Virus genome (UHGV): UHGV-0371537
Strand: one strand, 5' to 3'
DNA: 64,000 nt
Origin: a virus
Part shown: positions 1 to 64,000 of the stretch, in pieces
Layout: every line of letters starts with the position of its first letter
How positions within the stretch are numbered: position 1 is the first letter of the stretch
The notes under the pieces: generated by a model
Database searches by the model: none
The model's input: only the letters and a program-made list of their open reading frames with translations
Told to the model about the DNA's origin: nothing
Translations under genes and position numbers: made by a program

Positions 1-1
1 G

Positions 2-601
2 TCTGATCTTTCCTACTGTGCTGGGTTCTCCCAGGCAGTCGCCATCGACAAGTCTGGTTCCATAGAGAACTTTGCTGAACTCTGGAACACGGGCAACGTC
101 TCCACTGCTGTGGTCAATGCTGGGATTGAGTTCAACCGTTACAAACAGGGAGCCTATAACCTCAAGGGCTACCTCAATGACGATGAATTTAATCGAGGCG
201 GAATGGAGGCTGGCGATTTGATCATGACTGGCCGAATGGGCACCCAAGGCCGAATGACAGTCAGACAGTGCCGTTCGCTTCCTTCTCCGGCATTACAGAA
301 GGGTGTGCAGATAGGCCGCCGTCACCTGAACCTCATCAACGATGGCAACCAGTGCATCAAAGTATTCGAATACAGCGCTACACAGACCTCTGATCGCGTC
401 CTGAAGAAGGAATGGCGTACTCGCGCTCTTGGTCTCAGAGCCTGGCTGGTTGAGAACGATCATTATTTTGAGGATCGTGTTCAGAACGGTCTGAAAGACC
501 TGGCCACGAATCTGAGCGTGAACCTTGATGATCCTCGCATGTCGCGCGAACTTCAGCAGACTCGTGTTGACTGCGACAATATGATGAAGGAGAACGAGTG
601 A
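2..601 (+). CDS. hypothetical protein, 5'-partial (reading frame open to window start)
   Basis: Frame is open from position 2 with no stop; stop codon overlaps next start (ATGA at 598-601). No recognisable motif. Confidence 0.45.
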   Translation, partial: SDLSYCAGFSQAVAIDKSGSIENFAELWNTGNVSTAVVNAGIEFNRYKQGAYNLKGYLNDDEFNRGGMEAGDLIMTGRMGTQGRMTVRQCRSLPSPALQKGVQIGRRHLNLINDGNQCIKVFEYSATQTSDRVLKKEWRTRALGLRAWLVENDHYFEDRVQNGLKDLATNLSVNLDDPRMSRELQQTRVDCDNMMKENE

Positions 602-915
602 TGAAAGGTAAAATCCTACTCCTGCTGTTACTGATGACCGGGTGTGTAAACGCTACACCACCGTCTAAACTGAATACCTGCGCCGCCTGGATGGAGACGT
701 ATCAGCAGTTCCACCCAGATGACAAAGATACATCTATCCTCCTGTCTGACTTCGAGGGGGAGCTGAAGCGCCTTGATCTGTTCAGTGTTGATCAGATAGA
801 GAATGCGCTGGATCTTCCCATGATGCTGACTGCGGCTGATAACAGCCCACAGACGAAGAAAGATCTGATGTATTGCCGGGGGATTGCCCAAGACTTTGTT
901 GGCGTTTCAAAATAG
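598..915 (+). CDS. small lipoprotein (signal peptide with lipobox L-M-T-G-C)
   Basis: N-terminus MMKGKILLLLLLMTGCVNAT is a classic type II signal peptide/lipobox; start overlaps upstream stop. Confidence 0.5.
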   Translation: MMKGKILLLLLLMTGCVNATPPSKLNTCAAWMETYQQFHPDDKDTSILLSDFEGELKRLDLFSVDQIENALDLPMMLTAADNSPQTKKDLMYCRGIAQDFVGVSK

Positions 916-965
916 ATTTCAGGGTAAAATTTAACCCTCCATTGAAATTGAAGGAATACATTGTG

Positions 966-1913
966 ATGCTCCTGACGAAAACAATCGCTGCGGCGATCAT
1001 CGAAAAGAATAAATCATTCGCTCCAAACTCAGCGCGGGTGATGCTCGTACATGATGACGCCCGTGTCATCTTCGCCGAGAAGTTCGAGCAAGGCTCTACA
1101 TTCTGGTTCGCTGACACCATGCGTGAAAGCAAACTGCAGGGCATCATCCACAAACTGACTTTGGTTGCCAAGCGCAATGATCAGGGCGACTGGGTGGGTG
1201 TTTCCGACTTCAGTACGAAGATCACACCAAAGGCTCCGCTTTCTCGTCAAGAGCGCATTCTGGAAGCCCAGGAAAAGCTGCGTGCGGCTCGGAGCACACC
1301 GAAGGCGAAACCAGATGCAAGTCCGGTCATAACTCCTGCCACCAAACTGCCTCCCGTGAGCGAAAAGTCTGTTGAGCAATATGCGGAGAAGCGCAAGGGT
1401 GTGGTTGTGGAATCACAACGTCTGGTGAAAACAGAGAATGGTCACGCAGTTGTCAAGACCGAAAAGACTGTAGAACCCTTTAAGGATTCTTCAAAATCAG
1501 CTGTTGAAGTCGTGTCCGCAGTAACTGAAGTTGTCAGTAAAGTTCGCGAAGACATGATCGCCTTGGGTGCCTTGAGCGAACCCTCTGAATTCATTTCCCT
1601 GCGCGAACTTGAACCGCCTGCCCGCCGCCGGGTTGCCAATGAGATGTTTGTATCATTCAGGCCGGATGGAAAGATCATTCTGTGTAAAGCCCTGCGCGAT
1701 GCACTCCCTTGGACAACTCTGAACATGATGGTGACCCGCGACTTCAAACGTTTCGGTGTCTGTGCTGGAAAGGACTACAACGTCAACCAGAGCGGGACTT
1801 ATGTCAACCGCGCCATGTGCTCCAAGCTGACCTTCCCAGAAGATTCCGGAACTATCCGTGTCGTCGTAGAGTGGGATGACAAGCTGAACATGTATGTTGG
1901 CGATTTCCAATAA
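966..1913 (+). CDS. hypothetical protein
   Basis: Long ORF; ATG at 966 preceded by AAGGAA; track ORF begins earlier at an alternative start. Confidence 0.5.
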   Translation: MLLTKTIAAAIIEKNKSFAPNSARVMLVHDDARVIFAEKFEQGSTFWFADTMRESKLQGIIHKLTLVAKRNDQGDWVGVSDFSTKITPKAPLSRQERILEAQEKLRAARSTPKAKPDASPVITPATKLPPVSEKSVEQYAEKRKGVVVESQRLVKTENGHAVVKTEKTVEPFKDSSKSAVEVVSAVTEVVSKVREDMIALGALSEPSEFISLRELEPPARRRVANEMFVSFRPDGKIILCKALRDALPWTTLNMMVTRDFKRFGVCAGKDYNVNQSGTYVNRAMCSKLTFPEDSGTIRVVVEWDDKLNMYVGDFQ

Positions 1914-1969
1914 TCAATAACCTCGGGCGGCTTATCATAAAGTCGCCCTTTCATTTGAGAGACTATATC

Positions 1970-2632
1970 ATGGAAAAACTTTATTCTATTATCGTCGGTC
2001 CTGATCCCGACGGATTATTCTTCGCCCCGTTGTCCTATGTCGCCCACGCCCGTATCGGCAGTCATTACGCGTATTGCACACATGGTCACGACGGTTCCAA
2101 TGTGCTCCATTATAGTCGCCTGAACGATTTCCTGGCACTTCAACCAGAAGACGTTGTGCTGGCGCGTCGCGTGTTCATTGATTTCAACGCGATGCACAAC
2201 AACGAAATCGACGCTCGCTACCATGCCATGCGTTCTATGGAAGGGCGAGACTGCATTTATCGTATCGACCATTTTGGTGAGTTTACCCAATCGATCGATT
2301 GGTTCGTTTCGGACAAGACATTGGGCGAAAGAATTGTCACGACTCCGTGGGTGCATGCGGAACAACTTCGTGTGTCTACCGATGCGTACAAAGAAGTCGA
2401 CAATCTGTGCAACAAGTTCCGCATCTCGGTGACCTGTAATCAAGACCTGGGAGAAGAGATCCAATGGACAGCTGAGTCTCCTCATTTCAGTGACCTGGTG
2501 ATGACAGCAGAAACCCGTTCCCGCGCTGTCGTTCAGTTGGTTCTATGGGCGTTCTACCAGCGCACCCCGTTCTCCTACATGGGGCAGAAAGCGATTGACG
2601 AACTCCTGAAGTCTCACGCGGTGGAGGTATAA
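1970..2632 (+). CDS. hypothetical protein
   Basis: ORF with ATG at 1970 (track ORF begins at TTG 1955); no recognisable motif. Confidence 0.45.
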   Translation: MEKLYSIIVGPDPDGLFFAPLSYVAHARIGSHYAYCTHGHDGSNVLHYSRLNDFLALQPEDVVLARRVFIDFNAMHNNEIDARYHAMRSMEGRDCIYRIDHFGEFTQSIDWFVSDKTLGERIVTTPWVHAEQLRVSTDAYKEVDNLCNKFRISVTCNQDLGEEIQWTAESPHFSDLVMTAETRSRAVVQLVLWAFYQRTPFSYMGQKAIDELLKSHAVEV

Positions 2633-2633
2633 C

Positions 2634-2921
2634 ATGGCTGGCGTATGGTGTGATGTCTTGCTGGTTCGATACAGCGTAAATGGGTGCGCCCAAGTGCGTT
2701 CCACCTTCTATCCGGTTCCATTCTCTTCCGGCGGCCTGACAATTCAAAGAGTTCTCGACATAGAGTCAGAACTGAACAAACGATCTTGGGGTGTGCGTGG
2801 TGTACAAGTCCTGGGGTACGATCTTCTGAATGAAATGATGGTTGAAGAAGACAAAGTTGAGACTGTCATTGGTCGCCCGGAGATGGAATTGTTAATCTCC
2901 AAATCGGAGGTCAAATCATGA
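2634..2921 (+). CDS. hypothetical small protein
   Basis: Small ORF tightly packed between neighbours; no motif. Confidence 0.25.
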   Translation: MAGVWCDVLLVRYSVNGCAQVRSTFYPVPFSSGGLTIQRVLDIESELNKRSWGVRGVQVLGYDLLNEMMVEEDKVETVIGRPEMELLISKSEVKS

Positions 2922-3166
2922 GTCCCAACATGGCAATAATCTGGGTTGGTGAATCGTCAATACGTTGTCTTCACAAGACGATCACCTTCTTGGATGATGA
3001 GCGCCTGGCCGAACAACGGGTTGAAGTCCGCGAAATGCAGGTTTCTTCAAAGGCGGTGAACGTTCCTGTGTCTAATGTTCAGACTTTTAAGCCTTGCGTC
3101 AGAGTGATTTGTGAACGCTGTGGATGTTATGGCACGATGACGACTGAAGACGTGGCGAAAGGCTAA
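2918..3166 (+). CDS. hypothetical small protein
   Basis: Small ORF, start overlaps upstream stop; no motif. Confidence 0.25.
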   Translation: MSPNMAIIWVGESSIRCLHKTITFLDDERLAEQRVEVREMQVSSKAVNVPVSNVQTFKPCVRVICERCGCYGTMTTEDVAKG

Positions 3167-3259
3167 TAATTTCGCTTTATTCAATATGTTTTGTTAGGTA
3201 AGCTGTAGTCCTCTTGTAGTGAACATGAAAGTAAACATTAACCCAACGGAGAAATCCAG

Positions 3260-3538
3260 ATGAATCGTACTGAATTTGTTGCCCACATTGCTTCGACCCA
3301 GAACATCACCAAAGGCGAAGCGGAGAAAGTAGTGGCATCCTTTATCGACGGCGTTAAAACTGCAGTTGCTGCAGGTGCGTCTGTACAGCTGGTCGGCTTC
3401 GGCGCGTTCGAAGTTAAAGCGCAAGAAGCGCGTGAAGGTCGCAACCCTCTGAACGGCCAGACCATTCAGATCGCGGCGAAAAACGTTGTGAAATTCAAAG
3501 TGGGCGAAGGTCTGAAGAACGCTGCCAACGGCAAGTAA
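3260..3538 (+). CDS. HU/IHF-family DNA-binding protein
   Basis: 92 aa; ...GFGAFEVKAQEAREGRNPLNGQTIQIAAKNVVKFKVGEGLK matches the HU/IHF fold signature; SD GGAGAAA upstream; terminator follows. Confidence 0.85.
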   Translation: MNRTEFVAHIASTQNITKGEAEKVVASFIDGVKTAVAAGASVQLVGFGAFEVKAQEAREGRNPLNGQTIQIAAKNVVKFKVGEGLKNAANGK

Positions 3539-3589
3539 TTCTATCTGACGCGCGGCCTGGCTCTGCGACGCAGGGTATGGCAAAAGAGA

Positions 3590-3620
3590 AAGCCGGGGCA
3601 AACGCTCCGGCTTTTTCGTT
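3590..3620 (+). terminator. rho-independent terminator after HU gene
   Basis: Hairpin AGCCGGGG-caaacg-CTCCGGCT followed by TTTTCGTT. Confidence 0.6.
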
Positions 3621-3666
3621 CCTGGGAATCGGTTAAACTAAAGGCGAATCCCATAGGAGGAAGCAA

Positions 3667-5385
3667 GTGACAGCATTCAATCAATATACCAAGGCGCTTG
3701 ATGGCGTCGGACCAGTTAGCATAGACCGCATCAAGTCTCTTGCCACTGAGTTCTTCCCATACGACACCGCCAACCCCGGCCAGATGGAGTGCATCGTTGA
3801 AGCCGTTGATGCCCTTGTGAATAAGAAATTCAAACACGTGATCATCGAGGCTCCAACTGGTGTGGGCAAATCCCTCATTGGCACGACCATCCATAACGTG
3901 CTTCGCCATCTGGTTCTTGAGCGCAACCCATATGGTCAGTTCCGCACGTCTATCACGACGCCGACCAAAGGGCTACAGGATCAGTATGCGGCGGAGAAAG
4001 CCGTGGCGATAGACATCCTGAAGGGTAAGAAAAACTATCGTTGCCATATCAGTCCCGACCTGTACTACAACGCCATTCAGTGTCGTATGGCATGCCGTGA
4101 CGGCCACTGTAGTAAGAATCGTTGCCCATATGTTCAGGCTCGTCGTCTTTGGACGGATATCTCCTCCCTGCGCTGCACCAACGCCGCCATGATGGTGGAG
4201 ATGTGCACGACGATCTGTATGAAGCCCGAAAACCGCGCCGATATGCTGATCCTTGACGAGTGCCATAAGATGCCCTCTACGCTCCTAGAGCACACGATCA
4301 TGGAATACAGTATAAATGCTGTAAGAGGGTTGCTTACAATCCCCGAGGGAGTGCCTATCGTGGAGACCATCACGGATATCATCAGGCGCACAGAAAACTA
4401 TGAGCTGGGCAAGCTGTACTCACTAACAGGTGAGATGCATGCGATCTTTGACGACCTGCATGACAAGGTTGAAGCCCTCTTAGAAACCCTTGAGGAACTG
4501 GTAGAAGACGAGCGCCTGACGGAAGCTCAGGTGATGAAGCTGTCTGACATCATTGACACCCTTCACAACCTCAGCGACTACTGTGGCATCATGGGTCAGA
4601 CCAACGCCAGCACCTTCATCGTTCAGGAAAAAGACAAGGGTATGATCCAGTTCAAGCCTGTCATCGCATCTGATGTGTCTCAGTTCGGCCTGTTCCGCAA
4701 GGGCGATTACCATGTTCACATGTCAGCGACCATCTGCGGGATTGAGTCCTATGCTCGTTCTCTGGGTATCCGTGAGGGCGAATATCACAAGATTCAAATC
4801 GGCAACCCCATCCCGATTGAGAATCGTAAGGTCAACTACATGCCCGTCATGAAGATGTCGGCCAACATGGGCGACTACGAGATGAAGAAGCTGGCCGAGT
4901 ACGTGGATGAGATCATTGCATTCCATCCAGGACAGTCTGGCATCATTCACACAGTCAGTTATGACCGCGCTCTGGCTCTACAGAAGTTCAGCAAGTACCG
5001 GAATATGATTCACGTTCCTCGTACTCGTAAGGCTCTGATGGATATCATGGAGCAGGCGTTCAGGACGAAGACGCCTTGTGTCATCGCCAGTCCGGCTATG
5101 GAAGAGGGGTATGACTTCAAAGGCGATTACAGCCGCTTCCAGATCCTGATCAAGGTTCCATACGATTACCTTGGTGACCCGCTTGTGGCTCATGTAAACA
5201 GTGTAGACCCTTCGGCATACTTCAGGATGGCGGTACTGCGTATCGTGCAGATGTGCGGGCGCTCGGTCAGGGGTGTGAATGACTGGGCTGCGACATACAT
5301 CCTTGATTCTTCATTTGAATCATTAATGATGCGCAACCCAGAGTTCTTCCCCGCATGGTTCACCGATGCTGTGTTCGAGGTTTAG
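3667..5385 (+). CDS. SF2 helicase, DinG/Rad3(XPD)-like with Cys-rich putative Fe-S insert
   Basis: Walker A EAPTGVGKSL, DECH box (LILDECHK), Cys cluster between them (RCHISPDLYYNAIQCRMACRDGHCSKNRCPY); GTG start after TAGGAGGAAG. Confidence 0.7.
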   Translation: MTAFNQYTKALDGVGPVSIDRIKSLATEFFPYDTANPGQMECIVEAVDALVNKKFKHVIIEAPTGVGKSLIGTTIHNVLRHLVLERNPYGQFRTSITTPTKGLQDQYAAEKAVAIDILKGKKNYRCHISPDLYYNAIQCRMACRDGHCSKNRCPYVQARRLWTDISSLRCTNAAMMVEMCTTICMKPENRADMLILDECHKMPSTLLEHTIMEYSINAVRGLLTIPEGVPIVETITDIIRRTENYELGKLYSLTGEMHAIFDDLHDKVEALLETLEELVEDERLTEAQVMKLSDIIDTLHNLSDYCGIMGQTNASTFIVQEKDKGMIQFKPVIASDVSQFGLFRKGDYHVHMSATICGIESYARSLGIREGEYHKIQIGNPIPIENRKVNYMPVMKMSANMGDYEMKKLAEYVDEIIAFHPGQSGIIHTVSYDRALALQKFSKYRNMIHVPRTRKALMDIMEQAFRTKTPCVIASPAMEEGYDFKGDYSRFQILIKVPYDYLGDPLVAHVNSVDPSAYFRMAVLRIVQMCGRSVRGVNDWAATYILDSSFESLMMRNPEFFPAWFTDAVFEV

Positions 5386-6149
5386 TAACCCGCCACGAAG
5401 GACAGATGGCATTTGACATTAGGTTCCAATGATGTCACTGAAATTGTCATGCTGTCCGAATCTTGGCTGAAACTAATGTTGGCGAGAGGTTTGGTCTGTA
5501 TGTGATTGTAGATGCTGTAGAACAGATCCTCGCCACGATACCCGACCTTGCCATCGGTGTCCTGCCAATGCCCCAGGGTTTCATCGTATACATGCACACG
5601 AAACTCGATCATGTGGAAGAGTGCCTTGGGGATGTCTTTGAGTATACTGGTGCCAACCACCGGAATCTCAATAGCTGAATCATTAGAATTCCCTTCATAG
5701 ACCGAAGCCCATGCGAAGGTAGGATCACCGCCTGCAACAGGTGTACGCTTCCAGTATTGGAACTCAGGGTTGCCTGAAGTGTTCTTCTGAAGTAGAATGA
5801 CTTCGCCACCTGTGAAGTTCGTGGTGTCAATGTCATCTCTCTCAAGTACATCGGCCGGAGACCCAATAAATTTCCAGCCTTCGCGATCCAGAAGAGACTT
5901 ATAATAGTCGGTGAACACGTTGCTATCGCCAGCGGAGTTGATGGCGTCTTTGAGGCCTTGGCCTGTCACCATCTCATTCAGGCGAAGCCACATGTCCTTG
6001 ACGGCAGACGCAGCTGCGACCTGCCCGACAGTCCCACCTGCAGTGTAATCATAGATGATATCTTCGAACTTGATAGCATCATTGATGGACAAGAGCAGTT
6101 GCTCAATCTGCGGTGCGGTGAGACTGAAACGATATGCGCGGGGTGCCAT
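5382..6149 (-). CDS. hypothetical late protein (possible virion component)
   Basis: ATG at 6149 preceded by AGAGGAA SD and an exact TATAAATA about 35 nt upstream; track ORF extends further upstream. Confidence 0.5.
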   Translation of the reverse strand: MAPRAYRFSLTAPQIEQLLLSINDAIKFEDIIYDYTAGGTVGQVAAASAVKDMWLRLNEMVTGQGLKDAINSAGDSNVFTDYYKSLLDREGWKFIGSPADVLERDDIDTTNFTGGEVILLQKNTSGNPEFQYWKRTPVAGGDPTFAWASVYEGNSNDSAIEIPVVGTSILKDIPKALFHMIEFRVHVYDETLGHWQDTDGKVGYRGEDLFYSIYNHIQTKPLANISFSQDSDSMTISVTSLEPNVKCHLSFVAGY

Positions 6150-6184
6150 AGTTTCATTCCTCTTTCTATAAAACCAGTTTGGGA

Positions 6185-6192
6185 TATTTATA
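6185..6192 (-). promoter_or_regulatory. T4-type late promoter (TATAAATA) for gene 5382..6149
   Basis: Exact TATAAATA on minus strand about 35 nt upstream of the start codon. Confidence 0.55.
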
Positions 6193-6194
6193 TC

Positions 6195-6722
6195 ATGATA
6201 GAAATTTATTCTGACGGGGGTTCTAACCCGAAGACCAACCAGGCCGCAGGCTGGGCATTTGCCATTAAGCCGATGTCGGGTATGCAATGGAAAGTGTTCT
6301 TTGGGCACCTTCCGCCGCCATCGACGAATAATATCGCCGAGTTGTTGGGAGTCACGAACGCATTGAAATTACTGTGGGCATTCTCTAGAAAGGGTGAGCG
6401 CAGCATACCGGACGTCCGCATCTGGTCCGACAGCCAATACACCATCAATAGCGTACTGGAGTGGCGAGCGAAGTGGGAGTATCAGGGGTTCCCGGAAAAG
6501 AACGTTGAACTCATAAAAGATCTGTTCAGGATCTATGATCTCGTTAGTTCAATTTGTGAAGTTGAACTAAAATGGGTCAAAGGTCATGCGGGTGTTGAAG
6601 GTAACGAACTCGCAGACACGTGGGCTACTGCAGCCAAGAATGACAGCAACTTCCTGATTGAGAACGACAAGATCTCTGTGAAGAAAGTTGTTGGATCTTT
6701 TGATGAATTTATCGGTATCTGA
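6195..6722 (+). CDS. RNase H (RNase HI family)
   Basis: MIEIYSDGGS... aligns with the E. coli RNase HI N-terminus (catalytic D in SDGG), TNN.AEL, WSDSQY, KWVKGHAG..GNE.AD motifs. Confidence 0.75.
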   Translation: MIEIYSDGGSNPKTNQAAGWAFAIKPMSGMQWKVFFGHLPPPSTNNIAELLGVTNALKLLWAFSRKGERSIPDVRIWSDSQYTINSVLEWRAKWEYQGFPEKNVELIKDLFRIYDLVSSICEVELKWVKGHAGVEGNELADTWATAAKNDSNFLIENDKISVKKVVGSFDEFIGI

Positions 6723-6733
6723 GGGTTCCCACA

Positions 6734-7462
6734 ATGGGTATGAATTATGTTGATCGTGGCGAGAATGTCGTCAAATATTTTACGGACGAAGATAACGAGC
6801 GTGTCATCAGTATCCTTCGTGACTGGATCCCCGCCCGTAAGAAAGCACTGGCCGAAGGAACAAGACTTCCAAAGATCCCCAACTATGTTGCTGTCCAAGT
6901 CCAGCGCATCATCACCAAGATGAGCACCCGCTACAATTATCGTGACTATCCCTTCCGTGAGGACATGGTCTCTGAAGCCGTCGTGAACATCCTTCGTTAC
7001 CTCCACACGTTTGACGTCGGCCATGTGGGCAAGAAAGGCAAAATCAATTTCTTTTCCTGGGTGACCATGTGTGCTGATCGTTCCTTCGCTCGCAAACTGA
7101 ACATTGAAGAAGAACACACTTACATCAAGTTGCGCTCCTTTGAAGAGGCAGGCGGTTTCGCAGGGCTGGCTGATGACCCAGATTTCCAACAAGAGGTCTT
7201 CGTTGATGCTACTGGGATTGGTATGGACTTCCGCGAGCGCATCGGTAACTTCGAAAACAAGAAGGACGCCCAAAGACAGCGGGAACGCGAAAAGGTAGAG
7301 ACCGCCCGAGCCGCTGAATCGAACAAAAAGATAGCGAAAGGCATACTTCAATACATGTCTCAGGGTAAGAATACCCCAACAGCGCAGGCCGAAGACGATT
7401 CAGATCAGGACTTCGGTAATACCCAATTCGATCTGGAAGAAAACGAAGGAGAAACAGAATAA
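6734..7462 (+). CDS. late-transcription sigma factor, T4 gp55-like
   Basis: Region ...IITKMSTRYNYRDYPFREDMVSEAVVNILRYLHTFD resembles the gp55 core from memory; sits immediately before gp47/gp46 homologs. Confidence 0.65.
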   Translation: MGMNYVDRGENVVKYFTDEDNERVISILRDWIPARKKALAEGTRLPKIPNYVAVQVQRIITKMSTRYNYRDYPFREDMVSEAVVNILRYLHTFDVGHVGKKGKINFFSWVTMCADRSFARKLNIEEEHTYIKLRSFEEAGGFAGLADDPDFQQEVFVDATGIGMDFRERIGNFENKKDAQRQREREKVETARAAESNKKIAKGILQYMSQGKNTPTAQAEDDSDQDFGNTQFDLEENEGETE

Positions 7463-8577
7463 TGGCGATTGCTAAAATCGGCGATCTGCATATCGGGAGC
7501 CGTAATGGTTCCCGTTACGTTCGCGACTTCATTAAGAACTATCTCATCAATTATTTCATCCCCGAGCTGGTCGCCTCCGACATCTATGAGGTGTGGCAGT
7601 TCGGTGATACGTTTGATGTCCGTAAATTCATGTACGGGCGTGACAAAGACTGGATGAAGGATGAACTCACCCCTGCGTTGAAAGCGGCTGGTATCAAGTG
7701 GAATGGTATCGTGGGCAACCATGACATCACCCTGGAAGAGTCCAACCGCATCAACTGGCCATCCTACCTGAACGAACTCGACCCTGACGTCTACCACTAC
7801 TACAGTGAACCGACCGAAGTGATGATTGAGGGTGTTAAGACCCTGCTACTGCCGTGGATCAACAAGGAGAACTATGATGCGTCTATTAAGGCGATACAAA
7901 ATACAGACGCCAAGTACTGTTTTGCGCATTTGGAGTTGGCAGGGTTCAAAATGTACCAGTCCTCTACTTGTGATCACGGTCAGATCGACGTTACTCTCCT
8001 TTCCAAGTTTGACCGGGTCGATACGGGGCATTTCCATACCCGTTCGATGGAAGGTAACATTCAGTATATTGGGACTCCGTATCACCTGAACTGGGAAGAC
8101 TACAAAGACGGCACCAACCGTGGCTTCTATGTAGACGACATGCGTGGCGGTGAAGTCTTCATCCCTAATGCCGAGCACCAGACGCTGTTCCGCTACGTGG
8201 AATATGACTACACCAAATTGTCCTCCGATGACGAAGGCAATTGGATCGACCCGGAATGGCTGAACACAGGCTTGGGTATTGAAGGACAGATCGTTAAGGT
8301 AATCGTACAGAACCGCGACAACGCCAAGCATTATGAGAAGTTCTGTGATGCGATGAAGCGTTGCAAGTGTATTGACTACAACTTCATCGACCGGACGATT
8401 ACCGTGGCGGCCGAGAAGGTTGAGGTCACCGAAGAGATGGTGGCAACCGATGCGGTGGAAGTCCTGAAGAAGGATATCCGCGCCGGGAACAACATCCAGC
8501 GCCCAGAAAATGTCTGCAAGCTGGCTGAGTACTTCTACAACGCTGCCCAACAACGCCTGAACAAACTGGACGCATAA
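7462..8577 (+). CDS. recombination endonuclease subunit, gp47/SbcD/Mre11-like metallophosphatase
   Basis: Metallophosphoesterase motifs GDLHIG, GNHD, GHFH; followed directly by the Rad50-like gene. Confidence 0.8.
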   Translation: MAIAKIGDLHIGSRNGSRYVRDFIKNYLINYFIPELVASDIYEVWQFGDTFDVRKFMYGRDKDWMKDELTPALKAAGIKWNGIVGNHDITLEESNRINWPSYLNELDPDVYHYYSEPTEVMIEGVKTLLLPWINKENYDASIKAIQNTDAKYCFAHLELAGFKMYQSSTCDHGQIDVTLLSKFDRVDTGHFHTRSMEGNIQYIGTPYHLNWEDYKDGTNRGFYVDDMRGGEVFIPNAEHQTLFRYVEYDYTKLSSDDEGNWIDPEWLNTGLGIEGQIVKVIVQNRDNAKHYEKFCDAMKRCKCIDYNFIDRTITVAAEKVEVTEEMVATDAVEVLKKDIRAGNNIQRPENVCKLAEYFYNAAQQRLNKLDA

Positions 8578-8578
8578 C

Positions 8579-10915
8579 ATGACCCAAAGTACAGATATCC
8601 TGGCCAAATTTGGCAATCTTCTGAAGGAAGCTGACACCCCGGTAGAGGTGGAAGTCCCATTCGAAGTGCGTGATAACATTACGCACAAACTGACCTTCCG
8701 CAAAGGCCGCGCCAAGAACTTCCGCTCCATCGGCAATCAGTTCATGGAGATTGATTACCAGCGCAACCCGGCTACCCTCGTCACGTCCGATGACAACGGC
8801 GCGGGTAAATCCACGATGCTGGTGTGGCTGTTGTTCTTCGTATTGTACAACGACACGTACAGCAAGAAGGAGAAGAAGGCAGGTCTGGTGAACTCACAGA
8901 GCCGCAAGGAATGTGTGGGCGAGGTGGAGTTTGCCTGTCGCGGCAGCGAATGGAAGGTTCGCCGTGGCATTAAACCTGACTTTGTTGAAGTCTACCAGAT
9001 GGCGGACGGCAAATGGATGCAGATCGATAATGAAGCAGCCAAGGCCGACATGAACAAGTACATCGTGAACCTCATCGGCGTGGACCAGAAGATGTTTGAG
9101 AACTCTCTGGTTCTGGGTAAAGAGAAGTTCATTCCGTTTACGGAGATGTACACTGCCGACCGCCGCGCCATGGTGGAGACGATTTGGGACTTGGGCTTCT
9201 TCAGCCTGATGAACGAAGATGTCAAGGCCGCCATCAAGAAAGCAAACGAAAAGCTGGACACAATCGCAAATGAATGTGCTTTGAAGGTTGTTGACCACAC
9301 CAACAAGAAGACGCAGCTGCAGCAGATAGAGCAGTCCAATGCCCTTATCCAACAGCAGTCGGCTGATATTCTTGTGCAGCAACAGGAAGCACTGACTTCC
9401 CTGGACGCTGACATCGCCACCCAGAATGAAGAGCGCACCCGCCTCACAGCTGTGGAGTTTGAAGCCACCCAGGAAATGAAGACGGTGGAAAGCCGCCTGC
9501 ATGATGAATCCATGGTTGAGATCGAGGCTGTGAAGAAAGACTTTGAAGCCAAGATCCAAACCGTGAAGAATGCTGCTCAGGACAAGGCTGACGATTATGA
9601 ACGCATCGAAGTGTCTACCGCCGAGCATGATCTTCAGGTCTTGCGTGACCGCGCCTTTACAGTGGCCGAAAGCAAGAACACTCTACTCACCGAGCGCAAT
9701 GCAAACCTGGATGCCCTGAACGCTGCTATCCAACGCCGCCAGCAGGGTGAGAACTTCCGCATCAAGTTCCAGACCGAAATGGACGGACATCAGTCGGCCA
9801 TCAAGCGCTTCCACGACATGGGGACTTGCCCTACCTGTACCCAACTGGTCTCCGATGACACCAAGGCGCGGATTGAGAGTGAGTACAATCCTCAGATCCA
9901 GGAACTGCAGTCGAAGTTAGATCAACTGGACAAAGTTACCGCCGATATCAATGTCCTGATCGATGACCACAAGGCTCAGGACGATAAGTTGGTTGCCGAT
10001 ATTGCTGTGTTGGACGCTGAACTGGATGCAATGCGCAAGCAGGCCGACGAAATCGTTGACAACATCAAACAGCTGCGCCGTGACATTCAGGGGTTCCATG
10101 ACGCCGCCACGATCGAGTGTAACTCTCTGAACCGTGAATGTCAGCAGAAGATCCTTGACATCCGTAAGGCGTTGAACGTTCGTTTTGAAGACATCACTGC
10201 ATCGCTGCAACAGACGCGGGAGAACGCCGTTAGCGGGATTAAAGCCGTCGATGATAAGATCGCCGAGCTGAAAGCCCGTCGTGCTCCTCTCGTGGCGTCG
10301 ATTGCCGATCTGGAGCGTAAACTGTCTATACAGCCGACACCCACAGCCGACCTGGAGAATGCCATCTCCTCGATTGAGGGTGAACTGGAAGATCTATACC
10401 AGCGCCGCGAGGATGCTGACCAGGAACTTCAAGACTTACAGCACCTGTTGTTCTTCCTGAAGGATGACCAGACCAAGGCGCGCATCATCGCCCTGTACCT
10501 GCCATTCCTCAATAGCAAGATCAACGAGTATCTTGAAGCCCTTAACATGTTCCTGGACATCGTTGTTGACGATACCTTTGAGATCACCATGAGTGCAGCA
10601 GGTCGCAAGGGGCAGAGCATCTTTTCCTTGTCTACTGGCCAACGCAGTCGTCTGAACCTGGCTGTGACATTAGCCCTGCGTGATGTGGCTAACCTCAAGG
10701 CATCAGTGCAGTGCAACCTGTTCGTGCTGGATGAAATCCTTGAGAACATGAGCGAGCGCGGGGTGCAGGAATCGGTTGAGATGCTGAAGCATAAGTTCGG
10801 CGGGAACAACCTGTTTGTCATCAGTCAGCGTGAGCAGGAGTTCCAGGAATACTTCCAACACAACATCCGTTATGGCCTGCGAAACGGCCTGACCGAAGTT
10901 ATCAAGAAGGATTGA
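8579..10915 (+). CDS. recombination ATPase subunit, gp46/SbcC/Rad50-like
   Basis: Walker A DNGAGKST, long coiled-coil centre with CPTC zinc hook, Walker B LFVLDE at the C-terminus. Confidence 0.85.
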   Translation: MTQSTDILAKFGNLLKEADTPVEVEVPFEVRDNITHKLTFRKGRAKNFRSIGNQFMEIDYQRNPATLVTSDDNGAGKSTMLVWLLFFVLYNDTYSKKEKKAGLVNSQSRKECVGEVEFACRGSEWKVRRGIKPDFVEVYQMADGKWMQIDNEAAKADMNKYIVNLIGVDQKMFENSLVLGKEKFIPFTEMYTADRRAMVETIWDLGFFSLMNEDVKAAIKKANEKLDTIANECALKVVDHTNKKTQLQQIEQSNALIQQQSADILVQQQEALTSLDADIATQNEERTRLTAVEFEATQEMKTVESRLHDESMVEIEAVKKDFEAKIQTVKNAAQDKADDYERIEVSTAEHDLQVLRDRAFTVAESKNTLLTERNANLDALNAAIQRRQQGENFRIKFQTEMDGHQSAIKRFHDMGTCPTCTQLVSDDTKARIESEYNPQIQELQSKLDQLDKVTADINVLIDDHKAQDDKLVADIAVLDAELDAMRKQADEIVDNIKQLRRDIQGFHDAATIECNSLNRECQQKILDIRKALNVRFEDITASLQQTRENAVSGIKAVDDKIAELKARRAPLVASIADLERKLSIQPTPTADLENAISSIEGELEDLYQRREDADQELQDLQHLLFFLKDDQTKARIIALYLPFLNSKINEYLEALNMFLDIVVDDTFEITMSAAGRKGQSIFSLSTGQRSRLNLAVTLALRDVANLKASVQCNLFVLDEILENMSERGVQESVEMLKHKFGGNNLFVISQREQEFQEYFQHNIRYGLRNGLTEVIKKD

Positions 10916-10917
10916 TT

Positions 10918-11082
10918 ATGAACTACGAACAAATTAAACTGGCTATTCTGATCTTTGCATGCATCATTGACATCATTGCATTTTCTCGTGAAACCGAAAG
11001 GAAAAACTACCTGAAAGCACTGGGGTATCTCGGGTTCTCTGCCTGGTTCTGTTATCTACTTGCAGGTCAAATCCTGAAATGA
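10918..11082 (+). CDS. small hydrophobic protein (54 aa), not in ORF track
   Basis: ATG overlaps gp46 stop; MNYEQIKLAILIFACIIDIIAF...FSAWFCYLLAGQILK has two hydrophobic segments; stop overlaps next start. Confidence 0.3.
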   Translation: MNYEQIKLAILIFACIIDIIAFSRETERKNYLKALGYLGFSAWFCYLLAGQILK

Positions 11083-11408
11083 AAGTCGTCCACTTCAAGA
11101 AGGAGCCATATGACGTCTACATCGGGCGTCCCGGGAAATGGGGAAACCCGTTCGAGGTCAAAGACCACGGGCGGGGGAACTGCATCGAGTTGTTTGAAGA
11201 CTACTTGTATGTGCGCCTGATTGAAGGGGATATCACCGAGGATGAACTCCTTGAGCTTGATGGGAAGATCTTGGGGTGTTGGTGTAAGCCGCGCCCCTGT
11301 CACGGAGATGTTTACGTCAAAGTCATTGGTCGTATTAAACTATTCCGCAAGCTGGGTAAATCCTTTACTGAACACCTGAGACAAACATATGTCAGAATCA
11401 AAAGATGA
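11079..11408 (+). CDS. DUF4326-like protein
   Basis: GNPF ... CWCKPRPCHGDV pattern, as I recall it for DUF4326. Confidence 0.45.
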   Translation: MKVVHFKKEPYDVYIGRPGKWGNPFEVKDHGRGNCIELFEDYLYVRLIEGDITEDELLELDGKILGCWCKPRPCHGDVYVKVIGRIKLFRKLGKSFTEHLRQTYVRIKR

Positions 11409-11673
11409 AATCCAAGACTCCTGTGACATTGCGGTTGAAATCTGGAACCGTCGGAACCCGCATTACCAGGTGACCGTCACGCCAAATCGCTACCTTGAGC
11501 AGGGTGGTTTGATTGTTGTTGATGCTGTGGTTGCGTTCAACAAGTACGCCGACATGCAAATCCTGGACGGCAACTTCACTGTCGCGACCAAGACGGCTTG
11601 GGATGACCCGATGGAGTTTGTCTACGGCTGGCTGGAGTGTATCGAAGAATCCTACCACCTCATCTACGAATGA
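11389..11673 (+). CDS. hypothetical protein
   Basis: ORF overlapping the preceding gene end; terminator follows. Confidence 0.35.
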   Translation: MSESKDEIQDSCDIAVEIWNRRNPHYQVTVTPNRYLEQGGLIVVDAVVAFNKYADMQILDGNFTVATKTAWDDPMEFVYGWLECIEESYHLIYE

Positions 11674-11680
11674 GGCTGAA

Positions 11681-11713
11681 GGGCACTAAATATCACGTGC
11701 CCTTTATCTTTTA
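11681..11713 (+). terminator. rho-independent terminator
   Basis: GGGCAC-taaatatcac-GTGCCC hairpin followed by TTTATCTTTT. Confidence 0.6.
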
Positions 11714-11772
11714 ACCCCTGTCAGGAGGCTCAATCGAGCTGCAAGTCGACAAACCACATAAGGAACGCCATC

Positions 11773-12387
11773 ATGACGATGACAACGTTGAAGGCCATGG
11801 CCTTGTCCGTGACCTTTACCATTGCCAGCGGGAATGTGCACGCTTCCCAAAATACAAGTCAATGTGTTTATGATTTCTCTGAGCAACAACTTAATACGCT
11901 GGCAACTGCCTATCACATAGGCAAGACACAAGATCTTGGTTACACTCTGGCCGCCATATCTTGGCGAGAGAGCCGCGCTGGTGAAGATGTAGTGTCAATG
12001 CGCTATGGACTCAAGGCGGCCAACATGGGAGCCTTTCAGAACAAGGTGAAGACAGTTGGTGATCGCGAAGGTTGTAAGAATCGCAAGTGCTATGCCAATG
12101 TCGCCATAAAGTTGCTGACCGACCAAGAATATGCCGCGCAAGCCGCCCTCGAAGAGATGCAGTTCTGGCTGACCTATCACAAGCAGAATGTACGCAAATC
12201 CCTCTCCTCTTACAATGCTGGCTTCGCCCGTAATCCCGCATCGAACGCTTATGCCGCTGACGTCGTGAAGAAAGCTAAATATCTTCAGAAATGTGTGTCC
12301 TTCAAAGGCCGGACCATCTCCGAGGTAGATCCTCAGGTGATCGCCATGAACAAGCGCACGATAGAGAAACTGAAGAGGACAAGATAA
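11773..12387 (+). CDS. secreted protein with lytic-transglycosylase (SLT)-like motifs
   Basis: N-terminal signal peptide (MTMTTLKAMALSVTFTIASGNVHA); E-S (ISWRESRAGE), G-x-x-Q (MGAFQ) and YNAG (SSYNAGFARNP) in SLT-like order. Confidence 0.4.
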   Translation: MTMTTLKAMALSVTFTIASGNVHASQNTSQCVYDFSEQQLNTLATAYHIGKTQDLGYTLAAISWRESRAGEDVVSMRYGLKAANMGAFQNKVKTVGDREGCKNRKCYANVAIKLLTDQEYAAQAALEEMQFWLTYHKQNVRKSLSSYNAGFARNPASNAYAADVVKKAKYLQKCVSFKGRTISEVDPQVIAMNKRTIEKLKRTR

Positions 12388-13025
12388 TGAACATCACTCC
12401 ATCTCAGACCGGATATGAACATATCTTGGTCTTCATCGCTCTACAGGGCGCGAAGGAAGGCATCATCGTATCCGAGTACTCGGGGACTGTGCGCCTTGCC
12501 GATTACGTCGCACCCGAGGCGTTCATTAAGAAGTGTATTGATGCGTGGTGCCTCTATGCCCTCGGCACGTATCCTGCCCCTCCTGAGGGCGAGCTGTTGT
12601 TTACTGTACCGACTCCGGCTGCTGGCGATACGGACGCGATCTTTGCCGATATGCTGGCCAAGGGGTATCTGGTGTATGATATCACTCACGATGTCTACTC
12701 CTTCACCTCGCTGAACACCGTGTTTGGGTTCACCATCACGTCTGAAGCCAACATCCCTGACTGGGGCATCTTGGCGTGGGGCGTTGACGGCCTGGGCGCA
12801 ACCTATGCATCGTCCGATGTCGGTCCTGTGTTGATTGATGAGGGTGTAACCATGGAGCAGTACCTTGCTCAGTTCCCTCAGCACAATATCACAGGCAGCG
12901 ACATCATTTTAGTTCAGCCTGGTGCTATCGCTCTCCCCCGTTTGGTGGATGGATGGAAGCCTCAGCTGAAGGATATCATCGCCGGGATCAGATTCCATAT
13001 TCCTGTGGTGAACCCAACGCCGTAA
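12387..13025 (+). CDS. hypothetical protein
   Basis: ATG overlaps upstream stop (TAATGA); track ORF starts earlier in the same frame. Confidence 0.45.
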   Translation: MNITPSQTGYEHILVFIALQGAKEGIIVSEYSGTVRLADYVAPEAFIKKCIDAWCLYALGTYPAPPEGELLFTVPTPAAGDTDAIFADMLAKGYLVYDITHDVYSFTSLNTVFGFTITSEANIPDWGILAWGVDGLGATYASSDVGPVLIDEGVTMEQYLAQFPQHNITGSDIILVQPGAIALPRLVDGWKPQLKDIIAGIRFHIPVVNPTP

Positions 13026-13055
13026 AAATAATTCAATAAAAGGGGCTTTCGCCCC

Positions 13056-13084
13056 TTTACTTCTTCAATATCCTTCCCTATACT
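13056..13084 (+). promoter_or_regulatory. sigma70-like early promoter TTTACT-N17-TATACT
   Basis: -35 TTTACT (13056-13061), 17-bp spacer, -10 TATACT (13079-13084); directly after a hairpin. Confidence 0.55.
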
Positions 13085-13132
13085 TCATTCCATAAGCAGT
13101 ACGACACCAACTTGAAACGAAGGAACTATATT

Positions 13133-13492
13133 ATGGCTATCACCACAAAAACTGAATTGAACGCGATCCTGAAAGAAGCTGGCTTCGGTAGTATCAAACG
13201 CCAGGGCAAGGTTTTACGCGATGGCGGTAAAATCGTAAAGGGCATCATGTTGGGAAGTACTGGCCCGTTGAGCATCAGCTCCCCTCAGTATGACAATCTT
13301 CGTAAACTGGCGCGTGAACTTCTCCAAGAAGACCTCCATATCACGACGCAAGAAACCAATTATGTGGTTTTGGAATGCAACAAATTCATCGTCAGCCTTT
13401 ACATCTGCAGCACCCGCTCATATCCGGTGTCTGAAGGTTATGACCCAATGTATCTGACCCATTATGCTCAGGTTACTGTCAAAGCAAAATAA
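13133..13492 (+). CDS. hypothetical protein
   Basis: ATG at 13133 with GAAGGAA SD; conserved leader shared with genes at 19446 and 26876. Confidence 0.45.
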   Translation: MAITTKTELNAILKEAGFGSIKRQGKVLRDGGKIVKGIMLGSTGPLSISSPQYDNLRKLARELLQEDLHITTQETNYVVLECNKFIVSLYICSTRSYPVSEGYDPMYLTHYAQVTVKAK

Positions 13493-13503
13493 TCAAATTC
13501 AAC

Positions 13504-13530
13504 GGGGAGCTTCGGCTCCTCTTTTGTTTT
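13504..13530 (+). terminator. rho-independent terminator
   Basis: GGAGC-ttcg-GCTCC hairpin followed by TCTTTTGTTTT. Confidence 0.6.
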
Positions 13531-13576
13531 CGCTAATTAAGGAAAACCGCACCGATTTATTATCAGGAGAATTACA

Positions 13577-15565
13577 ATGGCCACCCCATCTTTCTTAAAT
13601 TTCCTTGAAGAGTCTAAACAATTAGACGAAGCGTTCAACTCCGCTCCGTATGAGCTGACCATGGGTAAGAAGAACGCAGGCGATGTGTTCTTCACCTTCA
13701 TCGACGAAGATGAAAAGGAATACCGTATTCAGTTCTATACCCCACAGGGGCTGGGCAAGAACGTTCGTCAGGTCTTCATCGGCCAGAAGCGCGGCTCCGT
13801 CTACCCTGATGCCATCGCTCGCTTCAAAAACCCAATGCGCGTCATCGCCTCCATGATCGAAGCGACCAAGCAGTTCCTGGCGACCCCTCTGGGCAAGACC
13901 ATCGATGGTTATGCTGTCAACTTCTCTAAGAAAGCGCTGGAACGCGGGATGACCCTGATTCCTAAGATCATCCGCCAGTCCGGCCTGAAGCAGAAACTGA
14001 ACGTCATGGACCTGACTTACGCGCCTGTCCCTGACCGTGGTTATGTGTGGTTGGTCCGCAAGGGCAAAGATCCGGCTCAGGTATTCGACGGTCCGAAGAT
14101 GCAGGGCATCACCTGGGATGATCCAGACAAGGTCGGTGACGTTCCGGTTCAGAACAATACCCCAGATGTGGGGACTTCATCTTCTGTTGATGATTCCAAC
14201 GGATGGAAATTAACTTCAAACGGGGATCAGCCTATGTTGATCTGGGTTGGCAAAGAGAGAGGCCGCATGAACACGGCAAATATCGCTCCCCACTACAATG
14301 AGCCAGGCGTGTATGTTGGCGCATACATGAATGAGAAATCTGTGCGTGGGCAAAGTGCTGATTTCATTGCTCGTCAGTTGAAATTACCGCAAGTCCCTAT
14401 CAGTATCCTGAATGATTTCACCACGGCGTCCACAAAATTTTGGAAAGGTTCTCAGCAGAAGTCTGCGCCAGCTGACTCCAACACCACTATTGGTGCTCGG
14501 GGTGTGGGAACTGGGTCTGGTTCTTCTGAAATCGAAATCAACCGCGACTGGTACAACAGCTCAGACACTGGTCTGGTGTTGAAGAGCGGGCGCGACCCGA
14601 TTCGCGGAAACTACACCCGCTTGATGAGCGGTTCGAGAGAAGTAGCCACATTCTATGGCTATGATTTTGACAAATACCCAGACGGAACTGAAGTATCTTG
14701 GAATATGAAGCGCGGCTTCACCAACCAAGACTTGGTCGGTGCGTCCATGACCAAACAGAAGAAAGGCATGTACGATCAGTACACTTTCAAGAAAGGTGCT
14801 CAGTTAATTCTGGTGGTGGACGTTGATACCAGCAACAATACCAACACCCTCAGTTCTAACGACCTAAAAATCCCGCGCAACGCCGAAGTATTCGGTGAAA
14901 CTGGTAGTGGTTTCTCCGTTCGGTGGGCTGTCAATTTCCCCGAAACGGGAAAATATGCCGGTACTTCTATGATAACCAACGTAACCTATTATCATGACAA
15001 AGGCAAAGTTGCATTCACCCCAATTGTCTCTCAGAAAGGGCGTACCCTGAACAATCCGAAGACATATGAACTTCCTTTGAACAAAGATTTGGTCCAGAGT
15101 GTGATTGATGAGATTTCATCAAAAATGGTATATCTTTCCAGAAACCTCCAACAGTTGAAAAGTCAGACATACAACCCAAACCAGGTTTTCTTGAATGATA
15201 TAACCATCACGGATAAAGGTGAAGTGATTTGGAACGATTACAACTTGTCTGACGGCAAAGTTACACAAATTATGCTGTCCATGATAAGCGCAGAAAATAA
15301 ACGCTTGGAGAAAGTGACAAACAGGCCGGATATCACATTACCAAAGAAACAAGCCGAAGTAGTAGAATTTATAAACCGGATGATTGATATTGATCTCGGA
15401 CCTTATTTGAGAGAACCCAAAAAACGTGATGTGGTATTATTCGACTCTTCTGAATTGTCGATAAACCAACTCAACAACATAGAACGCCTGGGAAGAGAAA
15501 CAGGAAAATGGTCTCTTCAGTCAAACGGCGGTATGGGTCATGCACTATTTCTGAATGTTTGGTGA
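13577..15565 (+). CDS. large hypothetical protein (662 aa)
   Basis: Long ORF with AGGAGAA SD; no motif recognised. Confidence 0.55.
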   Translation: MATPSFLNFLEESKQLDEAFNSAPYELTMGKKNAGDVFFTFIDEDEKEYRIQFYTPQGLGKNVRQVFIGQKRGSVYPDAIARFKNPMRVIASMIEATKQFLATPLGKTIDGYAVNFSKKALERGMTLIPKIIRQSGLKQKLNVMDLTYAPVPDRGYVWLVRKGKDPAQVFDGPKMQGITWDDPDKVGDVPVQNNTPDVGTSSSVDDSNGWKLTSNGDQPMLIWVGKERGRMNTANIAPHYNEPGVYVGAYMNEKSVRGQSADFIARQLKLPQVPISILNDFTTASTKFWKGSQQKSAPADSNTTIGARGVGTGSGSSEIEINRDWYNSSDTGLVLKSGRDPIRGNYTRLMSGSREVATFYGYDFDKYPDGTEVSWNMKRGFTNQDLVGASMTKQKKGMYDQYTFKKGAQLILVVDVDTSNNTNTLSSNDLKIPRNAEVFGETGSGFSVRWAVNFPETGKYAGTSMITNVTYYHDKGKVAFTPIVSQKGRTLNNPKTYELPLNKDLVQSVIDEISSKMVYLSRNLQQLKSQTYNPNQVFLNDITITDKGEVIWNDYNLSDGKVTQIMLSMISAENKRLEKVTNRPDITLPKKQAEVVEFINRMIDIDLGPYLREPKKRDVVLFDSSELSINQLNNIERLGRETGKWSLQSNGGMGHALFLNVW

Positions 15566-15637
15566 AACAAGCTGAACTTGAACAGAATAAAGCCCCTCCG
15601 GGGGCTAATTACATCTAAATCCCCGAGGAGAGATCCA

Positions 15638-16210
15638 ATGAAACCTTTTATCGAATATTTTAAAGAGCAAGCTGCACAGCCTCAGACCCATGCTGGTGTC
15701 CAGGGTAAGACCGTATCCATCACCAAGCAAGCTGACGGCACCCAGTGGTGTTCCGGCGCTACCGTGACCCAGATCACTCCTGACAATCAGGCGGATGTCT
15801 ACAACCTGGAGTTAACCAACGGCAACACCATCAAGGTGAAGCTGACCCCAGACCAGACTCACGGTATCTCCCAAGGTCAGGAAGTTGTTGCTGTCCACGA
15901 TGGCTTCGAATTCTTCTTCTTCGGCAAGTCCGCCGACAAAGGCCAGGTGACTGAAGCCTATGCCCAGGAACTGGCGAACATGGACAAGATGATCGGTAAA
16001 GCACTGGGTGTTGGCAAGTCCCGCAAGAGTGGTCGCACTGAGTTCGAATACTCTGGCATCCCTGGCATCGGCAAGGCGATCACCGTGAACTTCGGCGGCG
16101 AAGATGACCCATATGTGATCGTCACCTGCAACGGCAAAGAGCAGGACATCAGCAAGGGTAAAAACCTGGCTGCTGACATTGCCAAGTTCCTCGGTGTTAA
16201 GCCTGTGTAG
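15638..16210 (+). CDS. hypothetical protein
   Basis: ATG 15638 after GAGGAGAGA; followed by a bidirectional terminator. Confidence 0.5.
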   Translation: MKPFIEYFKEQAAQPQTHAGVQGKTVSITKQADGTQWCSGATVTQITPDNQADVYNLELTNGNTIKVKLTPDQTHGISQGQEVVAVHDGFEFFFFGKSADKGQVTEAYAQELANMDKMIGKALGVGKSRKSGRTEFEYSGIPGIGKAITVNFGGEDDPYVIVTCNGKEQDISKGKNLAADIAKFLGVKPV

Positions 16211-16244
16211 AAGGGTGAACTTTGCAACCGGGTGAGTCGTAAAA

Positions 16245-16272
16245 TAAACCCCGCTTTTCGCGGGGTTTTGTT
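16245..16272. terminator. bidirectional rho-independent terminator
   Basis: AAACCCCGC-ttttc-GCGGGGTTT hairpin flanked by A-run and T-run, between convergent genes. Confidence 0.65.
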
Positions 16273-16876
16273 ATTTCACATACATACTGACTTGTACTTT
16301 CTTACCTTTTTCGTTTTTGACGTCCATCAGCTTGGATGCACCATTCAGTTTCATGACGGTTCCGCGTTCTTTGCCGCCATTCGGTAACTCGTATTCAATA
16401 TCTTCCCCAGGAGATGGCATACCCGCATGAGGTCCCATAACCATGGCGATCTTATAACGAGCCAAGCCGGGGCGACCGCCTTTATACGCATACCAACCAC
16501 CTTCAGTCATTTCTTTCCATTGCTTGTTACCGTCAATGGAGATAAAGGAATTGCCCATACCTGATTTGACATCCAACAAGTCAATATATTTGCCTGATTT
16601 GTTGTACTTGACAGCGGTGTCAGTATCAACCTTGTCAATCATCTGGGCGCTGGCAAACTGTCCATCTTTCAATCCAGATGCTGAGATGATGTCTTTGGCA
16701 TTGGCCAGGATTATCTTGCGACCGTCAGGGGTTTCAAAGGTGGCTTTGTCGCCACTAACACTAACTCGCAAGAAAGTGCCGATATTGTCTTCGGTGGACT
16801 TGCCGATCTTGTCTGACTTGATATGAACAGACATCGGTGGCGCGGCTTCGGTCAAAAAGTCTTGAAAAGTTTTCAT
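16271..16876 (-). CDS. hypothetical protein
   Basis: Isolated minus-strand ORF between convergent terminator and divergent promoter region; GGAG SD. Confidence 0.5.
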   Translation of the reverse strand: MKTFQDFLTEAAPPMSVHIKSDKIGKSTEDNIGTFLRVSVSGDKATFETPDGRKIILANAKDIISASGLKDGQFASAQMIDKVDTDTAVKYNKSGKYIDLLDVKSGMGNSFISIDGNKQWKEMTEGGWYAYKGGRPGLARYKIAMVMGPHAGMPSPGEDIEYELPNGGKERGTVMKLNGASKLMDVKNEKGKKVQVSMYVK

Positions 16877-16965
16877 TTTCGTTCTCCAGTTATATTATTC
16901 TATATAGTACCTCATGGACCCATTAACACTAAATACTAGATGGTTCACAATACAGGAAACAAATC

Positions 16966-17319
16966 ATGGTTAACGCGAGTATTTTCATCAACCGTGGACT
17001 GCTTGCTATAGCCCACTCTCATGCCCTGCACTTCGTTACAACGTCCTATGCCAAGCACAAAGCTCTCGGGGAGTTCTACGGGGAACTGGAGGACTTGCTG
17101 GACACGTTTACCGAAGCATACATCGGTGCGGGTGGCCAGTACGTTCCGTCGTTTGAGAACATCAAGCTCTATAACCCAGACCCTATCTCCTATGTCAACA
17201 GCGTGGTGATAGACGTCGATGGCATCTACAGGCAGTGCGACTCCCACCTTCAGAACACGCTTGATGAAATCAAGACGCTGTGCTATCAGACGATCTACAA
17301 ACTGAAGCAGCTGTCGTAA
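16966..17319 (+). CDS. hypothetical protein
   Basis: ORF with TAAATA element about 31 nt upstream. Confidence 0.4.
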   Translation: MVNASIFINRGLLAIAHSHALHFVTTSYAKHKALGEFYGELEDLLDTFTEAYIGAGGQYVPSFENIKLYNPDPISYVNSVVIDVDGIYRQCDSHLQNTLDEIKTLCYQTIYKLKQLS

Positions 17320-17376
17320 GTCAATACGAAATAAAGGCATATAATTTTGCTCATTATTCACCGAAAGGAAAGGACA

Positions 17377-17988
17377 ATGAGCAAAATCTTTACCCCGACA
17401 CATCGTGAAGGATGTGAGATCGCGGCCAACTACCTGCGCGGTCGCATGAACTGCGGCGCAGTCTTCATCGAACCAAACTCCTTCGACAACAAAGAATCGC
17501 CAGATGCCATCGGGTTTCGTTCAGGCGGGTGCTCTGTCCTGATGGAAGTGAAGGTGTCCCGCGCCGACTTCCTCACCGACAAGAAGAAGCCCCATCGGAT
17601 GGACCCCACAACAGGGATGGGCGCATACCGCTTTTATGTCTGCCCTCAGGATGTGATCAGGGTTGAAGACCTGCCACCAAAGTGGGGGTTGTTCTACTTC
17701 ACACCTCGCAAGTCCCTGATGCCCGTTCATGTGCCGGACATGCAATACTCCTCGTTGTCATCACCAGAGCATTATCAGAAGTATCTTGATGAACAGATCA
17801 AGAGAGGAAGAACCGTCACCCGGCATATGCGCAGCTACATGGAACTTCTCGACGGCTTCGCCCACTTTGAGCGCAACACGGCTGGAGAACAGAATATCCT
17901 GTATGGGGCTTGGCGGCAACTGTGTATAGCTCAAAGTCGTGGTGTAGACTATACTGTGACCGAAGTGTTCCAGAGGCCGAAGATCTAA
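17377..17988 (+). CDS. PD-(D/E)XK nuclease-like protein
   Basis: Core ...PDAIGF...SVLMEVKVSRADF... fits a PD-(D/E)xK pattern; AAAGGAAAGGA SD. Confidence 0.4.
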   Translation: MSKIFTPTHREGCEIAANYLRGRMNCGAVFIEPNSFDNKESPDAIGFRSGGCSVLMEVKVSRADFLTDKKKPHRMDPTTGMGAYRFYVCPQDVIRVEDLPPKWGLFYFTPRKSLMPVHVPDMQYSSLSSPEHYQKYLDEQIKRGRTVTRHMRSYMELLDGFAHFERNTAGEQNILYGAWRQLCIAQSRGVDYTVTEVFQRPKI

Positions 17989-19046
17989 TGAAATTTCTTG
18001 ACGAGCAATTTATCAACAACGTGTCGCCCCGCCTTGACAAGTTCAAGTGGGAGCGCGTTGGTACTGTCGCAAACTTCCGTTGTCCCCTGTGTGGTGACTC
18101 CACGAAGTCTGCCAACAAGCGCCGTGGATACTTCTTCTATGATCGGGATCATGACTGCTTCCGGTTCAAGTGCCACAACTGCAACCAGATGAATGGCTGG
18201 TCATTTGAGTTCTGGCTGAAGAAGTTCGATGAGCGCCTCTCAACCGAATACAACATGGAGAAGTTCCGTCTGCTGGGCGATACATCAGGCAGACCGCTTC
18301 CTTCCCTGAAGCCGTTACCAAAGCTGACACAGACCGCCCGTATTGGATCAGTGGCGGCGAAACGCGACGAGAGCCTCCTCGGCAATATGCTGCGCCTTGA
18401 TCTGCTACCGCCTGACCATAAGGCTCGACAGTACGTACAGTGGCGAGGACTACCGGAGAGCACGTGGTCTTTGCTGTATTACACGCAGCACTTCCGACAG
18501 GATCTAAAACAGTTCGAAACAGATCCTGAAAAGCAGCTGAAGATCCCTGATGATGAACGGCTGGTGATTCCATTCTGGACGCAAGACGGGCGCATGAAGA
18601 TCGTCCAGGGGCGCGCATTCGACGAAACAGCCACATTGCGTTATGCAACAGTCAAACCCAAGGACGAAGACACGAAGGTGTACGGTGAAGACCGGGTTAA
18701 CTTTCACAAGACCAAGCTGGTCGTGGAAGGTCCGATTGACAGCCTCTTCCTACCCAATTGCATGGCATCAGCTGATGCGGATTTGCTGAGTGTGAAGGGT
18801 GACATCTATATCCCTGATAACCAGTACCGGAACCCGCAGGTGTGTGACGGCATTCAGAAGATGATAGATAAAGGTGTCAAGGTCGTGTTGTTCCCGCCGA
18901 GTATGCCATGGAAAGATATCAACGACATGGTCATGCCATCGAAGGGTAACATGGCCATACGAGACCTCCTGAAGCTGATTGCCCAGAACGTCTACCAGGG
19001 GATGGCCGCATCACTGCAATTTGCCGAACTGAGGAAAGTGAAATGA
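17988..19046 (+). CDS. DNA primase, T4 gp61-like (zinc ribbon)
   Basis: N-terminal zinc ribbon CPLCGDS...CHNC; ATG overlaps upstream stop; replication-gene context. Confidence 0.6.
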   Translation: MKFLDEQFINNVSPRLDKFKWERVGTVANFRCPLCGDSTKSANKRRGYFFYDRDHDCFRFKCHNCNQMNGWSFEFWLKKFDERLSTEYNMEKFRLLGDTSGRPLPSLKPLPKLTQTARIGSVAAKRDESLLGNMLRLDLLPPDHKARQYVQWRGLPESTWSLLYYTQHFRQDLKQFETDPEKQLKIPDDERLVIPFWTQDGRMKIVQGRAFDETATLRYATVKPKDEDTKVYGEDRVNFHKTKLVVEGPIDSLFLPNCMASADADLLSVKGDIYIPDNQYRNPQVCDGIQKMIDKGVKVVLFPPSMPWKDINDMVMPSKGNMAIRDLLKLIAQNVYQGMAASLQFAELRKVK

Positions 19047-19249
19047 CGTTAGAAGAACTGAACAAGCTGGACGACGGGGAGATCGTGCGGGGGTACTTGA
19101 AATCCCGTGAGGGTTATGTCCTATCTGGGGAAGAGTCTCCGAGTTTCATCCACGGCTGGAAGAATGGTCAGGTGGACTTCCATGGTGTTCCCATCAGTCC
19201 TGAGCAGGCCGAATTGGCTCGCGAGTTTGTAAGATTTCGCCCGAGCTAA
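19043..19249 (+). CDS. hypothetical small protein
   Basis: Start overlaps primase stop; terminator follows. Confidence 0.35.
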   Translation: MTLEELNKLDDGEIVRGYLKSREGYVLSGEESPSFIHGWKNGQVDFHGVPISPEQAELAREFVRFRPS

Positions 19250-19278
19250 AACTTTTTACTTCACATCACCCTCCCTCC

Positions 19279-19306
19279 AGGCCTCGTCGAATGAGGCCTT
19301 TTAAAA
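19279..19306 (+). terminator. rho-independent terminator
   Basis: GGCCTC-gtcgaat-GAGGCC hairpin followed by TTTTAAAA. Confidence 0.6.
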
Positions 19307-19343
19307 TACTTCAAAAATATTTTAAAAATTTATTGAAAAAGAC

Positions 19344-19372
19344 TTTACTCTTCAATAATGATGCACTATTAT
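19344..19372 (+). promoter_or_regulatory. sigma70-like early promoter TTTACT-N17-TATTAT with AT-rich upstream region
   Basis: -35 TTTACT (19344-19349), 17-bp spacer, -10 TATTAT (19367-19372); preceded by TTTTAAAA repeats (UP-element-like). Confidence 0.55.
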
Positions 19373-19445
19373 AGTTCACATAGGGCGGTAACACACCGCC
19401 GAATGAAAAGTGAAACGAACCAACTACATTATGAGGAATTACATC

Positions 19446-19934
19446 ATGGCTACTACCAAAACTCTGATCACCAACGGCACCATCTCTTTCGAACTGAACA
19501 CCGAAGTTGCTAAAGTTGAAATGTTCCGCATCGCTCAGGCAGCTGGCTTCACTGGTGGCAAAACTTCCTTCATGAACCTGCTGAACGGCAAAGTGGAAGC
19601 GACTAACGGCTTCACCCTGGTAGAGCAGACTGTGGTTGACAAAGCCGTGGTTGCTAAGGCTGCTGACAAAGTTGGCATGCTGAAAGACCTGGGTCACGAC
19701 ATCCACGTTGTCGAAGCGAATACCGAAACTTACGGCACCATCGTAGTCGGTAAAGGTCGCATCCAGCTGAACCCACTGAACAACGGTTCCTTCTCTGTGA
19801 TGGTCTTCCCTAAGAAGGGCTATGACAACACAGACATCGTGAAAGCTGCTGGCGGCGAAGCGAAAGCTCAGTATGTCAAAATGGGTAAACTGAGCGCCAA
19901 AGACGTTCAGACCCTGGTGAGCAAACTGGCTTAA
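19446..19934 (+). CDS. hypothetical protein (promoter-gene-terminator unit)
   Basis: ATG 19446 with GAGGAA SD; strong promoter upstream and hairpin downstream. Confidence 0.5.
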   Translation: MATTKTLITNGTISFELNTEVAKVEMFRIAQAAGFTGGKTSFMNLLNGKVEATNGFTLVEQTVVDKAVVAKAADKVGMLKDLGHDIHVVEANTETYGTIVVGKGRIQLNPLNNGSFSVMVFPKKGYDNTDIVKAAGGEAKAQYVKMGKLSAKDVQTLVSKLA

Positions 19935-19988
19935 TCGAAAGGGGGAGGAAACTCCCCTCCTTATTCAGATTTTTGGTAGGAGACCATC

Positions 19989-20177
19989 ATGTCCCGCGCT
20001 GTCATTCAAGCCTCTCCAGGCGCTCTCTGGGTTGTCAACCGCATTCCGAACAAAGTCTTTCCTCAGTTTCAAGAGGAACTCGAGCAGGCGATGTTAGCAG
20101 TCCTGGAAAAATACGGGTACGACACTGAAGTTCGTACGTCCTTCAACGAAGTCATGCCAGTGGTGGTAGCAAGATGA
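19989..20177 (+). CDS. hypothetical small protein
   Basis: Small ORF with GGAGA SD. Confidence 0.3.
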   Translation: MSRAVIQASPGALWVVNRIPNKVFPQFQEELEQAMLAVLEKYGYDTEVRTSFNEVMPVVVAR

Positions 20178-20473
20178 AACTGAGCAGCTCAGAAGCGACC
20201 AAGATTGCGGAAGAATCAGCACAACTGCTGGCTTCACATACTTCAAAACCCTGGGTAATAGACACATGTTCTTTCTCCCAAGTTATCCTTTCTTGCGGGG
20301 ATGTTTACGTTCAGCATCTACTAACCACGGGATCTTGGTTTGCTGGTTTTAAAGAATATGATGATAGTATTACCAGTCGTTATGTTGGTTCTGCAATAAT
20401 GGCATATGAAGGTTTAAAGTCCGCTGTCGAAGATTACATTACCCAGTTGAAAGAAATCCACGATAATATGTGA
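20174..20473 (+). CDS. hypothetical protein
   Basis: Start overlaps upstream stop. Confidence 0.35.
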   Translation: MKLSSSEATKIAEESAQLLASHTSKPWVIDTCSFSQVILSCGDVYVQHLLTTGSWFAGFKEYDDSITSRYVGSAIMAYEGLKSAVEDYITQLKEIHDNM

Positions 20474-20504
20474 CACGGCAGTTCCTCAAGTAGTTCACTT
20501 TCAC

Positions 20505-20512
20505 TTTAAATA
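20505..20512 (+). promoter_or_regulatory. T4-type late promoter variant (TTTAAATA) upstream of endolysin
   Basis: TAAATA core about 30 nt upstream of ATG 20543. Confidence 0.45.
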
Positions 20513-20542
20513 CCTTCGCATTCATTGCGGAGGTATTTTCTT

Positions 20543-21337
20543 ATGGCCATTCTAAAACTTGGCAACCGTGGCACTGAAGTGAAGGCACTTCAGGATAGCC
20601 TCAACAAAATCGGCTTCACCCTCGTCGCCGACGGCATCTTTGGTAAGGCAACAGAGAACGCTGTCAAGACTGTTCAGGCGGGTGCGGGGCTTGTCATCGA
20701 CGGTATCGTGGGTCCAAAGACCTCCTATGCTATTCGCAACGCTGGAGACGCCCATCAAGATCACCTGACCGAGGCTGACCTTATCGATGCGGCTAATCAG
20801 CTTGGAGTTGATCTCGCCTCTGTAAAGGCGGTCAACCAGGTGGAATCCCGTGGCACTGGCTTCACCAAGTCAGGTAAGATCAAGACATTGTTCGAACGCC
20901 ACATCATGTACAAGAAGCTCATGGCGAAGTTCGGCCAGGCTCGGGCGAATGCTATAGGGCAGATGTACCCGACGTTGGTCAGTCCTTCTGCAGGTGGGTA
21001 CACGGGCGGCGATGCAGAACTGGATCGACTTCATGCGGCCATCAACATCGACGAGGATTGTGCGTACGAGAGTGCCTCATACGGTCTCTTCCAGATCATG
21101 GGCTTCAACTGCCAGGTCTGTGGGTATGCCAATGCCAAGGAGATGTTCAATGACTTCCTGACAGGCGAACGTGCTCATCTGATGGCATTCGTGAAGTTCA
21201 TCAAGGCCGATGCCAAGCTCTGGCAGGCTCTGAAGGACAAGAACTGGGCTGAGTTTGCGCGGCGCTATAATGGTCCGGCGTATGCCAAGAACCAGTACGA
21301 CACGAAGCTCGCTGCTGCATACAAGAGTTTCAGTTAA
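20543..21337 (+). CDS. endolysin: N-terminal peptidoglycan-binding domain + C-terminal muramidase-like domain
   Basis: N-terminus LKLGNRGTEVKALQDSLNKIGF...DGIFGKATENAV (PG_binding_1-like); C-terminus ...YGLFQIMGFN...FARRYNGPAYAKNQYDTKLAAAY (DUF3380-like). Confidence 0.7.
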   Translation: MAILKLGNRGTEVKALQDSLNKIGFTLVADGIFGKATENAVKTVQAGAGLVIDGIVGPKTSYAIRNAGDAHQDHLTEADLIDAANQLGVDLASVKAVNQVESRGTGFTKSGKIKTLFERHIMYKKLMAKFGQARANAIGQMYPTLVSPSAGGYTGGDAELDRLHAAINIDEDCAYESASYGLFQIMGFNCQVCGYANAKEMFNDFLTGERAHLMAFVKFIKADAKLWQALKDKNWAEFARRYNGPAYAKNQYDTKLAAAYKSFS

Positions 21338-21340
21338 CTC

Positions 21341-21368
21341 AAAGGCCGGAAACGGCCTTTTTCTTTAT
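21341..21368 (+). terminator. rho-independent terminator
   Basis: AGGCCG-gaaa-CGGCCT hairpin followed by TTTTCTTTAT. Confidence 0.6.
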
Positions 21369-21441
21369 CCGCCCCTCGGGTATGCTGGGTGTGTCGCCTT
21401 AATTAAGGTTGATGACACCCCTGAGATATAGGAAGGTTCCC

Positions 21442-22284
21442 ATGCAATCTGCCACCAAAGTTGTAAGTATGAAGCCAGCGGGCAAGACCAAGTCAGCACG
21501 TAAGAAGGAGACTGTTCAGAAAGAAGATGACTGGATGAAGTTCTCCAAAGGCGACTTTAGAATCGCTCCGTTCAATGGCCTCTCAGAGAATCAGAACCTC
21601 GCATATCAATCTGCTCTTGAAGAAAACCTCACCATCGCGATTGGTCCGGCAGGCACGGGTAAATCGTACTGCGGTGCCTCAGCCGCCGCCAAGCTCCTGA
21701 TCGATAAAGTTGTCAGTAAGATCGTCATCACACGCTCTCCGCTGCCAACAGGCCAGACAGCAGGCTTCCGTCCTGGCGACACTTACGAAAAGCTCATGCC
21801 ATACCTGATGCCCCTGATTCAGACGCTGAAAAAGGTGCTGAAGACCGATACTGGCAGCGACGGGTTCTTCAACTATCTGTGGGAGAAACGGATCATCGAG
21901 ATCCAGGATCTGGAGACCATCAAGGGGATGACCTTTGACGACACCTTCCTGATTATCGAAGAAGCGCAGGAATGCGATATGGAGCAGCTGAAGAACCTGC
22001 TGACCCGCGCATCCGACTCGACTTACATCTTTGTCAACGGTGACATCAAGCAATCCAACAAGCGCCTGCGCGACAGCGCTCTGGAAAAGTACGTCGGTTC
22101 CTTCCGCGACTTCAACGCCAAGCTGGAGGCCGGAACTCTGAAGATCGATGGTGTTGGAGTCGGTGATGAATACCCTGAATGGGTACAACCGTTCAGTATC
22201 ATCGAATTCAACAAGACCGACCGCAACGGGCGCGGCGACTTCACTCGCCTGATGCTGGAAGTCAACGATCTGTACGACATTTAA
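21442..22284 (+). CDS. phoH: PhoH-like ATPase
   Basis: Walker A GPAGTGKSY and PhoH-like downstream region; ATG 21442 after AGGAAGG. Confidence 0.8.
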   Translation: MQSATKVVSMKPAGKTKSARKKETVQKEDDWMKFSKGDFRIAPFNGLSENQNLAYQSALEENLTIAIGPAGTGKSYCGASAAAKLLIDKVVSKIVITRSPLPTGQTAGFRPGDTYEKLMPYLMPLIQTLKKVLKTDTGSDGFFNYLWEKRIIEIQDLETIKGMTFDDTFLIIEEAQECDMEQLKNLLTRASDSTYIFVNGDIKQSNKRLRDSALEKYVGSFRDFNAKLEAGTLKIDGVGVGDEYPEWVQPFSIIEFNKTDRNGRGDFTRLMLEVNDLYDI

Positions 22285-22353
22285 GTAACTCACCAACACT
22301 CCCCGCCGCCTTCAATCTACGAGGGCGGCGTATAATATGTTCCGAGACTAATC

Positions 22354-23013
22354 ATGAATTATCAAAATATCTATGACTCTCTGATACAAAGAGCCAAGAC
22401 CCGTTCATTGGTTGGTTATTCTGAAACCCACCATATTATCCCTAGATGTATGGGAGGGAAAGATGACAAACATAATCTGGTGGAGTTGACACCAGAAGAA
22501 CATTATTTAGCACATCAATTGTTAGTCAAAATATATCCCAAAAATTTCAAATTAGCATTTGCAGCTAATGCTATGTGCGTAAACAATGAATTCTCCGGTA
22601 GATCTTGTAACAAATTATTCGGTTGGTTGCGGAGAAAACTTTCTCATTCCAATAAACAGATGTACAAAGACAACCCTAATTTGAGGAAAATTCGTTCCGA
22701 TCAAATGAAACAGACACATGTAAAGTATTCTCATTTGCGGGAAATACAGTCTAAACGTTTGAAGGAAAACAATATATGCGTGATAAAACAACCTTGGGAA
22801 AGTAACCATGCCACCAAAGAGTCTTTGGATATATGGAAACGCGCCGACGAATATTATGATTGGTGGTTGTGCAACCAAAAAGGTTGCACGTTCATGGCGA
22901 AAGCGTTTGGGTTCAAAAACAAGACGACTCCGCATTTCACAATGATTAATAAATTTAAATCTGGGTGGAATCCCAAAGCCGACCCAGAGTGGTTAGAGTT
23001 TGTAAGTCAATAA
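22354..23013 (+). CDS. free-standing HNH homing endonuclease
   Basis: HNH core ETHHIIPRCMGGKDDKHNLVELTPEEHYLAH; inserted between phoH and nrdA. Confidence 0.75.
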   Translation: MNYQNIYDSLIQRAKTRSLVGYSETHHIIPRCMGGKDDKHNLVELTPEEHYLAHQLLVKIYPKNFKLAFAANAMCVNNEFSGRSCNKLFGWLRRKLSHSNKQMYKDNPNLRKIRSDQMKQTHVKYSHLREIQSKRLKENNICVIKQPWESNHATKESLDIWKRADEYYDWWLCNQKGCTFMAKAFGFKNKTTPHFTMINKFKSGWNPKADPEWLEFVSQ

Positions 23014-23072
23014 GCCCCGAAGAGTTTATTATTGGGGTGGAGTTCATTCACCAATAAATCCAGGAAATATAA

Positions 23073-25361
23073 ATGAGCGAAATTAACGTCATTAAGCGGG
23101 ACGGATCTTCTGTCCCCTTTGATATTGAGAAACTACACGCAGTCGTAGACCGCGCATGTGACGGCCTGCCTGGTGTATCAATGTCAGAGGTGATCGCTGC
23201 ATCGAAGATTCAGTTCACCGACAACATGAGAACAGATCGCATTCAGGATATCCTCATCCAGGCTGCGGCTTCGCTGATCTCTGTAGACAAACCCAATTAC
23301 CAGTATGTGGCTGCTCGCCTGAAGTCATATGATCTGCGCAAGGCTGTCTATGGCCAGTACAAGCCGCCTCACCTGCTGGATATCTTCGTCAAGAACATCA
23401 AACAGCGTGTGTATGATCGTGAGTTCCTTGATCTCTACACGACCGAAGAGTTCAACGAGCTGAACGATGTTATCAACCACAAACGTGACAAGAACTTCAC
23501 CTGGGCGGCCATGGGTCAGCTGACAGAGAAGTATCTGCTGCGTGACCGTTCCAAGAAGGACAGCAAGATCTTCTATGAAACCCCACAGGTCATGTACATG
23601 GGCATCGCCATGGCGTTGTTCTCCAACTGGGACAAAGACAGCCGCCTGGATATGGTGAAGAAGTTCTATGAATATGCCAGCACAGGCAAGTTCAGTCTTC
23701 CAACCCCGATTATGGCAGGCGTTCGTACTCCTACCCGTCAGTTCAGTTCCTGCGTGTTGATCAAAACTGGTGACACCCTGGACTCTATCAACGCAACAGC
23801 CAAGACCATCGTTGACTATGTGTCCAAACGTGCGGGTATCGGCTTCGACATCGGGGCGATACGTGGGATTGGTAGTCCTATTCGCGGCGGAGAGATGGTT
23901 CACACAGGCCTGATCCCATTCATCAAGTATCTCACTGGGGCGCTCAAGTCTTGCTCCCAGGGCGGCATTCGTGGTGGTGCAGCAACAGCTTATATCCCTC
24001 TGTGGCATTACCAGTTCGATGACGTCGTTGTACTGAAGAATAACCGTGGCACTGAAGAAAACCGCGAACGCCGTATCGACTACGGTATTCAGATCAACCG
24101 CGTGATGTTTGAGCGCCTGGTTGCCAAGCAGCCTCTGTATCTGTTCGACCCGAAAGACAACCGCGAAATGTACGAAGCATACTTCTCCGACGTCGACAAG
24201 TTCCGTACTCTGTATGAGAACATGATCAAGGCCGCCGATGCTGGTCTGGTACGTTCTAAGAAGCTGCAGGCTGAAGAAGTGTTCCAGATGCTGTTAGACC
24301 AGCGTTCAGACACAGGCCGCATCTACATCGCATTTGTCGATCACATGAATGAATACAGCCCATTCAACCTCGACACGATCTACAGCTCCAACCTGTGTCT
24401 TGAAATCGCCCTGCCGACCCGTGAGTTTGAGCAGTACAACGATGAAAACGGGCGCGTGGCTCTGTGCACCCTGGCTTCCTTTAACCTGACGGCGTTCGAA
24501 GACCCGACTGAGATGGAAGACGTGGCGTTTGTGTTGGTGTCTGCGCTGGACATGCTGTTGGAATATCAGGACTATCCGGCAATCCAGGCTCGTAAGGCTG
24601 TTGAGGATTATCGCCCTCTGGGTGTTGGTATCGTGAACGTGGCTCACTTCTTGGCCAAGAACTTCACAGGCTATGGTTCTCCGGCTGGTCTTGAGATGTT
24701 GGATGCGTGGATGGCACACCTGCACTACTATCTGGTCAAGGCATCCAACCGTCTGGCGATGAAGTTCGGTGCATGCAAACGTGGAACCATCCACAATAAT
24801 GGGCAGGTCACTGCCGATCTTCAGCCGCTTCCACTTGATATCCTGCCGAATGGTAAGAAACCGGAAGGCATGGCATACGGCCTGGATTGGGAAGAACTGA
24901 AGGATGATCTGAAGACCTATGGTATCCGCAATGCCACCCTGCTGGCAGTAGCCCCTACCGAAAGCTCCTCACAAGTCCTCAACGCAACGAACGGCATTGA
25001 GCCACCGAAGGGCTTGGTAAGCATTAAGGGCAGCAAGGACGGCACGTACAAGCAGGTCGTTCCGGATGTAGAGACCCTTGGACCGCTGTATGACCTGAAG
25101 TGGGACCTGGAATGCATCGAGTACCTGAAGACCGCTGCTGTCATCCAGCGCTGGGTTGACCAGTCCATCAGTACCAACACATGGTATGACCCAGAGAAGT
25201 ACCCTGACGGCAAGATCCCTCGTGCTAAGATGATGCAGGATATCCTGTCGTTCTATATGTGGGGTGGTAAGACTCTGTATTACAACACGAACAAGGACGC
25301 CAAGGAAGACGAAGAGCTGAAACAGGCTGATGCCGTGGAATGTGAAAGTTGTATCGTGTAG
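23073..25361 (+). CDS. nrdA: ribonucleotide reductase large subunit (class Ia NrdA)
   Basis: N-terminal ATP cone (VIKRDGSSVPFDIEKL), active-site region NLCLEI ... CTLAS, 762 aa. Confidence 0.9.
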   Translation: MSEINVIKRDGSSVPFDIEKLHAVVDRACDGLPGVSMSEVIAASKIQFTDNMRTDRIQDILIQAAASLISVDKPNYQYVAARLKSYDLRKAVYGQYKPPHLLDIFVKNIKQRVYDREFLDLYTTEEFNELNDVINHKRDKNFTWAAMGQLTEKYLLRDRSKKDSKIFYETPQVMYMGIAMALFSNWDKDSRLDMVKKFYEYASTGKFSLPTPIMAGVRTPTRQFSSCVLIKTGDTLDSINATAKTIVDYVSKRAGIGFDIGAIRGIGSPIRGGEMVHTGLIPFIKYLTGALKSCSQGGIRGGAATAYIPLWHYQFDDVVVLKNNRGTEENRERRIDYGIQINRVMFERLVAKQPLYLFDPKDNREMYEAYFSDVDKFRTLYENMIKAADAGLVRSKKLQAEEVFQMLLDQRSDTGRIYIAFVDHMNEYSPFNLDTIYSSNLCLEIALPTREFEQYNDENGRVALCTLASFNLTAFEDPTEMEDVAFVLVSALDMLLEYQDYPAIQARKAVEDYRPLGVGIVNVAHFLAKNFTGYGSPAGLEMLDAWMAHLHYYLVKASNRLAMKFGACKRGTIHNNGQVTADLQPLPLDILPNGKKPEGMAYGLDWEELKDDLKTYGIRNATLLAVAPTESSSQVLNATNGIEPPKGLVSIKGSKDGTYKQVVPDVETLGPLYDLKWDLECIEYLKTAAVIQRWVDQSISTNTWYDPEKYPDGKIPRAKMMQDILSFYMWGGKTLYYNTNKDAKEDEELKQADAVECESCIV

Positions 25362-25432
25362 GTTAGGTCTAAACCTGCTACCGTTATATCATCAGGGGTG
25401 AGAGATCACCCCTTATTCATCAGGAAAGAAAC

Positions 25433-26536
25433 ATGAGCGAACAGAAACAATTTTCCGTATTCGACCCAAGCTCGGACAACACTGGCCTGCCGTTCTTCGG
25501 CGACCCAGTGAGCATCCAGCGCTATGACATCGTGGCTTGGCCATTCGTACAGAAGTGGTATGAGAAAGGCCTCAGCCAGTTCTGGCGTCCGGAAGAAGTA
25601 GACATCACCAAGGACAAGGCCGACTATGCCACCCTCACACCTGCTGAAAAGCGCATCTATGAGAGCAACCTGAAGCGCCAGACCATGCTGGATTCTATCC
25701 AGGGCGCGGCTCCGTTCGAGGCGTTTGGTCCATGGGCGTCTACCCCTGAAATGCAGTTCGCCGTCCTTGAGTGGACGCGCCAGGAAGCCATTCACTCCCT
25801 GTCGTACACCCACATCCTGCGAAACACTGTGAACGATCCTGGTATCGTGTTTGACCACGTGTTGGACGTTGCAGAGATCGTGGATTGTGCTCATCAGATT
25901 AGTACTCACTATGACGATATGGTTCGTTACAGTGGCATGCGTATGGCTGGTCGCGCCTTTACCCGTGAAGACATGATGAATGCCAAACGTGCATTCTGGC
26001 GTGCTCTGTTTGCTGCCAACACACTGGAAGGCATCCGCTTCTACGTGTCCTTTGCATGCTCTTGGGCGTTCACGCAGTTCCAGAAGAAGATGGAAGGTAA
26101 TGCTAAAATCATTCGCCAGATCGCCCGTGATGAGCAAGATCACCTGATCCTGACTCAGACGCTGCTGAACCGTCTGCCTGGCATGGACCCTGACTTCGAA
26201 ATCATCCGTGAGGAACTGCGTGGTGAGATGACCCAGATGTTCTTGGACGTGGGTAATCAGGAGAAGCAATGGGCTGACTATCTGTTCCAGGACGGCTCCA
26301 TGCTTGGCCTGAACGCGAAGATCCTACACCATATGGTAGACTGGTTGCTCACCCACCGCATGGGCGCTATCGGACACCCATATCCTGGGGAACCACGTAA
26401 GGAATGCCCAGTGCCATGGATCAACGAGTGGCTAAATAATAAGACAATGCAGTACGCGTTGCAGGAAGCTGAAGCTCCTGATTATCTTATGGGTGTACTG
26501 ACTGGTTCAGTATCCGACGGCCTCAAATTCGCTTAA
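25433..26536 (+). CDS. nrdB: ribonucleotide reductase small subunit (NrdB)
   Basis: Ferritin-like diiron protein (EAIHS..., DEQDH); immediately downstream of nrdA. Confidence 0.9.
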   Translation: MSEQKQFSVFDPSSDNTGLPFFGDPVSIQRYDIVAWPFVQKWYEKGLSQFWRPEEVDITKDKADYATLTPAEKRIYESNLKRQTMLDSIQGAAPFEAFGPWASTPEMQFAVLEWTRQEAIHSLSYTHILRNTVNDPGIVFDHVLDVAEIVDCAHQISTHYDDMVRYSGMRMAGRAFTREDMMNAKRAFWRALFAANTLEGIRFYVSFACSWAFTQFQKKMEGNAKIIRQIARDEQDHLILTQTLLNRLPGMDPDFEIIREELRGEMTQMFLDVGNQEKQWADYLFQDGSMLGLNAKILHHMVDWLLTHRMGAIGHPYPGEPRKECPVPWINEWLNNKTMQYALQEAEAPDYLMGVLTGSVSDGLKFA

Positions 26537-26545
26537 AGGTGAGAA

Positions 26546-26770
26546 ATGATTACGATCTATTCCAAACAAGGTTGCGCTCAGTGTGTTACAGCTGAAAATC
26601 TGTGTAAGATGAAAGGGCTGGAACACAAGATCCTCAAGCTGGACAAAGACTACCAGCTGGAAGAACTTCAGAAGTTGACGGGTAAGCAGCGCATGTCTAT
26701 GCCTGTAATCGTCCTCGCTGACCAGACCGTGACCGACGTTACTGGACTCGCCGCCAGCCTCAAGCGCTGA
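26546..26770 (+). CDS. glutaredoxin/NrdC-like thiol-disulfide protein
   Basis: 74 aa with CxxC (GCAQC) near N-terminus, downstream of nrdAB. Confidence 0.75.
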   Translation: MITIYSKQGCAQCVTAENLCKMKGLEHKILKLDKDYQLEELQKLTGKQRMSMPVIVLADQTVTDVTGLAASLKR

Positions 26771-26777
26771 TCTGTCA

Positions 26778-26804
26778 AAGCCCCTCAATGAGGGGCTTTA
26801 CTTT
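26778..26804 (+). terminator. rho-independent terminator
   Basis: GCCCCTC-aat-GAGGGGC hairpin followed by TTTACTTTTG. Confidence 0.6.
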
Positions 26805-26825
26805 TGAAACACCCTCCCCTATACT
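26797..26825 (+). promoter_or_regulatory. sigma70-like early promoter TTTACT-N17-TATACT
   Basis: -35 TTTACT (26797-26802), 17-bp spacer, -10 TATACT (26820-26825); same architecture as 13056..13084. Confidence 0.55.
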
Positions 26826-26875
26826 TCCCAATAATTCATTGGCATTCGCCACAAATTGAAAGCGGGAACTATATC

Positions 26876-27337
26876 ATGACAAACAAAGTGCTCACCAACC
26901 CACTGCACAACTTCGGTTACATTCAGCTTCCTCTGGTGATTGATACCCTATACGCTGATGACAAAGAGGAGATCTGTTGGTCTCCAACCGCTCTGATTGA
27001 ACGCGAAATCTTCAAGTCTGTTGTTGATGTTATGTTCCGTATCGGTCGCAATGCACCTCTGGTCTACCTCGGCAAAGCAACTGAACTGAAGACAAGCCAC
27101 AACGAACGCTTCCTGCGCATTGATACTACCGGGTGCTCCCAGCAAGACTTCAACACACTGCGCAATTATGTTCTGGTCAACCGCCCGGTATCCCAGCATC
27201 GTCCTTACCTGACGTCAATGCACATAGACAGTTTCATCACTGACGTACACCTGCAGGCTGAAACCCTCCATGAAGAGGAAACAGGCCGAGCTATCGACAC
27301 TGTCTTAAATATGGTTGTGATCACCCTCGCGGAGTAG
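26876..27337 (+). CDS. hypothetical protein
   Basis: ATG 26876 preceded by the conserved TTGAAA..GGAACTATAT leader; track ORF starts earlier. Confidence 0.45.
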   Translation: MTNKVLTNPLHNFGYIQLPLVIDTLYADDKEEICWSPTALIEREIFKSVVDVMFRIGRNAPLVYLGKATELKTSHNERFLRIDTTGCSQQDFNTLRNYVLVNRPVSQHRPYLTSMHIDSFITDVHLQAETLHEEETGRAIDTVLNMVVITLAE

Positions 27338-27342
27338 CCATC

Positions 27343-27732
27343 ATGAACTATCCTCTTGACGCGAAATTTATTCTTCCAAGGAAGGAACTAGACACCTTCC
27401 GGGTTCTGCATCAACTTTTGGCCGCCGGGGAAACAATCCCGCTATACGAAGGTGGAAAGAAGGTAGGAAAAGGAATTTCGTGTGCGATCGATGACAGTGA
27501 ATACTGGGCATTTGATTTCAATCGCACCGAGAATTTCAAGCCAAGGGATTCATCAATGATGATGAGGTTCATGATTGACAAACCAATTGACCTACAGAAG
27601 TATGATCTGTTCTTGGACGCGATCCCATACGAATTCAGGGAGGAGGGTCTGAAGTACAGATTTGCGTTGTTGGTGTGCTTCAAAATGACTATCGTCCTGA
27701 AGCCTATGTTCACACCGCCCAACGCAAGTTAA
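27343..27732 (+). CDS. hypothetical protein
   Basis: ORF immediately downstream of the previous gene. Confidence 0.45.
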   Translation: MNYPLDAKFILPRKELDTFRVLHQLLAAGETIPLYEGGKKVGKGISCAIDDSEYWAFDFNRTENFKPRDSSMMMRFMIDKPIDLQKYDLFLDAIPYEFREEGLKYRFALLVCFKMTIVLKPMFTPPNAS

Positions 27733-28113
27733 TCAGTTCGTCCTTTTCAACCACACGGTGTCTGTTATTGGATCTGGGTTGTTGACCACATAGAAAGTGA
27801 TGGTCACGCCCAGAGAGTGGTAATCTTCCGACAGACTGACCGTGACTTCCTCCACCTCGGCTCGTGGTTCATACAGAGCAATAGCATCTTCAACTTTGTT
27901 CTTCACATCTACCTGAATCGTCGGGTTCGTGTTCTCCCCGAGTAGATTGTAAAGCCCCGCTCCGATCCCAGGGTATGTCGGCCAATCTCCAACCGACGAC
28001 ATGACGATATTCCTCACAGATTGTAGGACAGCGTAAATCCCAGATTTCATGGTGACATCTTTGGTCACAGGGTGCATGCCGAACTTCAGATCGACATCTT
28101 TGTATTCTTTCAT
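27733..28113 (-). CDS. baseplate wedge protein, gp25/GPW-like
   Basis: 126 aa, gp25/GPW-like size and pattern; directly downstream of the spike gene on the same strand. Confidence 0.65.
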   Translation of the reverse strand: MKEYKDVDLKFGMHPVTKDVTMKSGIYAVLQSVRNIVMSSVGDWPTYPGIGAGLYNLLGENTNPTIQVDVKNKVEDAIALYEPRAEVEEVTVSLSEDYHSLGVTITFYVVNNPDPITDTVWLKRTN

Positions 28114-28187
28114 TACAACACTCCTCTCAGGGTGCCTAGAAGGAGCAGAGAGGAGCGTTGCCCCTCTGCCACTAAACTTATACCAAC

Positions 28188-29798
28188 TTACTCTTCGGTG
28201 CCGAAATTACCACCATTGTCTTTTAATTCTGCCTTGATATCAATCTCACCTGGACCCGTAGGGGATGCAGGGGTTGCACCTGACAGAGAAGAGGCGCGAC
28301 CAGCACCTTCCGCATATTTGATGTTGCCATTAATCGTCTGGGCCACAGTCAGTTTGTCGGCGATGATCTCTGTTGCCAGAATCTTAGGAACCTTCAACGT
28401 CCCGCCGACCTCCAGAGTCTCACAGATAATACGCAAAATATTCTGCGCCTGCAACTCAGCCAGGTTGCTGAATTTCATCAACGCTGTGCCAGCAACAACA
28501 TTAGAATAGTTGTTGGAATGCAAATGATAGACTTCACCAGTCTTGCGCTGCACTTCCGTTCCTTTGATCGTCAGGTTGTGATCGCCGCCAACATAATAAC
28601 GTTTGTTGAACATCGTCAGATCATAATGATCTTTCACAGACTTGTTCACAACGTCACCGTCTGGCAGCATTTGTTTGTACGACCCGGACATGTGCATCCA
28701 GTGAAGACGTTCGCCCCCCGGTGTGTCATCCACTTCCATGATGTGGCCAGCCCGAGAAGCCATGACGTTGTTGTACGGATACTTGGACCCACCCGCAGCC
28801 GGAACCATAGTTTCGCCAGTGTTGTCAATGTCCTGAACACGGCCTGTTGGTGCTGGCGTTGCCTGCTCTTTCGGAGTCCGATCTGGAATTGGTTCTGACC
28901 ATTTACCGTTCTGTTGGGCGGGGGCAGCCGCAGCTGTGTTTGCAGGTCCAGGCCAGCGATAGCCCAAGACCGAAGAACGGCTGAAACGACTGACCTTCAC
29001 TGAATCGGATTGGTTGCCCCCGATACACCAGACATAGTTGGCATCGAACTTCTGCACGAACGCCACATGGCCGAATGTCGGGTTGTTACCGCGCCGGAAG
29101 ACCACGATAGCGCCATACTGAGGTGCCGACAATGGACTACCCCACGTCAGGTAAGATCGGGCAAGAGCGGAGCGTGTGGAAGTGTATCCGGCCTTTAACA
29201 TAACCCAACCAACAAACGCAGCGCACCAGGATACTTCATCTTCAGATGCACCAAGCGAGGTTGTCTTGTGATACTCAACGATGCGGGGGTTGTTGTTGAA
29301 CTTGCCAGCATATTCTTTGACGCCAAGTTCACCACGGGCGATAGTCATCCATTTTTCAGGATCATACCCACCCACAGGAGGCTGAGGGTCTGGCTGAGGT
29401 TCGTCTTCTTGCTTTACAGGTACATCAGTGACAGCATTGTACGCCTGACGTTCAACAGACATGACGACCTGCCCCAGAGCCAGGGGGTTTGTGTCCGCCC
29501 CATCAGTCGGGGTCGCACCCGGCCAGGTCCATGCGATTCTGAGATTCTGGTATGCGTCATCCAGCGCGAACCCCATGACTTCCGTGCCGACAATGATACC
29601 CGTAGGGGACCAACCTAAACCTGCCGAGGAGGCATTCGACGCAGGCATCATCACTTTTGCCCATGGGAGTTTATCCGTAGGCAAGAGGACGGGATCATCT
29701 GTATGTATGCCGTGTATGCGAACGGCCACGCGCCCGTTTTCATCAGGATCATTGACGTCTTCAACGGTGCCATAAAACCATCTCATTTTGTCTAACAT
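28188..29798 (-). CDS. baseplate central spike (gp5-like) with internal cell-wall hydrolase-like domain
   Basis: N-terminal gp5/VgrG-like OB segment (GTVEDVNDPDENGRVAVRIHGIHTDD...LPWA); middle CHAP/NlpC-like region (WCAAFVGW ... GHVAFV); C-terminal repetitive beta-rich tail. Confidence 0.6.
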   Translation of the reverse strand: MLDKMRWFYGTVEDVNDPDENGRVAVRIHGIHTDDPVLLPTDKLPWAKVMMPASNASSAGLGWSPTGIIVGTEVMGFALDDAYQNLRIAWTWPGATPTDGADTNPLALGQVVMSVERQAYNAVTDVPVKQEDEPQPDPQPPVGGYDPEKWMTIARGELGVKEYAGKFNNNPRIVEYHKTTSLGASEDEVSWCAAFVGWVMLKAGYTSTRSALARSYLTWGSPLSAPQYGAIVVFRRGNNPTFGHVAFVQKFDANYVWCIGGNQSDSVKVSRFSRSSVLGYRWPGPANTAAAAPAQQNGKWSEPIPDRTPKEQATPAPTGRVQDIDNTGETMVPAAGGSKYPYNNVMASRAGHIMEVDDTPGGERLHWMHMSGSYKQMLPDGDVVNKSVKDHYDLTMFNKRYYVGGDHNLTIKGTEVQRKTGEVYHLHSNNYSNVVAGTALMKFSNLAELQAQNILRIICETLEVGGTLKVPKILATEIIADKLTVAQTINGNIKYAEGAGRASSLSGATPASPTGPGEIDIKAELKDNGGNFGTEE

Positions 29799-29832
29799 AT
29801 TGAGTTCCGGTTGTCAAACAAGGATTTGAAGG

Positions 29833-29840
29833 TATTTATG
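29833..29840 (-). promoter_or_regulatory. possible late promoter variant (CATAAATA) for spike gene
   Basis: TAAATA core about 34 nt upstream of ATG at 29798. Confidence 0.3.
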
Positions 29841-30136
29841 CGCAGCGGATTTTGCCTTATATACTATAGGAAGCTCTGCTTCCGTTCAGTTATTGTCTTA
29901 TTCGATCTTATTCGCTTCGCTCATCACACCGCCTTATGCAGGCAGCACCATTCCAATGCCATGGAGGCATAAGGGCGAGGCAATAACTGTACACCTCAGA
30001 ACATCCCTTGAAAAATGGTTTTTAATTGACAATCTGATTCAAAATAGACGATCCCCAACAATGACTCAGGAACAAGCCCATTATAACAATTTCAGGTAAA
30101 GAGAGCGCGTGTTAACCTGTTTTGCAGTTAAGCCAA

Positions 30137-30165
30137 TAAAAATCCCGCCGAAGCGGGATTATGGT
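30137..30165 (-). terminator. rho-independent terminator (minus strand)
   Basis: On minus strand AATCCCGC-TTCG-GCGGGATT followed by TTTTATT, downstream of gene 30308..31114. Confidence 0.65.
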
Positions 30166-30307
30166 TTCTTAGACAACCTGACCTTGAGGGCTTCAGTTAA
30201 CAAGTCAAGGTGCCATGGCATCGATTCATTGATTTCAAATATGTTATAGCCGTGTAACTTCAATTCATCACACATCACGAAATAGGATAATAAATCAGTT
30301 TCAAACA

Positions 30308-31114
30308 TTAAATGAAAATTTCATTAATGCTATTGAACTCAATAGGATGCTCTTTACCACATTTAGGGCATTTGATTTTGTTCTTGTAGTGGATGCGAGG
30401 AATTTTATGGAAGAAGTTCTTCGTAATATCCTCGATAACATCCGATTCAAGATTGTCTTTTACCCATTCAATGAAAGCGTCTTTGACACGACGACGCTCA
30501 ATAGATTCTTCGGGCGTGATGCCCGGTTCATCCGGGTTCTCTACACGCCATACTTGTCCATCGTCATCATACAGACAATCAATGAAAGTCGCCAGCATTT
30601 CTTCAATGCTAGATGATTCAGACAGAGCCGTGGCATCGGCAAAGGAGGGCTGGCGCATCTTCAGATGATAACCACCCGGCAGGTCAAAGATTTCTTTAAA
30701 CCCTTCCTTCGCTACACACTTGACATTCAGTAGAGGGATAGGCAGCACCAGTTCCTGCTTACAAGGAACCATGGTTTTCTTCTCGATTCCTTCCCCGACG
30801 TCTGTCGTTTCTTCGATTTGGTTGTTGCATTCATAGCGGATTTTCATCAATTCGCCAATAGCGATGCTACGCATGCGGATGAACACTTCTTCAACAACAC
30901 CGATCGGCAGTTTGTTAAACGGTGCCCCGGCTTCAACACAATCTGCAAACAGGCTTTCCATAATCGCAGCACGCTCTTCAACCGGAGTCTGAGGATCCGC
31001 GACCTGTAGCATGAGAGTTTGTTGCCCGGCAGTGAAAGCGCGATATCTGATGACACTCGGCCAAAAATCGCTTTTGAATGTCTTTTCTGTTCTGGGCAAT
31101 GAAGGTAATTTCAT
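30308..31114 (-). CDS. late protein, possible baseplate hub component (C-terminal zinc ribbon)
   Basis: Start MKLPSLPRTEK after SD; exact TATAAATA about 28 nt upstream; C-terminal CPKCGKEH. Confidence 0.5.
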   Translation of the reverse strand: MKLPSLPRTEKTFKSDFWPSVIRYRAFTAGQQTLMLQVADPQTPVEERAAIMESLFADCVEAGAPFNKLPIGVVEEVFIRMRSIAIGELMKIRYECNNQIEETTDVGEGIEKKTMVPCKQELVLPIPLLNVKCVAKEGFKEIFDLPGGYHLKMRQPSFADATALSESSSIEEMLATFIDCLYDDDGQVWRVENPDEPGITPEESIERRRVKDAFIEWVKDNLESDVIEDITKNFFHKIPRIHYKNKIKCPKCGKEHPIEFNSINEIFI

Positions 31115-31142
31115 AATGTATCTCCATGGTATATTGTAAGGA

Positions 31143-31150
31143 TATTTATA
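31143..31150 (-). promoter_or_regulatory. T4-type late promoter TATAAATA
   Basis: Exact TATAAATA on minus strand upstream of start at 31114. Confidence 0.6.
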
Positions 31151-31163
31151 ACGAGGAATGAAA

Positions 31164-31688
31164 ATGCGCGGATTCTGTTTTAGCGAAATTGGCAAAGAAC
31201 TGTCGATACAATATCCAGACCCCAATACAGACTTCTTTATTTTCTTGTCTGACTATGCCCAGAAAGAGAATATTAGTCACATTGCGATGAAGTACGAAGA
31301 TTATAAATTTTGTCGATTGGGTGTTAAGGATCTCTTGCGCTTCGGACTGTGTGTCATTATCGTAGATCAAACCTATAGCCCCATTGATGATGAAGAAGTC
31401 CTTCCTGTTTTCGTACATCGCAATATCAACACTCTGGATACACATTTTCCTGGGTGTGTGGTCGTTGGTGAGCTGGTTCCTTATTTCCACCGTTTGCGGA
31501 AGTTGGAACAAATTAAAAGTTATTTTCAAGATGGCGTGGGTCAATATAAGATGAACGTCCTCGGTAGTGGATGGAAAGTGTTGTCAACAGCTGGTGGCAC
31601 CGACTATATCAAAATGCGGGTCTATGGTTATGACGTGGACCGCGATTATGAACTGGAGAAAAGTAATGCAAAAAGAAAACGCCGTTGA
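31164..31688 (+). CDS. hypothetical protein
   Basis: ATG 31164 with GAGGAA SD (alternative ATG at 31158). Confidence 0.4.
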   Translation: MRGFCFSEIGKELSIQYPDPNTDFFIFLSDYAQKENISHIAMKYEDYKFCRLGVKDLLRFGLCVIIVDQTYSPIDDEEVLPVFVHRNINTLDTHFPGCVVVGELVPYFHRLRKLEQIKSYFQDGVGQYKMNVLGSGWKVLSTAGGTDYIKMRVYGYDVDRDYELEKSNAKRKRR

Positions 31689-32157
31689 ACGTACTCCTAT
31701 TGAGGAAGTACAACAATATGTGTTGGATCTGTTGAAACACACCGTATCCGACGCCGACGGTAAAGTACCGGATGAGTTTGTCGGTGCATTCGAAGAAGTC
31801 GCTCACGATACCGAAGGTGTTCCTCTGATCCAGACGATTGGTGGCCTGTTAATGTTTGATGAAAAAGCACTGGCTGATGGCGCTGTGCTGTACTCTGCAA
31901 ACATTGGGGTTGATGGTGAGTCATTGTCTATCGAAGTGTGTAACCTCGCCAAGTACCTGCTGCAATGCGGCTATGATCTGCGTGTCGTTACAGCTCATTA
32001 CATCGATCCTCAGGGGCAGATCTCATATGGCGATGAAGGTCGCAAAGTAAAACGTCATATCGAAACGTCGTTCATTTTGCAGAACATTCAGCAAATGCAG
32101 AAGAATTTGGACCACCCGGCGTTGATCCTGCCTGAAGGCAAAATCATCACCCGTTAA
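31666..32157 (+). CDS. hypothetical protein
   Basis: ATG 31666 after GGAGAAAAG, overlapping upstream gene end. Confidence 0.4.
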   Translation: MQKENAVERTPIEEVQQYVLDLLKHTVSDADGKVPDEFVGAFEEVAHDTEGVPLIQTIGGLLMFDEKALADGAVLYSANIGVDGESLSIEVCNLAKYLLQCGYDLRVVTAHYIDPQGQISYGDEGRKVKRHIETSFILQNIQQMQKNLDHPALILPEGKIITR

Positions 32158-32208
32158 TCCGGCGTAAATAGCCCATACACCAATGAAACTTCGTTATGGG
32201 CTATTTAC

Positions 32209-32799
32209 ATGAAATATTGCGGAATCGACTACTCATATGGTTGTCCATCCCTGTGCTTCTGGGATGACAAAGACCCTCTTGATTTTGACCACCTGCGCTT
32301 CTACGCATATTACACTGTGGAGAAGTACTGCTCTCAAATCCGTCAGAACATCCTTATCATGAAACAGCCGAAGTGGGAGACTCCAGAAGAGCGCTTCTAC
32401 AACATCTGTAAATGGGCTGAGGCTGTCCTGTTGACCGAGAAACCGGATGTGATCACTCTTGAGGGGTATGCTATGGGCAACTCCAAGAACTCCAACAACA
32501 TCTGCCAGACAGCAGAGAACACTTCTCTATTGAAGCAAGTTCTGCGTCGCCATAACCTGGAGTTTCAGATTGTGACACCTTCTCATGTTAAGAAGATGTT
32601 TACAGACAAAGGCAACGCCGATAAGATCGCCATGATCGCCCACTTCGAAACCCTGTTCAATGTTAATATGCGCGGTATAATGGATATGTTGGAAGTTAAG
32701 GATCCCAAGCCTATCGATGACCTCGTGGATTCGTTTGCAATCATGTCTTGCGGTTCTTACTTCATTGAGAATAATCCAGACTTCAACAGAGGTGTATGA
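32209..32799 (+). CDS. putative RuvC-like (RNase H-fold) Holliday junction resolvase
   Basis: Acidic residues in RuvC-like order: CGIDYS near N-terminus, ITLEGYAMG, DDLVDSFAIM near C-terminus. Confidence 0.35.
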   Translation: MKYCGIDYSYGCPSLCFWDDKDPLDFDHLRFYAYYTVEKYCSQIRQNILIMKQPKWETPEERFYNICKWAEAVLLTEKPDVITLEGYAMGNSKNSNNICQTAENTSLLKQVLRRHNLEFQIVTPSHVKKMFTDKGNADKIAMIAHFETLFNVNMRGIMDMLEVKDPKPIDDLVDSFAIMSCGSYFIENNPDFNRGV

Positions 32800-33110
32800 T
32801 GGTCGATTACTGGTTGTTGGCGAATTTCTTCACATTCGCTTTGTTGTTGGTGTTTGTACTGATATGGGTGAAGTCATTGTTGACTCTCGTCCATGCGTAC
32901 ATGTATCAGATCAACTTCTATACGTTGTCTCCCCACCGGGACACAAACGTCCGTGCGGATCAACAGGCCGAAGCCATCATTTCATACCAGTTCATTCACA
33001 TTCGCGATAAAATGATCAAGCGAGTTGTGTTTTCTACAGCAGTGTTACTGGCTATCATTATGGTTCGTTTTGTGCTGACAACTGTGGGGGTGTTCCATGC
33101 CGCTGTATGA
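32796..33110 (+). CDS. small membrane protein (two predicted TM segments)
   Basis: Hydrophobic N- and C-terminal segments. Confidence 0.4.
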   Translation: MMVDYWLLANFFTFALLLVFVLIWVKSLLTLVHAYMYQINFYTLSPHRDTNVRADQQAEAIISYQFIHIRDKMIKRVVFSTAVLLAIIMVRFVLTTVGVFHAAV

Positions 33111-33342
33111 TTATCAGTGCGGGGAATGCGGGAATGCGATGACGCTGCGGAAATCAATTGCAGACCGCCATGAACCAGAATCTAACCCTTGCGCTGAGTG
33201 CGGAGGGGAGATTAAAATGGTGGTGGGCGCTCCTAAGATCGTGTCTGGGGTTAAGGGACCACAATCTGCACCGGATGGTTTCAAGGACGTTCTGCGCACG
33301 ATTAAGAAAGGCTCTGGTAAGGGGAACACAATCGATGTCTGA
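33097..33342 (+). CDS. FmdB-family zinc-ribbon protein
   Basis: MPLYDYQCGECG ... CAECGG pattern (CxxC...CxxC). Confidence 0.5.
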   Translation: MPLYDYQCGECGNAMTLRKSIADRHEPESNPCAECGGEIKMVVGAPKIVSGVKGPQSAPDGFKDVLRTIKKGSGKGNTIDV

Positions 33343-33580
33343 TGATAAATCACCCACACAGGTGCTGACTGCAGACTCCTTCTCAGAAGCCGTTCTGCTC
33401 CGCGCCGCCCGTACCAGAGAAACTATCCTTGAGACACTCGTGGCTGTCTGTGAAGAAAACGACATAGATGAAACGAAGGTCAGAAAAATGATCACAGCAC
33501 CTCTACTGTCCCGACTAACAGCAGAGTGCTCCGATGCGCGTCTTATCAAAGACGTTCTGAAGTCGAAGAAATTAGTGTAG
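33335..33580 (+). CDS. hypothetical small protein
   Basis: ATG 33335 overlapping upstream stop. Confidence 0.35.
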   Translation: MSDDKSPTQVLTADSFSEAVLLRAARTRETILETLVAVCEENDIDETKVRKMITAPLLSRLTAECSDARLIKDVLKSKKLV

Positions 33581-33587
33581 GTCTATT

Positions 33588-33827
33588 ATGAGCAAAGAAT
33601 CAATTTACAGTGCAATGAAAGCCCAAGAGTTTCTGCCAGGCTCAATGCGCTGGCGTGTGGGTAGTCTGAACGAACATGCCGATCAGACGGATCGTATTCG
33701 TTATGTCACCCCTGATGGTCGCTCATATGTTGTTGAGTACCACACCCACGTAGAGAGCAAGAAGACGTTCTCCGACGTGTACGATATTATTGAAATTGAC
33801 CCAGCATTACAAATGCTTAAAGGTTAA
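33588..33827 (+). CDS. hypothetical small protein
   Basis: Small ORF; palindrome/terminator follows. Confidence 0.35.
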   Translation: MSKESIYSAMKAQEFLPGSMRWRVGSLNEHADQTDRIRYVTPDGRSYVVEYHTHVESKKTFSDVYDIIEIDPALQMLKG

Positions 33828-33840
33828 TTCAGTGCAGTAA

Positions 33841-33858
33841 CGGGGTATAATTACCCCG
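33841..33858 (+). repeat. TATAAT-containing palindrome (CGGGGTA-taat-TACCCCG) upstream of gp32
   Basis: Perfect 7-bp inverted repeat around TAAT, followed by CTTTAAAG; member of a recurring class. Confidence 0.5.
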
Positions 33859-33924
33859 CTTTAAAGTAAATCGATAATACATGCAACAGAATAGCCCTGA
33901 GGGGCGGAAACAGAGGAATTAGAA

Positions 33925-34962
33925 ATGGGTAATTTATTTGATCGTCTGAAGCAGTCCCGTGGTCAACAGGCCGACGCAATGCAGGCGCGTCTGGCACAGC
34001 AAGGCCAGAAGTCCGGCTTCCAGAAGGATCCTCGCATCTGGAAATGGACTTGGAATAAGGAAGGTATTTCTCAGAACACCATCCGCTTCCTGCCAGTTCC
34101 GCTGGTAGACGTCAAGGCACAAGAAGAAGGAACGATCGATAAAGATCAGATCCTGACTCCTTGCGCCATGATCATGAAGCATCAGTTCCAGGGACCTGGT
34201 GGTTGGTACATCGAAAACTCACCTCAGACGTTCGGCAACGACGACCCGGTGCGTGACCATGACCGTCCGCTGTGGGCGCAACAGAAAGAAACGAACGACG
34301 AAAAGCTGAAGGACGTGCTGAAGAAACGTCTGCCAGACACCAAATACTACGCCAACATCCTGGTGATCGAAGATGTCAACGTACCGGAAAACAACGGCAA
34401 GGTCTTCCTGCTGGAGTTTGGTAACGCCATCAAGAAAATCTTGGACCAGGCGCAGAATCCTAAGTTCCCGACCGACCCTAAATTCGACCCGTTCGATCTG
34501 TGGGAAGGTGCCAACCTGAACCTCAAGCTCTTCGGTGAGCAGAAGAAGTTCGGCAACTGGGAAGGTCTGGTGGCTAACTTCTCCAACGTCAGCTGGGCGG
34601 CTCCGGCTCCGCTGAGCGAAGACGAAGCCTACATGGAAGACGTGTGGTCTCGTGAACATAGCCTGTTTGAATTCTTCAACCCGGCGAATTTCAAGAGCTA
34701 CGATGACCTGGAGAAACGCCTGCGCAAAGTGCTGGCGATTCCTGATGGTCAGCCTCTGGTTGAAGGTGGTGCGGCTACTATGGCGCATGCCCCTACGAAC
34801 CAGGCTCCAGCACAACAGCCTGTTAAACAACAGCCAACTGCTCAAGACAGCCTGAACCAACAGCAATCACAACCTTCGCAGTCTGCTGTTAATCATCAGA
34901 CGCCGGATCCTAAAGCAACAGGGTCTATCGAAGACTTTGAGCAGTTCCTCAAAGATAACTGA
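33925..34962 (+). CDS. single-stranded DNA-binding protein, T4 gp32-like
   Basis: IRFLPVP, YYANILVIEDVNVPENNGKVFLLEFG, DLWEGANLNLKLFG resemble gp32 core; acidic C-terminus. Confidence 0.8.
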   Translation: MGNLFDRLKQSRGQQADAMQARLAQQGQKSGFQKDPRIWKWTWNKEGISQNTIRFLPVPLVDVKAQEEGTIDKDQILTPCAMIMKHQFQGPGGWYIENSPQTFGNDDPVRDHDRPLWAQQKETNDEKLKDVLKKRLPDTKYYANILVIEDVNVPENNGKVFLLEFGNAIKKILDQAQNPKFPTDPKFDPFDLWEGANLNLKLFGEQKKFGNWEGLVANFSNVSWAAPAPLSEDEAYMEDVWSREHSLFEFFNPANFKSYDDLEKRLRKVLAIPDGQPLVEGGAATMAHAPTNQAPAQQPVKQQPTAQDSLNQQQSQPSQSAVNHQTPDPKATGSIEDFEQFLKDN

Positions 34963-34965
34963 TTC

Positions 34966-34992
34966 AAAAGCCCTCTTCGGAGGGCTTTTTAT
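34966..34992. terminator. bidirectional rho-independent terminator
   Basis: GCCCTC-ttcg-GAGGGC hairpin flanked by AAAA and TTTTT between convergent genes. Confidence 0.65.
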
Positions 34993-35933
34993 TTCCCCAT
35001 CACGTCGCGCAAAATGCCGAGCAGATTTGTCTTTTCGGCTGCTGTCAAATTGTCATTTCCCATGATGTCTCGTGAGATACCAACTGAGATGCGCTCGAAG
35101 TCCTGGAGACTGATTCCAGCAAGGTTGTTCACCAATTGGTCCAGTTGTTTGTAAGCCAGGAGAGCCTCTCCTGTGAAGTTCCCTTCCTTCACCTTGCGAT
35201 AAAGCTGTCCGGCTTTGGAGGCCGCAGTTTCCCAGTCACCACTGGCAAGAGCATCAGCAATCCCAAGAGGAAGAAAATCGCTGGCAAGGCTGCGTGTTTC
35301 ATATTCTGTCTCCGATAAGACTTTGTTGTAAGAGAATGTGATGTTGTATTGGTTGAACTGGTCTGTGGCTCCCTTGTCCAGTTCGATTGTACTGAAGTTG
35401 ATCGGATGCGCTTCAACGATGTAGACGCGATGGACAACCTGATCTTCCGTATCCATCTGCTCGATACAGATATCGGTTACGAAATCTTCGTAATAACCCA
35501 TCTTGGTCGTGTACGGATCAAAGATCAGATTCTTCCACTTGTCCATCACAGACTTTTCATAATAATCGTTTGCCAAGAGGAATGTCAGATCCAAGTCCAC
35601 GTTGGACTTGTTGTTCGGCATCTTGATGTGGTTGCCGTTGTTGGTCATTGGAGTCGTGTCGATACCAACCCCTGGCATTCCAGCAACCATACACATCATT
35701 TGCAAGGAACGGGACGTTTGGTTTGTCCCTCCAAAGAAAGCGTTTACAATACGGGCTGTCTGTTTGAACAAATCACCAAACGAAGATCCGGTTGCATATG
35801 CCTTCCCGTCGTTGGCGAGAGTGGCATTGCTGTCGAATATGCCTGGTGGCAGGGGGATGGTGACCCGGAATCGGTTCTTCCGTGATATCCCGCGCTGTAA
35901 TAATTCGGTGATGAAATTGCGATAGTCTTCCAC
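34989..35933 (-). CDS. late structural protein, possibly tail-tube/baseplate associated (gp48/gp54-like)
   Basis: GTG start with AAGTGGAGT SD; minus-strand late orientation; weak resemblance only. Confidence 0.35.
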   Translation of the reverse strand: MEDYRNFITELLQRGISRKNRFRVTIPLPPGIFDSNATLANDGKAYATGSSFGDLFKQTARIVNAFFGGTNQTSRSLQMMCMVAGMPGVGIDTTPMTNNGNHIKMPNNKSNVDLDLTFLLANDYYEKSVMDKWKNLIFDPYTTKMGYYEDFVTDICIEQMDTEDQVVHRVYIVEAHPINFSTIELDKGATDQFNQYNITFSYNKVLSETEYETRSLASDFLPLGIADALASGDWETAASKAGQLYRKVKEGNFTGEALLAYKQLDQLVNNLAGISLQDFERISVGISRDIMGNDNLTAAEKTNLLGILRDVMGK

Positions 35934-35947
35934 GATGAGGACTCCAC

Positions 35948-35955
35948 TTAAATAT
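35948..35955 (+). promoter_or_regulatory. T4-type late promoter variant (TTAAATAT)
   Basis: TAAATA core about 32 nt upstream of ATG 35988. Confidence 0.45.
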
Positions 35956-35987
35956 GATATCTGTTGTTACTTATAAGGAGTTGACAA

Positions 35988-36689
35988 ATGGCAAAGAACA
36001 CAGCTGGTGAAGAAGATCCGTTGCTGTTCCCGGCCGAGATGGACGCCCCCGAGCTGGTCAAGCGTTACATCCGCAAGTACCGTCAACACTTCGGTCCAGA
36101 GGCGAAGCGTAACATTCGTCGTTCCCATACGTGGTTCATGGAGCGTGTGTCCAAAGACGCCAACTTGTCTCCGAACCATATGAAGCAGGCGTTTGCCGAC
36201 CATAAACGCCCGGTACAGGGTGTGAGATATGTGGTGGGGCGTATGTTCTATTTCAAATATGACGCCCTGACCAAGAATGAACTTCCGTACTGGGATATGT
36301 ACCCTCTTGTGTTCTTCTTCAACTTTGCCAAGGGTGATGGTATTACATTCGGGGAGAAGGGTGTAACTTATCTGTGGGGATTGAACATGCATTACTTGCC
36401 ACCGAAGCTCAGGCTGCTGGTGTTCGAAGATCTGATTAAGTTACGTAACGAAAGAGCGTATCGTTCAAAGACGCGCCTGAAACTCACTTGGGCTGCTCTG
36501 AAGCGTTTCGCCAACCACCCATTGTACAATCACTGCGTGAAGTTGTACCGTGCTGACCAGTTCCGTTCACAGTTGTATGAGATCGAACCACAGTACTGGG
36601 AAATCGTTCTCTTCATGCGCACTGCCCGCTTCCAGAAACAGAGTCAGATGTCTGTCTGGAAAGATGCCCGCCGAGTACACAAGAAATAG
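35988..36689 (+). CDS. hypothetical late protein
   Basis: ORF with AAGGAG SD downstream of late-promoter-like element. Confidence 0.45.
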   Translation: MAKNTAGEEDPLLFPAEMDAPELVKRYIRKYRQHFGPEAKRNIRRSHTWFMERVSKDANLSPNHMKQAFADHKRPVQGVRYVVGRMFYFKYDALTKNELPYWDMYPLVFFFNFAKGDGITFGEKGVTYLWGLNMHYLPPKLRLLVFEDLIKLRNERAYRSKTRLKLTWAALKRFANHPLYNHCVKLYRADQFRSQLYEIEPQYWEIVLFMRTARFQKQSQMSVWKDARRVHKK

Positions 36690-36697
36690 TTCTATAA

Positions 36698-36726
36698 CCC
36701 GTTCCGGGTGATAATTCGCGAACGGG
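36698..36726 (+). repeat. palindrome CCCGTTC-N15-GAACGGG containing GATAAT
   Basis: 7-bp inverted repeat with 15-nt loop upstream of gene 36754. Confidence 0.4.
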
Positions 36727-36753
36727 TAATTCCTTCAACAATGAGGCTATATC

Positions 36754-37497
36754 ATGTCACAAATCTATCGTCTGTTTGGGCTGGATTTCACACCAGCTCG
36801 TCTTGATGTGAAACTGACCACCTTCGAACCAACCGGATTTGAAGTGGGGTGCGCTCTGGGGTTTAATCGCCAGGGTAAATCTGTCCGTGAACAAAACATC
36901 TTGGATGTCTTGGGCGTTGAGTGGGATAGCCCTACCGCCTTGGATTTAGAAGATCAGGTCAAGTATGGGAATCAAGAAATCGCAGACTTCTTGCGTGATG
37001 TCTTGGCTGGCTACGAACACGCAAAATCCCATGTGAAAATGGCACAAGAAGCGTGTCTCAGACTATCACATTGCCTGTATTACCTTGGCCGCCACCGCAG
37101 TGATATGCAAATCGATTTCCCTGTCAATGTTCTGGAGCAATTCTCCAAGACTGAGTTTTACCTGGCGCAGGCTGATGGTGTGGTCATGAAAGCGAGTGAT
37201 GTGTTCAAGCACACCGCGAACGTGTCCAACGGGCATTTGCTGGTTGGGTGTGATCAGGTTGAACTGAAGATTGACCCAGACATGGAATATGACCAGAACA
37301 CCTGTCGGGCGATTCACAATTACATCAGCGTGATTGTTGAAACTCTGTACAGTGCGATTGAAGAAGTCATGGCCACTGAACAAAGGGAAGAAGTGATTCG
37401 CAGAGTTCGGGAAAACGTCGAAGCCAGAGTGAAACTGCAGTTCACACCATCTGAATATTCAGAAGACATCCCCAACTTCTACTTGCTGGATAAGTGA
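36754..37497 (+). CDS. hypothetical protein
   Basis: ATG 36754 after TGAGG SD. Confidence 0.45.
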   Translation: MSQIYRLFGLDFTPARLDVKLTTFEPTGFEVGCALGFNRQGKSVREQNILDVLGVEWDSPTALDLEDQVKYGNQEIADFLRDVLAGYEHAKSHVKMAQEACLRLSHCLYYLGRHRSDMQIDFPVNVLEQFSKTEFYLAQADGVVMKASDVFKHTANVSNGHLLVGCDQVELKIDPDMEYDQNTCRAIHNYISVIVETLYSAIEEVMATEQREEVIRRVRENVEARVKLQFTPSEYSEDIPNFYLLDK

Positions 37498-37547
37498 ATA
37501 AAACTTGTTTTCAATACTGACGTTGAAAGTTAATATTCACGCAAGTT

Positions 37548-37575
37548 CGCGCTCCGCTTGGCGGGGCGCTGTTTA
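37548..37575 (+). terminator. rho-independent terminator
   Basis: CGCGCTCCGC-ttg-GCGGGGCGC hairpin (one G-U) followed by TGTTT. Confidence 0.5.
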
Positions 37576-37611
37576 ACATGAAGGTGTTAACTTCTTTTCA
37601 ATAAAAAGTGG

Positions 37612-37639
37612 TTTACATCTATGAAAAATGCAGTATATT
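37612..37639 (+). promoter_or_regulatory. sigma70-like promoter TTTACA-N16-TATATT
   Basis: -35 TTTACA (37612-37617), 16-bp spacer, -10 TATATT (37634-37639), AT-rich upstream. Confidence 0.5.
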
Positions 37640-37709
37640 ATGTTCTCACTACACAGTCAGAACAGCAATATGCCGCGAAGACGGTCTTAATAACGAAAGG
37701 GTTTTTATT

Positions 37710-38606
37710 ATGTCATATATTCTTCATGTAGAATCTGGTTCTAAATTTGATATTGAAGGCAAAGACGTTGCGGCTATCCAGGCCGAGATCAAGGCCGCAG
37801 GCCTGCTGATTGGCAACGTTACCCTGCGCCGTATGGTTGAAGGTGCTCTTGAATCTGCTAACGGCTTCGAACTCATCGAAGGTCTGAGCGAAGAAGAGCG
37901 ACAGGAAACTCAGGAAGCTCTGGCGCAAGCACAAGAGCAGGCTGAAGCCGTGGAAGCACTGAACGTAGCCGACACCGTAGCCGATGAAGCGCCGATTTCT
38001 GCTGACGCCACTTCTGGTATCGTTGTCGATTCTCAGGACGTGAAACCTGCCGAAGGTGATCAGGCGGCTGACACTGGCGCAACCACCGCATCCTCCGATG
38101 CTATCAAAGATGCCGTTGCCGAAGCCCTGAAAGAAGGCGATCAACCGTCCGACGCGAAAGTGAGTTCCCTGGCGTCTTCTATGCTGAAAGAAGCGGCGAA
38201 GGGTAAAACCCTGACACCTATGGCATCACAGGAAGAGCGTAAGCGCCGTCACACCAAACGCGAAGAAATGGTAGAAGCCGCTCGTGCGTCCAACCACGGT
38301 CCAATCCTGGCTGCCATTGAAGCAGGCGTCGTGCCGGGTGTGTTCCTCAGCTATGTTAACCCTGATATGCGCTGGTTCCAATTCCCAGTCACAGAACTGG
38401 CAGACCCAGAGAACCTGCATGCCCGCACTAACACATACGTTGACGTCGCGCCTATCGTTTCCGGCGGCTGGGGCTTCAGTCTGTACGTGAACGGCAAATC
38501 CTTCACTAAGCGTCAGAAAATCAAAGAGGCCGATGCCGAGTCTCTGGTGAACGCAATCAATGCCTGGTTGCCTCAGGCGCTGGCCGAAGCGAAAGCTGCT
38601 GCTTAA
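37710..38606 (+). CDS. acidic Ala/Glu-rich protein of unknown function
   Basis: ATG 37710 (MSYILHVESG...); long low-complexity A/E/D-rich centre. Confidence 0.45.
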   Translation: MSYILHVESGSKFDIEGKDVAAIQAEIKAAGLLIGNVTLRRMVEGALESANGFELIEGLSEEERQETQEALAQAQEQAEAVEALNVADTVADEAPISADATSGIVVDSQDVKPAEGDQAADTGATTASSDAIKDAVAEALKEGDQPSDAKVSSLASSMLKEAAKGKTLTPMASQEERKRRHTKREEMVEAARASNHGPILAAIEAGVVPGVFLSYVNPDMRWFQFPVTELADPENLHARTNTYVDVAPIVSGGWGFSLYVNGKSFTKRQKIKEADAESLVNAINAWLPQALAEAKAAA

Positions 38607-38636
38607 TTTAAGTTCAGAATCTGTTCAATAGATGAA

Positions 38637-38668
38637 GGGGCTGCTATAATAGCAGCTCCTTTTGTTTA
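38637..38668 (+). terminator. rho-independent terminator with TATAAT in the hairpin
   Basis: GGGCTGCTAT-A-ATAGCAGCTCC hairpin followed by TTTTGTTTATT; TGcTATAAT (extended -10-like) inside the stem. Confidence 0.6.
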
Positions 38669-38680
38669 TTGGAGCAGTCT

Positions 38681-39346
38681 ATGTCCTACTCCCTCAAGGG
38701 GTTGCTCAAGCGCCCCGTCCACACATTCATTAAACCGCCTGTCGTAAAGGGGATATACCCGGCACGAGGGCAAATCTATTACGTCAAAGGCTCGAATGGT
38801 AGCGGTAAATCTACCGTGCCTTCCCAGCTGGCGGAGAGGGATCCTCAGGCGTATGTCGTGACGCATGATAGCAAGATCATGCTGACGGTCTGTCCGTCAT
38901 TCAACGTGGTCTGCATTGGCAAATATGATAAGTCAAAGTCCAAGGGGGTTGATTCTCTGAAGGATACTGAACAAATGCTATTCGCCCTGAGCATCGCCGA
39001 TCTACCTGAATATCAGGTATACGATGTGATCTTTGAAGGCATCATCCCGTCAACACTGCTGAGTTCCTGGATTCCCCGCCTGACGCGCCCACCGCGCGAA
39101 CTGGTTGTCCTCTTCATGGACACCCCTCTTGAAACCTGCATCGCCCGTGTTAAATCACGTAACGGCGGTGCGGACTTCAATGAGAGCCTCGTGGTAGAGA
39201 AGTGGGGGCGCGTTCAAGACCACCGCCAGCGCCATAAGGGCTTGTTCCCTACGGTGGCCGCAGGTATGATGAAGTCTCACGGTCTAACAGTAGACCAGGC
39301 TGTAATGGCATTCCTCTGTCGTGATTTTGGGGATATTGATGACTAA
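38681..39346 (+). CDS. P-loop kinase (candidate nucleotide/nucleic-acid kinase of the base-modification module)
   Basis: Walker A GSNGSGKST near N-terminus; ATG 38681 with GGAG SD; adjacent to TS-family and dNMP kinase genes. Confidence 0.55.
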   Translation: MSYSLKGLLKRPVHTFIKPPVVKGIYPARGQIYYVKGSNGSGKSTVPSQLAERDPQAYVVTHDSKIMLTVCPSFNVVCIGKYDKSKSKGVDSLKDTEQMLFALSIADLPEYQVYDVIFEGIIPSTLLSSWIPRLTRPPRELVVLFMDTPLETCIARVKSRNGGADFNESLVVEKWGRVQDHRQRHKGLFPTVAAGMMKSHGLTVDQAVMAFLCRDFGDIDD

Positions 39347-39911
39347 GAAATTGGTCTATGGGGTTGGTCACAACGACATGCCCTATGGCACAGCTACGGT
39401 AAATGGAAAGGCAACCGACGAATATTCTGCTTGGTCGGGGTTGTTACAAAGGGCGTATGATCCAAAATACCATGCCAGAAATCCGACTTATGTTGGTTGC
39501 TCTGTCGTGGAAGAGTGGCATTTTCGATCGAAATTCGTTAAGTGGTTTGGTGTGAACTACGTTAAAGGATGGTGTCTAGACAAGGATATTTTGAATCCTG
39601 GAAACAAAGTTTATGGCCCAGACACATGCATCTATGTGCCCGTTTGGATCAATACATTTGCCAATGATAGCGGCGCAATAAGGGGTGGTCTCCCAATAGG
39701 AGTTTCATTAAACAAGACAACCGGAAAATATCTTTCTCAGTGTAAATCCGGTGGTAAAGTGATAAATCTGGGTTATTACGACGACCCCAAAGAAGCGCAC
39801 GAGGTTTGGTTGAGATTTAAGCTAAACCTGGTTTTGGAAAGGAAGAAAGACATGGATAGTATAGACCATCGTATTTATCCAAATCTGGTTCATATTTTGC
39901 AAAGTAAATGA
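39339..39911 (+). CDS. homing-endonuclease-like protein with AP2-type DNA-binding domain
   Basis: AP2-like segment TGKYLSQCKSGGKVINLGYYDDPKEAHEVW; N-terminal region resembles the HNH-associated module of phage homing endonucleases. Confidence 0.45.
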   Translation: MTKKLVYGVGHNDMPYGTATVNGKATDEYSAWSGLLQRAYDPKYHARNPTYVGCSVVEEWHFRSKFVKWFGVNYVKGWCLDKDILNPGNKVYGPDTCIYVPVWINTFANDSGAIRGGLPIGVSLNKTTGKYLSQCKSGGKVINLGYYDDPKEAHEVWLRFKLNLVLERKKDMDSIDHRIYPNLVHILQSK

Positions 39912-39927
39912 TTATTGGAGACCAATT

Positions 39928-40974
39928 ATGGAAATCAAAGCAATTAACAACAATGACATGCTGAAAAAGGCTGTCTTGGCTATCCGCGAATACGGGATTG
40001 AGTCAGACCCTGGCAACGCGGAGATTAACACGGACGGCACCCGCTTCCTTGATGGTGTGACGATTACCGTGGATGATATCCGTGACCGCTGGCTGTCTGT
40101 TGAAGGTCGTAACTCATCGGCTATCGCTGCCATCGGCGAGACCTTCTGGGTTCTGTCCGGGCGCGATGACGTTCGCTTCCTGTCCCGTGTGTTGCCCCGC
40201 GCCGCCAACTTTTCCGACAACGGCCACACATGGCGAGCCGCTTATGGTCCGCGTCTGTACGCCCATGGCCAGCTGGATAGCGTCATCAACCGCCTGCGTA
40301 AGAACCCAAACACTCGCCAGGCGTACCTCACCATCTATGACCCGGCTCTGGATTCAGATGCTGGCCTGGCGAAGTTCAGCGAGAGTGGCGAAGCGAAGAC
40401 TAAAGACATGGTGTGTAACCTGGCTCTGTTGTTCGCCATCGTTGAAGGTCGTCTGAACCTGACGGTCATCAACCGCTCGCAAGATGTTCTGTGGGGTATG
40501 AGTTCAATCAATTTCATTGAGTTCTCTATCCTTCAGGAAGTGATTGCTCAGGTGCTGGATGTTGATGTCGGTCAGTACAAGCTCTTCTCCAACAATCTTC
40601 ATTACTACAACAATGAAGTCAGCCAGAAGCAGCTGGGCAAGATCACGAAGGACACCAAAGTAGAAGCTGGGTTCATCAACTCCATGATTCACTTCAAGAA
40701 CGTGACCAACCAGAACCATATCCGGAATCTGTTCACTGGTGTGCTTCATCATTGTGATATCGGTAGCCCTTGGGAAACTGTGGTCGCCCACCTGAAGGAA
40801 TATGATGCTGATCGCGGCCTGATTGTACAGATGGCATACTGCCTGTATTGTAAGCTGAACGACAAGCTCATCAACATGAACCTGATTCAGGATCATGGTC
40901 TGAACATCGCGCTCACCCATTCCCCGGTTGACCGCAAGATCGTTGATCCTAAGTTCCTGGAAGGTGCAGCATGA
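39928..40974 (+). CDS. thymidylate synthase-family enzyme (candidate pyrimidine hydroxymethylase; non-canonical motifs)
   Basis: TS-fold motifs: TFWVLSGRDDVRFL (cf. ELLWFLQGDTNIAYL), catalytic Cys in MVCN (PCH in ThyA), GRLNLTVINRSQDV (cf. GKLSCQLYQRSCDV); about 100-aa C-terminal extension. Confidence 0.7.
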   Translation: MEIKAINNNDMLKKAVLAIREYGIESDPGNAEINTDGTRFLDGVTITVDDIRDRWLSVEGRNSSAIAAIGETFWVLSGRDDVRFLSRVLPRAANFSDNGHTWRAAYGPRLYAHGQLDSVINRLRKNPNTRQAYLTIYDPALDSDAGLAKFSESGEAKTKDMVCNLALLFAIVEGRLNLTVINRSQDVLWGMSSINFIEFSILQEVIAQVLDVDVGQYKLFSNNLHYYNNEVSQKQLGKITKDTKVEAGFINSMIHFKNVTNQNHIRNLFTGVLHHCDIGSPWETVVAHLKEYDADRGLIVQMAYCLYCKLNDKLINMNLIQDHGLNIALTHSPVDRKIVDPKFLEGAA

Positions 40975-41540
40975 TGTACCCAAACCTTGAATTCTTTACG
41001 GGGCGCAAGCGCTCTGGTAAGGACTTCTGTTTGGAGTCCCTCATCAGCTATCACCATCTACAGGGCGATATGGATATCCAACGCCTTTCGTTCTCGGACG
41101 AACTGCGCCGGGTTGCCAACTACATCTACCCATGGCTGCCAGCGGAGGTAGAGGATGCCGTGAAGGACGTTCCTTACGTCCACCCTGATAACCCCAAGGG
41201 CTTAACCCCAAGGCAGATCTGGCTCCATCTCGGCAGCGATACGGGCTTGCGTTACGTACAGCCTGATCTGTTCCTGGCGTTCTTCAAGCGCTTCCAGCTT
41301 CCTCTGGTAGAGCAGAACCCTCACGTCCATTATATCGTGAGTGATCTGCGCACCCCTCAGGAATATGAATGGGCGCTGAGTACGAAATGTCCTATCACCC
41401 GCATTTCAAAGGCCGACCGCGCTGGTATCATAGAGGACGATATAGAGGCTTTCATTGACAAGATGGAAGTCGACTACGAATTCCTCAATCCATTTGATGG
41501 TTGGGCACCGTTCGTTAAATTCTACGGAGAACGTAAATGA
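40971..41540 (+). CDS. deoxynucleoside monophosphate kinase, T4 gp1-like
   Basis: P-loop GRKRSGKD near N-terminus as in gp1 (GxKRSGKD); overlaps upstream stop (ATGA). Confidence 0.6.
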   Translation: MMYPNLEFFTGRKRSGKDFCLESLISYHHLQGDMDIQRLSFSDELRRVANYIYPWLPAEVEDAVKDVPYVHPDNPKGLTPRQIWLHLGSDTGLRYVQPDLFLAFFKRFQLPLVEQNPHVHYIVSDLRTPQEYEWALSTKCPITRISKADRAGIIEDDIEAFIDKMEVDYEFLNPFDGWAPFVKFYGERK

Positions 41541-42076
41541 TCACAGCAGGGCATATCAAAAGCCTGCTCGAACTCCAAAAGGCCACTAATGTGGCCTACT
41601 TTGGCGACGAGTGGCGAAACCACTGGACTGAAGTCGCGGTGGTGAACTCTGTATACCGCGAGTGGGCTGAGTTCCTTGACGAAGTATCCAGCAGCTGGAA
41701 GATATATGGCAGCGACCAGAAATGGCACCAGGTGAACGCGATTTACGAATTGGTGGACGTTGTTCACTTCATGCTGTCGCGTTTGCTACTGTCCAATCAG
41801 GCCATAGAAATTGAAATGCGTGACGAATACTTTGGTGTGGAAATTACTAAAGTCAATAACTTCAATGTCGTCACCACTATGTTCACAACGTTCATGACAG
41901 CACCGACCTGTCAGAATCTGGCGTACTTTATTGCGTATGCTTGTCCCTATTTGGGTATCGACTTTGAAACCTACATGCTGGCACACAAGCGCAAGAACGA
42001 TCGCAATCGTCTGCGTGCTGCTGGCGGTGCGGATTACGATAAGTCCGCCGAAACCCCTCTGACCCTGGAGTTCTAA
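41537..42076 (+). CDS. all-alpha NTP pyrophosphohydrolase (gp56 dCTPase/MazG-like)
   Basis: ELVDVVHFML motif and acidic EWAEFLDEV region resemble gp56/MazG-type pyrophosphatases. Confidence 0.5.
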   Translation: MITAGHIKSLLELQKATNVAYFGDEWRNHWTEVAVVNSVYREWAEFLDEVSSSWKIYGSDQKWHQVNAIYELVDVVHFMLSRLLLSNQAIEIEMRDEYFGVEITKVNNFNVVTTMFTTFMTAPTCQNLAYFIAYACPYLGIDFETYMLAHKRKNDRNRLRAAGGADYDKSAETPLTLEF

Positions 42077-42618
42077 TGTTTACAGTCGTCGTTTCATATC
42101 ATGCAGACAACGCGGCGAACGCATCCGCTAATTTCACCGAGCACATCATCGGCGGCGGCCATAATGTATTCCTCACCGAATACACCAGGCCTGTTAAACC
42201 GGGCGACGGTCTTTCGGCGACTGTTACACACAAGATCGCCAGCGAAGAACCTGAATCTCTGTTCCGGATGATCGAAGAGTATGCAGGCGGCGGGGTAGAA
42301 ATACCCGAAGCGCTGCTGGACGTGTACTTCGAAGGAGCGATCTATTACATCCACGCCATACCGAAGGATGTATCTACGGAGCAGTTGATGTATATCCTGA
42401 ACATTGCGCTGAATTGTGCCTGCATCAACCGCACGAACTACAACAATCTGCGCAATATGTACCTAACCGACCGACATAATGAAGCGGCTTCGCCTGTTGA
42501 GATGATGTCTCTGAAGAGCATCCAAGAGGCGGTCAACATTTTGTCCCAGAAGGTTATGGGTGTAGAATTATTAACGACGATCAACAATAAAGAGGAAGTG
42601 AAATGGCCAGTTCATTAA
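42076..42618 (+). CDS. hypothetical protein
   Basis: ORF in operon-like array. Confidence 0.4.
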   Translation: MFTVVVSYHADNAANASANFTEHIIGGGHNVFLTEYTRPVKPGDGLSATVTHKIASEEPESLFRMIEEYAGGGVEIPEALLDVYFEGAIYYIHAIPKDVSTEQLMYILNIALNCACINRTNYNNLRNMYLTDRHNEAASPVEMMSLKSIQEAVNILSQKVMGVELLTTINNKEEVKWPVH

Positions 42619-43688
42619 TGGACCGCATGCTGAAGGTTGCCAAGAAACATGACGACCAGGCTTCAGTGCTGTCTCAATCCGAAGCCCTGGAACCAAAGAT
42701 CATTTGTTCAACTGGTATTCCCCTGATTGACATCGCCTGGTCTGGACGCGTCGATGGTGGGCTGATCTCCGGCATCAAGATGATGGTGGGCGACTCCCGT
42801 ACATTTAAAACGATGTTTGGTCTGGTAGACGTCAAGGCGTATATGGACAAGTTCTCTGATGCCCTGTGTATCTTCGCGGACTCCGAGAAGGGTGCCAACG
42901 CCGACTACTGGACGTCCATGGGGATCGATATGGACCGCGTACTGTACGTGCCGATTGACAACGTTGAGCAGACCAAGATCCGCCTGCTGCAAATCCTTCA
43001 AGAAGTTAAGAAGGGTGACCATGTCATCATCTTTATTGACTCTATCAGTCAGCTTCCCTCCACCAAGGAAGTTGAAGATGCGATCAAAGGCAATGACACC
43101 CAAGACATGACCCGCGCCCGTGCCCTCAACAGCTTCTGGCGCGTTATGACTCCTGAAATCAACAGCAAAGAACTCGTGTGTGTTTGGATCAACTCATATT
43201 ACGACGAGATCGGAAACCAGTATGCCGAGCCTAACATCAAAGGCGGCAAGCAGGGCTTCTTATCCTCCAACCTGATCTGGTTCATCACCCGTTCGCAGGT
43301 GAAGGAAGACAAAGATCTGCTAGGTTGGAACTTCAACATCGGCATCATGAAAGGCCGCCATGTGAAAGAGAAAGCCAAGCTCCCTGTGACAGTGCTGTAC
43401 GACGGTGGTATCGACCGTTGGAGTGGCTTGCTTGAGATCGCTCGTGCTCTGGGTTACGTTGATATGCCGTCTTCCGGCTGGTATGTGCGTACAGCCAAGG
43501 GTGGCTTCGATCCTGAGAAGGAAAAGAAATACCAGAAGCGTCAGATGGATGATGATTTCTGGTATCCACTTCTGGAGAATGCCGACTTCGCCGATGACGT
43601 GAAGAAGATGTTTGGTGTTTCTAACGGTACTGTTATGCCTGCAAACATGCTGGAGCAGATGGACCATGTTATCAACACATCCGAGTGA
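42603..43688 (+). CDS. uvsX: recombinase UvsX (RecA-like)
   Basis: RecA-fold layout with P-loop region GLISGIKMMVGDSRTFKT; 361 aa; adjacent to helicase and ssDNA-binding genes. Confidence 0.8.
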   Translation: MASSLMDRMLKVAKKHDDQASVLSQSEALEPKIICSTGIPLIDIAWSGRVDGGLISGIKMMVGDSRTFKTMFGLVDVKAYMDKFSDALCIFADSEKGANADYWTSMGIDMDRVLYVPIDNVEQTKIRLLQILQEVKKGDHVIIFIDSISQLPSTKEVEDAIKGNDTQDMTRARALNSFWRVMTPEINSKELVCVWINSYYDEIGNQYAEPNIKGGKQGFLSSNLIWFITRSQVKEDKDLLGWNFNIGIMKGRHVKEKAKLPVTVLYDGGIDRWSGLLEIARALGYVDMPSSGWYVRTAKGGFDPEKEKKYQKRQMDDDFWYPLLENADFADDVKKMFGVSNGTVMPANMLEQMDHVINTSE

Positions 43689-43995
43689 CAATGGAGGGGG
43701 AGGCAACTCCCCCAATAACTACACACTCATCGACCTTGGTCCTGATCAGCTGGCGATCGTCAAGATCACTTCTGGCAAATTCCGTGGTGTTCAATTCCGG
43801 TTCGGCAAGGTTGCCATCAACGAAGTGGACGGTGAACCCCGTTTGTCTTTCGTGACTGATATATTGAAGAAACCATTGCGTCTGATGTTTGTGAATTTGA
43901 AAGAAAATGACTTGTTCACTGAGGTGTCAGGGGATATCCTTGTAGACCTTATGCAGCGTAATGCTCAGGAATACAATAAATTTTTGGTGGGGTAG
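43666..43995 (+). CDS. hypothetical protein (start inside 3' end of uvsX in another frame)
   Basis: Protein-like frame with ATG 43666 preceded by GGAG at 9-nt spacing; ends at helicase start. Confidence 0.35.
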   Translation: MLSTHPSDNGGGGNSPNNYTLIDLGPDQLAIVKITSGKFRGVQFRFGKVAINEVDGEPRLSFVTDILKKPLRLMFVNLKENDLFTEVSGDILVDLMQRNAQEYNKFLVG

Positions 43996-45425
43996 TGCCA
44001 ATGTTACTCGAATCTGTCGTGCTTTCACAGTTGATTTACAATGAAGATTACCAAAGAAAGATCCTGCCGTATCTGAAAGCCGATTATTTTGACAACGAAG
44101 GCGAAAAGGTCATATTTGGCCTGATTGACAGTTATGCCGCAGAGTACAATGCCCGCCCGTCTATCGAAGCGCTGTCTATCATTCTTGAACGGACAAAGCT
44201 GAACGAATATGTGTTTGACCAGGCAGTATCTGCCCTGGAGAACATCAACGACAACACCTTCAATGAAGAGTGGCTGGCGAAGGAAACGGAGACCTGGGCG
44301 CGGCAAAAGGCCGTACACAATGCTATCAAGACCGCCGTCAACATCTATGGGGACGAAAAGCGCAAGGATGAGATGAACAACATCCCGACCTTGTTGCAGG
44401 AAGCCCTGGCTATCCGGTTCGATTCATACCTCGGACACATCTATTGGGAGATGGCGGCTGAGCAGTATGACCATATGAACTCCAACGAGGCCAAGATCCC
44501 GTTTGCTGTTGAGATATTCAACAAGGCGACCCGTGGTGGTGTTGGCAAGAAGACCCTGAACATCGTGACAGGTGCGATCAACGCAGGTAAGACAACAACT
44601 CTGATCGACCTGACTGCAGGATATGCTGAGCAGGGTTTAAACGTCTTTGTATTCACGCTCGAAGTGGCCGAGAACGTCTGGCGTCATCGCCTTGATGCCC
44701 GTATCATGCGCAGAGACTTTGAGTCCTTGGAGAAGCTCCCAAGGCACGAGTACATCGCCACGATAGAGAAGCTCCGACACAAACAGGACGGCTCTCCCAA
44801 GGGTGATATCGTCATCAAGGAATATCCGTCTGGCGCAGGCCATACAGGTTTGTTCCGCCGCGACATCCTTGAGTACATTCAGGCAACCGGGCGCTCCCCA
44901 GATGTTATCGTTATCGACTATCTTGGTGAAGCTGCTTCCTCGCGCTTGCCTGCTCACCTGATGCAGAACACGAACGTCTATTACACGTCTGTGGCTCGTG
45001 AGTTTCGCGCTCTGGGTTTCGAATTTGACGTTCCTGTTTGGACTGGTATGCAGTTCAATCGCGAGAACCAGAACACAACAGATGGTAGTATCAGTGACCT
45101 GGCAGATGCTATCGGTATCCCAAAGGTCGCAGATTTCATCATGGCATTTTATGCTCCTGATGAATTGGCGGCGGTCAAGAAAGCCCGAGCCTCAATCCTC
45201 AAGAACCGTTATGCCAACAAGCAGAAGCTCAAGTCATTCCTGTTTGGTATGGACCAAGACAAGCAGATCCTGTTTGATCTTGACTGGAACGAAGTGAAGA
45301 AGGACCTGACTGAAACCGAGGCGAAGTATGTTGAGAATGTCCATATCAAACATGACCTCAACAAGTCCGGGTCCACTGTCAGTGATGAGCAGAAAGCCCA
45401 AACAGTTAATAACTGGAAATTCTAA
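43995..45425 (+). CDS. replicative DNA helicase, gp41/DnaB family
   Basis: Walker A GAINAGKTT, DnaB-like C-terminal domain, 476 aa. Confidence 0.8.
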   Translation: MPMLLESVVLSQLIYNEDYQRKILPYLKADYFDNEGEKVIFGLIDSYAAEYNARPSIEALSIILERTKLNEYVFDQAVSALENINDNTFNEEWLAKETETWARQKAVHNAIKTAVNIYGDEKRKDEMNNIPTLLQEALAIRFDSYLGHIYWEMAAEQYDHMNSNEAKIPFAVEIFNKATRGGVGKKTLNIVTGAINAGKTTTLIDLTAGYAEQGLNVFVFTLEVAENVWRHRLDARIMRRDFESLEKLPRHEYIATIEKLRHKQDGSPKGDIVIKEYPSGAGHTGLFRRDILEYIQATGRSPDVIVIDYLGEAASSRLPAHLMQNTNVYYTSVAREFRALGFEFDVPVWTGMQFNRENQNTTDGSISDLADAIGIPKVADFIMAFYAPDELAAVKKARASILKNRYANKQKLKSFLFGMDQDKQILFDLDWNEVKKDLTETEAKYVENVHIKHDLNKSGSTVSDEQKAQTVNNWKF

Positions 45426-45429
45426 GTAA

Positions 45430-45458
45430 TTCAATAAAGCAGATCATAGGGTATAATT
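45430..45458 (+). promoter_or_regulatory. sigma70-like promoter TTCAAT-N17-TATAAT inside a palindrome
   Basis: -10 TATAAT (45453-45458) lies in the loop of palindrome AGATCATAG/CTATGATCT (45441-45467). Confidence 0.45.
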
Positions 45459-45490
45459 CTATGATCTGAATGTTAAACCAGGAGCACATC

Positions 45491-45826
45491 ATGTTACACA
45501 ATGATTTTATGGCTGGCCTGGTGCAGGCCGCCAAACAGGTGTGCCACACCAAACAAGCGATTGAGCTGAGTCCGGAGCAGACTCTGGAGTTCTTTGACAA
45601 TCGTAAAATCTGGGAGGAATATGGCATCGGCATGATCTGCCAAGAGGGTGAACTCGTACAGCTGGATCTGCCGTCATTCCCCCTTCCAGTGCGCACCAAC
45701 ACAGTGGAATGGTATACGACGGAAGACGGTGTTGAGATCATCCCGAAGTTCCAGTATCACTCCATCGTAAACTTCTTTTTACGCCGTCGTGGGGCTAATC
45801 TGATCCCACAAGGCATGAGATCTTAA
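45491..45826 (+). CDS. hypothetical protein
   Basis: ATG 45491 with AGGAG SD. Confidence 0.4.
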   Translation: MLHNDFMAGLVQAAKQVCHTKQAIELSPEQTLEFFDNRKIWEEYGIGMICQEGELVQLDLPSFPLPVRTNTVEWYTTEDGVEIIPKFQYHSIVNFFLRRRGANLIPQGMRS

Positions 45827-45841
45827 CAAGAGGAACAACAA

Positions 45842-46162
45842 ATGTCTGTAGAACAAATCGGCTTTTATGCACTACCGTCTGATCCTGAGTCTCGCCGCAA
45901 GCTGATGGGCGCGATTGAAAACTGCCGCGCCGCCCAGGTCCGCATCAAATCGGAACAGACCTTCATTACAGAAACCCTGGCCGAACTGGCGAAAGATACT
46001 GGCATCAAAGCCTCCGACCTGCGCAAGGTTGTGTCTGACCGTGCCAATGGCACCTACCAGAAAACGATCGAAACGAGCGAGAAGTATCAGGATCTTTACG
46101 AATCCCTGTTCCCGAACGCCAAGCCTGATCGTGATCCAAACGTTACAACGTCTGACGAATAA
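45842..46162 (+). CDS. hypothetical protein
   Basis: ORF with GAGGAA SD; terminator follows. Confidence 0.4.
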   Translation: MSVEQIGFYALPSDPESRRKLMGAIENCRAAQVRIKSEQTFITETLAELAKDTGIKASDLRKVVSDRANGTYQKTIETSEKYQDLYESLFPNAKPDRDPNVTTSDE

Positions 46163-46179
46163 GTTGACCAAACACCAAG

Positions 46180-46208
46180 AAGCCCAGTCAAGTACTGGGC
46201 TTTTTAAT
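46180..46208 (+). terminator. rho-independent terminator
   Basis: GCCCAGT-caagt-ACTGGGC hairpin followed by TTTTT. Confidence 0.65.
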
Positions 46209-46217
46209 TTCAATAAC

Positions 46218-46246
46218 TTTACTTTCAAGAATAAAGCGCCTATTAT
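46218..46246 (+). promoter_or_regulatory. sigma70-like early promoter TTTACT-N17-TATTAT
   Basis: -35 TTTACT (46218-46223), 17-bp spacer, -10 TATTAT (46241-46246). Confidence 0.55.
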
Positions 46247-46289
46247 TTAATCTCTATTGAAGAGTTGTTACTAAATCATGAGGCTGGAA

Positions 46290-47483
46290 ATGAACGCCAA
46301 AACATTCAACATTCCGATCGACAATGAAGGGCTAGTGGTTGAGCGACTGAAAAAGCTCGAGCGCACTGCTGTCCGTCTGGGTGTACCATTCCCGACTGTG
46401 ACTTATGGTGAACCCTTCAAGACCCACACCCGTGACTTCACTGGTGAGATCCTCACTCACTGGTGGAAGCCCGTCACCCTCGAAGGTGAAGGCATTGACC
46501 GCCCGGTGTCATACGGTGGTTGGAAAATCATTGGTCAGTTCAATCACGAATACCCAAAGGTCATTCTGAACCGACTGTCCGACAATATCAATGCTGACTT
46601 CATCCGTCGCTTCGAGACAGAGAATGTCTCTTGGTGCCAGCATTGCAACCTGCTCATCAATCGCAAGAACACATATGTGATTGAAAACGAGGAAACGCAC
46701 ACTCAGATGCTGATCGGCAGCACCTGCATGCATCATTATGTGCCTCATCAGAAGTCCCTTGACGCGATCATGTCTTACTATCTGGGAATCCAGGAGTTCT
46801 TCATGCCGGATGAAGATGATCCAGAGGGCATCTATCGCGTTCGTAACGAACAATTCACAGATACCCACAATTACCTGCGTGCGTGCTTCCAGGTGATGCT
46901 GTCTGGCGTAGACATCAAGTCTGAACTATTTGACAAAGTCCTGGGCTATGTCCGGTCTTATCAGAAACCAAAAGCAGGTTCCGATGAAGAGCATTTCGTA
47001 TACAAGGCACACGAGTACCGTGAAGACGCCGAGTCAGAAATGTACCACATGAAGCTCTTCATCAGTGCGCTGTCTGAATCCAATGAATTCAACGTTCGCC
47101 TGAAACGCATGTGTGAACCGGGCTACCACCTGATCAAGGACGATAACACAGTCCGCTGGGGTGCCAAGAAGTATTACGATTACATCCATCGCCCTCGCGC
47201 CGACCGCAAGACAGAGAACAAATGGGTGGGCGAAGTCGGGGAGATGCTGGAAGTACAAGTCAGGTTCGACAAGCGCGTCTTCCTCTTCTCCAATGAATAC
47301 GGTGACAGCTACCTGTTTACTTTCAAAACAGTAGAAGGCAATACAATTACCTGGAAGACCTCTTGTATGGATACAGAGTTCTTGCAGGGCGATATGATCA
47401 TCCGTGGTCGTGTCAAAGAACTGACTGAGTACAACGGTGTTAAACAAACTCAGGTCACCCGAGCCAAATTGAGGAAATTATGA
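46290..47483 (+). CDS. hypothetical protein (Cys/His-rich centre)
   Basis: ATG 46290 (MNAKTF...); no confident family. Confidence 0.5.
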   Translation: MNAKTFNIPIDNEGLVVERLKKLERTAVRLGVPFPTVTYGEPFKTHTRDFTGEILTHWWKPVTLEGEGIDRPVSYGGWKIIGQFNHEYPKVILNRLSDNINADFIRRFETENVSWCQHCNLLINRKNTYVIENEETHTQMLIGSTCMHHYVPHQKSLDAIMSYYLGIQEFFMPDEDDPEGIYRVRNEQFTDTHNYLRACFQVMLSGVDIKSELFDKVLGYVRSYQKPKAGSDEEHFVYKAHEYREDAESEMYHMKLFISALSESNEFNVRLKRMCEPGYHLIKDDNTVRWGAKKYYDYIHRPRADRKTENKWVGEVGEMLEVQVRFDKRVFLFSNEYGDSYLFTFKTVEGNTITWKTSCMDTEFLQGDMIIRGRVKELTEYNGVKQTQVTRAKLRKL

Positions 47484-47593
47484 ATTTGATTGAGTTTGTT
47501 CTGAAGTCGTTCGCCTTTGGTCTGATAGCATGCGGAGTGATTACAGCTATGCTTGTCATCATAGCTCTGATCATCCCCTTTAAGAGGAAATAG
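47480..47593 (+). CDS. small hydrophobic peptide (37 aa), not in ORF track
   Basis: ATGA overlap with upstream stop; MNLIEFVLKSFAFGLIACGVITAMLVIIALIIPFKRK is a single TM helix. Confidence 0.3.
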   Translation: MNLIEFVLKSFAFGLIACGVITAMLVIIALIIPFKRK

Positions 47594-47595
47594 AG

Positions 47596-47757
47596 ATGAA
47601 ACGTGAAATCATGGATGTGTATGATCCAGGGTCTTGTTGTCCCGGTCATGACAAGTATCCATCCGATACTTACAAGAATCGACGTTCCAAAGCGCAACGC
47701 TCCAAGAGTATTAAGAAGGAGCATCGCCACGCTCGTCGTGTAAGCGTCTGGGGCTGA
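47596..47757 (+). CDS. small basic protein (53 aa), not in ORF track
   Basis: AAGAGGAAA SD; MKREIMDVYDPGSCCPGHDKY... with Arg/Lys-rich tail. Confidence 0.3.
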   Translation: MKREIMDVYDPGSCCPGHDKYPSDTYKNRRSKAQRSKSIKKEHRHARRVSVWG

Positions 47758-47794
47758 AAGCTGGCCTGAATACCATTACGTGGGAGGACTTTTG

Positions 47795-48007
47795 ATGGAA
47801 TGTTCATGCGGAGGGCAGGGCACAAGTGCTTACCTGCCATTTACCACCGTGAAGGAAGCCGAAGCCGCCGGGTTTGCCGTGGACAAGGCTCCCTGTGTAA
47901 TCGCCACGAAGGATTGCCCGTGCTGTAAGAGGCACTCTCAGGACGTCTTCTACGCCCCTGACGCGCGCCCAGCTACGGTCAACCTGCTTTCACTGATGAG
48001 GAAGTGA
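47795..48007 (+). CDS. small Cys-rich protein
   Basis: GGGAGGA SD; MECSCGG...CVIATKDCPCCKRH (putative metal-binding). Confidence 0.3.
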   Translation: MECSCGGQGTSAYLPFTTVKEAEAAGFAVDKAPCVIATKDCPCCKRHSQDVFYAPDARPATVNLLSLMRK

Positions 48008-48069
48008 AATGCGCAAGTATTTCAACTGGTTGTTGGCAAGATCCCGCAGCCAATAATCTATTGAAGTCC

Positions 48070-48102
48070 CCAGGGTTATAATAGCAACACATATAACCCT
48101 GG
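48070..48102 (+). repeat. palindrome CCAGGGTTATA-N11-TATAACCCTGG overlapping ligase SD
   Basis: 11-bp perfect inverted repeat; left arm contains TATAAT (48077-48082), right arm abuts SD GGAG (48101-48104). Confidence 0.5.
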
Positions 48103-48111
48103 AGACATTAC

Positions 48112-49536
48112 ATGATCCCTATCCTTGCAACAGTTCACCGACTTCGAGAAGCCAAAGGCAGCAATGCGAAGAAATCTGTGTTGACCGAAGCGTTCAAGAA
48201 TTGTCCAGACATGGCAGACTTCCTGCAATACGTCTATGACCCAATGACGTCGTTCTATCGGACCGAGTTGAAGCTCAGCGCGTATCCTCGCATGCTCGTC
48301 CGTGAGAAGACTGATGACATCAGCGAAGTCTATGACGTCCTCGATCAGATGGCGCAGCGTCTTGTCGGTGGTCAAAAGGCTGATGCCCTGCTGGCCTCTG
48401 TTGCTCTGAAGATGGACCCACAGTACCACGAACTCATTCAGATGATCCTGGACCGTGATATCAAGGCGGGTATTGCTGAGAAGGGCATCAACGCTGCATT
48501 CAACGCTGCTGGGGGTACAGGTCGCCTGATCAACATTCTTCCGTATCATCGTTATGACAACATGACGATTGACCTGCTGAAGAAGATGGACTTCAAGCGC
48601 GGTGTCTACAGCCAGCTGAAGTCAGACGGTATGTTCGCCAACATCATCTGTCGGTACAACAAAGAGCCTGAGATTCGCTCACGCTCCGGTTCCCTTATCG
48701 CAGGCGGTTCGGTCGACAATCTGTCACTGGTGTTCAAGGACATCATCTATGATACGGGGATTGGTGAGAGTGTATTCCATGGTGAACTGCTCGTTGTTGA
48801 CCTCAAGTCGAATTCTATCCTACCTCGCGCTGTCGGCAACGGTAAACTCAATAGCGTGATTCAGACTGGCGAACCCCTGGAAGATCGTTATCAGGTGATC
48901 TACCGGGTGTGGGATGTCGTACCTTATGAGAAGTGGTTCAACGCCGAGCGCGTGGGCACCCCGTATGAGCGCCGCTTCGATATCATCCAGCAACTGTTTT
49001 ACGAAGACGATGGTCTGGTGCAGGTGCAGGAAACTCGTGTTGTTCACTCATTTGCCGAAGCCGTCGACCACTTCAAAGACGCGCTGGCTCGTAAAGAAGA
49101 AGGCACGATCTGTAAGGCTGCTGACATGCCGTGGGAAGACGGGACTTCCTCGGAAGGTCTGAAGCTGAAGATGGAAGTGGAGTGCGACCTTGAAATTGTT
49201 GGTTTCAACGAGGCCGACAAGAAAGGCAAACACGCCAAGACCTTTGGCTCACTGCTTTGTAAGACTTCCGATGGCTTGCTTGTTGTTGGCGTCTCAGGGA
49301 TCTCAGATGAGCTGAGACTCCGTATGTGGGAGAACCAAGGCGACTACATTGGCAAGATCGCCGCAGTGCTCTCCAATGGCGTGCAGGATAAGACAGACGA
49401 TGCACTGAAGTCGCTGTTCCTGCCTCGCCTTGCTGAAATTCGTATTGACAAGAAAGTGGCCAACACGCTGGATGAAGTCTATGCGATTCAGAAAGCATAC
49501 ATCGAAAACATCGTATTCCTGTTGGAGTCTGCATAA
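48112..49536 (+). CDS. ATP-dependent DNA ligase (T4 gp30-like)
   Basis: Adenylation motif KSDG (QLKSDGMF), 474 aa. Confidence 0.8.
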   Translation: MIPILATVHRLREAKGSNAKKSVLTEAFKNCPDMADFLQYVYDPMTSFYRTELKLSAYPRMLVREKTDDISEVYDVLDQMAQRLVGGQKADALLASVALKMDPQYHELIQMILDRDIKAGIAEKGINAAFNAAGGTGRLINILPYHRYDNMTIDLLKKMDFKRGVYSQLKSDGMFANIICRYNKEPEIRSRSGSLIAGGSVDNLSLVFKDIIYDTGIGESVFHGELLVVDLKSNSILPRAVGNGKLNSVIQTGEPLEDRYQVIYRVWDVVPYEKWFNAERVGTPYERRFDIIQQLFYEDDGLVQVQETRVVHSFAEAVDHFKDALARKEEGTICKAADMPWEDGTSSEGLKLKMEVECDLEIVGFNEADKKGKHAKTFGSLLCKTSDGLLVVGVSGISDELRLRMWENQGDYIGKIAAVLSNGVQDKTDDALKSLFLPRLAEIRIDKKVANTLDEVYAIQKAYIENIVFLLESA

Positions 49537-49751
49537 TGAAAGTGTATTTGCTGCAGTATCATGATGGGTGTGACGGTCTACAGGTTCAATCCGTGTCCGG
49601 GACGCCAGAGGCCGCCCAAAACTCCTTTCTTGAGAAAGCAGAGGCCTGGGGATTTACCCCAAAAGTGGCGACCCAGCATTTCAGTATTGAGATCTGGGAC
49701 ACAGAGACGGGTTGTTATGTTGATGACCTGAAAATCGAACTGAAGGGGTGA
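49536..49751 (+). CDS. hypothetical small protein
   Basis: Start overlaps ligase stop. Confidence 0.35.
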   Translation: MKVYLLQYHDGCDGLQVQSVSGTPEAAQNSFLEKAEAWGFTPKVATQHFSIEIWDTETGCYVDDLKIELKG

Positions 49752-49755
49752 TCTG

Positions 49756-50013
49756 ATGGACGAGCTATTCGCATTGGTGTGGTCATTAACGTTCTTGCTG
49801 TCCCTGGTTGTCAGCTCGCTTGTGATGGTGCTGGTGTGGATAGCTATTCCCGACATTAAGAACCACAGGGTGCTCATTGCCGTGATGATCCTCGGCCTGA
49901 GCACTTCCCTTACTCTTCACTATTCCAAACAGGAGTATAATCCTGACAAACATTACAAGACATTAGCGGAACGATATCATGATTTCAAAACTTCGAGAAG
50001 TCAAGGAAAATAA
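49756..50013 (+). CDS. small membrane protein
   Basis: Two hydrophobic segments. Confidence 0.35.
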   Translation: MDELFALVWSLTFLLSLVVSSLVMVLVWIAIPDIKNHRVLIAVMILGLSTSLTLHYSKQEYNPDKHYKTLAERYHDFKTSRSQGK

Positions 50014-50320
50014 TGACTCTCTGTTCCTATTGAAATTCTTGAAGATGATGGGGATGAACCAGAGCGCATTGACCAGGGCGTTGTCGTGCTCTAACGTGGT
50101 GAACCATTGGGCGATGGGTTATCGCCAGATTCCTGTTTCCTTCAAGCGGTTCATGCTGGTGTTGCGGTTTATTCACGAACTGGACCTCATGCCAGAGTTG
50201 ATGAAATACATCAAACACCATGAATCCGAGGGCTGGGGGTCTTCTGATATCAAGGAGACCAACTGGCTGAAACTAAACGATGTAGACACTGGGCGAAATA
50301 AGAGGAAGCGCGAATGCTGA
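49979..50320 (+). CDS. hypothetical protein
   Basis: ORF overlapping neighbours. Confidence 0.35.
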   Translation: MISKLREVKENNDSLFLLKFLKMMGMNQSALTRALSCSNVVNHWAMGYRQIPVSFKRFMLVLRFIHELDLMPELMKYIKHHESEGWGSSDIKETNWLKLNDVDTGRNKRKREC

Positions 50321-50973
50321 CAGAGTGGCAGAAGATGGAATATGAACGGGCATTCAACGTTTACTGCGTCTTCATGGCGATCAAGCTACACTTCACCACC
50401 AAGGACTTCGACTACAGCTTGTATGGACCGATGAACTACAAGTTCGAGACGTTCTTGGCGAAGGAAGCCGTGTGCAAACAGTTTGCTCGCCTTGCCCGTC
50501 GGTTCGAGTCATCACAGGGTGAGGTGGTGGAGAACTACATCATTGCCAACTTCATCAAATCACCCAAGACCTGGGTCACGACATTGCTTACCCGCCAGGC
50601 GCAATCGAATTATGATGAATACCGCAAGTTGTATGAAAACTTCACGTATAACTTCCTTGAGGAGTTCGAGCGGGAGATGATCCCGGCTATCAAAGAGCGC
50701 AACCTGACGTTCATTGATTATGTAAAGGGTACAGGCCAGGGGCACCCGGCGCTGCTAACAGACATCATCACCAAGCGATTCCCGATGTGGTTCCTGGTAG
50801 GGCTGAATAAGATCGTGGGGTTCATCCATCTGTATGACACAAATCTGCGGGAGGATATCTACTGGAACTCTAAGGCATTCCTGCTCAGGAAGACTAATGC
50901 TGTGGTTCCTGATGATGACACAACATACTCGAAAGTGAAACTCCGTGAGCTAATCCAAGCCCACGGAATCTAA
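50314..50973 (+). CDS. hypothetical protein, possibly gp59-like helicase loader
   Basis: 219 aa, similar in size to gp59 (217 aa) with weak N-terminal resemblance; tentative. Confidence 0.3.
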   Translation: MLTEWQKMEYERAFNVYCVFMAIKLHFTTKDFDYSLYGPMNYKFETFLAKEAVCKQFARLARRFESSQGEVVENYIIANFIKSPKTWVTTLLTRQAQSNYDEYRKLYENFTYNFLEEFEREMIPAIKERNLTFIDYVKGTGQGHPALLTDIITKRFPMWFLVGLNKIVGFIHLYDTNLREDIYWNSKAFLLRKTNAVVPDDDTTYSKVKLRELIQAHGI

Positions 50974-52926
50974 TCACCATTCCCAGAGGATTCGACCAGT
51001 GTCTGTCTTATTGGTCGGCTCCAGGCTGTTGCTGTTGAAGTTGTTTGTCGTGCTGACCTTCTTGGATGCATCGACGTTCTGTTGCACAGGCATGACAACG
51101 CTTGCCGGAGGCGGAGCGTATCCACCCTGAACCTGCTCAATGTTGGATAGCGCTCTGCCTTGTGTTGGCATGGCCGCCCCCAGGGAACCCCCGCCGATGG
51201 ACCCATACGCTTCTTTCAACTGCGAGGTGCGATCATCAGTCACATTCTTGTAATCTGAGGACACAACAGATGGCATCGGGGTCAGCGTTTGTGGATCGAT
51301 GTTTGGCTGAGGCGGAATTTGCGGCTGGCTCTCAGCAGGTGTGTTCGGTGAAGGATTTTCATCCACACCAATCTGCATCGACTTGCGCGCTTCATCCATC
51401 TTCTGCTTCGCCGCCTGGCCGCCGAGAGCGTCTGGAATAATACCGACAAACTTGTCCACTATGTCAAACATGGCGTTTGTGATAGCATTCAGCATATTGA
51501 AGAACGGTTTCTTCACGTTCTCGGCGAATCCTTTTTTGATATCATCAATCACTTTGTTGGCGACACCGATACCTTCGTCAACAAAAGAACTGATACCTCC
51601 AGATATCCAATCCACGAGTTTCATCAGTTCTGATTGAAGATTGTCCGCCAGTTTACCAGGAATATCCGTGAGCGACGTATTCCTGGTAATACCCGCAAAG
51701 AGATCGTTACTAATCCAGTCTACAATACCATTCAGCCAGCGAGCGGGAGCCTCAGTAAGCATGAGAGTGTATTTCCGCAGGGTTTCTCCAGCCTCTGTGT
51801 CGAAGCCAAAGATCTTGGACACCCAATCAAATAGGTCACCAAATCCGCCCACCAGTTCTGATATCCCAGCCCGGACGCGGTCAACTATGGTCACAGCACC
51901 CTTACCCAAGATCTCTTTAGCATTGATGAACCCTTTGCCGAAGTCCCAGATCATAGAGAGTAGAGCTAATGGACCAACTTTCAGGAATTTGAACACCTTC
52001 CCAAATGGACCCAGCAGTTTGGTGATACCTTCTCCCAGCTTGCCAAACATGCCGAAGAACACTCCGAGAACTTTGCCGATAGCCGAGAATGGCTTTAGCA
52101 GAAATCCTTTCAGAGCGTTCAGGCCGAGCATTGCGGCCACTGCCGCGCCAATCCCGGAAGAATCATCTTTCTGGTCATCATCTTTCGGGATGACGGATCC
52201 AGCCTGTGGATGCCCGCCAATCTCTTTATCTGTTTCACCCCGGCGCATTTCTTCTTTTTCTCGTGACTTCTCATCACCTTCAAAAATGCGAGTCAGAGCG
52301 CTAACGATGTGACCGCCGACGCGACCGATTTTACTCTCAATGCTGGATAAGCGGACGAGACTCTCTTCAGAATTCTTCTTGACATCGGCAGTGTCATCTC
52401 GTATCTCTATGAGTACGCCGTCCATCATATTCAAGAATGAACCCACACGTACCAAAGACAACCCCTGTTCATCCATACGCTTCAAAGAATCGTCATTCGC
52501 CGACTTGAGCTGGTCTGAAATCAGGTTCAGGTATTCCAGAGACGTGTCATCCGTAGGCATGCGTGTGATATCACCCAGGCGATCAATCTTGCCTGCAATG
52601 TTCTCCAGTTCGCGATTACCTTCGGCACTGAGGTCTGTGGTGTCTTTCATCCACACACCGAAGTCCCTGGTGAAGATAGGAGACATGCGCGAGAAACCCG
52701 ACACAATCTCAGCGACAGTCGGGATACGGATCTCAAACGGTTTTTCAGCCGCTTTCTTATCCTGTTTGGAGGCCGACTCCAGCTTGGAGAGATTCTTGTT
52801 CATCCTCTCCAGTTGTTTGTTGGTCTCGTTCTGAGCACGGAGTTGCTTGCGCTGCATCATCTCCGTTTTGATTTTGTCCAGAACTTTGACCACATCGGCC
52901 TGTGAGTTCTCTGCCGGATCTGCCAT
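50974..52926 (-). CDS. tail tape-measure/baseplate hub protein (gp29-like)
   Basis: 650 aa, coiled-coil-rich with Gly-rich hydrophobic segment (GIGAAVAAMLGLNALKG...FGMFGKLGEG); in baseplate operon. Confidence 0.5.
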   Translation of the reverse strand: MADPAENSQADVVKVLDKIKTEMMQRKQLRAQNETNKQLERMNKNLSKLESASKQDKKAAEKPFEIRIPTVAEIVSGFSRMSPIFTRDFGVWMKDTTDLSAEGNRELENIAGKIDRLGDITRMPTDDTSLEYLNLISDQLKSANDDSLKRMDEQGLSLVRVGSFLNMMDGVLIEIRDDTADVKKNSEESLVRLSSIESKIGRVGGHIVSALTRIFEGDEKSREKEEMRRGETDKEIGGHPQAGSVIPKDDDQKDDSSGIGAAVAAMLGLNALKGFLLKPFSAIGKVLGVFFGMFGKLGEGITKLLGPFGKVFKFLKVGPLALLSMIWDFGKGFINAKEILGKGAVTIVDRVRAGISELVGGFGDLFDWVSKIFGFDTEAGETLRKYTLMLTEAPARWLNGIVDWISNDLFAGITRNTSLTDIPGKLADNLQSELMKLVDWISGGISSFVDEGIGVANKVIDDIKKGFAENVKKPFFNMLNAITNAMFDIVDKFVGIIPDALGGQAAKQKMDEARKSMQIGVDENPSPNTPAESQPQIPPQPNIDPQTLTPMPSVVSSDYKNVTDDRTSQLKEAYGSIGGGSLGAAMPTQGRALSNIEQVQGGYAPPPASVVMPVQQNVDASKKVSTTNNFNSNSLEPTNKTDTGRILWEW

Positions 52927-52939
52927 GATTCACCTCATA

Positions 52940-54328
52940 TTAAACTTTCTGAGACTGCCCTTTTTCAATCGGCTTGGGAGTCGTTGTTGAAGCGGTGGTC
53001 TGATTTGTTTGTGGTGGTAGCACCTGCTCCAACATACTGTCTTTGGCGATTTCAGCGATGCACTGATAATCTTTGGTCAGTCTAGATATCTTGTGACGAA
53101 CCTTGGTCACGATATAATGACCTGTCGATAGCTTACTTAACTCTGCCAGGTTTTCATTCTTCTTGGGGCGATTAGACTGGTCTTCGATATAGAATACACG
53201 ACCAACATTCAGGCGGTTGTCTCCCACTAACAACAGACGCATCGCAGTACTGCCAAGGCTGAAGTTTATCACCCGGCGCGCATAATCAATCTGCTCTGCG
53301 CCGTCCGGTTGGGCTTCAATATAACGAACGTTTTGGCGATCAAATTCGTCAGAGAACATTGGATATGGGTCCAGGTGGGCTGTCTCTGCAAACCACTCAG
53401 TGTAGATGCGCTGTGTCGGCGTTACTGTCTTGGTCTCAAAATCATAGACGCGTTCGTTTACCGCCAAGATGTCGCGGTAGTTGGCCATGTACTGGTCACG
53501 CGCCAGCTTCTTCTCTGCCTTGATGATCGTGCGCATGAAGCGCTCAGAGTTGAAGTTGTTATCCTGCATGAGTGGGGCGTCTTGAGGATCACGGAATAAT
53601 TTGTTCTGTTGAGCCAGCTCTTGCTTCTCTTCGGCCGTCAATGACTGGCTGCCCTGATTGAACAGAGTGGTCAGGCTCTTGAAGTGGTAGCCGTTGAAGT
53701 CTTCATAGAACACAAATGGCATGAACAACTCATCATAGGAACGGCTGGCCATGTAGTCGATAGAACGTAGCACAGGCCAGAGAGGGGTTGCGAATCTCTC
53801 TTGAATACCATATGTTGGGTCTATGTCTTCGAACTTCGTGCGCGACTCCAGCTGATTGAAGATGGTGAGCGCCATCTCGGAGTAGGAACCACTCAGCCCA
53901 ATAGAACAACGGATCATGCTGTCCTTGTAGGCATCAGTTGTCACGAGGTGAAGCCAGAATGCCTTCTTGGACGAACTGTTGGATTCATCGGCCACGCGCC
54001 CTACCCGGCTGACTCGCAGGGAGAGAGTAGTGTACTCGGAAGCTGCTGGGCTCTTGAACGACACCACAACTTCTTCCCCACCCAGGATAGGCATTGTGTC
54101 CAGGATATCCCAACCTTCTTTGATCAGAATGTTGGCTGTCAGAGAAGGAGAGGCCTGACCCTCAAGACCCAGATCCTGGAAGACGTTGAATTCTTCAAAC
54201 AGCGCCGTCAGGTCATACGGCGTGGGTGTGCCGCCCTGTGGGGTGTGAGGAAGGATCGCCATGTACTTCAGGTCAAATGTTGTCGACGGTGTTACGATAC
54301 CGTCTTGGGTCTCTCTGTTTTCGATCAT
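52940..54328 (-). CDS. baseplate hub protein (gp27-like), putative
   Basis: 462 aa late-strand gene between gp28-like and gp29-like ORFs; weak resemblance. Confidence 0.4.
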   Translation of the reverse strand: MIENRETQDGIVTPSTTFDLKYMAILPHTPQGGTPTPYDLTALFEEFNVFQDLGLEGQASPSLTANILIKEGWDILDTMPILGGEEVVVSFKSPAASEYTTLSLRVSRVGRVADESNSSSKKAFWLHLVTTDAYKDSMIRCSIGLSGSYSEMALTIFNQLESRTKFEDIDPTYGIQERFATPLWPVLRSIDYMASRSYDELFMPFVFYEDFNGYHFKSLTTLFNQGSQSLTAEEKQELAQQNKLFRDPQDAPLMQDNNFNSERFMRTIIKAEKKLARDQYMANYRDILAVNERVYDFETKTVTPTQRIYTEWFAETAHLDPYPMFSDEFDRQNVRYIEAQPDGAEQIDYARRVINFSLGSTAMRLLLVGDNRLNVGRVFYIEDQSNRPKKNENLAELSKLSTGHYIVTKVRHKISRLTKDYQCIAEIAKDSMLEQVLPPQTNQTTASTTTPKPIEKGQSQKV

Positions 54329-54879
54329 TTCGCCAACTCCTGCTCAAGCTGATTCACGAAGCTGGATACATAATCCGGATCCAGAACTTTGATGGATCTC
54401 TTGGCTTCGTTCTTGCTGATTGCGTCATCATGATATGAAACTGCCGTCAGACCATAGTTAGCAATGATGGACGGCTCATCCAGATCAAGTCCATATGCGA
54501 ATTTGATCGCTCGAGCGTCAGTTACGTTGTTGAACTGGTCTACATAATAGGCAGTATCCCACATTCCATCAATGCCATAATCTGCCATCAATTCTTCAAC
54601 GATGCGCTGTTCTGGTTTTGGCCAATCCTTGTTGATATCCATAATGCCATTGATCAGGCATGGTATCCAAAACAGCTCGAAGGAACCGTAGACACGCTCT
54701 GCAAATGACCTTGGGGTTTCCCCCTCTTGGACAGTATAAGGCAGGAGAAGTCCTTCGATGTCCTTAATTTTCTGTATGATCATGACCCGCCGAGTTAAGT
54801 TCTGCAGCAGTATAGTGTCTTGTTTCTGTGCATCCACCAACTGATGCCATACGAGCGGGAATTTCTCAAAATATTTCAT
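54325..54879 (-). CDS. baseplate component (gp28-like), putative
   Basis: 184 aa, translationally coupled within the baseplate operon. Confidence 0.3.
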   Translation of the reverse strand: MKYFEKFPLVWHQLVDAQKQDTILLQNLTRRVMIIQKIKDIEGLLLPYTVQEGETPRSFAERVYGSFELFWIPCLINGIMDINKDWPKPEQRIVEELMADYGIDGMWDTAYYVDQFNNVTDARAIKFAYGLDLDEPSIIANYGLTAVSYHDDAISKNEAKRSIKVLDPDYVSSFVNQLEQELAK

Positions 54880-54890
54880 GGCATCCTCTC

Positions 54891-55859
54891 TTAGAAGCTA
54901 TCACCTTCGGTGTCAAAGCGCCCTTTGTGCAGAGGCTCCAGTTCGATGAACGTCATGTCAACCTGTGTGGACACGATTCCATCGTCCTTGTGAACGGCGT
55001 ATGAACTGTCTGGTGTTTCGTTCACAAACATGTTCGACAGAACGCAGGTAGAAATGCGATGCAGCCATTGGTTACGTTCGCCATTGACCATGAAGGTGAT
55101 GTCAAATGTCGATGGGTGCAGATAGAACGCGCTGGAGTTCTTGTTGTACTTGTACTCTGGGTACATGTGCATCTTGAACAACCGGATGATCTCACGGACC
55201 ATCTTGGCTTCCTTTTGAGAGCGCGGTGTGAATTTAAACGTGAATGGGATCTCACGGTTGCGAACCCCCTGGAAGATCATCTCAACATAGGGGTTGGTCA
55301 TCGTGCCCGTGAACAACTCAAGGGTGTCATGGGCGTTAATGGTCGGTAGGAACGGGATAGACTCCGAAGCGGACTGGATTGCCTTGGTTGCCGCGAATCG
55401 ACCCATCTCCTTTCCGACGTTCAGAGCATCACCCAGCTTGAACTGAGTCATGTCCTGGGCGGCACGTGAAAGGAATTGTGCTCCCATACCAGCCAGTCCC
55501 AGCTCGCTGCCGTTCCAGCCAACACCATAGTTGGTTGTAATAGACTCTGGCATACACAGGACTATGGATTCGTTTGAACGAACGTGACGCGCCCAGGCAT
55601 ACTTGGTGATAGAACCGGACTTGGCTCCATAGACCACAGGAGTGTTCCCAATCGGGTTCTTGATCGGGTTCTCAACAGTCTGGGTAGCCGTGTCACCGTA
55701 AGATGAACCGGAGATGCGGTTGATGTTGAATAGGACATAGTGTCCGAGCGTTTTACCGCCCGTGACGTCCAGGGGATAAGCCAATTGCTTCTGAGCCTGG
55801 GACAATCCCTTCGTGTTCAGAACTTTGATCTTATCGATTGTCTTCTTGAAGTCGGCCAT
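54891..55859 (-). CDS. baseplate/tail-tube associated protein (gp48/gp54-like), putative
   Basis: 322 aa first gene of minus-strand late operon; late-promoter-like element upstream. Confidence 0.4.
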   Translation of the reverse strand: MADFKKTIDKIKVLNTKGLSQAQKQLAYPLDVTGGKTLGHYVLFNINRISGSSYGDTATQTVENPIKNPIGNTPVVYGAKSGSITKYAWARHVRSNESIVLCMPESITTNYGVGWNGSELGLAGMGAQFLSRAAQDMTQFKLGDALNVGKEMGRFAATKAIQSASESIPFLPTINAHDTLELFTGTMTNPYVEMIFQGVRNREIPFTFKFTPRSQKEAKMVREIIRLFKMHMYPEYKYNKNSSAFYLHPSTFDITFMVNGERNQWLHRISTCVLSNMFVNETPDSSYAVHKDDGIVSTQVDMTFIELEPLHKGRFDTEGDSF

Positions 55860-55870
55860 GGTCTCAGCCC

Positions 55871-55878
55871 TTAAATAG
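55871..55878 (+). promoter_or_regulatory. late promoter variant (TTAAATAG), plus strand
   Basis: TAAATA core about 31 nt upstream of ATG 55910. Confidence 0.45.
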
Positions 55879-55892
55879 ATAGAGTGTTATGG

Positions 55893-55900
55893 CTATTTAG
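55893..55900 (-). promoter_or_regulatory. late promoter variant (CTAAATAG), minus strand
   Basis: Reverse complement of CTATTTAG; about 33 nt upstream of start 55859; inverted-repeat partner of the plus-strand element. Confidence 0.45.
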
Positions 55901-55909
55901 GACTAAATT

Positions 55910-56524
55910 ATGAGCAACTATCTTCAGGGGAAATACACCCCGGTTAATCCCAAGAAGTACCAGGGGAATGTGAACAACATCATCTTCCGCTCTTCGCTGG
56001 AGTTGGTGGCTTTCAAGTTCTGTGATATGAACTCCGCGATAGTGAAGTGGTCGTCTGAAGAGACTGTAATCCCTTACGTGTCTCCGGTTGACGGTCGGAC
56101 CCATCGTTACTTCATGGACCTCAAGGTGTGGACACACCGTGAAGGACAGGAAGAACTCCAGGTCACCCTCATTGAGATCAAGCCCAAAGACCAGATTAAG
56201 CAGCCGAAGAAGACTCCGTCTATGAAGGAATCAACCTTCAACAATGCGATGCGAACCTGGCTGGTCAACTCCGCCAAATGGGAAGCCACCCGCGAACTGT
56301 GTGCCAAGAAGAACTGGAAGTTCATTATCTGGACTGAAGAGCATCTTGTCCCAGGCGAAGATCCCGATGTTCGCAAACAGTTCGAACTGAAGTCGAAGAA
56401 GAAACGGGATATGGAGATGGAAGACCGCCGTCGTGCCGAACGCGTCAGATTCTTGAAAGAACAGATGCGGAAGGAGATTCATCCCGCCCCAACGGAACGG
56501 GATGATGGGCTGTTGCTTCCCTAA
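55910..56524 (+). CDS. late protein, possibly head-completion (gp4-like)
   Basis: FRSSLELVAF ... DLKVW ... IEIKPK pattern; recalled resemblance only. Confidence 0.3.
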   Translation: MSNYLQGKYTPVNPKKYQGNVNNIIFRSSLELVAFKFCDMNSAIVKWSSEETVIPYVSPVDGRTHRYFMDLKVWTHREGQEELQVTLIEIKPKDQIKQPKKTPSMKESTFNNAMRTWLVNSAKWEATRELCAKKNWKFIIWTEEHLVPGEDPDVRKQFELKSKKKRDMEMEDRRRAERVRFLKEQMRKEIHPAPTERDDGLLLP

Positions 56525-56733
56525 CTTCTTTTGTGCCCAGGGGCGTAACAGGTATGTCTGTCGCGCCCAATTTGCCAACCATCAGCCCGAGCCAATCTGA
56601 CACACTCACCCCAAGTCTCACCAGTGTACTGTTTGAATCCACATTTGGGGTGATGCTCTTCCCAAGCCCAACTGCATGATTTACAGTCAGAGCATTCACA
56701 ATACAGGTCGATGGTGTAGCCTGAAGTAATCAT
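56521..56733 (-). CDS. small Cys-rich (zinc-ribbon-like) protein
   Basis: 70 aa with CECSDCKSC ... HHPKCG ... C...C. Confidence 0.35.
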   Translation of the reverse strand: MITSGYTIDLYCECSDCKSCSWAWEEHHPKCGFKQYTGETWGECVRLARADGWQIGRDRHTCYAPGHKRS

Positions 56734-56735
56734 GA

Positions 56736-57095
56736 TCAGTCACCAACCAAATGAAGGTCCGGGGGTAATTTCTTCAACATGGACTCCACATCTTCCACTT
56801 TAAAGAAATCCGTTTTCTCTCCATCTTGAATTCTTATCATTTCCCCTCTGATGTTGGGCACATTGATATAAACATCAGATCCTTCTATTTTGAAAGCCAC
56901 GGTGTAGAATATAGCATCTGCATCGAATCTGGCTCCGGTGATGATGCCCTTCAACCACACGTCTTCTTCAGAATCGGAGGTTGGGTCACCCAATTTCAGT
57001 TTGATGGCGTCACCAGGGTTAAATTGGGTGCTTGGGACTTCGTTCCGGCGTCTGGCTTCCATTTCCGTGAGGAATGTTCTATTTTGCCAGCTCAT
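56736..57095 (-). CDS. hypothetical protein
   Basis: ORF in early minus-strand cluster. Confidence 0.4.
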   Translation of the reverse strand: MSWQNRTFLTEMEARRRNEVPSTQFNPGDAIKLKLGDPTSDSEEDVWLKGIITGARFDADAIFYTVAFKIEGSDVYINVPNIRGEMIRIQDGEKTDFFKVEDVESMLKKLPPDLHLVGD

Positions 57096-57097
57096 GA

Positions 57098-57505
57098 TCA
57101 GTCGTCCAGGTGGTCGTAGATCTTCTGACGGAATGCATTACCGCCAGCACAGCCCGTGGCCAGCAGGCGAGTGCCGCCTGTACCGATGACACTGATGGTA
57201 GAGAAGCCCAGGATGCGGCCTGTGATGGACTGGTCGACCTTCACTGTTTCCACCTTGCCGATGCGCAACTCATCAGCATCACGACGGATGAATCCGCGCT
57301 TGACGATGACACGTTTGTTGGTCACAGCGAATTCAGTGGTCAACACGTTCAGCACAGTCGGGATCAGGAACAACAGACTGACACCGAAGGTCGGAACAAA
57401 CAGCAGTACAACCAGCACATACATCCAGAAACCACTCCACCAGGTCGGGCGGGTGAAGGCAATAACGTGCTCGTCTTTGCCGAGCATACGATCTACATAA
57501 CGCAT
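57098..57505 (-). CDS. membrane-anchored bacterial PH-domain (DUF304-like) protein
   Basis: Two N-terminal TM helices then EFAVTNKRVIVKRGFIRRDADELRIGKVETVKVDQSITGRILGFSTISV. Confidence 0.5.
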   Translation of the reverse strand: MRYVDRMLGKDEHVIAFTRPTWWSGFWMYVLVVLLFVPTFGVSLLFLIPTVLNVLTTEFAVTNKRVIVKRGFIRRDADELRIGKVETVKVDQSITGRILGFSTISVIGTGGTRLLATGCAGGNAFRQKIYDHLDD

Positions 57506-57515
57506 GATAAATTCC

Positions 57516-58025
57516 TTACTTGTCAGGGTTCACTAAAACAGGGTTAGATACCAGTTCGCCGTTCTTCACAGAATGCTGAACCACAGCAAACTGATCGACC
57601 ATGCGATACACTTCAATCCCAGCAGCCAACATTTCAATAATACCGTCTGTGATCCGGTACGGTACATTGTATATGACCTTACCAATCTTGCCACTGTCGA
57701 TAATACGACGGGTGCATTCCGGACACGGACTGTGGGTGACAAACATCACCAGACCACACCAGTCTTCAGCCCACTGGGGGAGTTTGTTTAAGGCATTCTC
57801 CTCAGCGTGGATAACGCCCACCGATACCAGTTGACCGTCCACTTCTTTCTCGCAAACATTTGGAGCGCCGGGGGCTGTCCCGTTCCAGCCGATAGATAGG
57901 GGCTGGTCAACACGTGGGTCAACGATAACACAGCCGACCTTCAGGCGCTGGGCATAGCTGGACAGAGCGTATGCATGAGCAGAGCGCATATGCGCAAACA
58001 TCATACGGGGTTTGATAGCCATCAC
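57516..58025 (-). CDS. dCMP deaminase
   Basis: Zinc-binding motifs HAEENAL and PCPEC (cytidine/dCMP deaminase signature). Confidence 0.8.
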   Translation of the reverse strand: MMAIKPRMMFAHMRSAHAYALSSYAQRLKVGCVIVDPRVDQPLSIGWNGTAPGAPNVCEKEVDGQLVSVGVIHAEENALNKLPQWAEDWCGLVMFVTHSPCPECTRRIIDSGKIGKVIYNVPYRITDGIIEMLAAGIEVYRMVDQFAVVQHSVKNGELVSNPVLVNPDK

Positions 58026-58336
58026 ATCACCAGTTTCTTTTCAAGGAGGAAGATCATGTCGTCCTGGTCTGCGCGACCGAAGATCTGACCCATGGCGACC
58101 ATCTGGTGAACTTCTCTGGTAATGATTTCTTTGCCAGGAGTAACTTCATCCAGGTCCATGATAGTGCTGACGCGGTCTACCATGCGCGGCGGGTGATTAA
58201 TGTAGCGCTGCAGGTACTTCTCACGAGTGGCAATCAGGTTGTTCAGCTCGGCGATTTCAGACTCTTCTTCTGAGAAGCGCTTTTCCTTCGCCTGTAGTTC
58301 AGCCAGACGCTCATACATTTCTTTTAATGGGGTCAT
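58022..58336 (-). CDS. hypothetical coiled-coil protein
   Basis: ORF with AAGAGGAA SD, overlapping deaminase start. Confidence 0.4.
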   Translation of the reverse strand: MTPLKEMYERLAELQAKEKRFSEEESEIAELNNLIATREKYLQRYINHPPRMVDRVSTIMDLDEVTPGKEIITREVHQMVAMGQIFGRADQDDMIFLLEKKLVM

Positions 58337-58406
58337 TTCCGGTTCCTCTTAATAAACTAAGGGGAAGTATATACTCCCCCTTCTTCAATAACCGCTGAAT
58401 CTTTAT

Positions 58407-58745
58407 TCAGAGATAAGATTTACCGAGTTCGGTCAGGCGATAGAACGTCACCTCAGTGTTCGGCCAGTTCACGTAAGAACCGTCATGAACCATTGAGCCA
58501 GCTGGTTCGATCAACCCCTTGGCGAGCAGGGAAGCCCCTGTGCGGGTGTCCCATGGGTCGCCTTTGACGGAGGTGAAACCACCAGCGTTCGGGCATACCT
58601 GGAACGTCCAGACGGTGTTGCCCTTGTCATTTGTCCAGGATTTGGGTTGCAAGTACCGTTCACCATAACGGCAATGACCTTTCTCAAAGTTCTCTATCCC
58701 GTAGAGAACTAAGAGTTGGTGTCCTGTAATACGCGGCTTTTTCAT
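58407..58745 (-). CDS. hypothetical protein
   Basis: ATG at 58745 with AAAGGAGT SD (track ORF extends to an alternative upstream start). Confidence 0.4.
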   Translation of the reverse strand: MKKPRITGHQLLVLYGIENFEKGHCRYGERYLQPKSWTNDKGNTVWTFQVCPNAGGFTSVKGDPWDTRTGASLLAKGLIEPAGSMVHDGSYVNWPNTEVTFYRLTELGKSYL

Positions 58746-59059
58746 GACAATACTCCTTTCAGAGCTAAAACGGAAAGCACACCAATAATCAACCATGTCG
58801 GGATAATCGGCTTGCAGTTCATGTGGGTTTCTCCACCTTCGATGTTTGGACTTCCTTGTATAAGAACGTGTTCACAGGAAGCTCTGAACGTCATTACACA
58901 GCCCATCAACACAATCGGCCTGATATAATAACCCGTTTTAGTTTGCTTCACGATACATGGAGAGGAGAAGCGCAGATATGGATCCCCTTTCCGGTAGCCT
59001 GTGATTGTGACCTTCTGCACTTCAGAAGGCACCTTTTGGCCAGGAAAATAAATTTTCAT
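58742..59059 (-). CDS. hypothetical protein with C-terminal hydrophobic segment
   Basis: ORF overlapping neighbours. Confidence 0.35.
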
Positions 59060-59634
59060 ATTTCAATCCCCAGATTGGTGTATAACAACTCAGACAGGGT
59101 TACAGGACGCTTGAATTGTTCCCAACTACAGTTCAGGTATTCACGTTCTTCACGCATTTCACTGTGAAGATGACCATGGATATTATACGCCCAGCGGTCC
59201 AATTGATAAGGAACGTGAGTGGTCAGCACACGACCAACCGGAGTATCACGCTCATACATCGCACCAAAGGAGCTAATCCATCCCTCTTGATACAGCTGCA
59301 TCAACATCTTGAATCTGTCATGGTTGCCTTGCGCCACCCTGATGATAAAGTTCGGTCGCCAGTCATCGGGAACCGGGCGGCGCTTGAACTCATCAATATT
59401 CCTCTTGGCACCCTCGCGCATCAGGCGAATGAACCCCTCAGCCCCGATGAAGCAGATGTCCCCAGCCAGTTCAAGGACGTCTCGGGACTTCAGCCCCTGA
59501 AAGATACTGTCGATAACTGCAGCATCATGCGCCTCTTGGGTATCGAACCCACGGGGCTTGAAGACCTTCTTGTGTCCGAGGTGGGTGTCGCCCAGATATT
59601 TTACAATTCCTGCCATTATGGTCTCCTCAACCAT
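59056..59634 (-). CDS. calcineurin-like metallophosphoesterase
   Basis: Motifs GDTHLG, GNHD, GHLH in canonical order. Confidence 0.65.
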
Positions 59635-60044
59635 TCTAAAATCGATACGTTCACAAACCCCTTATGCCAGCGATGGGGTTTATGGCCTCTGTTGTGTTCG
59701 AGCAAACACGTGTCCGGTGGGACACTGAAGTGGATGCCGTCGATGTCGTAGTAATGCCCATCAATCAGAGTATACACATGACCTTCGGTCTGACTGTAAT
59801 GGATCTCTGCTTGAGGGTACACGTGCTTCAACAACAGAGCGACCTGGTAACACTTCCCGTTCTTCCCCACGTACTCGACATCCACCTGTTGTGGAAACAC
59901 ATCTTTGACAAGGTTTATCAATCTCGTGATGTCATTTACAACAACCGAACGTTTCATATCGCCTCTCCCGAGGATTCGTTGGTGAACCAATGATACTCTA
60001 TCCCGGATATAGAAAAGCCCCTCACGGGGCTTGATCATCTTCAT
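59616..60044 (-). CDS. hypothetical protein
   Basis: ORF overlapping neighbours; start uncertain. Confidence 0.3.
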
Positions 60045-60324
60045 CAGGGAATATACGCCATCGACCTATTCCATACCACTCACCGATAGAGTTCCATGTC
60101 CTTTCCCCAGGCCAGCCACCGACCGAGTAGTAATGCGCCACCAGCCGCCAGTAAGGAAGAGAGGCCGTGTTCACGCCGCCGTCGGCCTTTAGGCAGGCCA
60201 AGTACCAATTCGTGAGACTGAACGCCTGAAATAACGGATGAAGGAACATGAAGTACAGGTAGCCCAATATGGCTGTGAACACCCCAGCTGTTACGATCAC
60301 ACCGATGACAGTGAATACAATCAT
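60022..60324 (-). CDS. small membrane protein
   Basis: Hydrophobic N-terminal TM segment. Confidence 0.35.
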   Translation of the reverse strand: MIVFTVIGVIVTAGVFTAILGYLYFMFLHPLFQAFSLTNWYLACLKADGGVNTASLPYWRLVAHYYSVGGWPGERTWNSIGEWYGIGRWRIFPDEDDQAP

Positions 60325-60953
60325 CCCACAACCTCCAGCCCCATCAGATCTTCCATGGTCTTCTGAATACGCAGCCAGTCAAGCGCAGCGTCATAACGAG
60401 GGTCATGATAGACCATACCTTCCAGTTCCCACGCCTTGATACCAGCATACCGATCCTGCTGTCCAACACCCTTCAGCCAACTCACGATGTCGAAGGTGTG
60501 GTGGTAATCCCAAGGCTCGTTGGAATCCTGCTTACACGTCACCTCAATGATGTGCTGAGCCTTGCGCAGATCGAACAGGTTGCGATCACACCAGTCAACC
60601 GAGCGCGGGTCTACCCCAAGACGATGACAACCCTTGCGGATTTCATCGGCCAGCTGGAAGATAGAGATGTCATCTTCCTTGGGGTACAGACTGACTGCGC
60701 GAGCCGCATCACACGGGTTACGTTTACCCGCCCCCAACCACCATTCTACCGTCCCAGCGTCCTTCACGCGACCAAGTTCGAGCTGCTCTTTGACATTCAG
60801 CTTAATGAACGTCGTGTGCTCCTCAACCAGCTGCTGAAGAGTATAACGCTTGGTCAGGTCGGCGATGGTGTGCGCCCAAGACAGCATGACTGCATCATCC
60901 CAGCGCCCCAAGGTTTCACTGTCGGCCACAGCCAAAAAATTTGATTTATACAT
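60321..60953 (-). CDS. DEDD-family 3'-5' exonuclease (DexA/DnaQ-like)
   Basis: Exo motifs AVADSETLG (DxE), H..D region, YHDPRYDAALD. Confidence 0.5.
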   Translation of the reverse strand: MYKSNFLAVADSETLGRWDDAVMLSWAHTIADLTKRYTLQQLVEEHTTFIKLNVKEQLELGRVKDAGTVEWWLGAGKRNPCDAARAVSLYPKEDDISIFQLADEIRKGCHRLGVDPRSVDWCDRNLFDLRKAQHIIEVTCKQDSNEPWDYHHTFDIVSWLKGVGQQDRYAGIKAWELEGMVYHDPRYDAALDWLRIQKTMEDLMGLEVVG

Positions 60954-61197
60954 GCTTATTCTCCCAACACTTTATTTTGGCTTTTACTGTATAATAATTT
61001 TCATCAATGAACTTTTTGTTGACGCGCTTAATTTCTATCTCTGGGCAAAGTAACCCTATAGTTTCCCTCAAAATCTGGCTCACCCTGGCCTGTGAAATAC
61101 AATAAATTTCTGATACTTCTTTCGAACTAGTTCCAGACATGACAAGTTTTAGAATATTGACCTTTTTATAAAATTCTTGATCAAACGCGCATATCAT
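60946..61197 (-). CDS. small helix-turn-helix protein (sigma region-4-like HTH)
   Basis: SSKEVSEIYCISQARVSQILRE resembles a region 4.2/LuxR-type HTH. Confidence 0.45.
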   Translation of the reverse strand: MICAFDQEFYKKVNILKLVMSGTSSKEVSEIYCISQARVSQILRETIGLLCPEIEIKRVNKKFIDENYYTVKAKIKCWENKHV

Positions 61198-61200
61198 TAT

Positions 61201-61815
61201 TCACCCCTCCTCGTCGATGATTTCTTGCTCATCTTCGACAATCATGATACCTTCTGTGTCCAGATGAGAAAGTTCCATCAGATCATCATCGAATCCGTCT
61301 CCTTCCCTGATATAGAAGACTGGGACGACACGACGGCGGGTCTCTTCATACACGCTTTCAGAGATTCGATTGATATGGCGCACTACACTGTAGAGGTTCA
61401 GGCCACCAATACCACAGCCGATAGCAGGCAGGCCGACATAGACAGTTTCGTCTTTAGTTGCTTCCACAATTTCATGCACCTGCTCAAACAGGGTCTGAAC
61501 AGAACTGATGACTGACGGCATGCGAGCGTTCGGACCTGGATAAAACTGAGTGTAGAGATTCGCACCCCAAACGCCCTTGCTGTGGTCAAATGCATAGGAC
61601 ATACCACCCAGGCGTTGCTCTGGACCACGAGGGTCGTTCGCATCGACTTCGCGCAGCGCTGGGAAGTTGTTGCCGATGTGCAGGGCAATACCCGCGCCCA
61701 TGGTGGACCAGCAGTTGGCACCGTGGGCAAAGATGTTTATCAGATTGAAGCTGCAGGCGGCTTTCAGTAAATCACCGCCATTGATTACATAAGTGGTCAT
61801 GCGTACTGTCTCCAT
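61201..61815 (-). CDS. macro domain (ADP-ribose-binding/hydrolase) protein
   Basis: LINIFAHGANCWSTMGAGIALHIG (cf. macro VVNAAN..GGGV) and LPAIGCGIGGLN glycine-rich loop. Confidence 0.55.
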   Translation of the reverse strand: METVRMTTYVINGGDLLKAACSFNLINIFAHGANCWSTMGAGIALHIGNNFPALREVDANDPRGPEQRLGGMSYAFDHSKGVWGANLYTQFYPGPNARMPSVISSVQTLFEQVHEIVEATKDETVYVGLPAIGCGIGGLNLYSVVRHINRISESVYEETRRRVVPVFYIREGDGFDDDLMELSHLDTEGIMIVEDEQEIIDEEG

Positions 61816-62039
61816 TCAATAATGCTGTTGTCAACACACAACACCTGAAAGATGCCCGTGCGGTGGCGATAATCGGTTATCTGCAGGATAAAGTTGTTCC
61901 CATTGCGGATAATGGTGTTGACAACGATACCCTTGGCAGCAAGGCGTGTTACTATCTCAGTGCAAAGGCGGTCCATATAACCGGACACAGAACCTGGTTC
62001 AAAGCAGCGCTCGAACAGATTTTCAAATTCTGGATTCAT
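61797..62039 (-). CDS. hypothetical small protein
   Basis: ORF overlapping macro gene start. Confidence 0.3.
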   Translation of the reverse strand: MNPEFENLFERCFEPGSVSGYMDRLCTEIVTRLAAKGIVVNTIIRNGNNFILQITDYRHRTGIFQVLCVDNSIIEWRQYA

Positions 62040-62089
62040 TTGTTGTTACCAAACAAGGGGTCGAGGCGGTAATAATACCGCCTTTTTCT

Positions 62090-62473
62090 TCAATAGAGGT
62101 CTTCGGAAAAGAGTTCACGGAAAGGATTGGTTTTGAGGCGGACCTGGTTGATCTGTCCGGCTTCACGGGCTACGACGCAAGCCTCTTCACGAGTGAGGAA
62201 GTTCCCCTGATTGTCGATGAAGCCCTGCTCACGAGTATGAGTAGATTTAATGACGCCAGCCTCCTTCAGAATCTTGAGCTGGCTGTTCATGAATCGGCTA
62301 TGGTGTCGGTCAGCAACAACGATTACATCACCATATTTGTTTGCAGCAGCGACCACACGGCGCTCCCAAGCCCCTTCCGCAGGGAGGTCACGGGTGTACA
62401 GGGGAATCACAGTATCACCGATGGAGTCGCCATTCACCTGGGAGAATAATTTACCATCAGTGCCTGTTGGCAT
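62090..62473 (-). CDS. hypothetical protein
   Basis: ORF; hairpin GGCGGTA-ataa-TACCGCC just downstream. Confidence 0.4.
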   Translation of the reverse strand: MPTGTDGKLFSQVNGDSIGDTVIPLYTRDLPAEGAWERRVVAAANKYGDVIVVADRHHSRFMNSQLKILKEAGVIKSTHTREQGFIDNQGNFLTREEACVVAREAGQINQVRLKTNPFRELFSEDLY

Positions 62474-62502
62474 TCACGAAAATAACCAAGTAATTTCATA
62501 AT

Positions 62503-62823
62503 CTAGTCAATCCATATTTCAGGTTCAGGAATGTCGACCATATCCACTGTCTGGTTCTTCAGATCATGGAAACAGTCGCCGAGGAATTGTATTTTGCCGT
62601 CGGTCAGGAACAGATGGCAACGTGACGCTGGGTCAGATGCATTCACAAGCAGGCTCGGCGTGAACGTAGGCTCAACAACATTGTTGTTCCACGTCCACAC
62701 TGGACCTTGTTCTGGAGATCCCTTCACGCGGTATGGGTGAAGCATATCACACCCAGGACAATGAAAATACAGGGAATCACCCATGGACAGAAGTTTAGGA
62801 CTCAGAAGATGCGACATGATCAA
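62503..62823 (-). CDS. hypothetical protein with HCPGC...H motif
   Basis: Possible small metal-binding protein. Confidence 0.35.
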   Translation of the reverse strand: MIMSHLLSPKLLSMGDSLYFHCPGCDMLHPYRVKGSPEQGPVWTWNNNVVEPTFTPSLLVNASDPASRCHLFLTDGKIQFLGDCFHDLKNQTVDMVDIPEPEIWID

Positions 62824-63107
62824 CCCTCCACGCTTGCTTCAGGATCGTATGGGCGCAGTTCACCAATCAGTTTCGGGAAAAGAGCGAACCCAAACAAGTT
62901 GAAAGAACGCATGGTGCCGACCATTGCAACATCTTCCCCTTCCTCGATATCTTTCAGGGCGCACATTGGGTAATATTCATCGACCTCCGGGTCTTCGGTT
63001 TCACCATAGAGGCCAAACGCCACCTCTTCTTTGATAAAGCGAGGAACCAGGAAATCAAATAGGAAAATGATGAATACCACAGGCGCTGCAGAACGGAGAT
63101 AGAACAT
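62820..63107 (-). CDS. hypothetical small protein with N-terminal hydrophobic segment
   Basis: Overlaps upstream gene by 4 nt. Confidence 0.3.
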   Translation of the reverse strand: MFYLRSAAPVVFIIFLFDFLVPRFIKEEVAFGLYGETEDPEVDEYYPMCALKDIEEGEDVAMVGTMRSFNLFGFALFPKLIGELRPYDPEASVEG

Positions 63108-63149
63108 AGCACAATCCTCGCAGGTGAGGAGGGGCGAACCCCTCCGATG

Positions 63150-64000
63150 TTATAGGCCAAGAGCCTTTTCAAGGTCATCAAGATCTTCAGCGTACAGATC
63201 AATGTCCTCTTTCTTACTTAATTCCTTGTGTTGTGCTTCAAGGTTCTCAATCTGCTTGAGTAGGCGCTCACGGGCATCCAAGGTGATGGATGATAGAGGC
63301 ATCTTGAACAATTCGTCAAGGTCACCATCAAAGTCTGGGTAGTCTGTCTGGAACAATGCCTTCAGCTCATCAAGACTGCGTCGTAGGTCAGTCACCACAG
63401 CCCATGCAATAAACAGGGCACGATTGTTCAGCTTACGAATTCTGTCGGCCATATCCTTCAACAGATACTGGCGACGGTCTTCATACCGTGACAGGCGATA
63501 GTTGAAGAACGGCAACAACATATCCTGCCAACCAGCATAACGATGGATTACCCCGTCTTCATCCCATGCTGTCCAAACAGGCTTGTTGGCAGAGTACAAC
63601 TTGAACATCTGCTCAACCTGTTCATCACTCAGCTTAGAGAGTTCACCCCGCTTGAATACAACCGTGATATCCCAGCCGTCTTCGGTCGTGTCGTTGGCGT
63701 ACTCGGTCAGGATACCAGCCTTGTACAGAGGCAGCAACACCTTGGTCTCATAGGTCTTGGCAAACCAACCCACTGGGACTTCGGTGATATGCAGGGTGGT
63801 GGCATTGACGCGACGGAAGATGCCGCGACTGTATGCCCTTCCTTCCTCAGTATAGCCTGTCTCCCCTTTGTAGCCGTTCCAGTACGGTTTTAAGTCTTTC
63901 GGGTCTTCGCCACGGAGAAGCGCTCTCAGGGCACTGAGCACGGACTTAACGCAATGACAAGGGGTGTCGGTGGAATATCCGGTGCCGATACCATTGATCC
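63150..64000 (-). CDS. type II DNA topoisomerase subunit, 5'-partial (continues beyond window end)
   Basis: Frame open from window end; translation upstream of the track start contains GIGTGYST, resembling the topo II GIGTGW motif; C-terminal coiled-coil. Confidence 0.5.
   Translation of the reverse strand, partial: INGIGTGYSTDTPCHCVKSVLSALRALLRGEDPKDLKPYWNGYKGETGYTEEGRAYSRGIFRRVNATTLHITEVPVGWFAKTYETKVLLPLYKAGILTEYANDTTEDGWDITVVFKRGELSKLSDEQVEQMFKLYSANKPVWTAWDEDGVIHRYAGWQDMLLPFFNYRLSRYEDRRQYLLKDMADRIRKLNNRALFIAWAVVTDLRRSLDELKALFQTDYPDFDGDLDELFKMPLSSITLDARERLLKQIENLEAQHKELSKKEDIDLYAEDLDDLEKALGL

What the first reader, a model, noticed from the sequence alone, without database searches (positions are those of the whole stretch)
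2..915. Lipoprotein gene translationally coupled to an upstream ORF: spanin-like pair or superinfection-exclusion lipoprotein
ORF 598..915 begins with a textbook lipobox (LLLMTGC) and its start overlaps the stop of the upstream ORF (ATGA). Overlapped gene pairs ending in a small lipoprotein are typical of i-/o-spanin lysis genes. Phage-encoded lipoproteins also act as receptor-blocking exclusion factors. The upstream ORF is truncated by the window edge, so its topology cannot be judged.
Basis: partly seen in the sequence, partly recalled or inferred. Interest (0 to 1): 0.4.

Follow-up and report, generated by a model that had tools for sequence, protein, structure and literature searches.

The report
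Mislabelled "spanin" pair: two secreted proteins
This is a co-translated pair of exported phage proteins found in all Ackermannviridae and labelled spanins in databases, but they lack the membrane anchors a spanin needs, so their role in the periplasm is still unknown.

Summary
Window 2..601 is the 3' 200 codons of a 228-aa gene (A). Window 601..915 is a 104-aa gene (B) with a lipobox-type signal (LLLMTG-C15). B has a strong SD and its start overlaps A's stop by 1 nt (TGATG), or by 4 nt from the GTG; it is not ATGA.

The window is an Agtrevirus-like Ackermannviridae phage. Databases call B "Rz-like spanin" (phrog_3843) and sometimes call A "i-spanin". The comparative data argue against that.
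- The lipobox Cys is present in only 8 of 44 distinct full-length B homologues. The rest, including Kuttervirus ECML-4/Mansal, Limestonevirus, Taipeivirus and phiMAM1, have ordinary signal-peptidase-I signals.
- A has a canonical cleavable signal (MKR-LILGVVLAGLAL-PAAA|K), kept even in homologues of 32-35% identity.
- A's AlphaFold model (pLDDT 84) is built of nine short helices and has no known fold relative.
- There is no homology to lambda Rz/Rz1 or a T4-type (phage 65) spanin pair.
- Manual curation by Kongari et al. 2018 lists Ag3, Maynard, Vi01 and CBA120 as spanin-less.

Best reading: a conserved, disulfide-containing periplasmic protein pair specific to this family. In this lineage the small subunit has gained an outer-membrane lipid anchor. 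Its function is untested; a periplasmic binding or inhibitor role seems more likely than membrane fusion.

The parts
2..601 (+). Gene A, 3' part: residues 30-228 of a 228-aa protein plus the TGA stop at 599-601. The first 29 codons, including the whole signal peptide, lie upstream of the window. The four family-conserved Cys are all in this part; the first is at nt 17-19.
   Evidence: reading frame; full-length relatives, conserved Cys35/119/147/220; phrog_4260, unknown function, E=2.6e-135
586..591 (+). Shine-Dalgarno AAGGAG for gene B. It lies inside the last codons of gene A (..K-E-N-E*), 9 nt before ATG601.
   Evidence: the same AAGGAGAACGA(G/A) junction in LIMEstone1, ECML-4 and Magnus
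601..915 (+). Gene B, 104 aa (105 aa if GTG598 is used). Small exported protein, phrog_3843. Invariant Cys27 (679-681) and Cys92 (874-876).
601..645 (+). Lipoprotein-type signal of B: MKGK-ILLLLLLM-TG-C15 (Cys codon 643-645). This form is lineage-specific.
   Evidence: pattern match; absent from most homologues
646..654 (+). V-N-A: retained signal-peptidase-I-type site, aligned with the VHA/AYA/VLA/AQA sites of lipobox-less homologues. The conserved mature part starts at T19-PPSKLN (nt 655).

Best explanation
Genes A and B encode a conserved, co-translated pair of Sec-exported periplasmic proteins specific to Ackermannviridae. They are not a canonical two-component spanin.

A (228 aa) is made with a classical cleavable signal peptide. 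Its mature form is a roughly 209-aa all-alpha protein with four conserved Cys, probably forming two disulfides. B is a roughly 85-aa protein with two invariant Cys, probably helical.

In most genera B also carries a signal-peptidase-I signal and should be soluble. In the lineage of this window (Agtrevirus, plus Maynard) the signal was shortened by about 5 residues and gained a Cys. B is then probably lipidated (Lgt/LspA/Lnt) and sorted by Lol to the inner face of the outer membrane, since Val follows the Cys. This parallels the PliC (soluble) and MliC (lipoprotein) forms of one inhibitor family.

Because the anchor is optional while the mature sequences are strongly conserved, the pair most likely works by binding a conserved periplasmic target. 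That target could be a host envelope component or a phage lysozyme, with a role in exclusion or lysis timing, rather than by bridging and fusing the two membranes.

Shown: gene structure, coupling, signal types, conservation pattern, family restriction, A's predicted helices and absence of a fold match. Inferred: export, signal cleavage, lipidation, disulfides, A-B complex formation, and every statement about function.
For: 1. Identity: 88-92% nt identity to Agtrevirus and other Ackermannviridae genomes. A is found in 271 phage records and B in 278, with the same organism distribution.
2. Lipobox: among 44 distinct full-length B homologues, only 8 match the lipobox rule, and 6 of those are the L(I/M)(A/T/V)GC type. 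P0003, 93% identical to the window copy, has Ser in place of the Cys. Checks in named phages: LIMEstone1, PP35, ECML-4, Mansal and Magnus lack it; Maynard and Ag3 have it.
3. The B homologues keep a small-x-small site directly before the conserved (A/T/V)P..(K/N)LN..C start. The signal region is far less conserved than the mature part (mean majority fraction 0.52 vs 0.78).
4. All 30 A homologues, plus the remote P0074, P0075 and P0081 (32-35% identity), start with K/R, a hydrophobic stretch of about 12 residues, then (P)AxA / AWS / ASA / ANA.
5. The LIMEstone1 record notes a 'putative signal peptide' for both genes. The Ag3 record, which flags TMHMM/Phobius membrane proteins elsewhere, does not flag these two.
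7. Remote pairs on metagenomic contigs keep the A-B overlap and the synteny with HU and helicase genes, again without a lipobox.
8. No profile similarity to lambda Rz/Rz1 (0.2% and 0.1% probability). Against phage 65's T4-type spanins only the signal peptides align.
9. Kongari et al. 2018 (PMC6139136, Table 10) list phiSboM-AG3, Maynard, Vi01, CBA120, SFP10, ECML-4, PhaxI, SJ2/SJ3 and Dickeya RC-2014 as spanin-less after manual curation. The Maynard record already carried B as a 'conserved hypothetical lipoprotein'.
10. A sigma-70-like TTTACT-17-TATCAT lies upstream of A in a relative, with no TATAAATA there. The pair sits in a block of replication and nucleotide-metabolism genes, about 19.6 kb from the endolysin.
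Against: No signal-peptide or lipoprotein predictor (SignalP, LipoP) was available. Cleavage of A's signal and lipidation of B rest on rules, not on a trained model or an experiment.

A's uncharged stretch (16 residues) is as long as the TMDs accepted for some T4-type i-spanins in Kongari's Table S1. Lambda Rz also carries an S-W-A motif after its TMD. Sequence rules alone therefore cannot fully exclude a signal anchor.

Ackermannviridae still need some way to breach the outer membrane, and no better candidate was found. The gene order (large protein with a hydrophobic N-terminus, then a small exported protein, overlapped) and the periplasmic Cys do resemble spanin pairs. Center for Phage Technology annotators labelled the Mansal pair i-/o-spanin in 2023.

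No functional data exist for either protein in the literature I could search.
Confidence: 0.6

Rival explanations
1. A and B are a genuine two-component spanin. A stays anchored in the inner membrane through its N-terminal hydrophobic segment. B is anchored in the outer membrane, by lipid here and by some other means elsewhere. The complex fuses or disrupts the membranes at lysis.
For: Database labels: phrog_3843 'Rz-like spanin', and i-/o-spanin in ChubbyThor, CAU_YEP3, PP35 and Mansal. The gene order, overlap and SD resemble overlapped or separated spanins. This copy of B has a lipobox with no Asp after the Cys. Both proteins have periplasmic Cys, and A's C-terminal third is helical. The family has no other spanin candidate. 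The combined periplasmic length of about 298 residues is just inside the 62-300 range reported.
Against: The lipobox is absent from most orthologues, including records labelled o-spanin. A has a conserved cleavable-type signal. Its model is made of short helices, not a rod. Conservation across genera is very high (A is 77-95% identical), unlike the fast-diverging spanin families. There is no homology to tested spanins. Expert curation called these phages spanin-less. No lysis genes are adjacent.
Confidence: 0.13
2. B is a receptor-masking, superinfection-exclusion outer-membrane lipoprotein of the T5 Llp or phi80/N15 Cor type. A is an unrelated or helper protein.
For: B is a small protein with a lipobox and a predicted outer-membrane destination in this phage. 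A sigma-70-like promoter upstream of the pair in relatives would fit expression before lysis.
Against: There is no Pfam, PHROG, NCBIfam or PADLOC match to exclusion families. The lipid anchor is missing in most orthologues. B is a core, highly conserved gene across phages of Salmonella, Klebsiella, Dickeya, Serratia and others, whereas receptor-blocking genes are usually variable accessories. From general knowledge, Ackermannviridae adsorb through tailspikes to O-antigen or capsule rather than to a single porin that a small lipoprotein could plug. The strictly conserved coupling to A is not explained.
Confidence: 0.07
3. This is a sub-hypothesis about processing that sits within the best explanation. 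The Cys15 in this lineage is incidental: B is cut by signal peptidase I after V-N-A18 and is soluble here as in the other genera.
For: The VNA site is retained and aligns with the cleavage sites of lipobox-less homologues. One close relative (P0003, 93% identity) has Ser instead of Cys. Position -3 is Met in the window copy.
Against: The lineage also carries a roughly 5-residue deletion that shortens the hydrophobic core to 8 residues, typical of lipoprotein signals. All observed variants at -3/-2 (MT, MA, IA, IV) stay within the lipobox rule, which suggests selection. P0003 comes from a single contig.
Confidence: 0.25

Closest known systems
Two-component spanins (lambda Rz/Rz1; T4 PseT.3/PseT.2)
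   Same: Adjacent, overlapping genes. A larger protein with an N-terminal hydrophobic segment is followed by a small exported protein. This copy of the small protein has a lipobox. Both carry periplasmic Cys. Database labels say spanin.
   Different: Most orthologues of the small protein have no lipobox. The large protein has a cleavable-type signal and a roughly 209-aa multi-helix domain, against periplasmic domains of 72-130 aa in the eight curated i-spanins I read. There is no sequence or profile similarity. Conservation is very high. The genes are not near lysis genes. The family is listed as spanin-less by the spanin curators.
T5 Llp and phi80/N15/T1 Cor exclusion lipoproteins
   Same: A small phage-encoded protein with a lipoprotein signal and a predicted outer-membrane location (this lineage only).
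   Different: No homology. The anchor is not conserved. B is a core gene rather than an accessory gene. It is obligatorily paired with A. These phages bind polysaccharide receptors through tailspikes (general knowledge).
PliC/MliC lysozyme inhibitors (soluble periplasmic and lipoprotein forms of one family); T4 Sp and RI as small phage periplasmic regulators
   Same: One family exists as soluble periplasmic or lipid-anchored versions depending on lineage. The proteins are small, exported and Cys-containing, and would act by binding in the periplasm. This is an analogy from general knowledge.
   Different: No sequence similarity was found in Pfam, PHROG or PDB searches. PliC/MliC are beta-barrels, whereas B looks helical from its sequence (not modelled). 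No binding target is known for A or B.

Membership tests
Two-component spanin (o-spanin subunit) | N-terminal outer-membrane lipoprotein signal (lipobox Cys, no Asp after the Cys) in this copy | tested here: met
   MKGKILLLLLLMTG-C15-V fits the PROSITE-type rule I coded. No LipoP or SignalP was available.
Two-component spanin (o-spanin subunit) | Lipoprotein signal conserved among orthologues, as expected if the function needs an outer-membrane anchor | tested here: not met
   Only 8 of 44 distinct full-length homologues match. ECML-4, Mansal, LIMEstone1, PP35, Magnus, phiMAM1 and the remote L008/L009 copies have SPase-I-type signals and no Cys there.
Two-component spanin (i-spanin subunit) | Type II integral inner-membrane protein with an uncleaved N-terminal TMD | tested here: not met
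   MKR + 12-residue hydrophobic core + P-A-A-A|K. The small-x-small site is kept in all 30 homologues and in three homologues of 32-35% identity. The LIMEstone1 record says 'putative signal peptide'. Caveat: this is rule-based, and a Kyte-Doolittle 19-residue window scores 1.84, so a signal anchor is not strictly excluded.
Two-component spanin | i-spanin gene followed by an embedded, overlapped or closely linked o-spanin gene | tested here: met
   1-nt (TGATG) or 4-nt overlap with an SD inside A. Such overlaps are common in this genome, by my count of the table.
Two-component spanin | Extended helical or coiled-coil periplasmic domain of the i-spanin (typical but not universal) | tested here: inconclusive
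   The AF2 model has nine helices of 10-25 residues plus two 5-residue turns, pTM 0.72. I could not inspect the coordinates. Kongari et al. report more than 120 i-spanins with no coiled-coil prediction, so this is not decisive.
Two-component spanin | Homology to an experimentally characterised spanin family | tested here: not met
   hhalign against lambda Rz 0.2% and Rz1 0.1%. Against phage 65's T4-type i-/o-spanins, 1% and 22%, with signal peptides only aligned. phrog_3843 is this family itself, so its label is not independent evidence.
Two-component spanin | Required for outer-membrane disruption (spherical-cell arrest when absent) | not testable with these tools
   No experimental report was found.
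Llp/Cor-type exclusion lipoprotein | Sequence membership of a known exclusion family | tested here: not met
   No hits in Pfam, PHROGs (other than phrog_3843), NCBIfam or PADLOC.
Llp/Cor-type exclusion lipoprotein | Outer-membrane lipid anchor as part of the mechanism | tested here: inconclusive
   Present in this lineage, absent in most orthologues.
Llp/Cor-type exclusion lipoprotein | Blocks the phage's own outer-membrane receptor (exclusion phenotype) | not testable with these tools
   Needs plating and adsorption assays.

The most novel reading that the evidence does not exclude
The A-B pair is the missing outer-membrane-breaching or lysis-control device of the 'spanin-less' Ackermannviridae. 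It would act from the periplasm with an orphan all-alpha fold and without the two membrane anchors that define spanins. The lipid anchor seen in this window would be a lineage-specific add-on.
Probability: 0.08. Interest if true: 0.75.

Novelty: new variant of a known kind. Interest (0 to 1): 0.38.

Why it matters
Hundreds of Ackermannviridae genomes, many of them phage-therapy and biocontrol candidates, carry these genes labelled 'Rz-like spanin' or 'i-spanin'. That label does not survive a check of the defining features, so the family's route through the outer membrane remains open. The pair is a core, highly conserved, family-restricted periplasmic module, and A's predicted fold has no known relative. 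It is a well-defined target for simple experiments: lambda Rz/Rz1 complementation, deletion, fractionation and exclusion assays. The soluble-to-lipoprotein switch within one orthologous group is also a natural test of whether membrane tethering matters.

Tried and rejected
- Pfam, NCBIfam, PADLOC and PDB sequence searches for A and B found nothing meaningful.
- The first AlphaFold run of A used 13 near-identical sequences and failed (pLDDT 44). Adding three remote homologues fixed it.
- That second run used the last structure job, so B and an A-B complex could not be modelled. The afdb50 fold library was unavailable.
- I asked whether B is a duplicate of part of A. It is not (hhalign 6%).
- I looked for a better spanin candidate in the whole Ag3 genome. 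Two other lipobox ORFs, gp146 and gp196, have no type II membrane neighbour and no C-terminal TMD. No membrane ORFs flank the endolysin in the window.
- I looked for a T4-type late promoter (TATAAATA). It occurs only twice in the window, which is not significant, and not upstream of A in relatives.
- Literature searches for functional data, transcript timing or lysis genes of these phages gave nothing usable. Two searches were wasted on loose terms.
- tRNA and Rfam scans of the window were empty.

Full report
**1. What is in the sequence**

The window starts inside an open reading frame (nt 2..601, stop TGA 599-601) that I call gene A. Gene B follows at 601..915: 104 aa from ATG601, or 105 aa from GTG598.

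B starts MKGKILLLLLLMTGC|VNATPPSKLN. It has two Lys, an 8-residue hydrophobic core, M-T-G-C15, then Val. This fits the PROSITE-type lipobox rule I coded. Met at -3 is allowed by that rule but is not the canonical L/V/I. Val after the Cys predicts outer-membrane sorting under the E. coli Lol rule (general knowledge).

The junction is AAGGAGAACGAG-TGATG-A. A strong SD sits 9 nt before ATG601. The start overlaps A's stop by one base, or by four bases for GTG598.

About a dozen ORFs in the 64 kb match the lipobox pattern. Judged by eye from their N-termini, B is the only one with a signal-like hydrophobic segment.

**2. Where it comes from**

Nucleotides 1-3000 are 88-92% identical to Agtrevirus and related Ackermannviridae genomes such as SKML-39, Ag3, ChubbyThor and EspM4VN. 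B is 99% identical to the SKML-39 protein.

In relatives, A is 228 aa, so the window lacks its first 29 codons. The pair lies in a long same-strand block between a vWFA-domain gene and acyl-carrier gene upstream, and HU, helicase, RNase H, the late sigma factor and gp46/47 downstream. The endolysin is at window 20525..21337, about 19.6 kb away, with no membrane-protein ORFs beside it.

**3. What databases say**

B hits phrog_3843 'Rz-like spanin' (E=1e-53). A hits phrog_4260, of unknown function. RefSeq re-annotations copy 'Rz-like spanin' onto B. A few GenBank records call the pair i-/o-spanin: ChubbyThor, CAU_YEP3, PP35 and Mansal. Others say 'conserved hypothetical lipoprotein' (Maynard) or 'hypothetical'.

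phrog_3843 is simply this family. It matches remote B homologues that have no lipobox, so the label is not independent evidence. I found no experimental work on either protein.

**4. Test of the o-spanin feature**

I collected 44 distinct full-length B homologues besides the window copy: 42 database cluster representatives and two remote genes read from contigs. Only 8 match the lipobox rule. Six of these are the close L(I/M)(A/T/V)GC type. P0003, 93% identical to the window copy, has Ser where the Cys should be.

Named phages confirm the split:
- No lipobox Cys: LIMEstone1 and PP35 (MARKIVLLLLLAVVVGYVAGAYA|AP), ECML-4 and Mansal (MRNIIFLLFFSMLASFQVVA|TP), Magnus (…VVWASNALA|VP) and phiMAM1 (…TGAAQA|AG).
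- Lipobox present: Ag3 and Maynard.

The homologues keep a small-x-small site immediately before the conserved mature start (A/T/V)P..(K/N)LN..C. The window copy keeps V-N-A at that place too. The signal region is poorly conserved (mean majority fraction 0.52) and the mature part strongly conserved (0.78). Two Cys, C27 and C92, are invariant across the 17-sequence alignment.

The lipobox lineage also has a deletion of about 5 residues that shortens the hydrophobic core. Its -3/-2 variants (MT, MA, IA, IV) all stay lipobox-compatible. This points to a real, derived conversion to a lipoprotein rather than an accident. The ancestral, family-wide function therefore cannot depend on a lipid anchor.

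**5. Test of the i-spanin feature**

All 30 A homologues begin MK(R/K)-hydrophobic core of about 12 residues-(P)A-x-A|K. An exhaustive HMM search of 1.8 billion representatives found only 10 hits. It yielded three divergent homologues of 32-35% identity. Their signals differ in sequence but end in AWS|E, ASA|A and ANA|G. Four Cys are conserved throughout.

This is the signature of a cleaved Sec signal peptide, not of a type II membrane anchor. The LIMEstone1 authors annotated a 'putative signal peptide' for both genes. The Ag3 authors flagged TMHMM/Phobius membrane proteins elsewhere in the record but did not flag these two.

Caveats remain. No SignalP was available. The uncharged stretch (16 residues) is as long as the TMDs of some T4-type i-spanins in Kongari's Table S1, and lambda Rz also has S-W-A after its TMD. 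The Kyte-Doolittle 19-residue window scores 1.84.

**6. Structure of A**

With 13 near-identical sequences AlphaFold failed (pLDDT 44). After adding the remote homologues it gave pLDDT 84.1 and pTM 0.72, with all five models at 76 or above.

The model shows helices at 23-47, 50-59, 64-84, 89-105, 108-120, 140-157, 161-180 and 207-227, plus two short helices at 186-196. Residues 1-20 are disordered. It is a many-helix domain, not one or two long coiled-coil helices.

**7. Independent expert view**

Kongari et al. 2018 manually searched 677 phage genomes for spanins. They list phiSboM-AG3, Maynard, Vi01, SFP10, SJ2, SJ3, CBA120, ECML-4, PhaxI and Dickeya RC-2014 as spanin-less (PMC6139136, Table 10). 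All of these are Ackermannviridae. [quoted passage not shown] The Maynard record already carried B as a lipoprotein.

My scan of the whole Ag3 genome found two more lipobox ORFs, gp146 and gp196, neither with a suitable partner.

**8. Conservation of the pair**

A occurs in 271 phage records and B in 278, with the same organism distribution. The difference is in Serratia phages (10 records with B against 3 with A), where the A gene seems divergent or shortened. Two remote metagenomic contigs keep A followed by an overlapping B, and keep the synteny with HU and helicase.

In close relatives the SD for B is encoded by A's invariant C-terminal K-E-N-E codons. The two genes are therefore a conserved co-expressed unit.

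Upstream of A in relatives there is a sigma-70-like TTTACT-17-TATCAT and no TATAAATA. The same TTTACT-N17-TATTAT motif recurs on the coding strand of the window. This hints at expression before the late phase, but it is weak evidence.

**9. Interpretation**

The best-supported reading is a family-specific pair of exported, disulfide-containing periplasmic proteins. The small partner is soluble in most genera and probably outer-membrane-tethered in this lineage. PliC and MliC offer an analogy for such a switch (general knowledge).

Three observations favour a binding or inhibitor role in the periplasm over membrane fusion:
- The anchor is optional.
- The mature sequences are unusually conserved for phage envelope proteins (A is 77-95% identical across genera).
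- A has a multi-helix domain rather than a coiled-coil rod.

Exclusion, for example by blocking an incoming tail lysozyme as T4 Sp does, or lysis timing are plausible roles. Both are inference only.

I put the canonical spanin reading at about 0.13 and an Llp/Cor-type receptor-masking lipoprotein at about 0.07. The remaining probability is spread over other periplasmic roles. Whether B is actually lipidated in this phage I put at about 0.7.

**10. Verdict**

Novelty is modest. The genes are catalogued. What is new here is the demonstration that the spanin label is unsupported, the lineage-specific gain of a lipobox, and the orphan predicted fold of A.

Noticed in passing
window 19344-19372 and 46218-46246 (+); L002 4179, 4535, 5858: A sigma-70-like motif TTTACT-N17-TAT(T/C)AT recurs on the coding strand: 2 matches in the window against 0.04 expected. 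One copy lies just upstream of gene A in a relative. It is probably a phage promoter class.
   Followed up: partly
window 20525-21337 (+): The endolysin (phrog_1224/2860) lies about 19.6 kb from gene B. No holin-like or membrane ORFs sit next to it, so the lysis genes are scattered in this phage.
   Followed up: partly
Ag3 genome (L004 47755-48405; L005 48192-48533), outside the window: Two more lipobox ORFs exist in the close relative Ag3: gp146 (213 aa, LLTS-C) and gp196 (113 aa, STTA-C). Neither lies next to a type II membrane protein and both are of unknown function.
   Followed up: partly
RefSeq records NC_019925 (L010), NC_025446 (L011), NC_049462 (L012); P0070 (phiMAM1): The product name 'Rz-like spanin' is applied to B homologues that have no lipobox Cys at all. 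This looks like an annotation error propagated through phrog_3843.
   Followed up: yes
L013 (Salmonella phage Maynard, classified Kuttervirus): Maynard carries the Agtrevirus-type, lipobox-bearing B allele (93% identical to the window copy), while other Kuttervirus phages such as ECML-4 and Mansal carry the lipobox-less allele. This suggests the module was exchanged between genera.
   Followed up: no
window 5382-6308 (-) versus 5958-6722 (+): A 308-aa minus-strand ORF overlaps the start of the plus-strand RNase H ORF by about 350 nt as listed. Relatives annotate shorter versions, so the start codons here are uncertain.
   Followed up: no
window 1-64000: No tRNA genes and no Rfam family matches at gathering threshold anywhere in the window.
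   Followed up: yes

What the first reader, a model, noticed from the sequence alone, without database searches (positions are those of the whole stretch)
11773..13025. Secreted SLT-like protein co-transcribed with an unknown partner, separate from the endolysin
The protein has a cleavable signal peptide and E-S, G-x-x-Q and YNAG motifs in lytic-transglycosylase order. The phage already encodes an endolysin (20543..21337) and a spike hydrolase. A periplasm-targeted transglycosylase expressed from its own unit with an overlapping downstream gene suggests a role other than end-of-cycle lysis, such as envelope remodelling or exclusion.
Basis: partly seen in the sequence, partly recalled or inferred. 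Interest (0 to 1): 0.4.

Follow-up and report, generated by a model that had tools for sequence, protein, structure and literature searches.

The report
Secreted T4 Vs.1-type murein transglycosylase
This Vi1-like (Ackermannviridae) phage gene encodes a small exported cell-wall-cutting enzyme, a relative of the uncharacterised phage T4 protein Vs.1; many databases mislabel it "RegB", and its biological role has never been tested.

Summary

It is not an orphan. It is a homologue of phage T4 Vs.1 (31% identity), a family present in about 2,100 phage genomes and on Helicobacter chromosomes. The catalytic Glu is invariant and paired cysteines co-vary. The SLT resemblance of vs.1 was published in 2006. 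The "RegB" label on this gene in many Ackermannviridae records is wrong.

The "unknown partner" (true start 12387, TAATG overlap, DUF7270) is an acidic protein without a signal peptide. Mass spectrometry found it in LIMEstone1 virions, where ORF1's orthologue was not found.

The pair sits between two terminators behind a late-promoter-like CTAAATA. The separate endolysin (muramidase) and the CHAP-bearing spike are confirmed.

The most likely reading is a Sec-exported periplasmic lytic transglycosylase that acts on host murein late in infection. An accessory role in lysis is my inference. Exclusion has no support. This is a new member of a known kind and of modest interest.

The parts
11677..11712 (+). 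Intrinsic-terminator-like hairpin (10-bp stem 11677-11686 / 11697-11706, 10-nt loop) followed by TCTTTT. It insulates the unit from the upstream gp55-gp47-gp46 and small-ORF transcription.
   Evidence: Sequence. RNA fold shows the stem in both the MFE and the centroid structure. A terminator is annotated at the same place in Klebsiella phage Magnus. The hairpin is conserved in CAU_YEP3, SPTD1 and Magnus.
11686..11692 (+). CTAAATA, a late-promoter-like -10 motif lying in the loop of the terminator hairpin.
   Evidence: A 'Kuttervirus late gene promoter' is annotated at the homologous site in SPTD1, and a 'putative late promoter' next to it in LIMEstone1. CTAAATAcCcc is a published Vi1-like regulatory motif (PMC7283392). 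The 7-mer count in the window (6) is not above chance (expected 3.5). The motif is TAATTA in Magnus and absent in phiMAM1.
11703..11772 (+). 5' leader with Shine-Dalgarno AAGGAA (11760-11765). It is unusually conserved.
   Evidence: 95.7% identical to Magnus, against 78.7% for ORF1 DNA. No Rfam match. No significant fold.
11773..11844 (+). Predicted Sec signal peptide, residues 1-24, with cleavage at VHA|SQ.
   Evidence: Sequence features. AF2 pLDDT is below 50 for residues 1-28. Equivalent N-termini occur in T4 Vs.1 (...MMAHS|SEH), JSE Vs.1 and most family members.
11845..12387 (+). Mature SLT-type lytic transglycosylase domain (about 20.3 kDa, pI 9.6). Catalytic Glu66 is at 11968-11970. Cysteines are at 31, 101, 106 and 174. 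Residues 175-204 form a basic C-terminal tail.
12275..12281 (+). Second CTAAATA, inside the 3' end of ORF1 (codons K-A-K-Y-L). It is a possible extra late promoter for ORF2.
   Evidence: Annotated as a late promoter in SPTD1. TAAATA is kept in all five genera or species compared, including phiMAM1, but protein constraint (the K-Y codons) could explain this.
12387..13025 (+). ORF2, DUF7270 / phrog_3923, 212 aa, 22.9 kDa, pI 4.3, no signal peptide. Its start overlaps the ORF1 stop (TAATG) and a GAGGA Shine-Dalgarno lies at 12375-12379. It is a virion-associated protein in a close relative.
13038..13065 (+). Terminator-like hairpin (GGGGC-TTTC-GCCCC flanked by A and T runs) that ends the two-gene unit.
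   Evidence: Conserved with loop changes in CAU_YEP3, SPTD1 and Magnus. Annotated as a terminator in LIMEstone1.

Best explanation
ORF1 encodes a small, single-domain family-1 (SLT-type) lytic transglycosylase that is the Ackermannviridae orthologue of phage T4 Vs.1.

Shown here: sequence homology to Vs.1, an SLT fold, and an intact and invariant catalytic Glu-Ser plus the other SLT motifs.

Inferred from sequence:
- It is made with a cleavable Sec signal peptide, exported to the periplasm independently of any holin, and stabilised there by two disulfides.
- It cleaves host murein glycan strands from within.
- In this phage it is transcribed late, from a CTAAATA promoter embedded in an upstream terminator.
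- It is translationally coupled to a cytoplasmic, virion-associated protein (DUF7270) that is a genomic neighbour and not a functional partner.

Most likely role (inference, about 45%): an accessory, pre-positioned muralytic enzyme. It would loosen the sacculus and then help degrade it when the holin collapses the membrane potential. It would add a third bond specificity to the muramidase endolysin and help the spanins. The precedent is the Sec-exported, holin-activated signal-peptide endolysins. It is not a virion component and not an RNase.
For: Homology:
- T4 Vs.1: 31% identity over 165 aa, E 9e-19. JSE Vs.1: 31% over 195 aa including the N-terminus, E 4e-24.
- phrog_600, E 1.4e-58.
- 2,138 phage records carry a relative, and the ten commonest host genera are all Gram-negative.
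- 811 cluster representatives at E<=1e-3 in metagenomes.

Fold and active site:
- E66 in 167/167, S/T67, G86 in 160/168, and Y147, G150 and Y160 in 168/168.

Export:
- n/h/c regions with VHA|S. N-terminal hydrophobic segments in 148/174 relatives.
- Cys101/Cys106 always co-occur (26/26). Cys31/Cys174 co-occur in 87 sequences.
- The mature protein has pI 9.6.

Not in the virion: LIMEstone1 mass spectrometry lists ORF085 but not ORF086.

Late unit: terminator, CTAAATA, 1-nt overlap and terminator.

Separate endolysin and spike.

Precedent for export without premature lysis: Campylobacter phage F352 Lys (188 aa, signal peptide + SLT) needs Sec for export and a holin for activation (PMC7692668).
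Against: - No enzymatic, localisation or genetic data exist for any Vs.1-family member in the literature I could search.
- The signal peptide was not scored with a dedicated predictor. Its h-region is short and only moderately hydrophobic (Kyte-Doolittle 1.87).
- Pfam SLT is borderline, and only 1 of 10 distant relatives passes it.
- Late timing rests on a 7-mer that is not enriched in the window, is altered in Magnus and is absent in phiMAM1.
- In T4 and JSE, vs.1 has no late promoter and lies among genes of the early/middle strand. In Felix O1-like phages it follows rIIA and rIIB. That argues against a purely end-of-cycle role across the family.
- F352 Lys is not a sequence relative (-3 bits against the family profile), so the holin-activation analogy rests on architecture only.
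Confidence: 0.7

Rival explanations
1. The exported transglycosylase is active during infection for a purpose unrelated to lysis. Examples are remodelling or enlarging the sacculus of the infected cell, altering muropeptide turnover, or changing the envelope so that superinfecting phages or their spike enzymes fail (exclusion).
For: Export does not depend on the holin (signal peptide). T4, JSE and Felix O1-like relatives sit in early-type gene neighbourhoods without a late promoter. Chromosomal housekeeping homologues in Helicobacter, between glyS and pgm, show the family can act on murein non-lethally. The phage already has a full endolysin.
Against: There is no direct evidence. No known exclusion protein is a transglycosylase (own knowledge: T4 Sp and Imm, T5 Llp, P22 SieA). 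PADLOC gives nothing meaningful. In this phage the gene lies behind a late-type promoter and a terminator, which is too late for early exclusion.
Confidence: 0.2
2. The N-terminus is not cleaved and acts as a signal-anchor-release (SAR) or membrane tether. The enzyme would then be held inactive on the inner membrane and released on depolarisation, as in P1 Lyz or R21.
For: The hydrophobic segment is rich in Ala, Ser, Thr and Gly and only weakly hydrophobic. A Fletchervirus homologue of F352 Lys was first predicted to be SAR (PMC7692668).
Against: The uncharged core is only about 11 residues (A8-A18), too short to span a bilayer, and is followed by a canonical V-x-A|S site. A Cys follows a few residues after the site in most members. 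F352 Lys was shown experimentally to be a signal-peptide type, not SAR.
Confidence: 0.07
3. It is a catalytically silent lysozyme-fold protein that binds murein or another protein, acting for example as a regulator or decoy for host transglycosylases or inhibitors.
For: Pfam SLT is marginal. Motif II Gln is replaced by His in about half of the family.
Against: The catalytic Glu and the Ser/Thr after it are invariant in 167 sequences, as are Tyr147, Gly150 and Tyr160. That is the pattern expected of an active enzyme.
Confidence: 0.05
4. It is a virion-associated entry enzyme like T7 gp16 or PRD1 P7, packaged together with its virion-protein neighbour.
For: It is co-transcribed and translationally coupled with a protein found in virions, inside a cluster of mass-spectrometry-confirmed virion proteins (LIMEstone1 ORF078-085).
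Against: The orthologue ORF086 is not among the 39 virion proteins of LIMEstone1. A cleavable export signal is incompatible with cytoplasmic assembly. The spike already carries a CHAP enzyme.
Confidence: 0.03
5. It is a RegB-type site-specific endoribonuclease, as many GenBank records of relatives state.
For: Only the annotation labels 'RegB' or 'endoribonuclease' in Maynard, Coodle, XF4, LIMEstone1, EspM4VN and others.
Against: BLASTP against T4 RegB gives E 0.7. RegB scores -2.1 bits against the family profile. There is no Pfam, NCBIfam or PDB RegB match. The real relative is vs.1, the gene next to regB in T4, which probably explains how the label spread.
Confidence: 0.01

Closest known systems
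Phage T4 Vs.1 (NP_049725) and its orthologues in T4-like phages (phrog_600)
   Same: Homologous over the full length, including the signal-peptide-like N-terminus. It has the same single-domain size (181-205 aa) and the same E-S, G-x-F-Q, S-Y-N-x-G and Y motifs. The SLT similarity was already noted in PMC1524935. No function is known.
   Different: T4 and JSE Vs.1 have no cysteines, no late promoter upstream, and a different downstream gene, vs. The Ackermannviridae proteins add a basic tail of about 30 residues and two Cys pairs, and sit behind a late-type promoter coupled to DUF7270.
SLT domain of bacterial family-1 lytic transglycosylases (E. coli Slt70, P. aeruginosa Slt and MltF; Pfam PF01464)
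   Different: Only 16-20% identity. Pfam is borderline. There are no accessory domains. Motif II is G-A-F-Q, and Q or H across the family.
Signal-peptide endolysins, e.g. Campylobacter phage F352 Lys (188 aa, SP + SLT) and Oenococcus fOg44 Lys44
   Same: Same architecture and size: Sec signal peptide plus one muralytic domain, in a T4-related myovirus with scattered lysis genes. Sec-dependent export and holin-dependent activation were shown for F352 Lys (PMC7692668).
   Different: No detectable sequence relationship to F352 Lys. F352 Lys is that phage's only endolysin, whereas this phage has a separate muramidase endolysin. Holin dependence is untested here.
Specialised secretion-system transglycosylases (EtgA, IagB, IpgF, VirB1, P19)
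   Different: The sequence match is not significant (E 0.1). There is no associated trans-envelope machine gene here. EtgA's second acidic residue is not conserved in the phage proteins (own reading).
Virion-borne phage transglycosylases (T7 gp16, PRD1 P7, phiKZ gp144)
   Different: Those lack export signals and are packaged or act as endolysins. This protein has an export signal and was not found in virions of a close relative.

Membership tests
SLT / family-1 lytic transglycosylase (Pfam PF01464) | Profile match above the curated threshold | tested here: met
   21.4 bits against a cutoff of 21.3, E 2e-4, residues 57-162. This is marginal. Only 1 of 10 distant relatives passes.
SLT / family-1 lytic transglycosylase (Pfam PF01464) | Goose-lysozyme-like alpha-helical fold superposable on the Slt70 catalytic domain | tested here: met
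SLT / family-1 lytic transglycosylase (Pfam PF01464) | Catalytic Glu followed by Ser (motif I), then G-L-M-Q-like (II), A-Y-N-x-G (III) and a conserved Tyr (IV), in that order | tested here: met
   E66-S67, G86-A-F-Q89, S146-Y-N-A-G150 and Y160. E66 is in 167/167, and Y147, G150 and Y160 in 168/168. Q89 is Q or H.
SLT / family-1 lytic transglycosylase (Pfam PF01464) | Non-hydrolytic cleavage of MurNAc-GlcNAc giving 1,6-anhydroMurNAc | not testable with these tools
   Needs purified protein, sacculi and muropeptide HPLC-MS.
T4 Vs.1 family (phrog_600) | Significant full-length sequence similarity to T4 or T4-like Vs.1 | tested here: met
   E 9e-19 (T4) and 4e-24 (JSE) in pairwise BLASTP. phrog_600 E 1.4e-58 over 173 of 178 profile positions.
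T4 Vs.1 family (phrog_600) | N-terminal Sec-type signal sequence on a single-domain protein of about 160-205 aa | tested here: met
   Sequence features only. The window has VHA|S, T4 has AHS|S and JSE has THA|S. 148 of 174 relatives have a hydrophobic N-terminus. No dedicated predictor was available.
RegB endoribonuclease (the label used in many records) | Sequence or fold similarity to T4 RegB | tested here: not met
   BLASTP E 0.7. -2.1 bits against the family profile. No Pfam or PDB match.
Signal-peptide (Sec-exported, holin-activated) endolysins | Cleavable signal peptide fused to a muralytic domain | tested here: met
   Inferred from sequence and fold. Cleavage has not been demonstrated.
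Signal-peptide (Sec-exported, holin-activated) endolysins | Is the phage's principal endolysin, with activity gated by the holin or the membrane potential | tested here: inconclusive
   A separate canonical endolysin exists, so it is not the sole lysin. Gating cannot be tested in silico. There is no sequence relationship to F352 Lys.
SAR endolysins | Uncleaved, weakly hydrophobic N-terminal transmembrane segment of about 18-20 residues | tested here: not met
   The uncharged core is about 11 residues and is followed by a V-x-A|S site. This is a sequence-based judgement only.
Virion-associated peptidoglycan hydrolases | Presence in purified virions | tested here: not met
   Evidence from the literature, not from a tool. 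LIMEstone1 virion mass spectrometry lists 39 proteins including ORF085 but not ORF086 (PMC3296691).
Secretion-system specialised LTs (EtgA, VirB1 type) | Genetic association with a trans-envelope secretion or assembly machine | tested here: not met
   The neighbours are gp46, DUF4326, DUF7270 and virion proteins. Sequence similarity to EtgA is not significant (E 0.1).

The most novel reading that the evidence does not exclude
Vs.1-type enzymes may form a widespread, still uncharacterised class of holin-independent periplasmic transglycosylases shared by T4-like, Felix O1-like and Vi1-like phages and by Helicobacter chromosomes. On this reading they would have a dedicated non-lysis function in the infected envelope. 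Examples would be controlled sacculus remodelling that conditions lysis timing or lysis inhibition, protection against superinfection, or muropeptide signalling. In Ackermannviridae the gene would have been re-wired to late expression under a conserved 5' leader.
Probability: 0.15. Interest if true: 0.55.

Novelty: new member of a known kind. Interest (0 to 1): 0.3.

Why it matters
Practical value:
- It corrects a mislabel ("RegB endoribonuclease") that has spread through dozens of Ackermannviridae genome records.
- It links this gene to T4 vs.1, so one experiment in T4 would inform more than 2,000 phage genomes.

Biological value: large virulent myoviruses of Gram-negative hosts consistently carry three murein-active enzymes. 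These are a spike enzyme, an endolysin and an exported Vs.1-type transglycosylase. The role of the third has never been tested. A lysis-priming or envelope-conditioning role would refine the holin-endolysin-spanin model of lysis. It is also relevant to engineering therapeutic Ackermannviridae and T4-like phages. In itself the finding is ordinary: a conserved accessory gene whose resemblance to SLT was already recognised.

Tried and rejected
- **RegB identity.** Tested by BLASTP and by profile and rejected.
- **PDB sequence search.** The single protein found nothing. The family profile gave only a non-significant EtgA match.
- **NCBIfam and PADLOC.** Neither gave anything meaningful.
- **Rfam and folding of the conserved leader.** Nothing significant.
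- **CTAAATA enrichment in the window.** Not above chance, so the promoter call rests on annotations in relatives and on position.
- **The search for related loci with broad alignments.** Failed twice for lack of a conserved stretch. A 3-sequence alignment worked but sampled only the Helicobacter branch.
- **F352 signal-peptide endolysin as a family member.** Tested and rejected. I keep it as an architectural analogue only.
- **Literature searches for functional work on vs.1.** They returned only the 2006 comparative-genomics paper. One search was wasted on 'vs.' used as a statistical abbreviation. One accession recalled from memory was wrong.
- **Lysis genes next to the endolysin.** I looked for a holin or spanin there and found none. 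The 'holin' label on the 56-aa protein at 10912..11082 in MK-13 is unsupported by PHROGs.

Full report
**What the window is.** The 3-kb region around the finding is 94% identical to Yersinia phage CAU_YEP3 and 84-95% identical to many Salmonella, Escherichia, Shigella, Enterobacter and Dickeya phages of the family Ackermannviridae (274 records). ORF1 is 99.5% identical in protein to Enterobacter phage EspM4VN. ORF2 is 98.6% identical to Dickeya phage XF4. The local gene order is gp55-like sigma factor, gp47, gp46, a 56-aa membrane protein, DUF4326, a 94-aa ORF, ORF1, ORF2, and then a run of proteins known as virion components in relatives.

**Checking the observation.** ORF1 occupies 11773..12387 (204 aa).
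- Its N-terminus, MTMTTLK/AMALSVTFTIA/SGNVHA|SQ, has the n-, h- and c-regions of a Sec signal peptide with a V-x-A site. I had no dedicated predictor, so this is a reading of the sequence.
- Three independent observations back that reading. Residues 1-28 are the only low-confidence stretch of an otherwise confident AlphaFold model (pLDDT 86.9). Of 174 relatives, 148 have a hydrophobic N-terminal segment, many with textbook A-x-A ends. The four cysteines behave as two pairs across the family: C101 and C106 always occur together (26/26), and C31 and C174 co-occur in 87 sequences. That is the pattern expected for disulfides in an oxidising compartment.
- In a 168-sequence family alignment the catalytic Glu is invariant (167/167), as are Y147, G150 and Y160. 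Position 89 is Gln or His.
- Pfam SLT passes only marginally (21.4 against 21.3 bits), and direct sequence search of the PDB finds nothing.

**The transcription unit.**
- Upstream boundary: a 10-bp hairpin (11677-11706) with a T-tract lies upstream of ORF1. A terminator is annotated at this place in Klebsiella phage Magnus.
- Upstream promoter motif: the hairpin loop contains CTAAATA (11686-11692). The same sequence is annotated as a Kuttervirus late promoter in SPTD1, and a late promoter is annotated beside it in LIMEstone1. CTAAATAcCcc is a published regulatory motif of Vi1-like phages (PMC7283392).
- Internal motif: a second CTAAATA lies inside the 3' end of ORF1 (12275-12281). It is also annotated as a late promoter in SPTD1 and is kept in all five relatives compared. 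It encodes the conserved K-Y residues, so protein constraint may explain its conservation.
- ORF2 start: the ORF2 start codon shares one base with the ORF1 stop (TAATG at 12385-12389) and has its own GAGGA. This 1-nt overlap is kept even in Serratia phage phiMAM1, at 55% protein identity.
- Downstream boundary: a second hairpin terminator follows ORF2 (13038-13065).
- Caveats: the 7-mer is not enriched in the window (6 found, 3.5 expected). The upstream copy is TAATTA in Magnus and absent in phiMAM1.

"Co-transcribed as its own unit" is well supported. "Late" is likely but not shown.

**What ORF1 is related to.** A tblastn search of 50,697 phage records finds relatives in 2,138 of them.
- Beyond Ackermannviridae these are T4-like phages, where the hit is the gene called vs.1, Felix O1-like phages, and assorted Vibrio, Aeromonas, Acinetobacter, Shewanella and Pseudoalteromonas phages.
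- Pairwise, ORF1 matches T4 Vs.1 at 31% identity (E 9e-19). It matches JSE Vs.1 at 31% over 195 residues, including the signal-like N-terminus (E 4e-24).
- T4 Vs.1 begins MRKALLAGLLAISMMAHS|SEH and carries the same motifs.
- A profile search of 1.84 billion cluster representatives finds 811 members, mostly 160-200 aa.
- One branch is a chromosomal gene of Helicobacter, Wolinella and other Campylobacterales. In H. cetorum it lies between glyS and pgm.
- The marginal SLT similarity of vs.1 in T4-like phages was reported in 2006, with a suggested role in lysis (PMC1524935).
- I found no functional study of any member.

**The RegB label.** Many records call this gene "RegB", "site-specific RNA endonuclease" or "endoribonuclease". 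ORF1 has no similarity to T4 RegB: BLASTP E 0.7 and -2.1 bits against the family profile. In T4, regB is the gene immediately upstream of vs.1, which is the likely origin of the error. Some newer records already say "transglycosylase SLT domain protein" or "MltF".

**The partner.**
- ORF2 (212 aa, 22.9 kDa, pI 4.3, no signal peptide) is a full-length match to DUF7270 and phrog_3923.
- It occurs only in Ackermannviridae-type records (283), always abutting ORF1.
- In Dickeya phage LIMEstone1 the orthologue ORF085 (22.75 kDa) was identified in purified virions by ESI-MS/MS with 4 peptides. It lies within a cluster of virion proteins, ORF078-085. ORF086, the ORF1 orthologue, is not in the list of 39 virion proteins (PMC3296691).
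- One product is exported and the other is assembled into particles in the cytoplasm. Vs.1 homologues in other phage groups have different neighbours: vs in T4 and pnk in Felix O1-like phages. I therefore read the pairing as shared late expression and not as a functional partnership.

**The other murein enzymes.** The ORF at 20543..21337 is a PG_binding_1 + N-acetylmuramidase endolysin without a signal peptide. The gp5-like baseplate hub at 28188..29798 (-) carries a CHAP amidase/peptidase domain instead of a lysozyme. The phage therefore has three enzymes with three different bond specificities. ORF1 is the only one that can reach the murein without a holin or a virion.

**How it most likely works.**
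- Shown by computation: it has an SLT fold with an intact, invariant active site, and it is a Vs.1 homologue.
- Inferred from sequence: Sec export, signal-peptide cleavage at A24|S25, disulfide-stabilised periplasmic residence, and late transcription.
- Inferred from precedent: a Sec-exported transglycosylase need not lyse the cell at once. Campylobacter phage F352 Lys (188 aa, signal peptide + SLT) is exported by Sec and needs the holin for activation (PMC7692668). F352 Lys is not a sequence relative of ORF1, so this is an analogy in architecture only.

My preferred role is a pre-positioned accessory lysin or sacculus-loosening enzyme that contributes when the holin fires. I hold this at about 45%. 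The family's placement among early-type genes in T4 and Felix O1-like phages and the existence of non-lethal chromosomal homologues keep a non-lysis, envelope-conditioning role alive at about 20%. Nothing supports exclusion specifically.

**Verdict.**
- The gene is a new member of a known but functionally uncharacterised kind, the Vs.1 branch of SLT-type transglycosylases, so interest is modest.
- The useful outcomes are the corrected annotation, the link to T4 vs.1, the identification of the partner as a virion protein, and a short list of decisive experiments.

Noticed in passing
window 11677-11712; also L002 ~7895-7915 and ~8765-8800; L006 ~3520-3545 (-): The late-promoter motif CTAAATA lies in the loop, or at the 3' edge, of intrinsic-terminator hairpins. 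A late transcript starting just downstream would lack the 5' arm and escape termination. Read-through from upstream early or middle genes would be stopped. This looks like a recurrent promoter-inside-terminator design in Ackermannviridae.
   Followed up: partly
window 11703-11772: The 70-nt 5' leader of ORF1 is 95.7% identical to that of Klebsiella phage Magnus. ORF1 and ORF2 DNA are only 78.7% and 70.3% identical. There is no Rfam match and no significant fold. It is an unexplained conserved non-coding element, and it is not conserved in phiMAM1.
   Followed up: partly
window 28188-29798 (-): The gp5-like baseplate hub and spike carries a CHAP (cysteine peptidase/amidase) domain after the Gp5 OB domain, instead of the T4-type lysozyme domain.
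   Followed up: no
window 16966-17319 (+): This is a homologue of T4 rI.-1 (DUF5856, phrog_858, labelled 'starvation-inducible transcriptional regulator'). Its orthologue in LIMEstone1 (ORF078) is a mass-spectrometry-confirmed virion protein. The label and the virion location do not fit together.
   Followed up: no
window 10912-11082 (+): A 56-aa protein with two hydrophobic segments is labelled 'holin' in RefSeq Shigella phage MK-13 and 'putative membrane protein' elsewhere. PHROGs gives only an unknown-function family. No holin or spanin is evident next to the endolysin.
   Followed up: partly
L083 5842-6879 (Helicobacter cetorum) and loci L007-L086: Vs.1-family proteins are single-copy chromosomal genes across Helicobacter, Wolinella and Campylobacterales. 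They often carry long Lys/Pro/Gln-rich C-terminal tails, and in H. cetorum the gene lies between glyS and pgm. They get no Pfam SLT hit. This appears to be an unannotated bacterial transglycosylase family.
   Followed up: partly
window 13577-15565 (+): A 662-aa ORF (phrog_3867) has a C-terminus resembling an 'internal head protein' PHROG. Its length varies among relatives (1,596-2,388 nt), and it is split into two mass-spectrometry-confirmed virion proteins in LIMEstone1, ORF081 and ORF082.
   Followed up: no
window 11079-11408 (+): A DUF4326 protein (phrog_464) is labelled 'NrdA.1' in one relative. It overlaps the next ORF (11389-11673) by 20 nt.
   Followed up: no

What the first reader, a model, noticed from the sequence alone, without database searches (positions are those of the whole stretch)
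13056..13084. Phage-specific early promoter family with invariant TTTACT -35 hexamer
Four promoters share an identical -35 TTTACT and exact 17-bp spacing to a TATACT or TATTAT -10: 13056..13084, 26797..26825, 19344..19372 and 46218..46246. Each lies directly downstream of a terminator hairpin and upstream of a plus-strand gene. Spacers share a TTCAA-like segment. Identity at -35 suggests a tuned early class, possibly needing a phage- or host-specific factor.
Basis: seen in the sequence. Interest (0 to 1): 0.4.

Follow-up and report, generated by a model that had tools for sequence, protein, structure and literature searches.

The report
T4-type early promoters after terminators
The four sites, plus a fifth, look like real host-polymerase promoters placed just after terminators in a ViI-like (Ackermannviridae) phage, and they match the early-promoter type and promoter-terminator cassettes already described for T4-like phages, so they are ordinary though poorly documented for this family.

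Summary
TTTACT-N17-TAT(ACT/TAT) occurs exactly at 13056, 19344, 26797 and 46218: 4 hits against 0.05 expected. A fifth member, GTTTACA-N16/18-TATATT/TATTAT, lies at 37612.

A weight matrix trained only on relatives separates these five (16.9-21.8 bits, all intergenic, all + strand) from everything else (13.7 or less; shuffle maxima 11.9-14.8).

The window comes from an Ackermannviridae phage (Aglimvirinae, Agtrevirus-like). All five sites keep their position, their -35 and their 16-17 bp spacing in five genera. The -10 always reads TATnnT. Cross-genus identity is 97% for the -35, 84-86% for the -10 and 56% for the spacers.

Each site follows a stable hairpin and heads a unit whose first gene has no known function.

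Best reading: host sigma-70 promoters of the T4 early type (T4 consensus -35 is GTTTAC), built into promoter/stem-loop cassettes like the PeSLs of T4-like phages. Two indels in relatives are bounded by such cassettes.

"Phage-specific" and "needs a factor" are not supported. Published AG3 and LIMEstone1 annotations already mark homologues of three of the five as putative promoters in the same register. No transcript mapping was found, so activity and timing are inferred.

One conserved extra element, TTCAATAA, remains unexplained.

The parts
13056..13084 (+). Promoter 1. -35 TTTACT at 13056-13061, 17 bp spacer containing TTCAATA (13064-13070), -10 TATACT at 13079-13084. It heads the gene at 13133-13492, which has no Pfam match.
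   Evidence: 21.8 bits. Orthologues in six relatives spanning all five genera keep TTTACT, 16-17 bp and TATA(C/A)T or TATTAT.
13039..13058 (+). Terminator-like hairpin AAAGGGGC-TTTC-GCCCCTTT. Its 3' TTT is also the first half of the -35. An A/T-rich TTCAATAAAA lies upstream at 13032-13041.
   Evidence: -13.5 kcal/mol, z -4.05.
19344..19372 (+). Promoter 3. -35 TTTACT at 19344-19349, -10 TATTAT at 19367-19372. It heads the gene at 19446-19934 (phrog_3764, unknown function).
   Evidence: 21.0 bits. Conserved as far as the Serratia phage, which has CTTTACG-N17-TATATT. The LIMEstone1 record marks the same -10 as a 'putative middle promoter'.
19330..19358 (+). Inverted repeat TTATTGAA-N13-TTCAATAA that brackets the -35 of promoter 3.
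   Evidence: 1 hit, 0 in shuffles. The same arrangement occurs at three AG3 sites and in the CBA120, Menlow and Serratia phages.
19279..19299 (+). Terminator-like hairpin, followed by TTTTAAAA, 44 nt upstream of promoter 3.
   Evidence: -13.6 kcal/mol, z -4.5.
26797..26825 (+). Promoter 2. -35 TTTACT at 26797-26802, -10 TATACT at 26820-26825. It heads the gene at 26876-27337 (phrog_3902, unknown function).
   Evidence: 21.8 bits. Six different spacer sequences in eight relatives, with unchanged hexamers and 17 bp spacing.
26777..26799 (+). Terminator-like hairpin whose T tail overlaps the -35 of promoter 2.
   Evidence: -16.6 kcal/mol, z -5.1. Annotated as a terminator in LIMEstone1.
37612..37641 (+). 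Promoter 5, not in the finding. -35 (G)TTTACA at 37612-37617; -10 is TATATT at 37634-37639 (16 bp) or TATTAT at 37636-37641 (18 bp). TTCAATAAAAAG lies upstream at 37597-37608. It heads the gene at 37710-38606 (phrog_3905, unknown function).
   Evidence: 16.9 bits. Conserved in all five genera. Annotated as a 'putative early promoter' in LIMEstone1 and as Porf069 in AG3.
37549..37569 (+). Hairpin upstream of promoter 5.
   Evidence: -17.9 kcal/mol; z only -2.3.
46218..46246 (+). Promoter 4. -35 TTTACT at 46218-46223, -10 TATTAT at 46241-46246. TTCAATAA lies immediately upstream at 46209-46216. It heads the gene at 46290 (or 46278)-47483 (phrog_2319, unknown function).
   Evidence: 21.0 bits. 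Conserved in all five genera. Marked 'putative middle promoter' in LIMEstone1.
46177..46205 (+). Terminator hairpin with a TTTTT tail upstream of promoter 4.
   Evidence: -16.8 kcal/mol, z -6.0. Listed as terminator Torf057 in the AG3 paper.

Best explanation
The five sites are promoters read by the host RNA polymerase carrying sigma-70.

**How they work (inferred).**
- Sigma region 4 would bind the -35 element (C/G)TTTAC(T/A), and region 2 would bind a TATnnT -10 placed 16-17 bp downstream.
- At three sites an A/T-rich stretch upstream could serve as an UP element.

**What they do (inferred).**
- Each promoter sits immediately after, or partly inside, an intrinsic-terminator hairpin. Transcription from the preceding unit is stopped or attenuated there and restarted at a set strength.
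- This divides the + strand replication and nucleotide-metabolism block into units of about 1-10 kb. Each unit begins with a small gene of unknown function.
- By analogy with T4, they would fire immediately after infection without any phage protein. Genes further down each unit would then be delayed-early by distance.

**What kind of element this is.** The terminator-plus-promoter module is the same kind of composite element as the PeSLs (promoter-early stem-loops) of T4-like phages. Like PeSLs, these modules also appear to act as recombination joints.

**Shown versus inferred.**
- Shown: sequence, statistics, hairpin stability, conservation pattern and cassette-bounded indels.
- Inferred: promoter activity, sigma-70 dependence, early timing and terminator efficiency.
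For: **Statistics.**
- 4 hits against 0.05 expected.
- A matrix trained on relatives only gives the five sites 16.9-21.8 bits. The next best hit scores 13.7 and is in coding sequence. Shuffle maxima are 11.9-14.8.
- All five are intergenic, co-oriented with the genes, and 44-74 nt from a start codon.

**Conservation footprint.**
- Sampled genera: Agtrevirus, Limestonevirus, Kuttervirus, Taipeivirus and Miltonvirus. Their hosts are Shigella, Salmonella, Dickeya, Escherichia, Klebsiella and Serratia.
- Cross-genus identity is 97% for the -35, 84-86% for the -10 and 56% for the spacers.
- Positions 1, 2, 3 and 6 of the -10 are invariant in 25 of 25 instances; positions 4 and 5 vary. Spacing is always 16-17 bp.

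**Match to sigma-70 consensus.** 9-10 of 12 positions.

**Family size.** The complete genome of the relative AG3 has 10 such sites, all intergenic and all on the strand of the early/replication genes.

**Known type.** GTTTAC is the published T4 early -35.

**Cassette architecture.**
- Hairpins are stable.
- The architecture fits the PeSL description: an upstream stop codon, an A/T-rich region, a sigma-70-like promoter, and a stem-loop placed upstream of or overlapping a box, mostly before genes of unknown function.
- All five first genes lack any Pfam domain.

**Cassette-bounded indels.**
- In phage allotria an ORF is flanked by two hairpin+TTTACT cassettes.
- In SKML-39 a gene annotated there as a hypothetical protein (not characterised here) sits inside the promoter-2 cassette, with TTTACTTT at both junctions.

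**Earlier annotators.** AG3 Table S2 and the LIMEstone1 record independently called homologues of sites 3, 4 and 5 promoters.
Against: - There are no experimental data on transcript 5' ends, timing or polymerase requirements for any Ackermannviridae phage in the literature I could search.
- A generic sigma-70 consensus scan finds no more hits in the window than in shuffles (17 vs 19.5; 26 vs 23.2). Resemblance to the consensus alone therefore proves nothing.
- The extended -10 TGn that T4 early promoters typically carry is absent at all five sites.
- At sites 1 and 2 a G+C-rich hairpin occupies the place of the proximal UP element.
- About 40% of thymidines in ViI-like virion DNA carry a bulky 5-NeOmdU modification (PMC5889632). 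How sigma-70 reads T-rich hexamers on such DNA is unknown.
- The third -35 position is strictly T and never the consensus G. A TTCAATAA element is conserved in or beside many of the promoters. Simple sigma-70 recognition requires neither.
- The hairpins at sites 1 and 2 have short, interrupted T tails (TTTACTT), so termination may be partial.
Confidence: 0.7

Rival explanations
1. The sites are factor-dependent (middle-type) promoters. A phage-encoded or injected protein would bind the conserved TTCAATAA / CTTCA element next to the -35. It would activate these promoters, as MotA/AsiA do at T4 middle promoters, or shut them off after the early phase.
For: - TTCAATA is the most enriched intergenic 7-mer: 9 of 16 copies in the window and 35 of 61 copies non-coding in AG3.
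- It lies 1-3 nt after the -35 at sites 1, 3 and 4, and this holds across genera.
- A perfect inverted repeat TTATTGAA-N12-14-TTCAATAA brackets the -35 at 19330-19358 and at three AG3 sites; 0.1 are expected by chance.
- The LIMEstone1 authors labelled the site 3 and site 4 homologues 'middle', using CTT as a MotA-box core at about -29 to -27.
- The invariant non-consensus T in the -35 suggests an added constraint.
- The window encodes candidate DNA-binding proteins: 45842-46162 (phrog_639, transcriptional regulator), an HU homologue at 3260-3538, and a zinc-ribbon protein at 33097-33342.
Against: - A conserved -35 at optimal spacing is exactly what MotA-type promoters lack.
- The T4 MotA box TGCTTtA is matched only as CTTCA.
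- The CBA120 paper reports no MotA, AsiA, Alt or Mod homologues in ViI-like phages.
- Sites 2 and 5 lack the box.
- The box shifts by 0-3 nt relative to the hexamers between genera, which is unexpected for a factor that must contact the polymerase.
- TTCAATAA also precedes hairpins as an A-tract and can be read as part of a weak -35 (nnTTCA) in a second promoter class.
Confidence: 0.17
2. The conserved blocks are not promoters. They would be RNA-level or recombination elements: terminator tails, 5' leader or processing signals, or repeats kept by recombination between cassettes.
For: - At sites 1 and 2 the TTT of TTTACT is the terminator's T tail.
- Promoter-plus-leader blocks are repeated within a genome. 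AG3 64904 and 100549 share TATACTTCATTCCATAAGCAGTACGACAC.
- Indels are bounded by the cassettes.
- Leaders share a TGAAACGAAGGAACTATATyATG block.
Against: - At sites 3, 4 and 5 TTTAC is separated from the hairpin.
- Conservation is concentrated in two hexamers at fixed 16-17 bp spacing, with the TATnnT pattern typical of protein-DNA recognition by sigma. The sequence between them diverges freely.
- A recombination role does not exclude promoter activity. PeSLs have both.
Confidence: 0.08
3. Chance co-occurrence of weak consensus matches in A/T-rich intergenic DNA.
For: Sigma-70-like matches in general are no more frequent than in shuffles. TTTACT alone is not enriched.
Against: - 4 hits against 0.05 expected.
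- A matrix trained on other genomes cleanly separates the five sites.
- All five are conserved across five genera.
Confidence: 0.01

Closest known systems
T4-type early promoters (Pe) of T4 and T4-like phages
   Same: - The -35 region is GTTTAC-like, with T rather than the E. coli consensus G at the third position. Site 5 is exactly GTTTACA (PMC1524935).
- A TAnnnT -10 lies 16-17 bp downstream.
- An A-rich stretch lies around -40 to -44 at sites 3 and 5, partly at site 4.
- They precede small genes of unknown function and head units that run into replication genes.
- They are presumed to be read by unmodified host sigma-70 holoenzyme.
   Different: - Position -36 is C rather than G at four of the five sites.
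- There is no extended -10 TGn.
- At sites 1 and 2 a terminator hairpin replaces the proximal UP region.
- TTCAATAA is conserved in or beside the spacer.
- The phage family reportedly lacks Alt, the enzyme proposed to favour T at -33 in T4.
- The DNA carries modified thymidines rather than modified cytosines.
- No experimental mapping exists.
PeSLs (promoter-early stem-loops) of T4-like phages RB49/phi1, T4/PST and KVP40/nt-1 (PMC2839356, PMC4122927)
   Same: - A composite intergenic cassette: upstream stop codon, A/T-rich stretch, sigma-70-like early promoter, and a G/C-rich stem-loop that acts as a terminator. The stem-loop lies upstream of, or overlaps, the -35 or -10.
- Several copies per genome.
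- Mostly in front of genes of unknown function.
- Cassettes bound insertions and deletions between close relatives.
   Different: - Described for Tevenvirinae-type phages, not for Ackermannviridae.
- There are about 10 TTTAC-type copies per genome here, against about 50 in RB49/phi1.
- They lie inside the conserved replication block rather than mainly in hyperplastic regions.
- Promoter and terminator activity and mini-circle formation are untested here.
Published promoter annotations of relatives (phiSboM-AG3 Table S2; LIMEstone1 record HE600015)
   Same: - AG3 Porf069 is the site 5 homologue.
- AG3 Porf138 is another TTTACT member that lies outside this window.
- LIMEstone1 marks the same -10 hexamers for the site 3, 4 and 5 homologues.
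   Different: - The annotations are inconsistent: 'early' for one site and 'middle' for two.
- A different register was chosen for site 3 in AG3 and for site 1 in LIMEstone1.
- The site 2 homologue is not annotated as a promoter.
- Neither source recognises TTTAC as the shared -35 of a family.
- The CBA120 paper states that early promoters could not be identified by informatics.
E. coli lac P1 / lacUV5 promoter (own knowledge, not tested here)
   Same: The -35 hexamer is TTTACA, which is functional with sigma-70. lacUV5 is factor-independent.
   Different: It is a host promoter with an 18 bp spacer and no terminator cassette.

Membership tests
Sigma-70 type -35/-10 promoter | -35 hexamer resembling TTGACA | tested here: met
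   TTTACT or TTTACA matches 4-5 of 6 positions. TTTAC is invariant in 25 of 25 cross-genus instances.
Sigma-70 type -35/-10 promoter | 16-18 bp spacer | tested here: met
   17 bp at four sites and 16 or 18 bp at 37612. It is 16-17 bp in all orthologues.
Sigma-70 type -35/-10 promoter | -10 hexamer with conserved A at position 2 and T at position 6 | tested here: met
   T-A-T-n-n-T is invariant in 25 of 25 instances, while positions 4 and 5 vary.
Sigma-70 type -35/-10 promoter | Transcription starts 6-9 nt downstream of the -10 with sigma-70 holoenzyme | not testable with these tools
   This needs in vitro transcription or 5'-end mapping. No published mapping was found.
T4-type early promoter | GTTTAC at -36 to -31 | tested here: met
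   (C/G)TTTAC at all five sites. Site 5 is exactly GTTTAC; the other four have C at -36.
T4-type early promoter | A-rich UP-like region around -40 to -44 | tested here: inconclusive
   Present at 19344 (GAAAAAGA) and 37612 (ATAAAAAG), and partial at 46218. At 13056 and 26797 the G+C-rich hairpin takes its place.
T4-type early promoter | Extended -10 (TGn) common | tested here: not met
   The -10 is preceded by ccc, ccc, cac, gcc and cag. None has TG at -15/-14.
T4-type early promoter | Active immediately after infection without phage protein synthesis | not testable with these tools
   This needs RNA analysis with and without chloramphenicol.
PeSL (promoter-early stem-loop cassette) | Intergenic composite of a sigma-70-like promoter and a stable stem-loop | tested here: met
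   Hairpin energies are -13.5 to -17.9 kcal/mol. Two hairpins overlap the -35 and three lie 12-44 nt upstream. PeSL definition.
PeSL (promoter-early stem-loop cassette) | Repeated in the genome and preferentially upstream of genes of unknown function | tested here: met
   5 copies in the window and 10 in AG3. All five first genes lack a Pfam domain and fall in PHROGs of unknown function.
PeSL (promoter-early stem-loop cassette) | Cassettes bound indels between related genomes | tested here: met
   In allotria, ORF 26719-27105 of L006 is flanked by two cassettes. In SKML-39, a gene is inserted within the cassette with TTTACTTT at both junctions. These are only two cases.
PeSL (promoter-early stem-loop cassette) | Demonstrated promoter and terminator activity; mini-circle formation | not testable with these tools
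   This needs reporter assays and inverse PCR.
T4 middle (MotA/AsiA-dependent) promoter | MotA box (a/t)(a/t)(a/t)TGCTTtA centred at -30 in place of a -35 element | tested here: not met
   Only CTTCA of the box is present, at sites 1 and 3. A conserved -35 at 17 bp is present instead.
T4 middle (MotA/AsiA-dependent) promoter | Phage encodes MotA and AsiA | not tested
   The CBA120 paper reports no homologues in ViI-like phages. I did not screen a full proteome.

The most novel reading that the evidence does not exclude
The conserved TTCAATAA element could be the binding site of an unidentified phage (or host) DNA-binding protein. It sometimes occurs as the inverted repeat TTATTGAA-N12-14-TTCAATAA bracketing the TTTAC -35. 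It recurs 14 bp upstream of hairpin-embedded TATAAT boxes in front of replication genes. Such a protein could switch transcription from the TTTAC early promoters to a second promoter class. That would fill the role MotA/AsiA play in T4, in a phage family reported to lack them.
Probability: 0.15. Interest if true: 0.6.

Novelty: new member of a known kind. Interest (0 to 1): 0.3.

Why it matters
ViI-like phages (Ackermannviridae) are widely used for biocontrol and phage therapy, yet how they control transcription before replication has not been worked out. The CBA120 genome paper says their early promoters could not be found by informatics.

This work gives three practical things:
- a concrete, cross-genus consensus: (C/G)TTTAC(T/A), 16-17 bp, TATnnT, usually just after a terminator hairpin;
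- a transcription-unit map for the replication block;
- specific 5' ends to look for.

It also extends the PeSL idea, promoter-terminator cassettes as recombination joints, beyond the T4-like phages. It is an incremental result and does not reveal a new mechanism.

Tried and rejected
- **Generic sigma-70 consensus scan.** It lists the sites but finds no more hits than in shuffles, so it cannot be used as evidence.
- **Viral-contig scan with TTTACTNNTTCAATAA.** A 14-base A/T-rich pattern is too unspecific, so I abandoned it.
- **Rfam scan of the whole window.** No family reached threshold.
- **Literature searches for transcript mapping in Ackermannviridae.** Nothing was found. One search was badly framed and wasted.
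- **Miller et al. 2003 T4 genome review.** Not held, so I took the GTTTAC consensus from Nolan et al. 2006 instead.
- **MotA-like reading of TTCAAT-N14-TAnnnT.** I considered it and then downgraded it. The same sites can be read as a weak -35 (nnTTCA) at 16 bp with a perfect -10. The box also shifts relative to the hexamers between genera.
- **AG3 authors' alternative register for site 3 (TTGAAA...ATAAT).** Rejected, because its -10 is lost in the Menlow and Serratia phages while TTTAC-N17-TAT(T/A)(A/T)T is kept.
- **My first ORF-overlap filter.** It wrongly dropped the window's own sites, so I replaced it with a gene-call mask.

Full report
**1. The observation**

The four sites are exactly as described. 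Each has TTTACT, a 17 bp spacer, then TATACT (13056, 26797) or TATTAT (19344, 46218).

The combined pattern TTTACT-N17-TATNNT occurs four times on both strands of the window. In 100 dinucleotide-preserving shuffles the mean was 0.05 and the largest count 1. TTTACT alone is not enriched, with 17 copies against 19 expected.

Relaxing the last -35 base reveals a fifth site at 37612. It reads GTTTACA, followed by TATATT after 16 bp or TATTAT after 18 bp.

Stable hairpins precede all five sites, with energies of -13.5 to -17.9 kcal/mol. At 13056 and 26797 the TTT of the -35 is also the first part of the hairpin's T tail. The hairpin ends 12 nt before the -35 at 46218. The gap is 42-44 nt at 19344 and 37612.

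All five sites are intergenic, on the + strand, and 44-74 nt from a start codon.

**2. What the window is**

The window is 89-95% identical to Agtrevirus phages (SKML-39, AG3, ChubbyThor) and about 87% identical to Limestonevirus phages. It is therefore a ViI-like phage of the family Ackermannviridae, subfamily Aglimvirinae.

The + strand block that carries the sites encodes:
- the gp55 late sigma factor (6734-7462);
- gp47/gp46, the primase, NrdAB, gp32, thymidylate synthase, UvsX, gp41, ligase and gp59, by transfer from annotated relatives.

Late structural genes lie on the - strand.

**3. Is it a family, and how large?**

I built a weight matrix from relatives only: the 10 AG3 sites plus orthologues from Kuttervirus, Taipeivirus and Miltonvirus. 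I then scanned the window with it.
- The five sites score 21.8, 21.8, 21.0, 21.0 and 16.9 bits.
- The next hit scores 13.7 bits and lies inside a gene.
- The best scores in ten shuffles were 11.9-14.8 bits.

So the window holds exactly five members.

In the complete AG3 genome the same pattern gives 10 convincing intergenic sites. All are on the strand of the early and replication genes.

A spacing histogram in AG3 is informative:
- TTTAC[AT]...TAnnnT peaks at 16-17 bp in non-coding DNA (5 + 5 hits, against 2 in coding DNA).
- Canonical TTGAC at 16-18 bp shows no non-coding enrichment (3 non-coding against 14 coding).

TTTAC, not TTGAC, is therefore the -35 this phage lineage uses.

**4. Comparative evidence for function**

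I fetched the syntenic region from these relatives:

| Phage | Genus |
|---|---|
| SKML-39, ChubbyThor | Agtrevirus |
| LIMEstone1, Coodle | Limestonevirus |
| CBA120, allotria | Kuttervirus |
| Menlow | Taipeivirus |
| Serratia phage 2050H1 | Miltonvirus |

All five sites are present at the orthologous position in all five genera.

Taking one representative per genus:
- -35 hexamers are 97% identical;
- -10 hexamers are 84-86% identical;
- spacers are 56% identical;
- TTTAC is invariant in 25 of 25 instances;
- -10 positions 1, 2, 3 and 6 (T, A, T, T) are invariant in 25 of 25, while positions 4 and 5 vary freely;
- spacing is always 16 or 17 bp.

Site 2 shows six different spacer sequences between unchanged hexamers.

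This is the footprint expected of recognition by sigma-70 regions 4 and 2. A conserved RNA or a recent repeat would not give it. The hosts span six genera of Enterobacterales. I assume, from general knowledge, that their sigma-70 DNA-binding regions are nearly identical.

**5. Comparison with what is known**

- *T4 early promoters.* Nolan et al. 2006 state that T4 early promoters carry GTTTAC at -36 to -31, together with an A-rich region at -40 to -44. Other T4-like phages share this, some with G at -33. Hinton 2010 describes T4 early promoters as very good sigma-70 promoters used immediately after infection. The sites here are (C/G)TTTAC(T/A).
- *The lac promoter.* From my own knowledge, TTTACA is also the -35 of the lac promoter.
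- *Conclusion on specificity.* The -35 is neither phage-specific nor a sign of a special factor.
- *PeSLs.* Arbiol et al. 2010 and Comeau et al. 2014 describe PeSLs. These are intergenic cassettes made of the upstream stop codon, an A/T-rich stretch, a strong sigma-70-like early promoter and a G/C-rich stem-loop terminator. The stem-loop may sit upstream of, overlap, or lie between the promoter boxes. PeSLs lie mostly before genes of unknown function and mediate modular shuffling. The five sites fit this description.
- *Downstream genes.* The first gene after each site has no Pfam domain and belongs to a PHROG of unknown function.
- *Indels in relatives.* Two are bounded by the cassettes. In allotria an extra ORF lies between two hairpin+TTTACT cassettes. 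In SKML-39 an unannotated gene lies inside the site-2 cassette, with TTTACTTT at both junctions.

**6. Prior annotation**

- AG3 Table S2 lists TTtACAtttatgaaaaatgcagTATAtT (site 5). It also lists a site-3 promoter in another register and one more TTTACT member outside this window.
- The LIMEstone1 record marks the site 5 homologue as 'putative early'.
- The same record marks the site 3 and 4 homologues as 'putative middle', with the same -10 hexamers as here.
- It places the site 1 homologue in a different register and gives only a terminator at site 2.
- The CBA120 paper found only a few canonical promoters. It states that early promoters could not be identified, and that Alt, Mod, MotA and AsiA homologues are absent.
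- A 2021 review notes in general terms that promoter sequences and locations are conserved in Aglimvirinae.
- I found no transcript mapping.

**7. Mechanism proposed**

Host sigma-70 holoenzyme initiates at these promoters on the injected DNA. The preceding hairpins stop or attenuate upstream transcription. The + strand block is thus cut into units starting at about 13.1, 19.4, 26.9, 37.7 and 46.3 kb.

Each unit opens with a small gene of unknown function and usually continues into replication or nucleotide-metabolism genes. Those genes would be expressed later because of their distance from the promoter, as in T4.

Promoter activity, timing and termination efficiency are inferred, not shown.

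**8. What remains unexplained**

- *The third -35 position.* It is T in every instance and never drifts to the consensus G.
- *The TTCAATAA element.* TTCAATA is the most enriched intergenic 7-mer. It sits 1-3 nt after the -35 at sites 1, 3 and 4 in all genera. It can also sit just upstream, at -37 to -59.
- *The inverted repeat.* At 19330-19358, at three AG3 sites and in the CBA120, Menlow and Serratia phages, TTATTGAA-N12-14-TTCAATAA forms a perfect inverted repeat around the -35.
- *A second promoter-like class.* TTCAAT-N14(13-16)-TAnnnT usually has a perfect TATAAT inside a hairpin. It is sharply peaked at 14 bp in AG3 non-coding DNA, with 13 hits, and is conserved across genera. It precedes the tk-like gene, a homing-endonuclease gene and other genes. 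Similar hairpin-embedded TATAAT elements, with a degenerate or inverted box, precede gp32 and the ligase gene.
- *Two readings of the box.* It could be the site of a regulator. It can also be read as a weak -35 (nnTTCA at 16 bp) compensated by a perfect -10, and it overlaps the A-tract of terminators.
- *My judgement.* I keep the regulator idea as the most novel reading, at low probability.
- *Thymidine hypermodification.* About 40% of T in ViI-like virion DNA is modified. This is an untested complication for T-rich hexamers.

**9. Verdict**

The promoter interpretation is well supported by comparative evidence. The claims of a phage-specific class and a required factor are not supported.

The elements are new members of known kinds: T4-type early promoters in PeSL-like cassettes. 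They are partly annotated already in relatives. Interest is modest.

Noticed in passing
window 22311-22336, 38624-38650, 45430-45457; related elements at 33830-33853, 36700-36717 and 48066-48088; AG3 loci L009-L012: A second promoter-like class. TTCAAT(AA) lies 14 (13-16) bp upstream of a near-perfect TATAAT that sits in the loop or 3' arm of a G+C-rich hairpin. It precedes the tk-like gene, a homing-endonuclease gene and other genes; related hairpin-embedded TATAAT elements with a degenerate or inverted box precede gp32 and the ligase gene. In AG3 non-coding DNA the spacing histogram peaks sharply at 14 bp (13 hits). The elements are conserved across genera. They resemble PeSLs whose stem-loop overlaps the -10.
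   Followed up: partly
window 19330-19358: A perfect inverted repeat TTATTGAA-N13-TTCAATAA is centred on the -35 of promoter 3. The same arrangement recurs at three AG3 promoters and in Kuttervirus, Taipeivirus and Miltonvirus phages. It could be an operator or an UP element plus spacer element.
   Followed up: partly
window 19255-19278: TTTACTTCACATCACCCTCCCTCC lies right after the stop of gene 19043-19249. It resembles the -35 and spacer of promoter 2 (TTTACT...CACCCTCCCC) but has no -10 and runs into the hairpin. It may be a decayed cassette.
   Followed up: no
window 13112-13135, 26856-26878, 19410-19433: The leaders of promoters 1, 2 and 3 share a block, (T)TGAAACGAAGGAACTATATyATG, that ends at a start codon. 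Similar blocks occur in Serratia phage leaders. It could be a common translation-initiation or regulatory RNA element. In AG3, promoter-plus-leader blocks are also duplicated (64904 and 100549).
   Followed up: no
L006 (allotria) 26620-27210; L001 (SKML-39) 34450-35330: An extra ORF in allotria is flanked by two hairpin+TTTACT cassettes. In SKML-39 a gene annotated as a hypothetical protein is inserted inside the site-2 cassette, with TTTACTTT at both junctions. Both look like cassette-mediated shuffling.
   Followed up: partly
window 6185-6192 (-), 31143-31150 (-), 29833-29840 (-): T4-like late promoter motifs lie upstream of - strand structural genes. TATAAATA occurs twice and CATAAATA once, before the gp5-like baseplate hub gene. 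This fits the gp55 late sigma homologue at 6734-7462.
   Followed up: no
window 22354-23013 and 39321-39911: Two homing-endonuclease genes (phrog_655 and phrog_953). The second lies between the tk-like and thymidylate synthase genes, a position that is empty in ChubbyThor.
   Followed up: partly
window 19383-19401 and 26831-26846: Short hairpins lie 10-15 nt downstream of the predicted starts of promoters 3 and 2. Similar leader hairpins follow AG3 promoters at 79821 and 80198. They may stabilise the 5' end of the transcripts.
   Followed up: no
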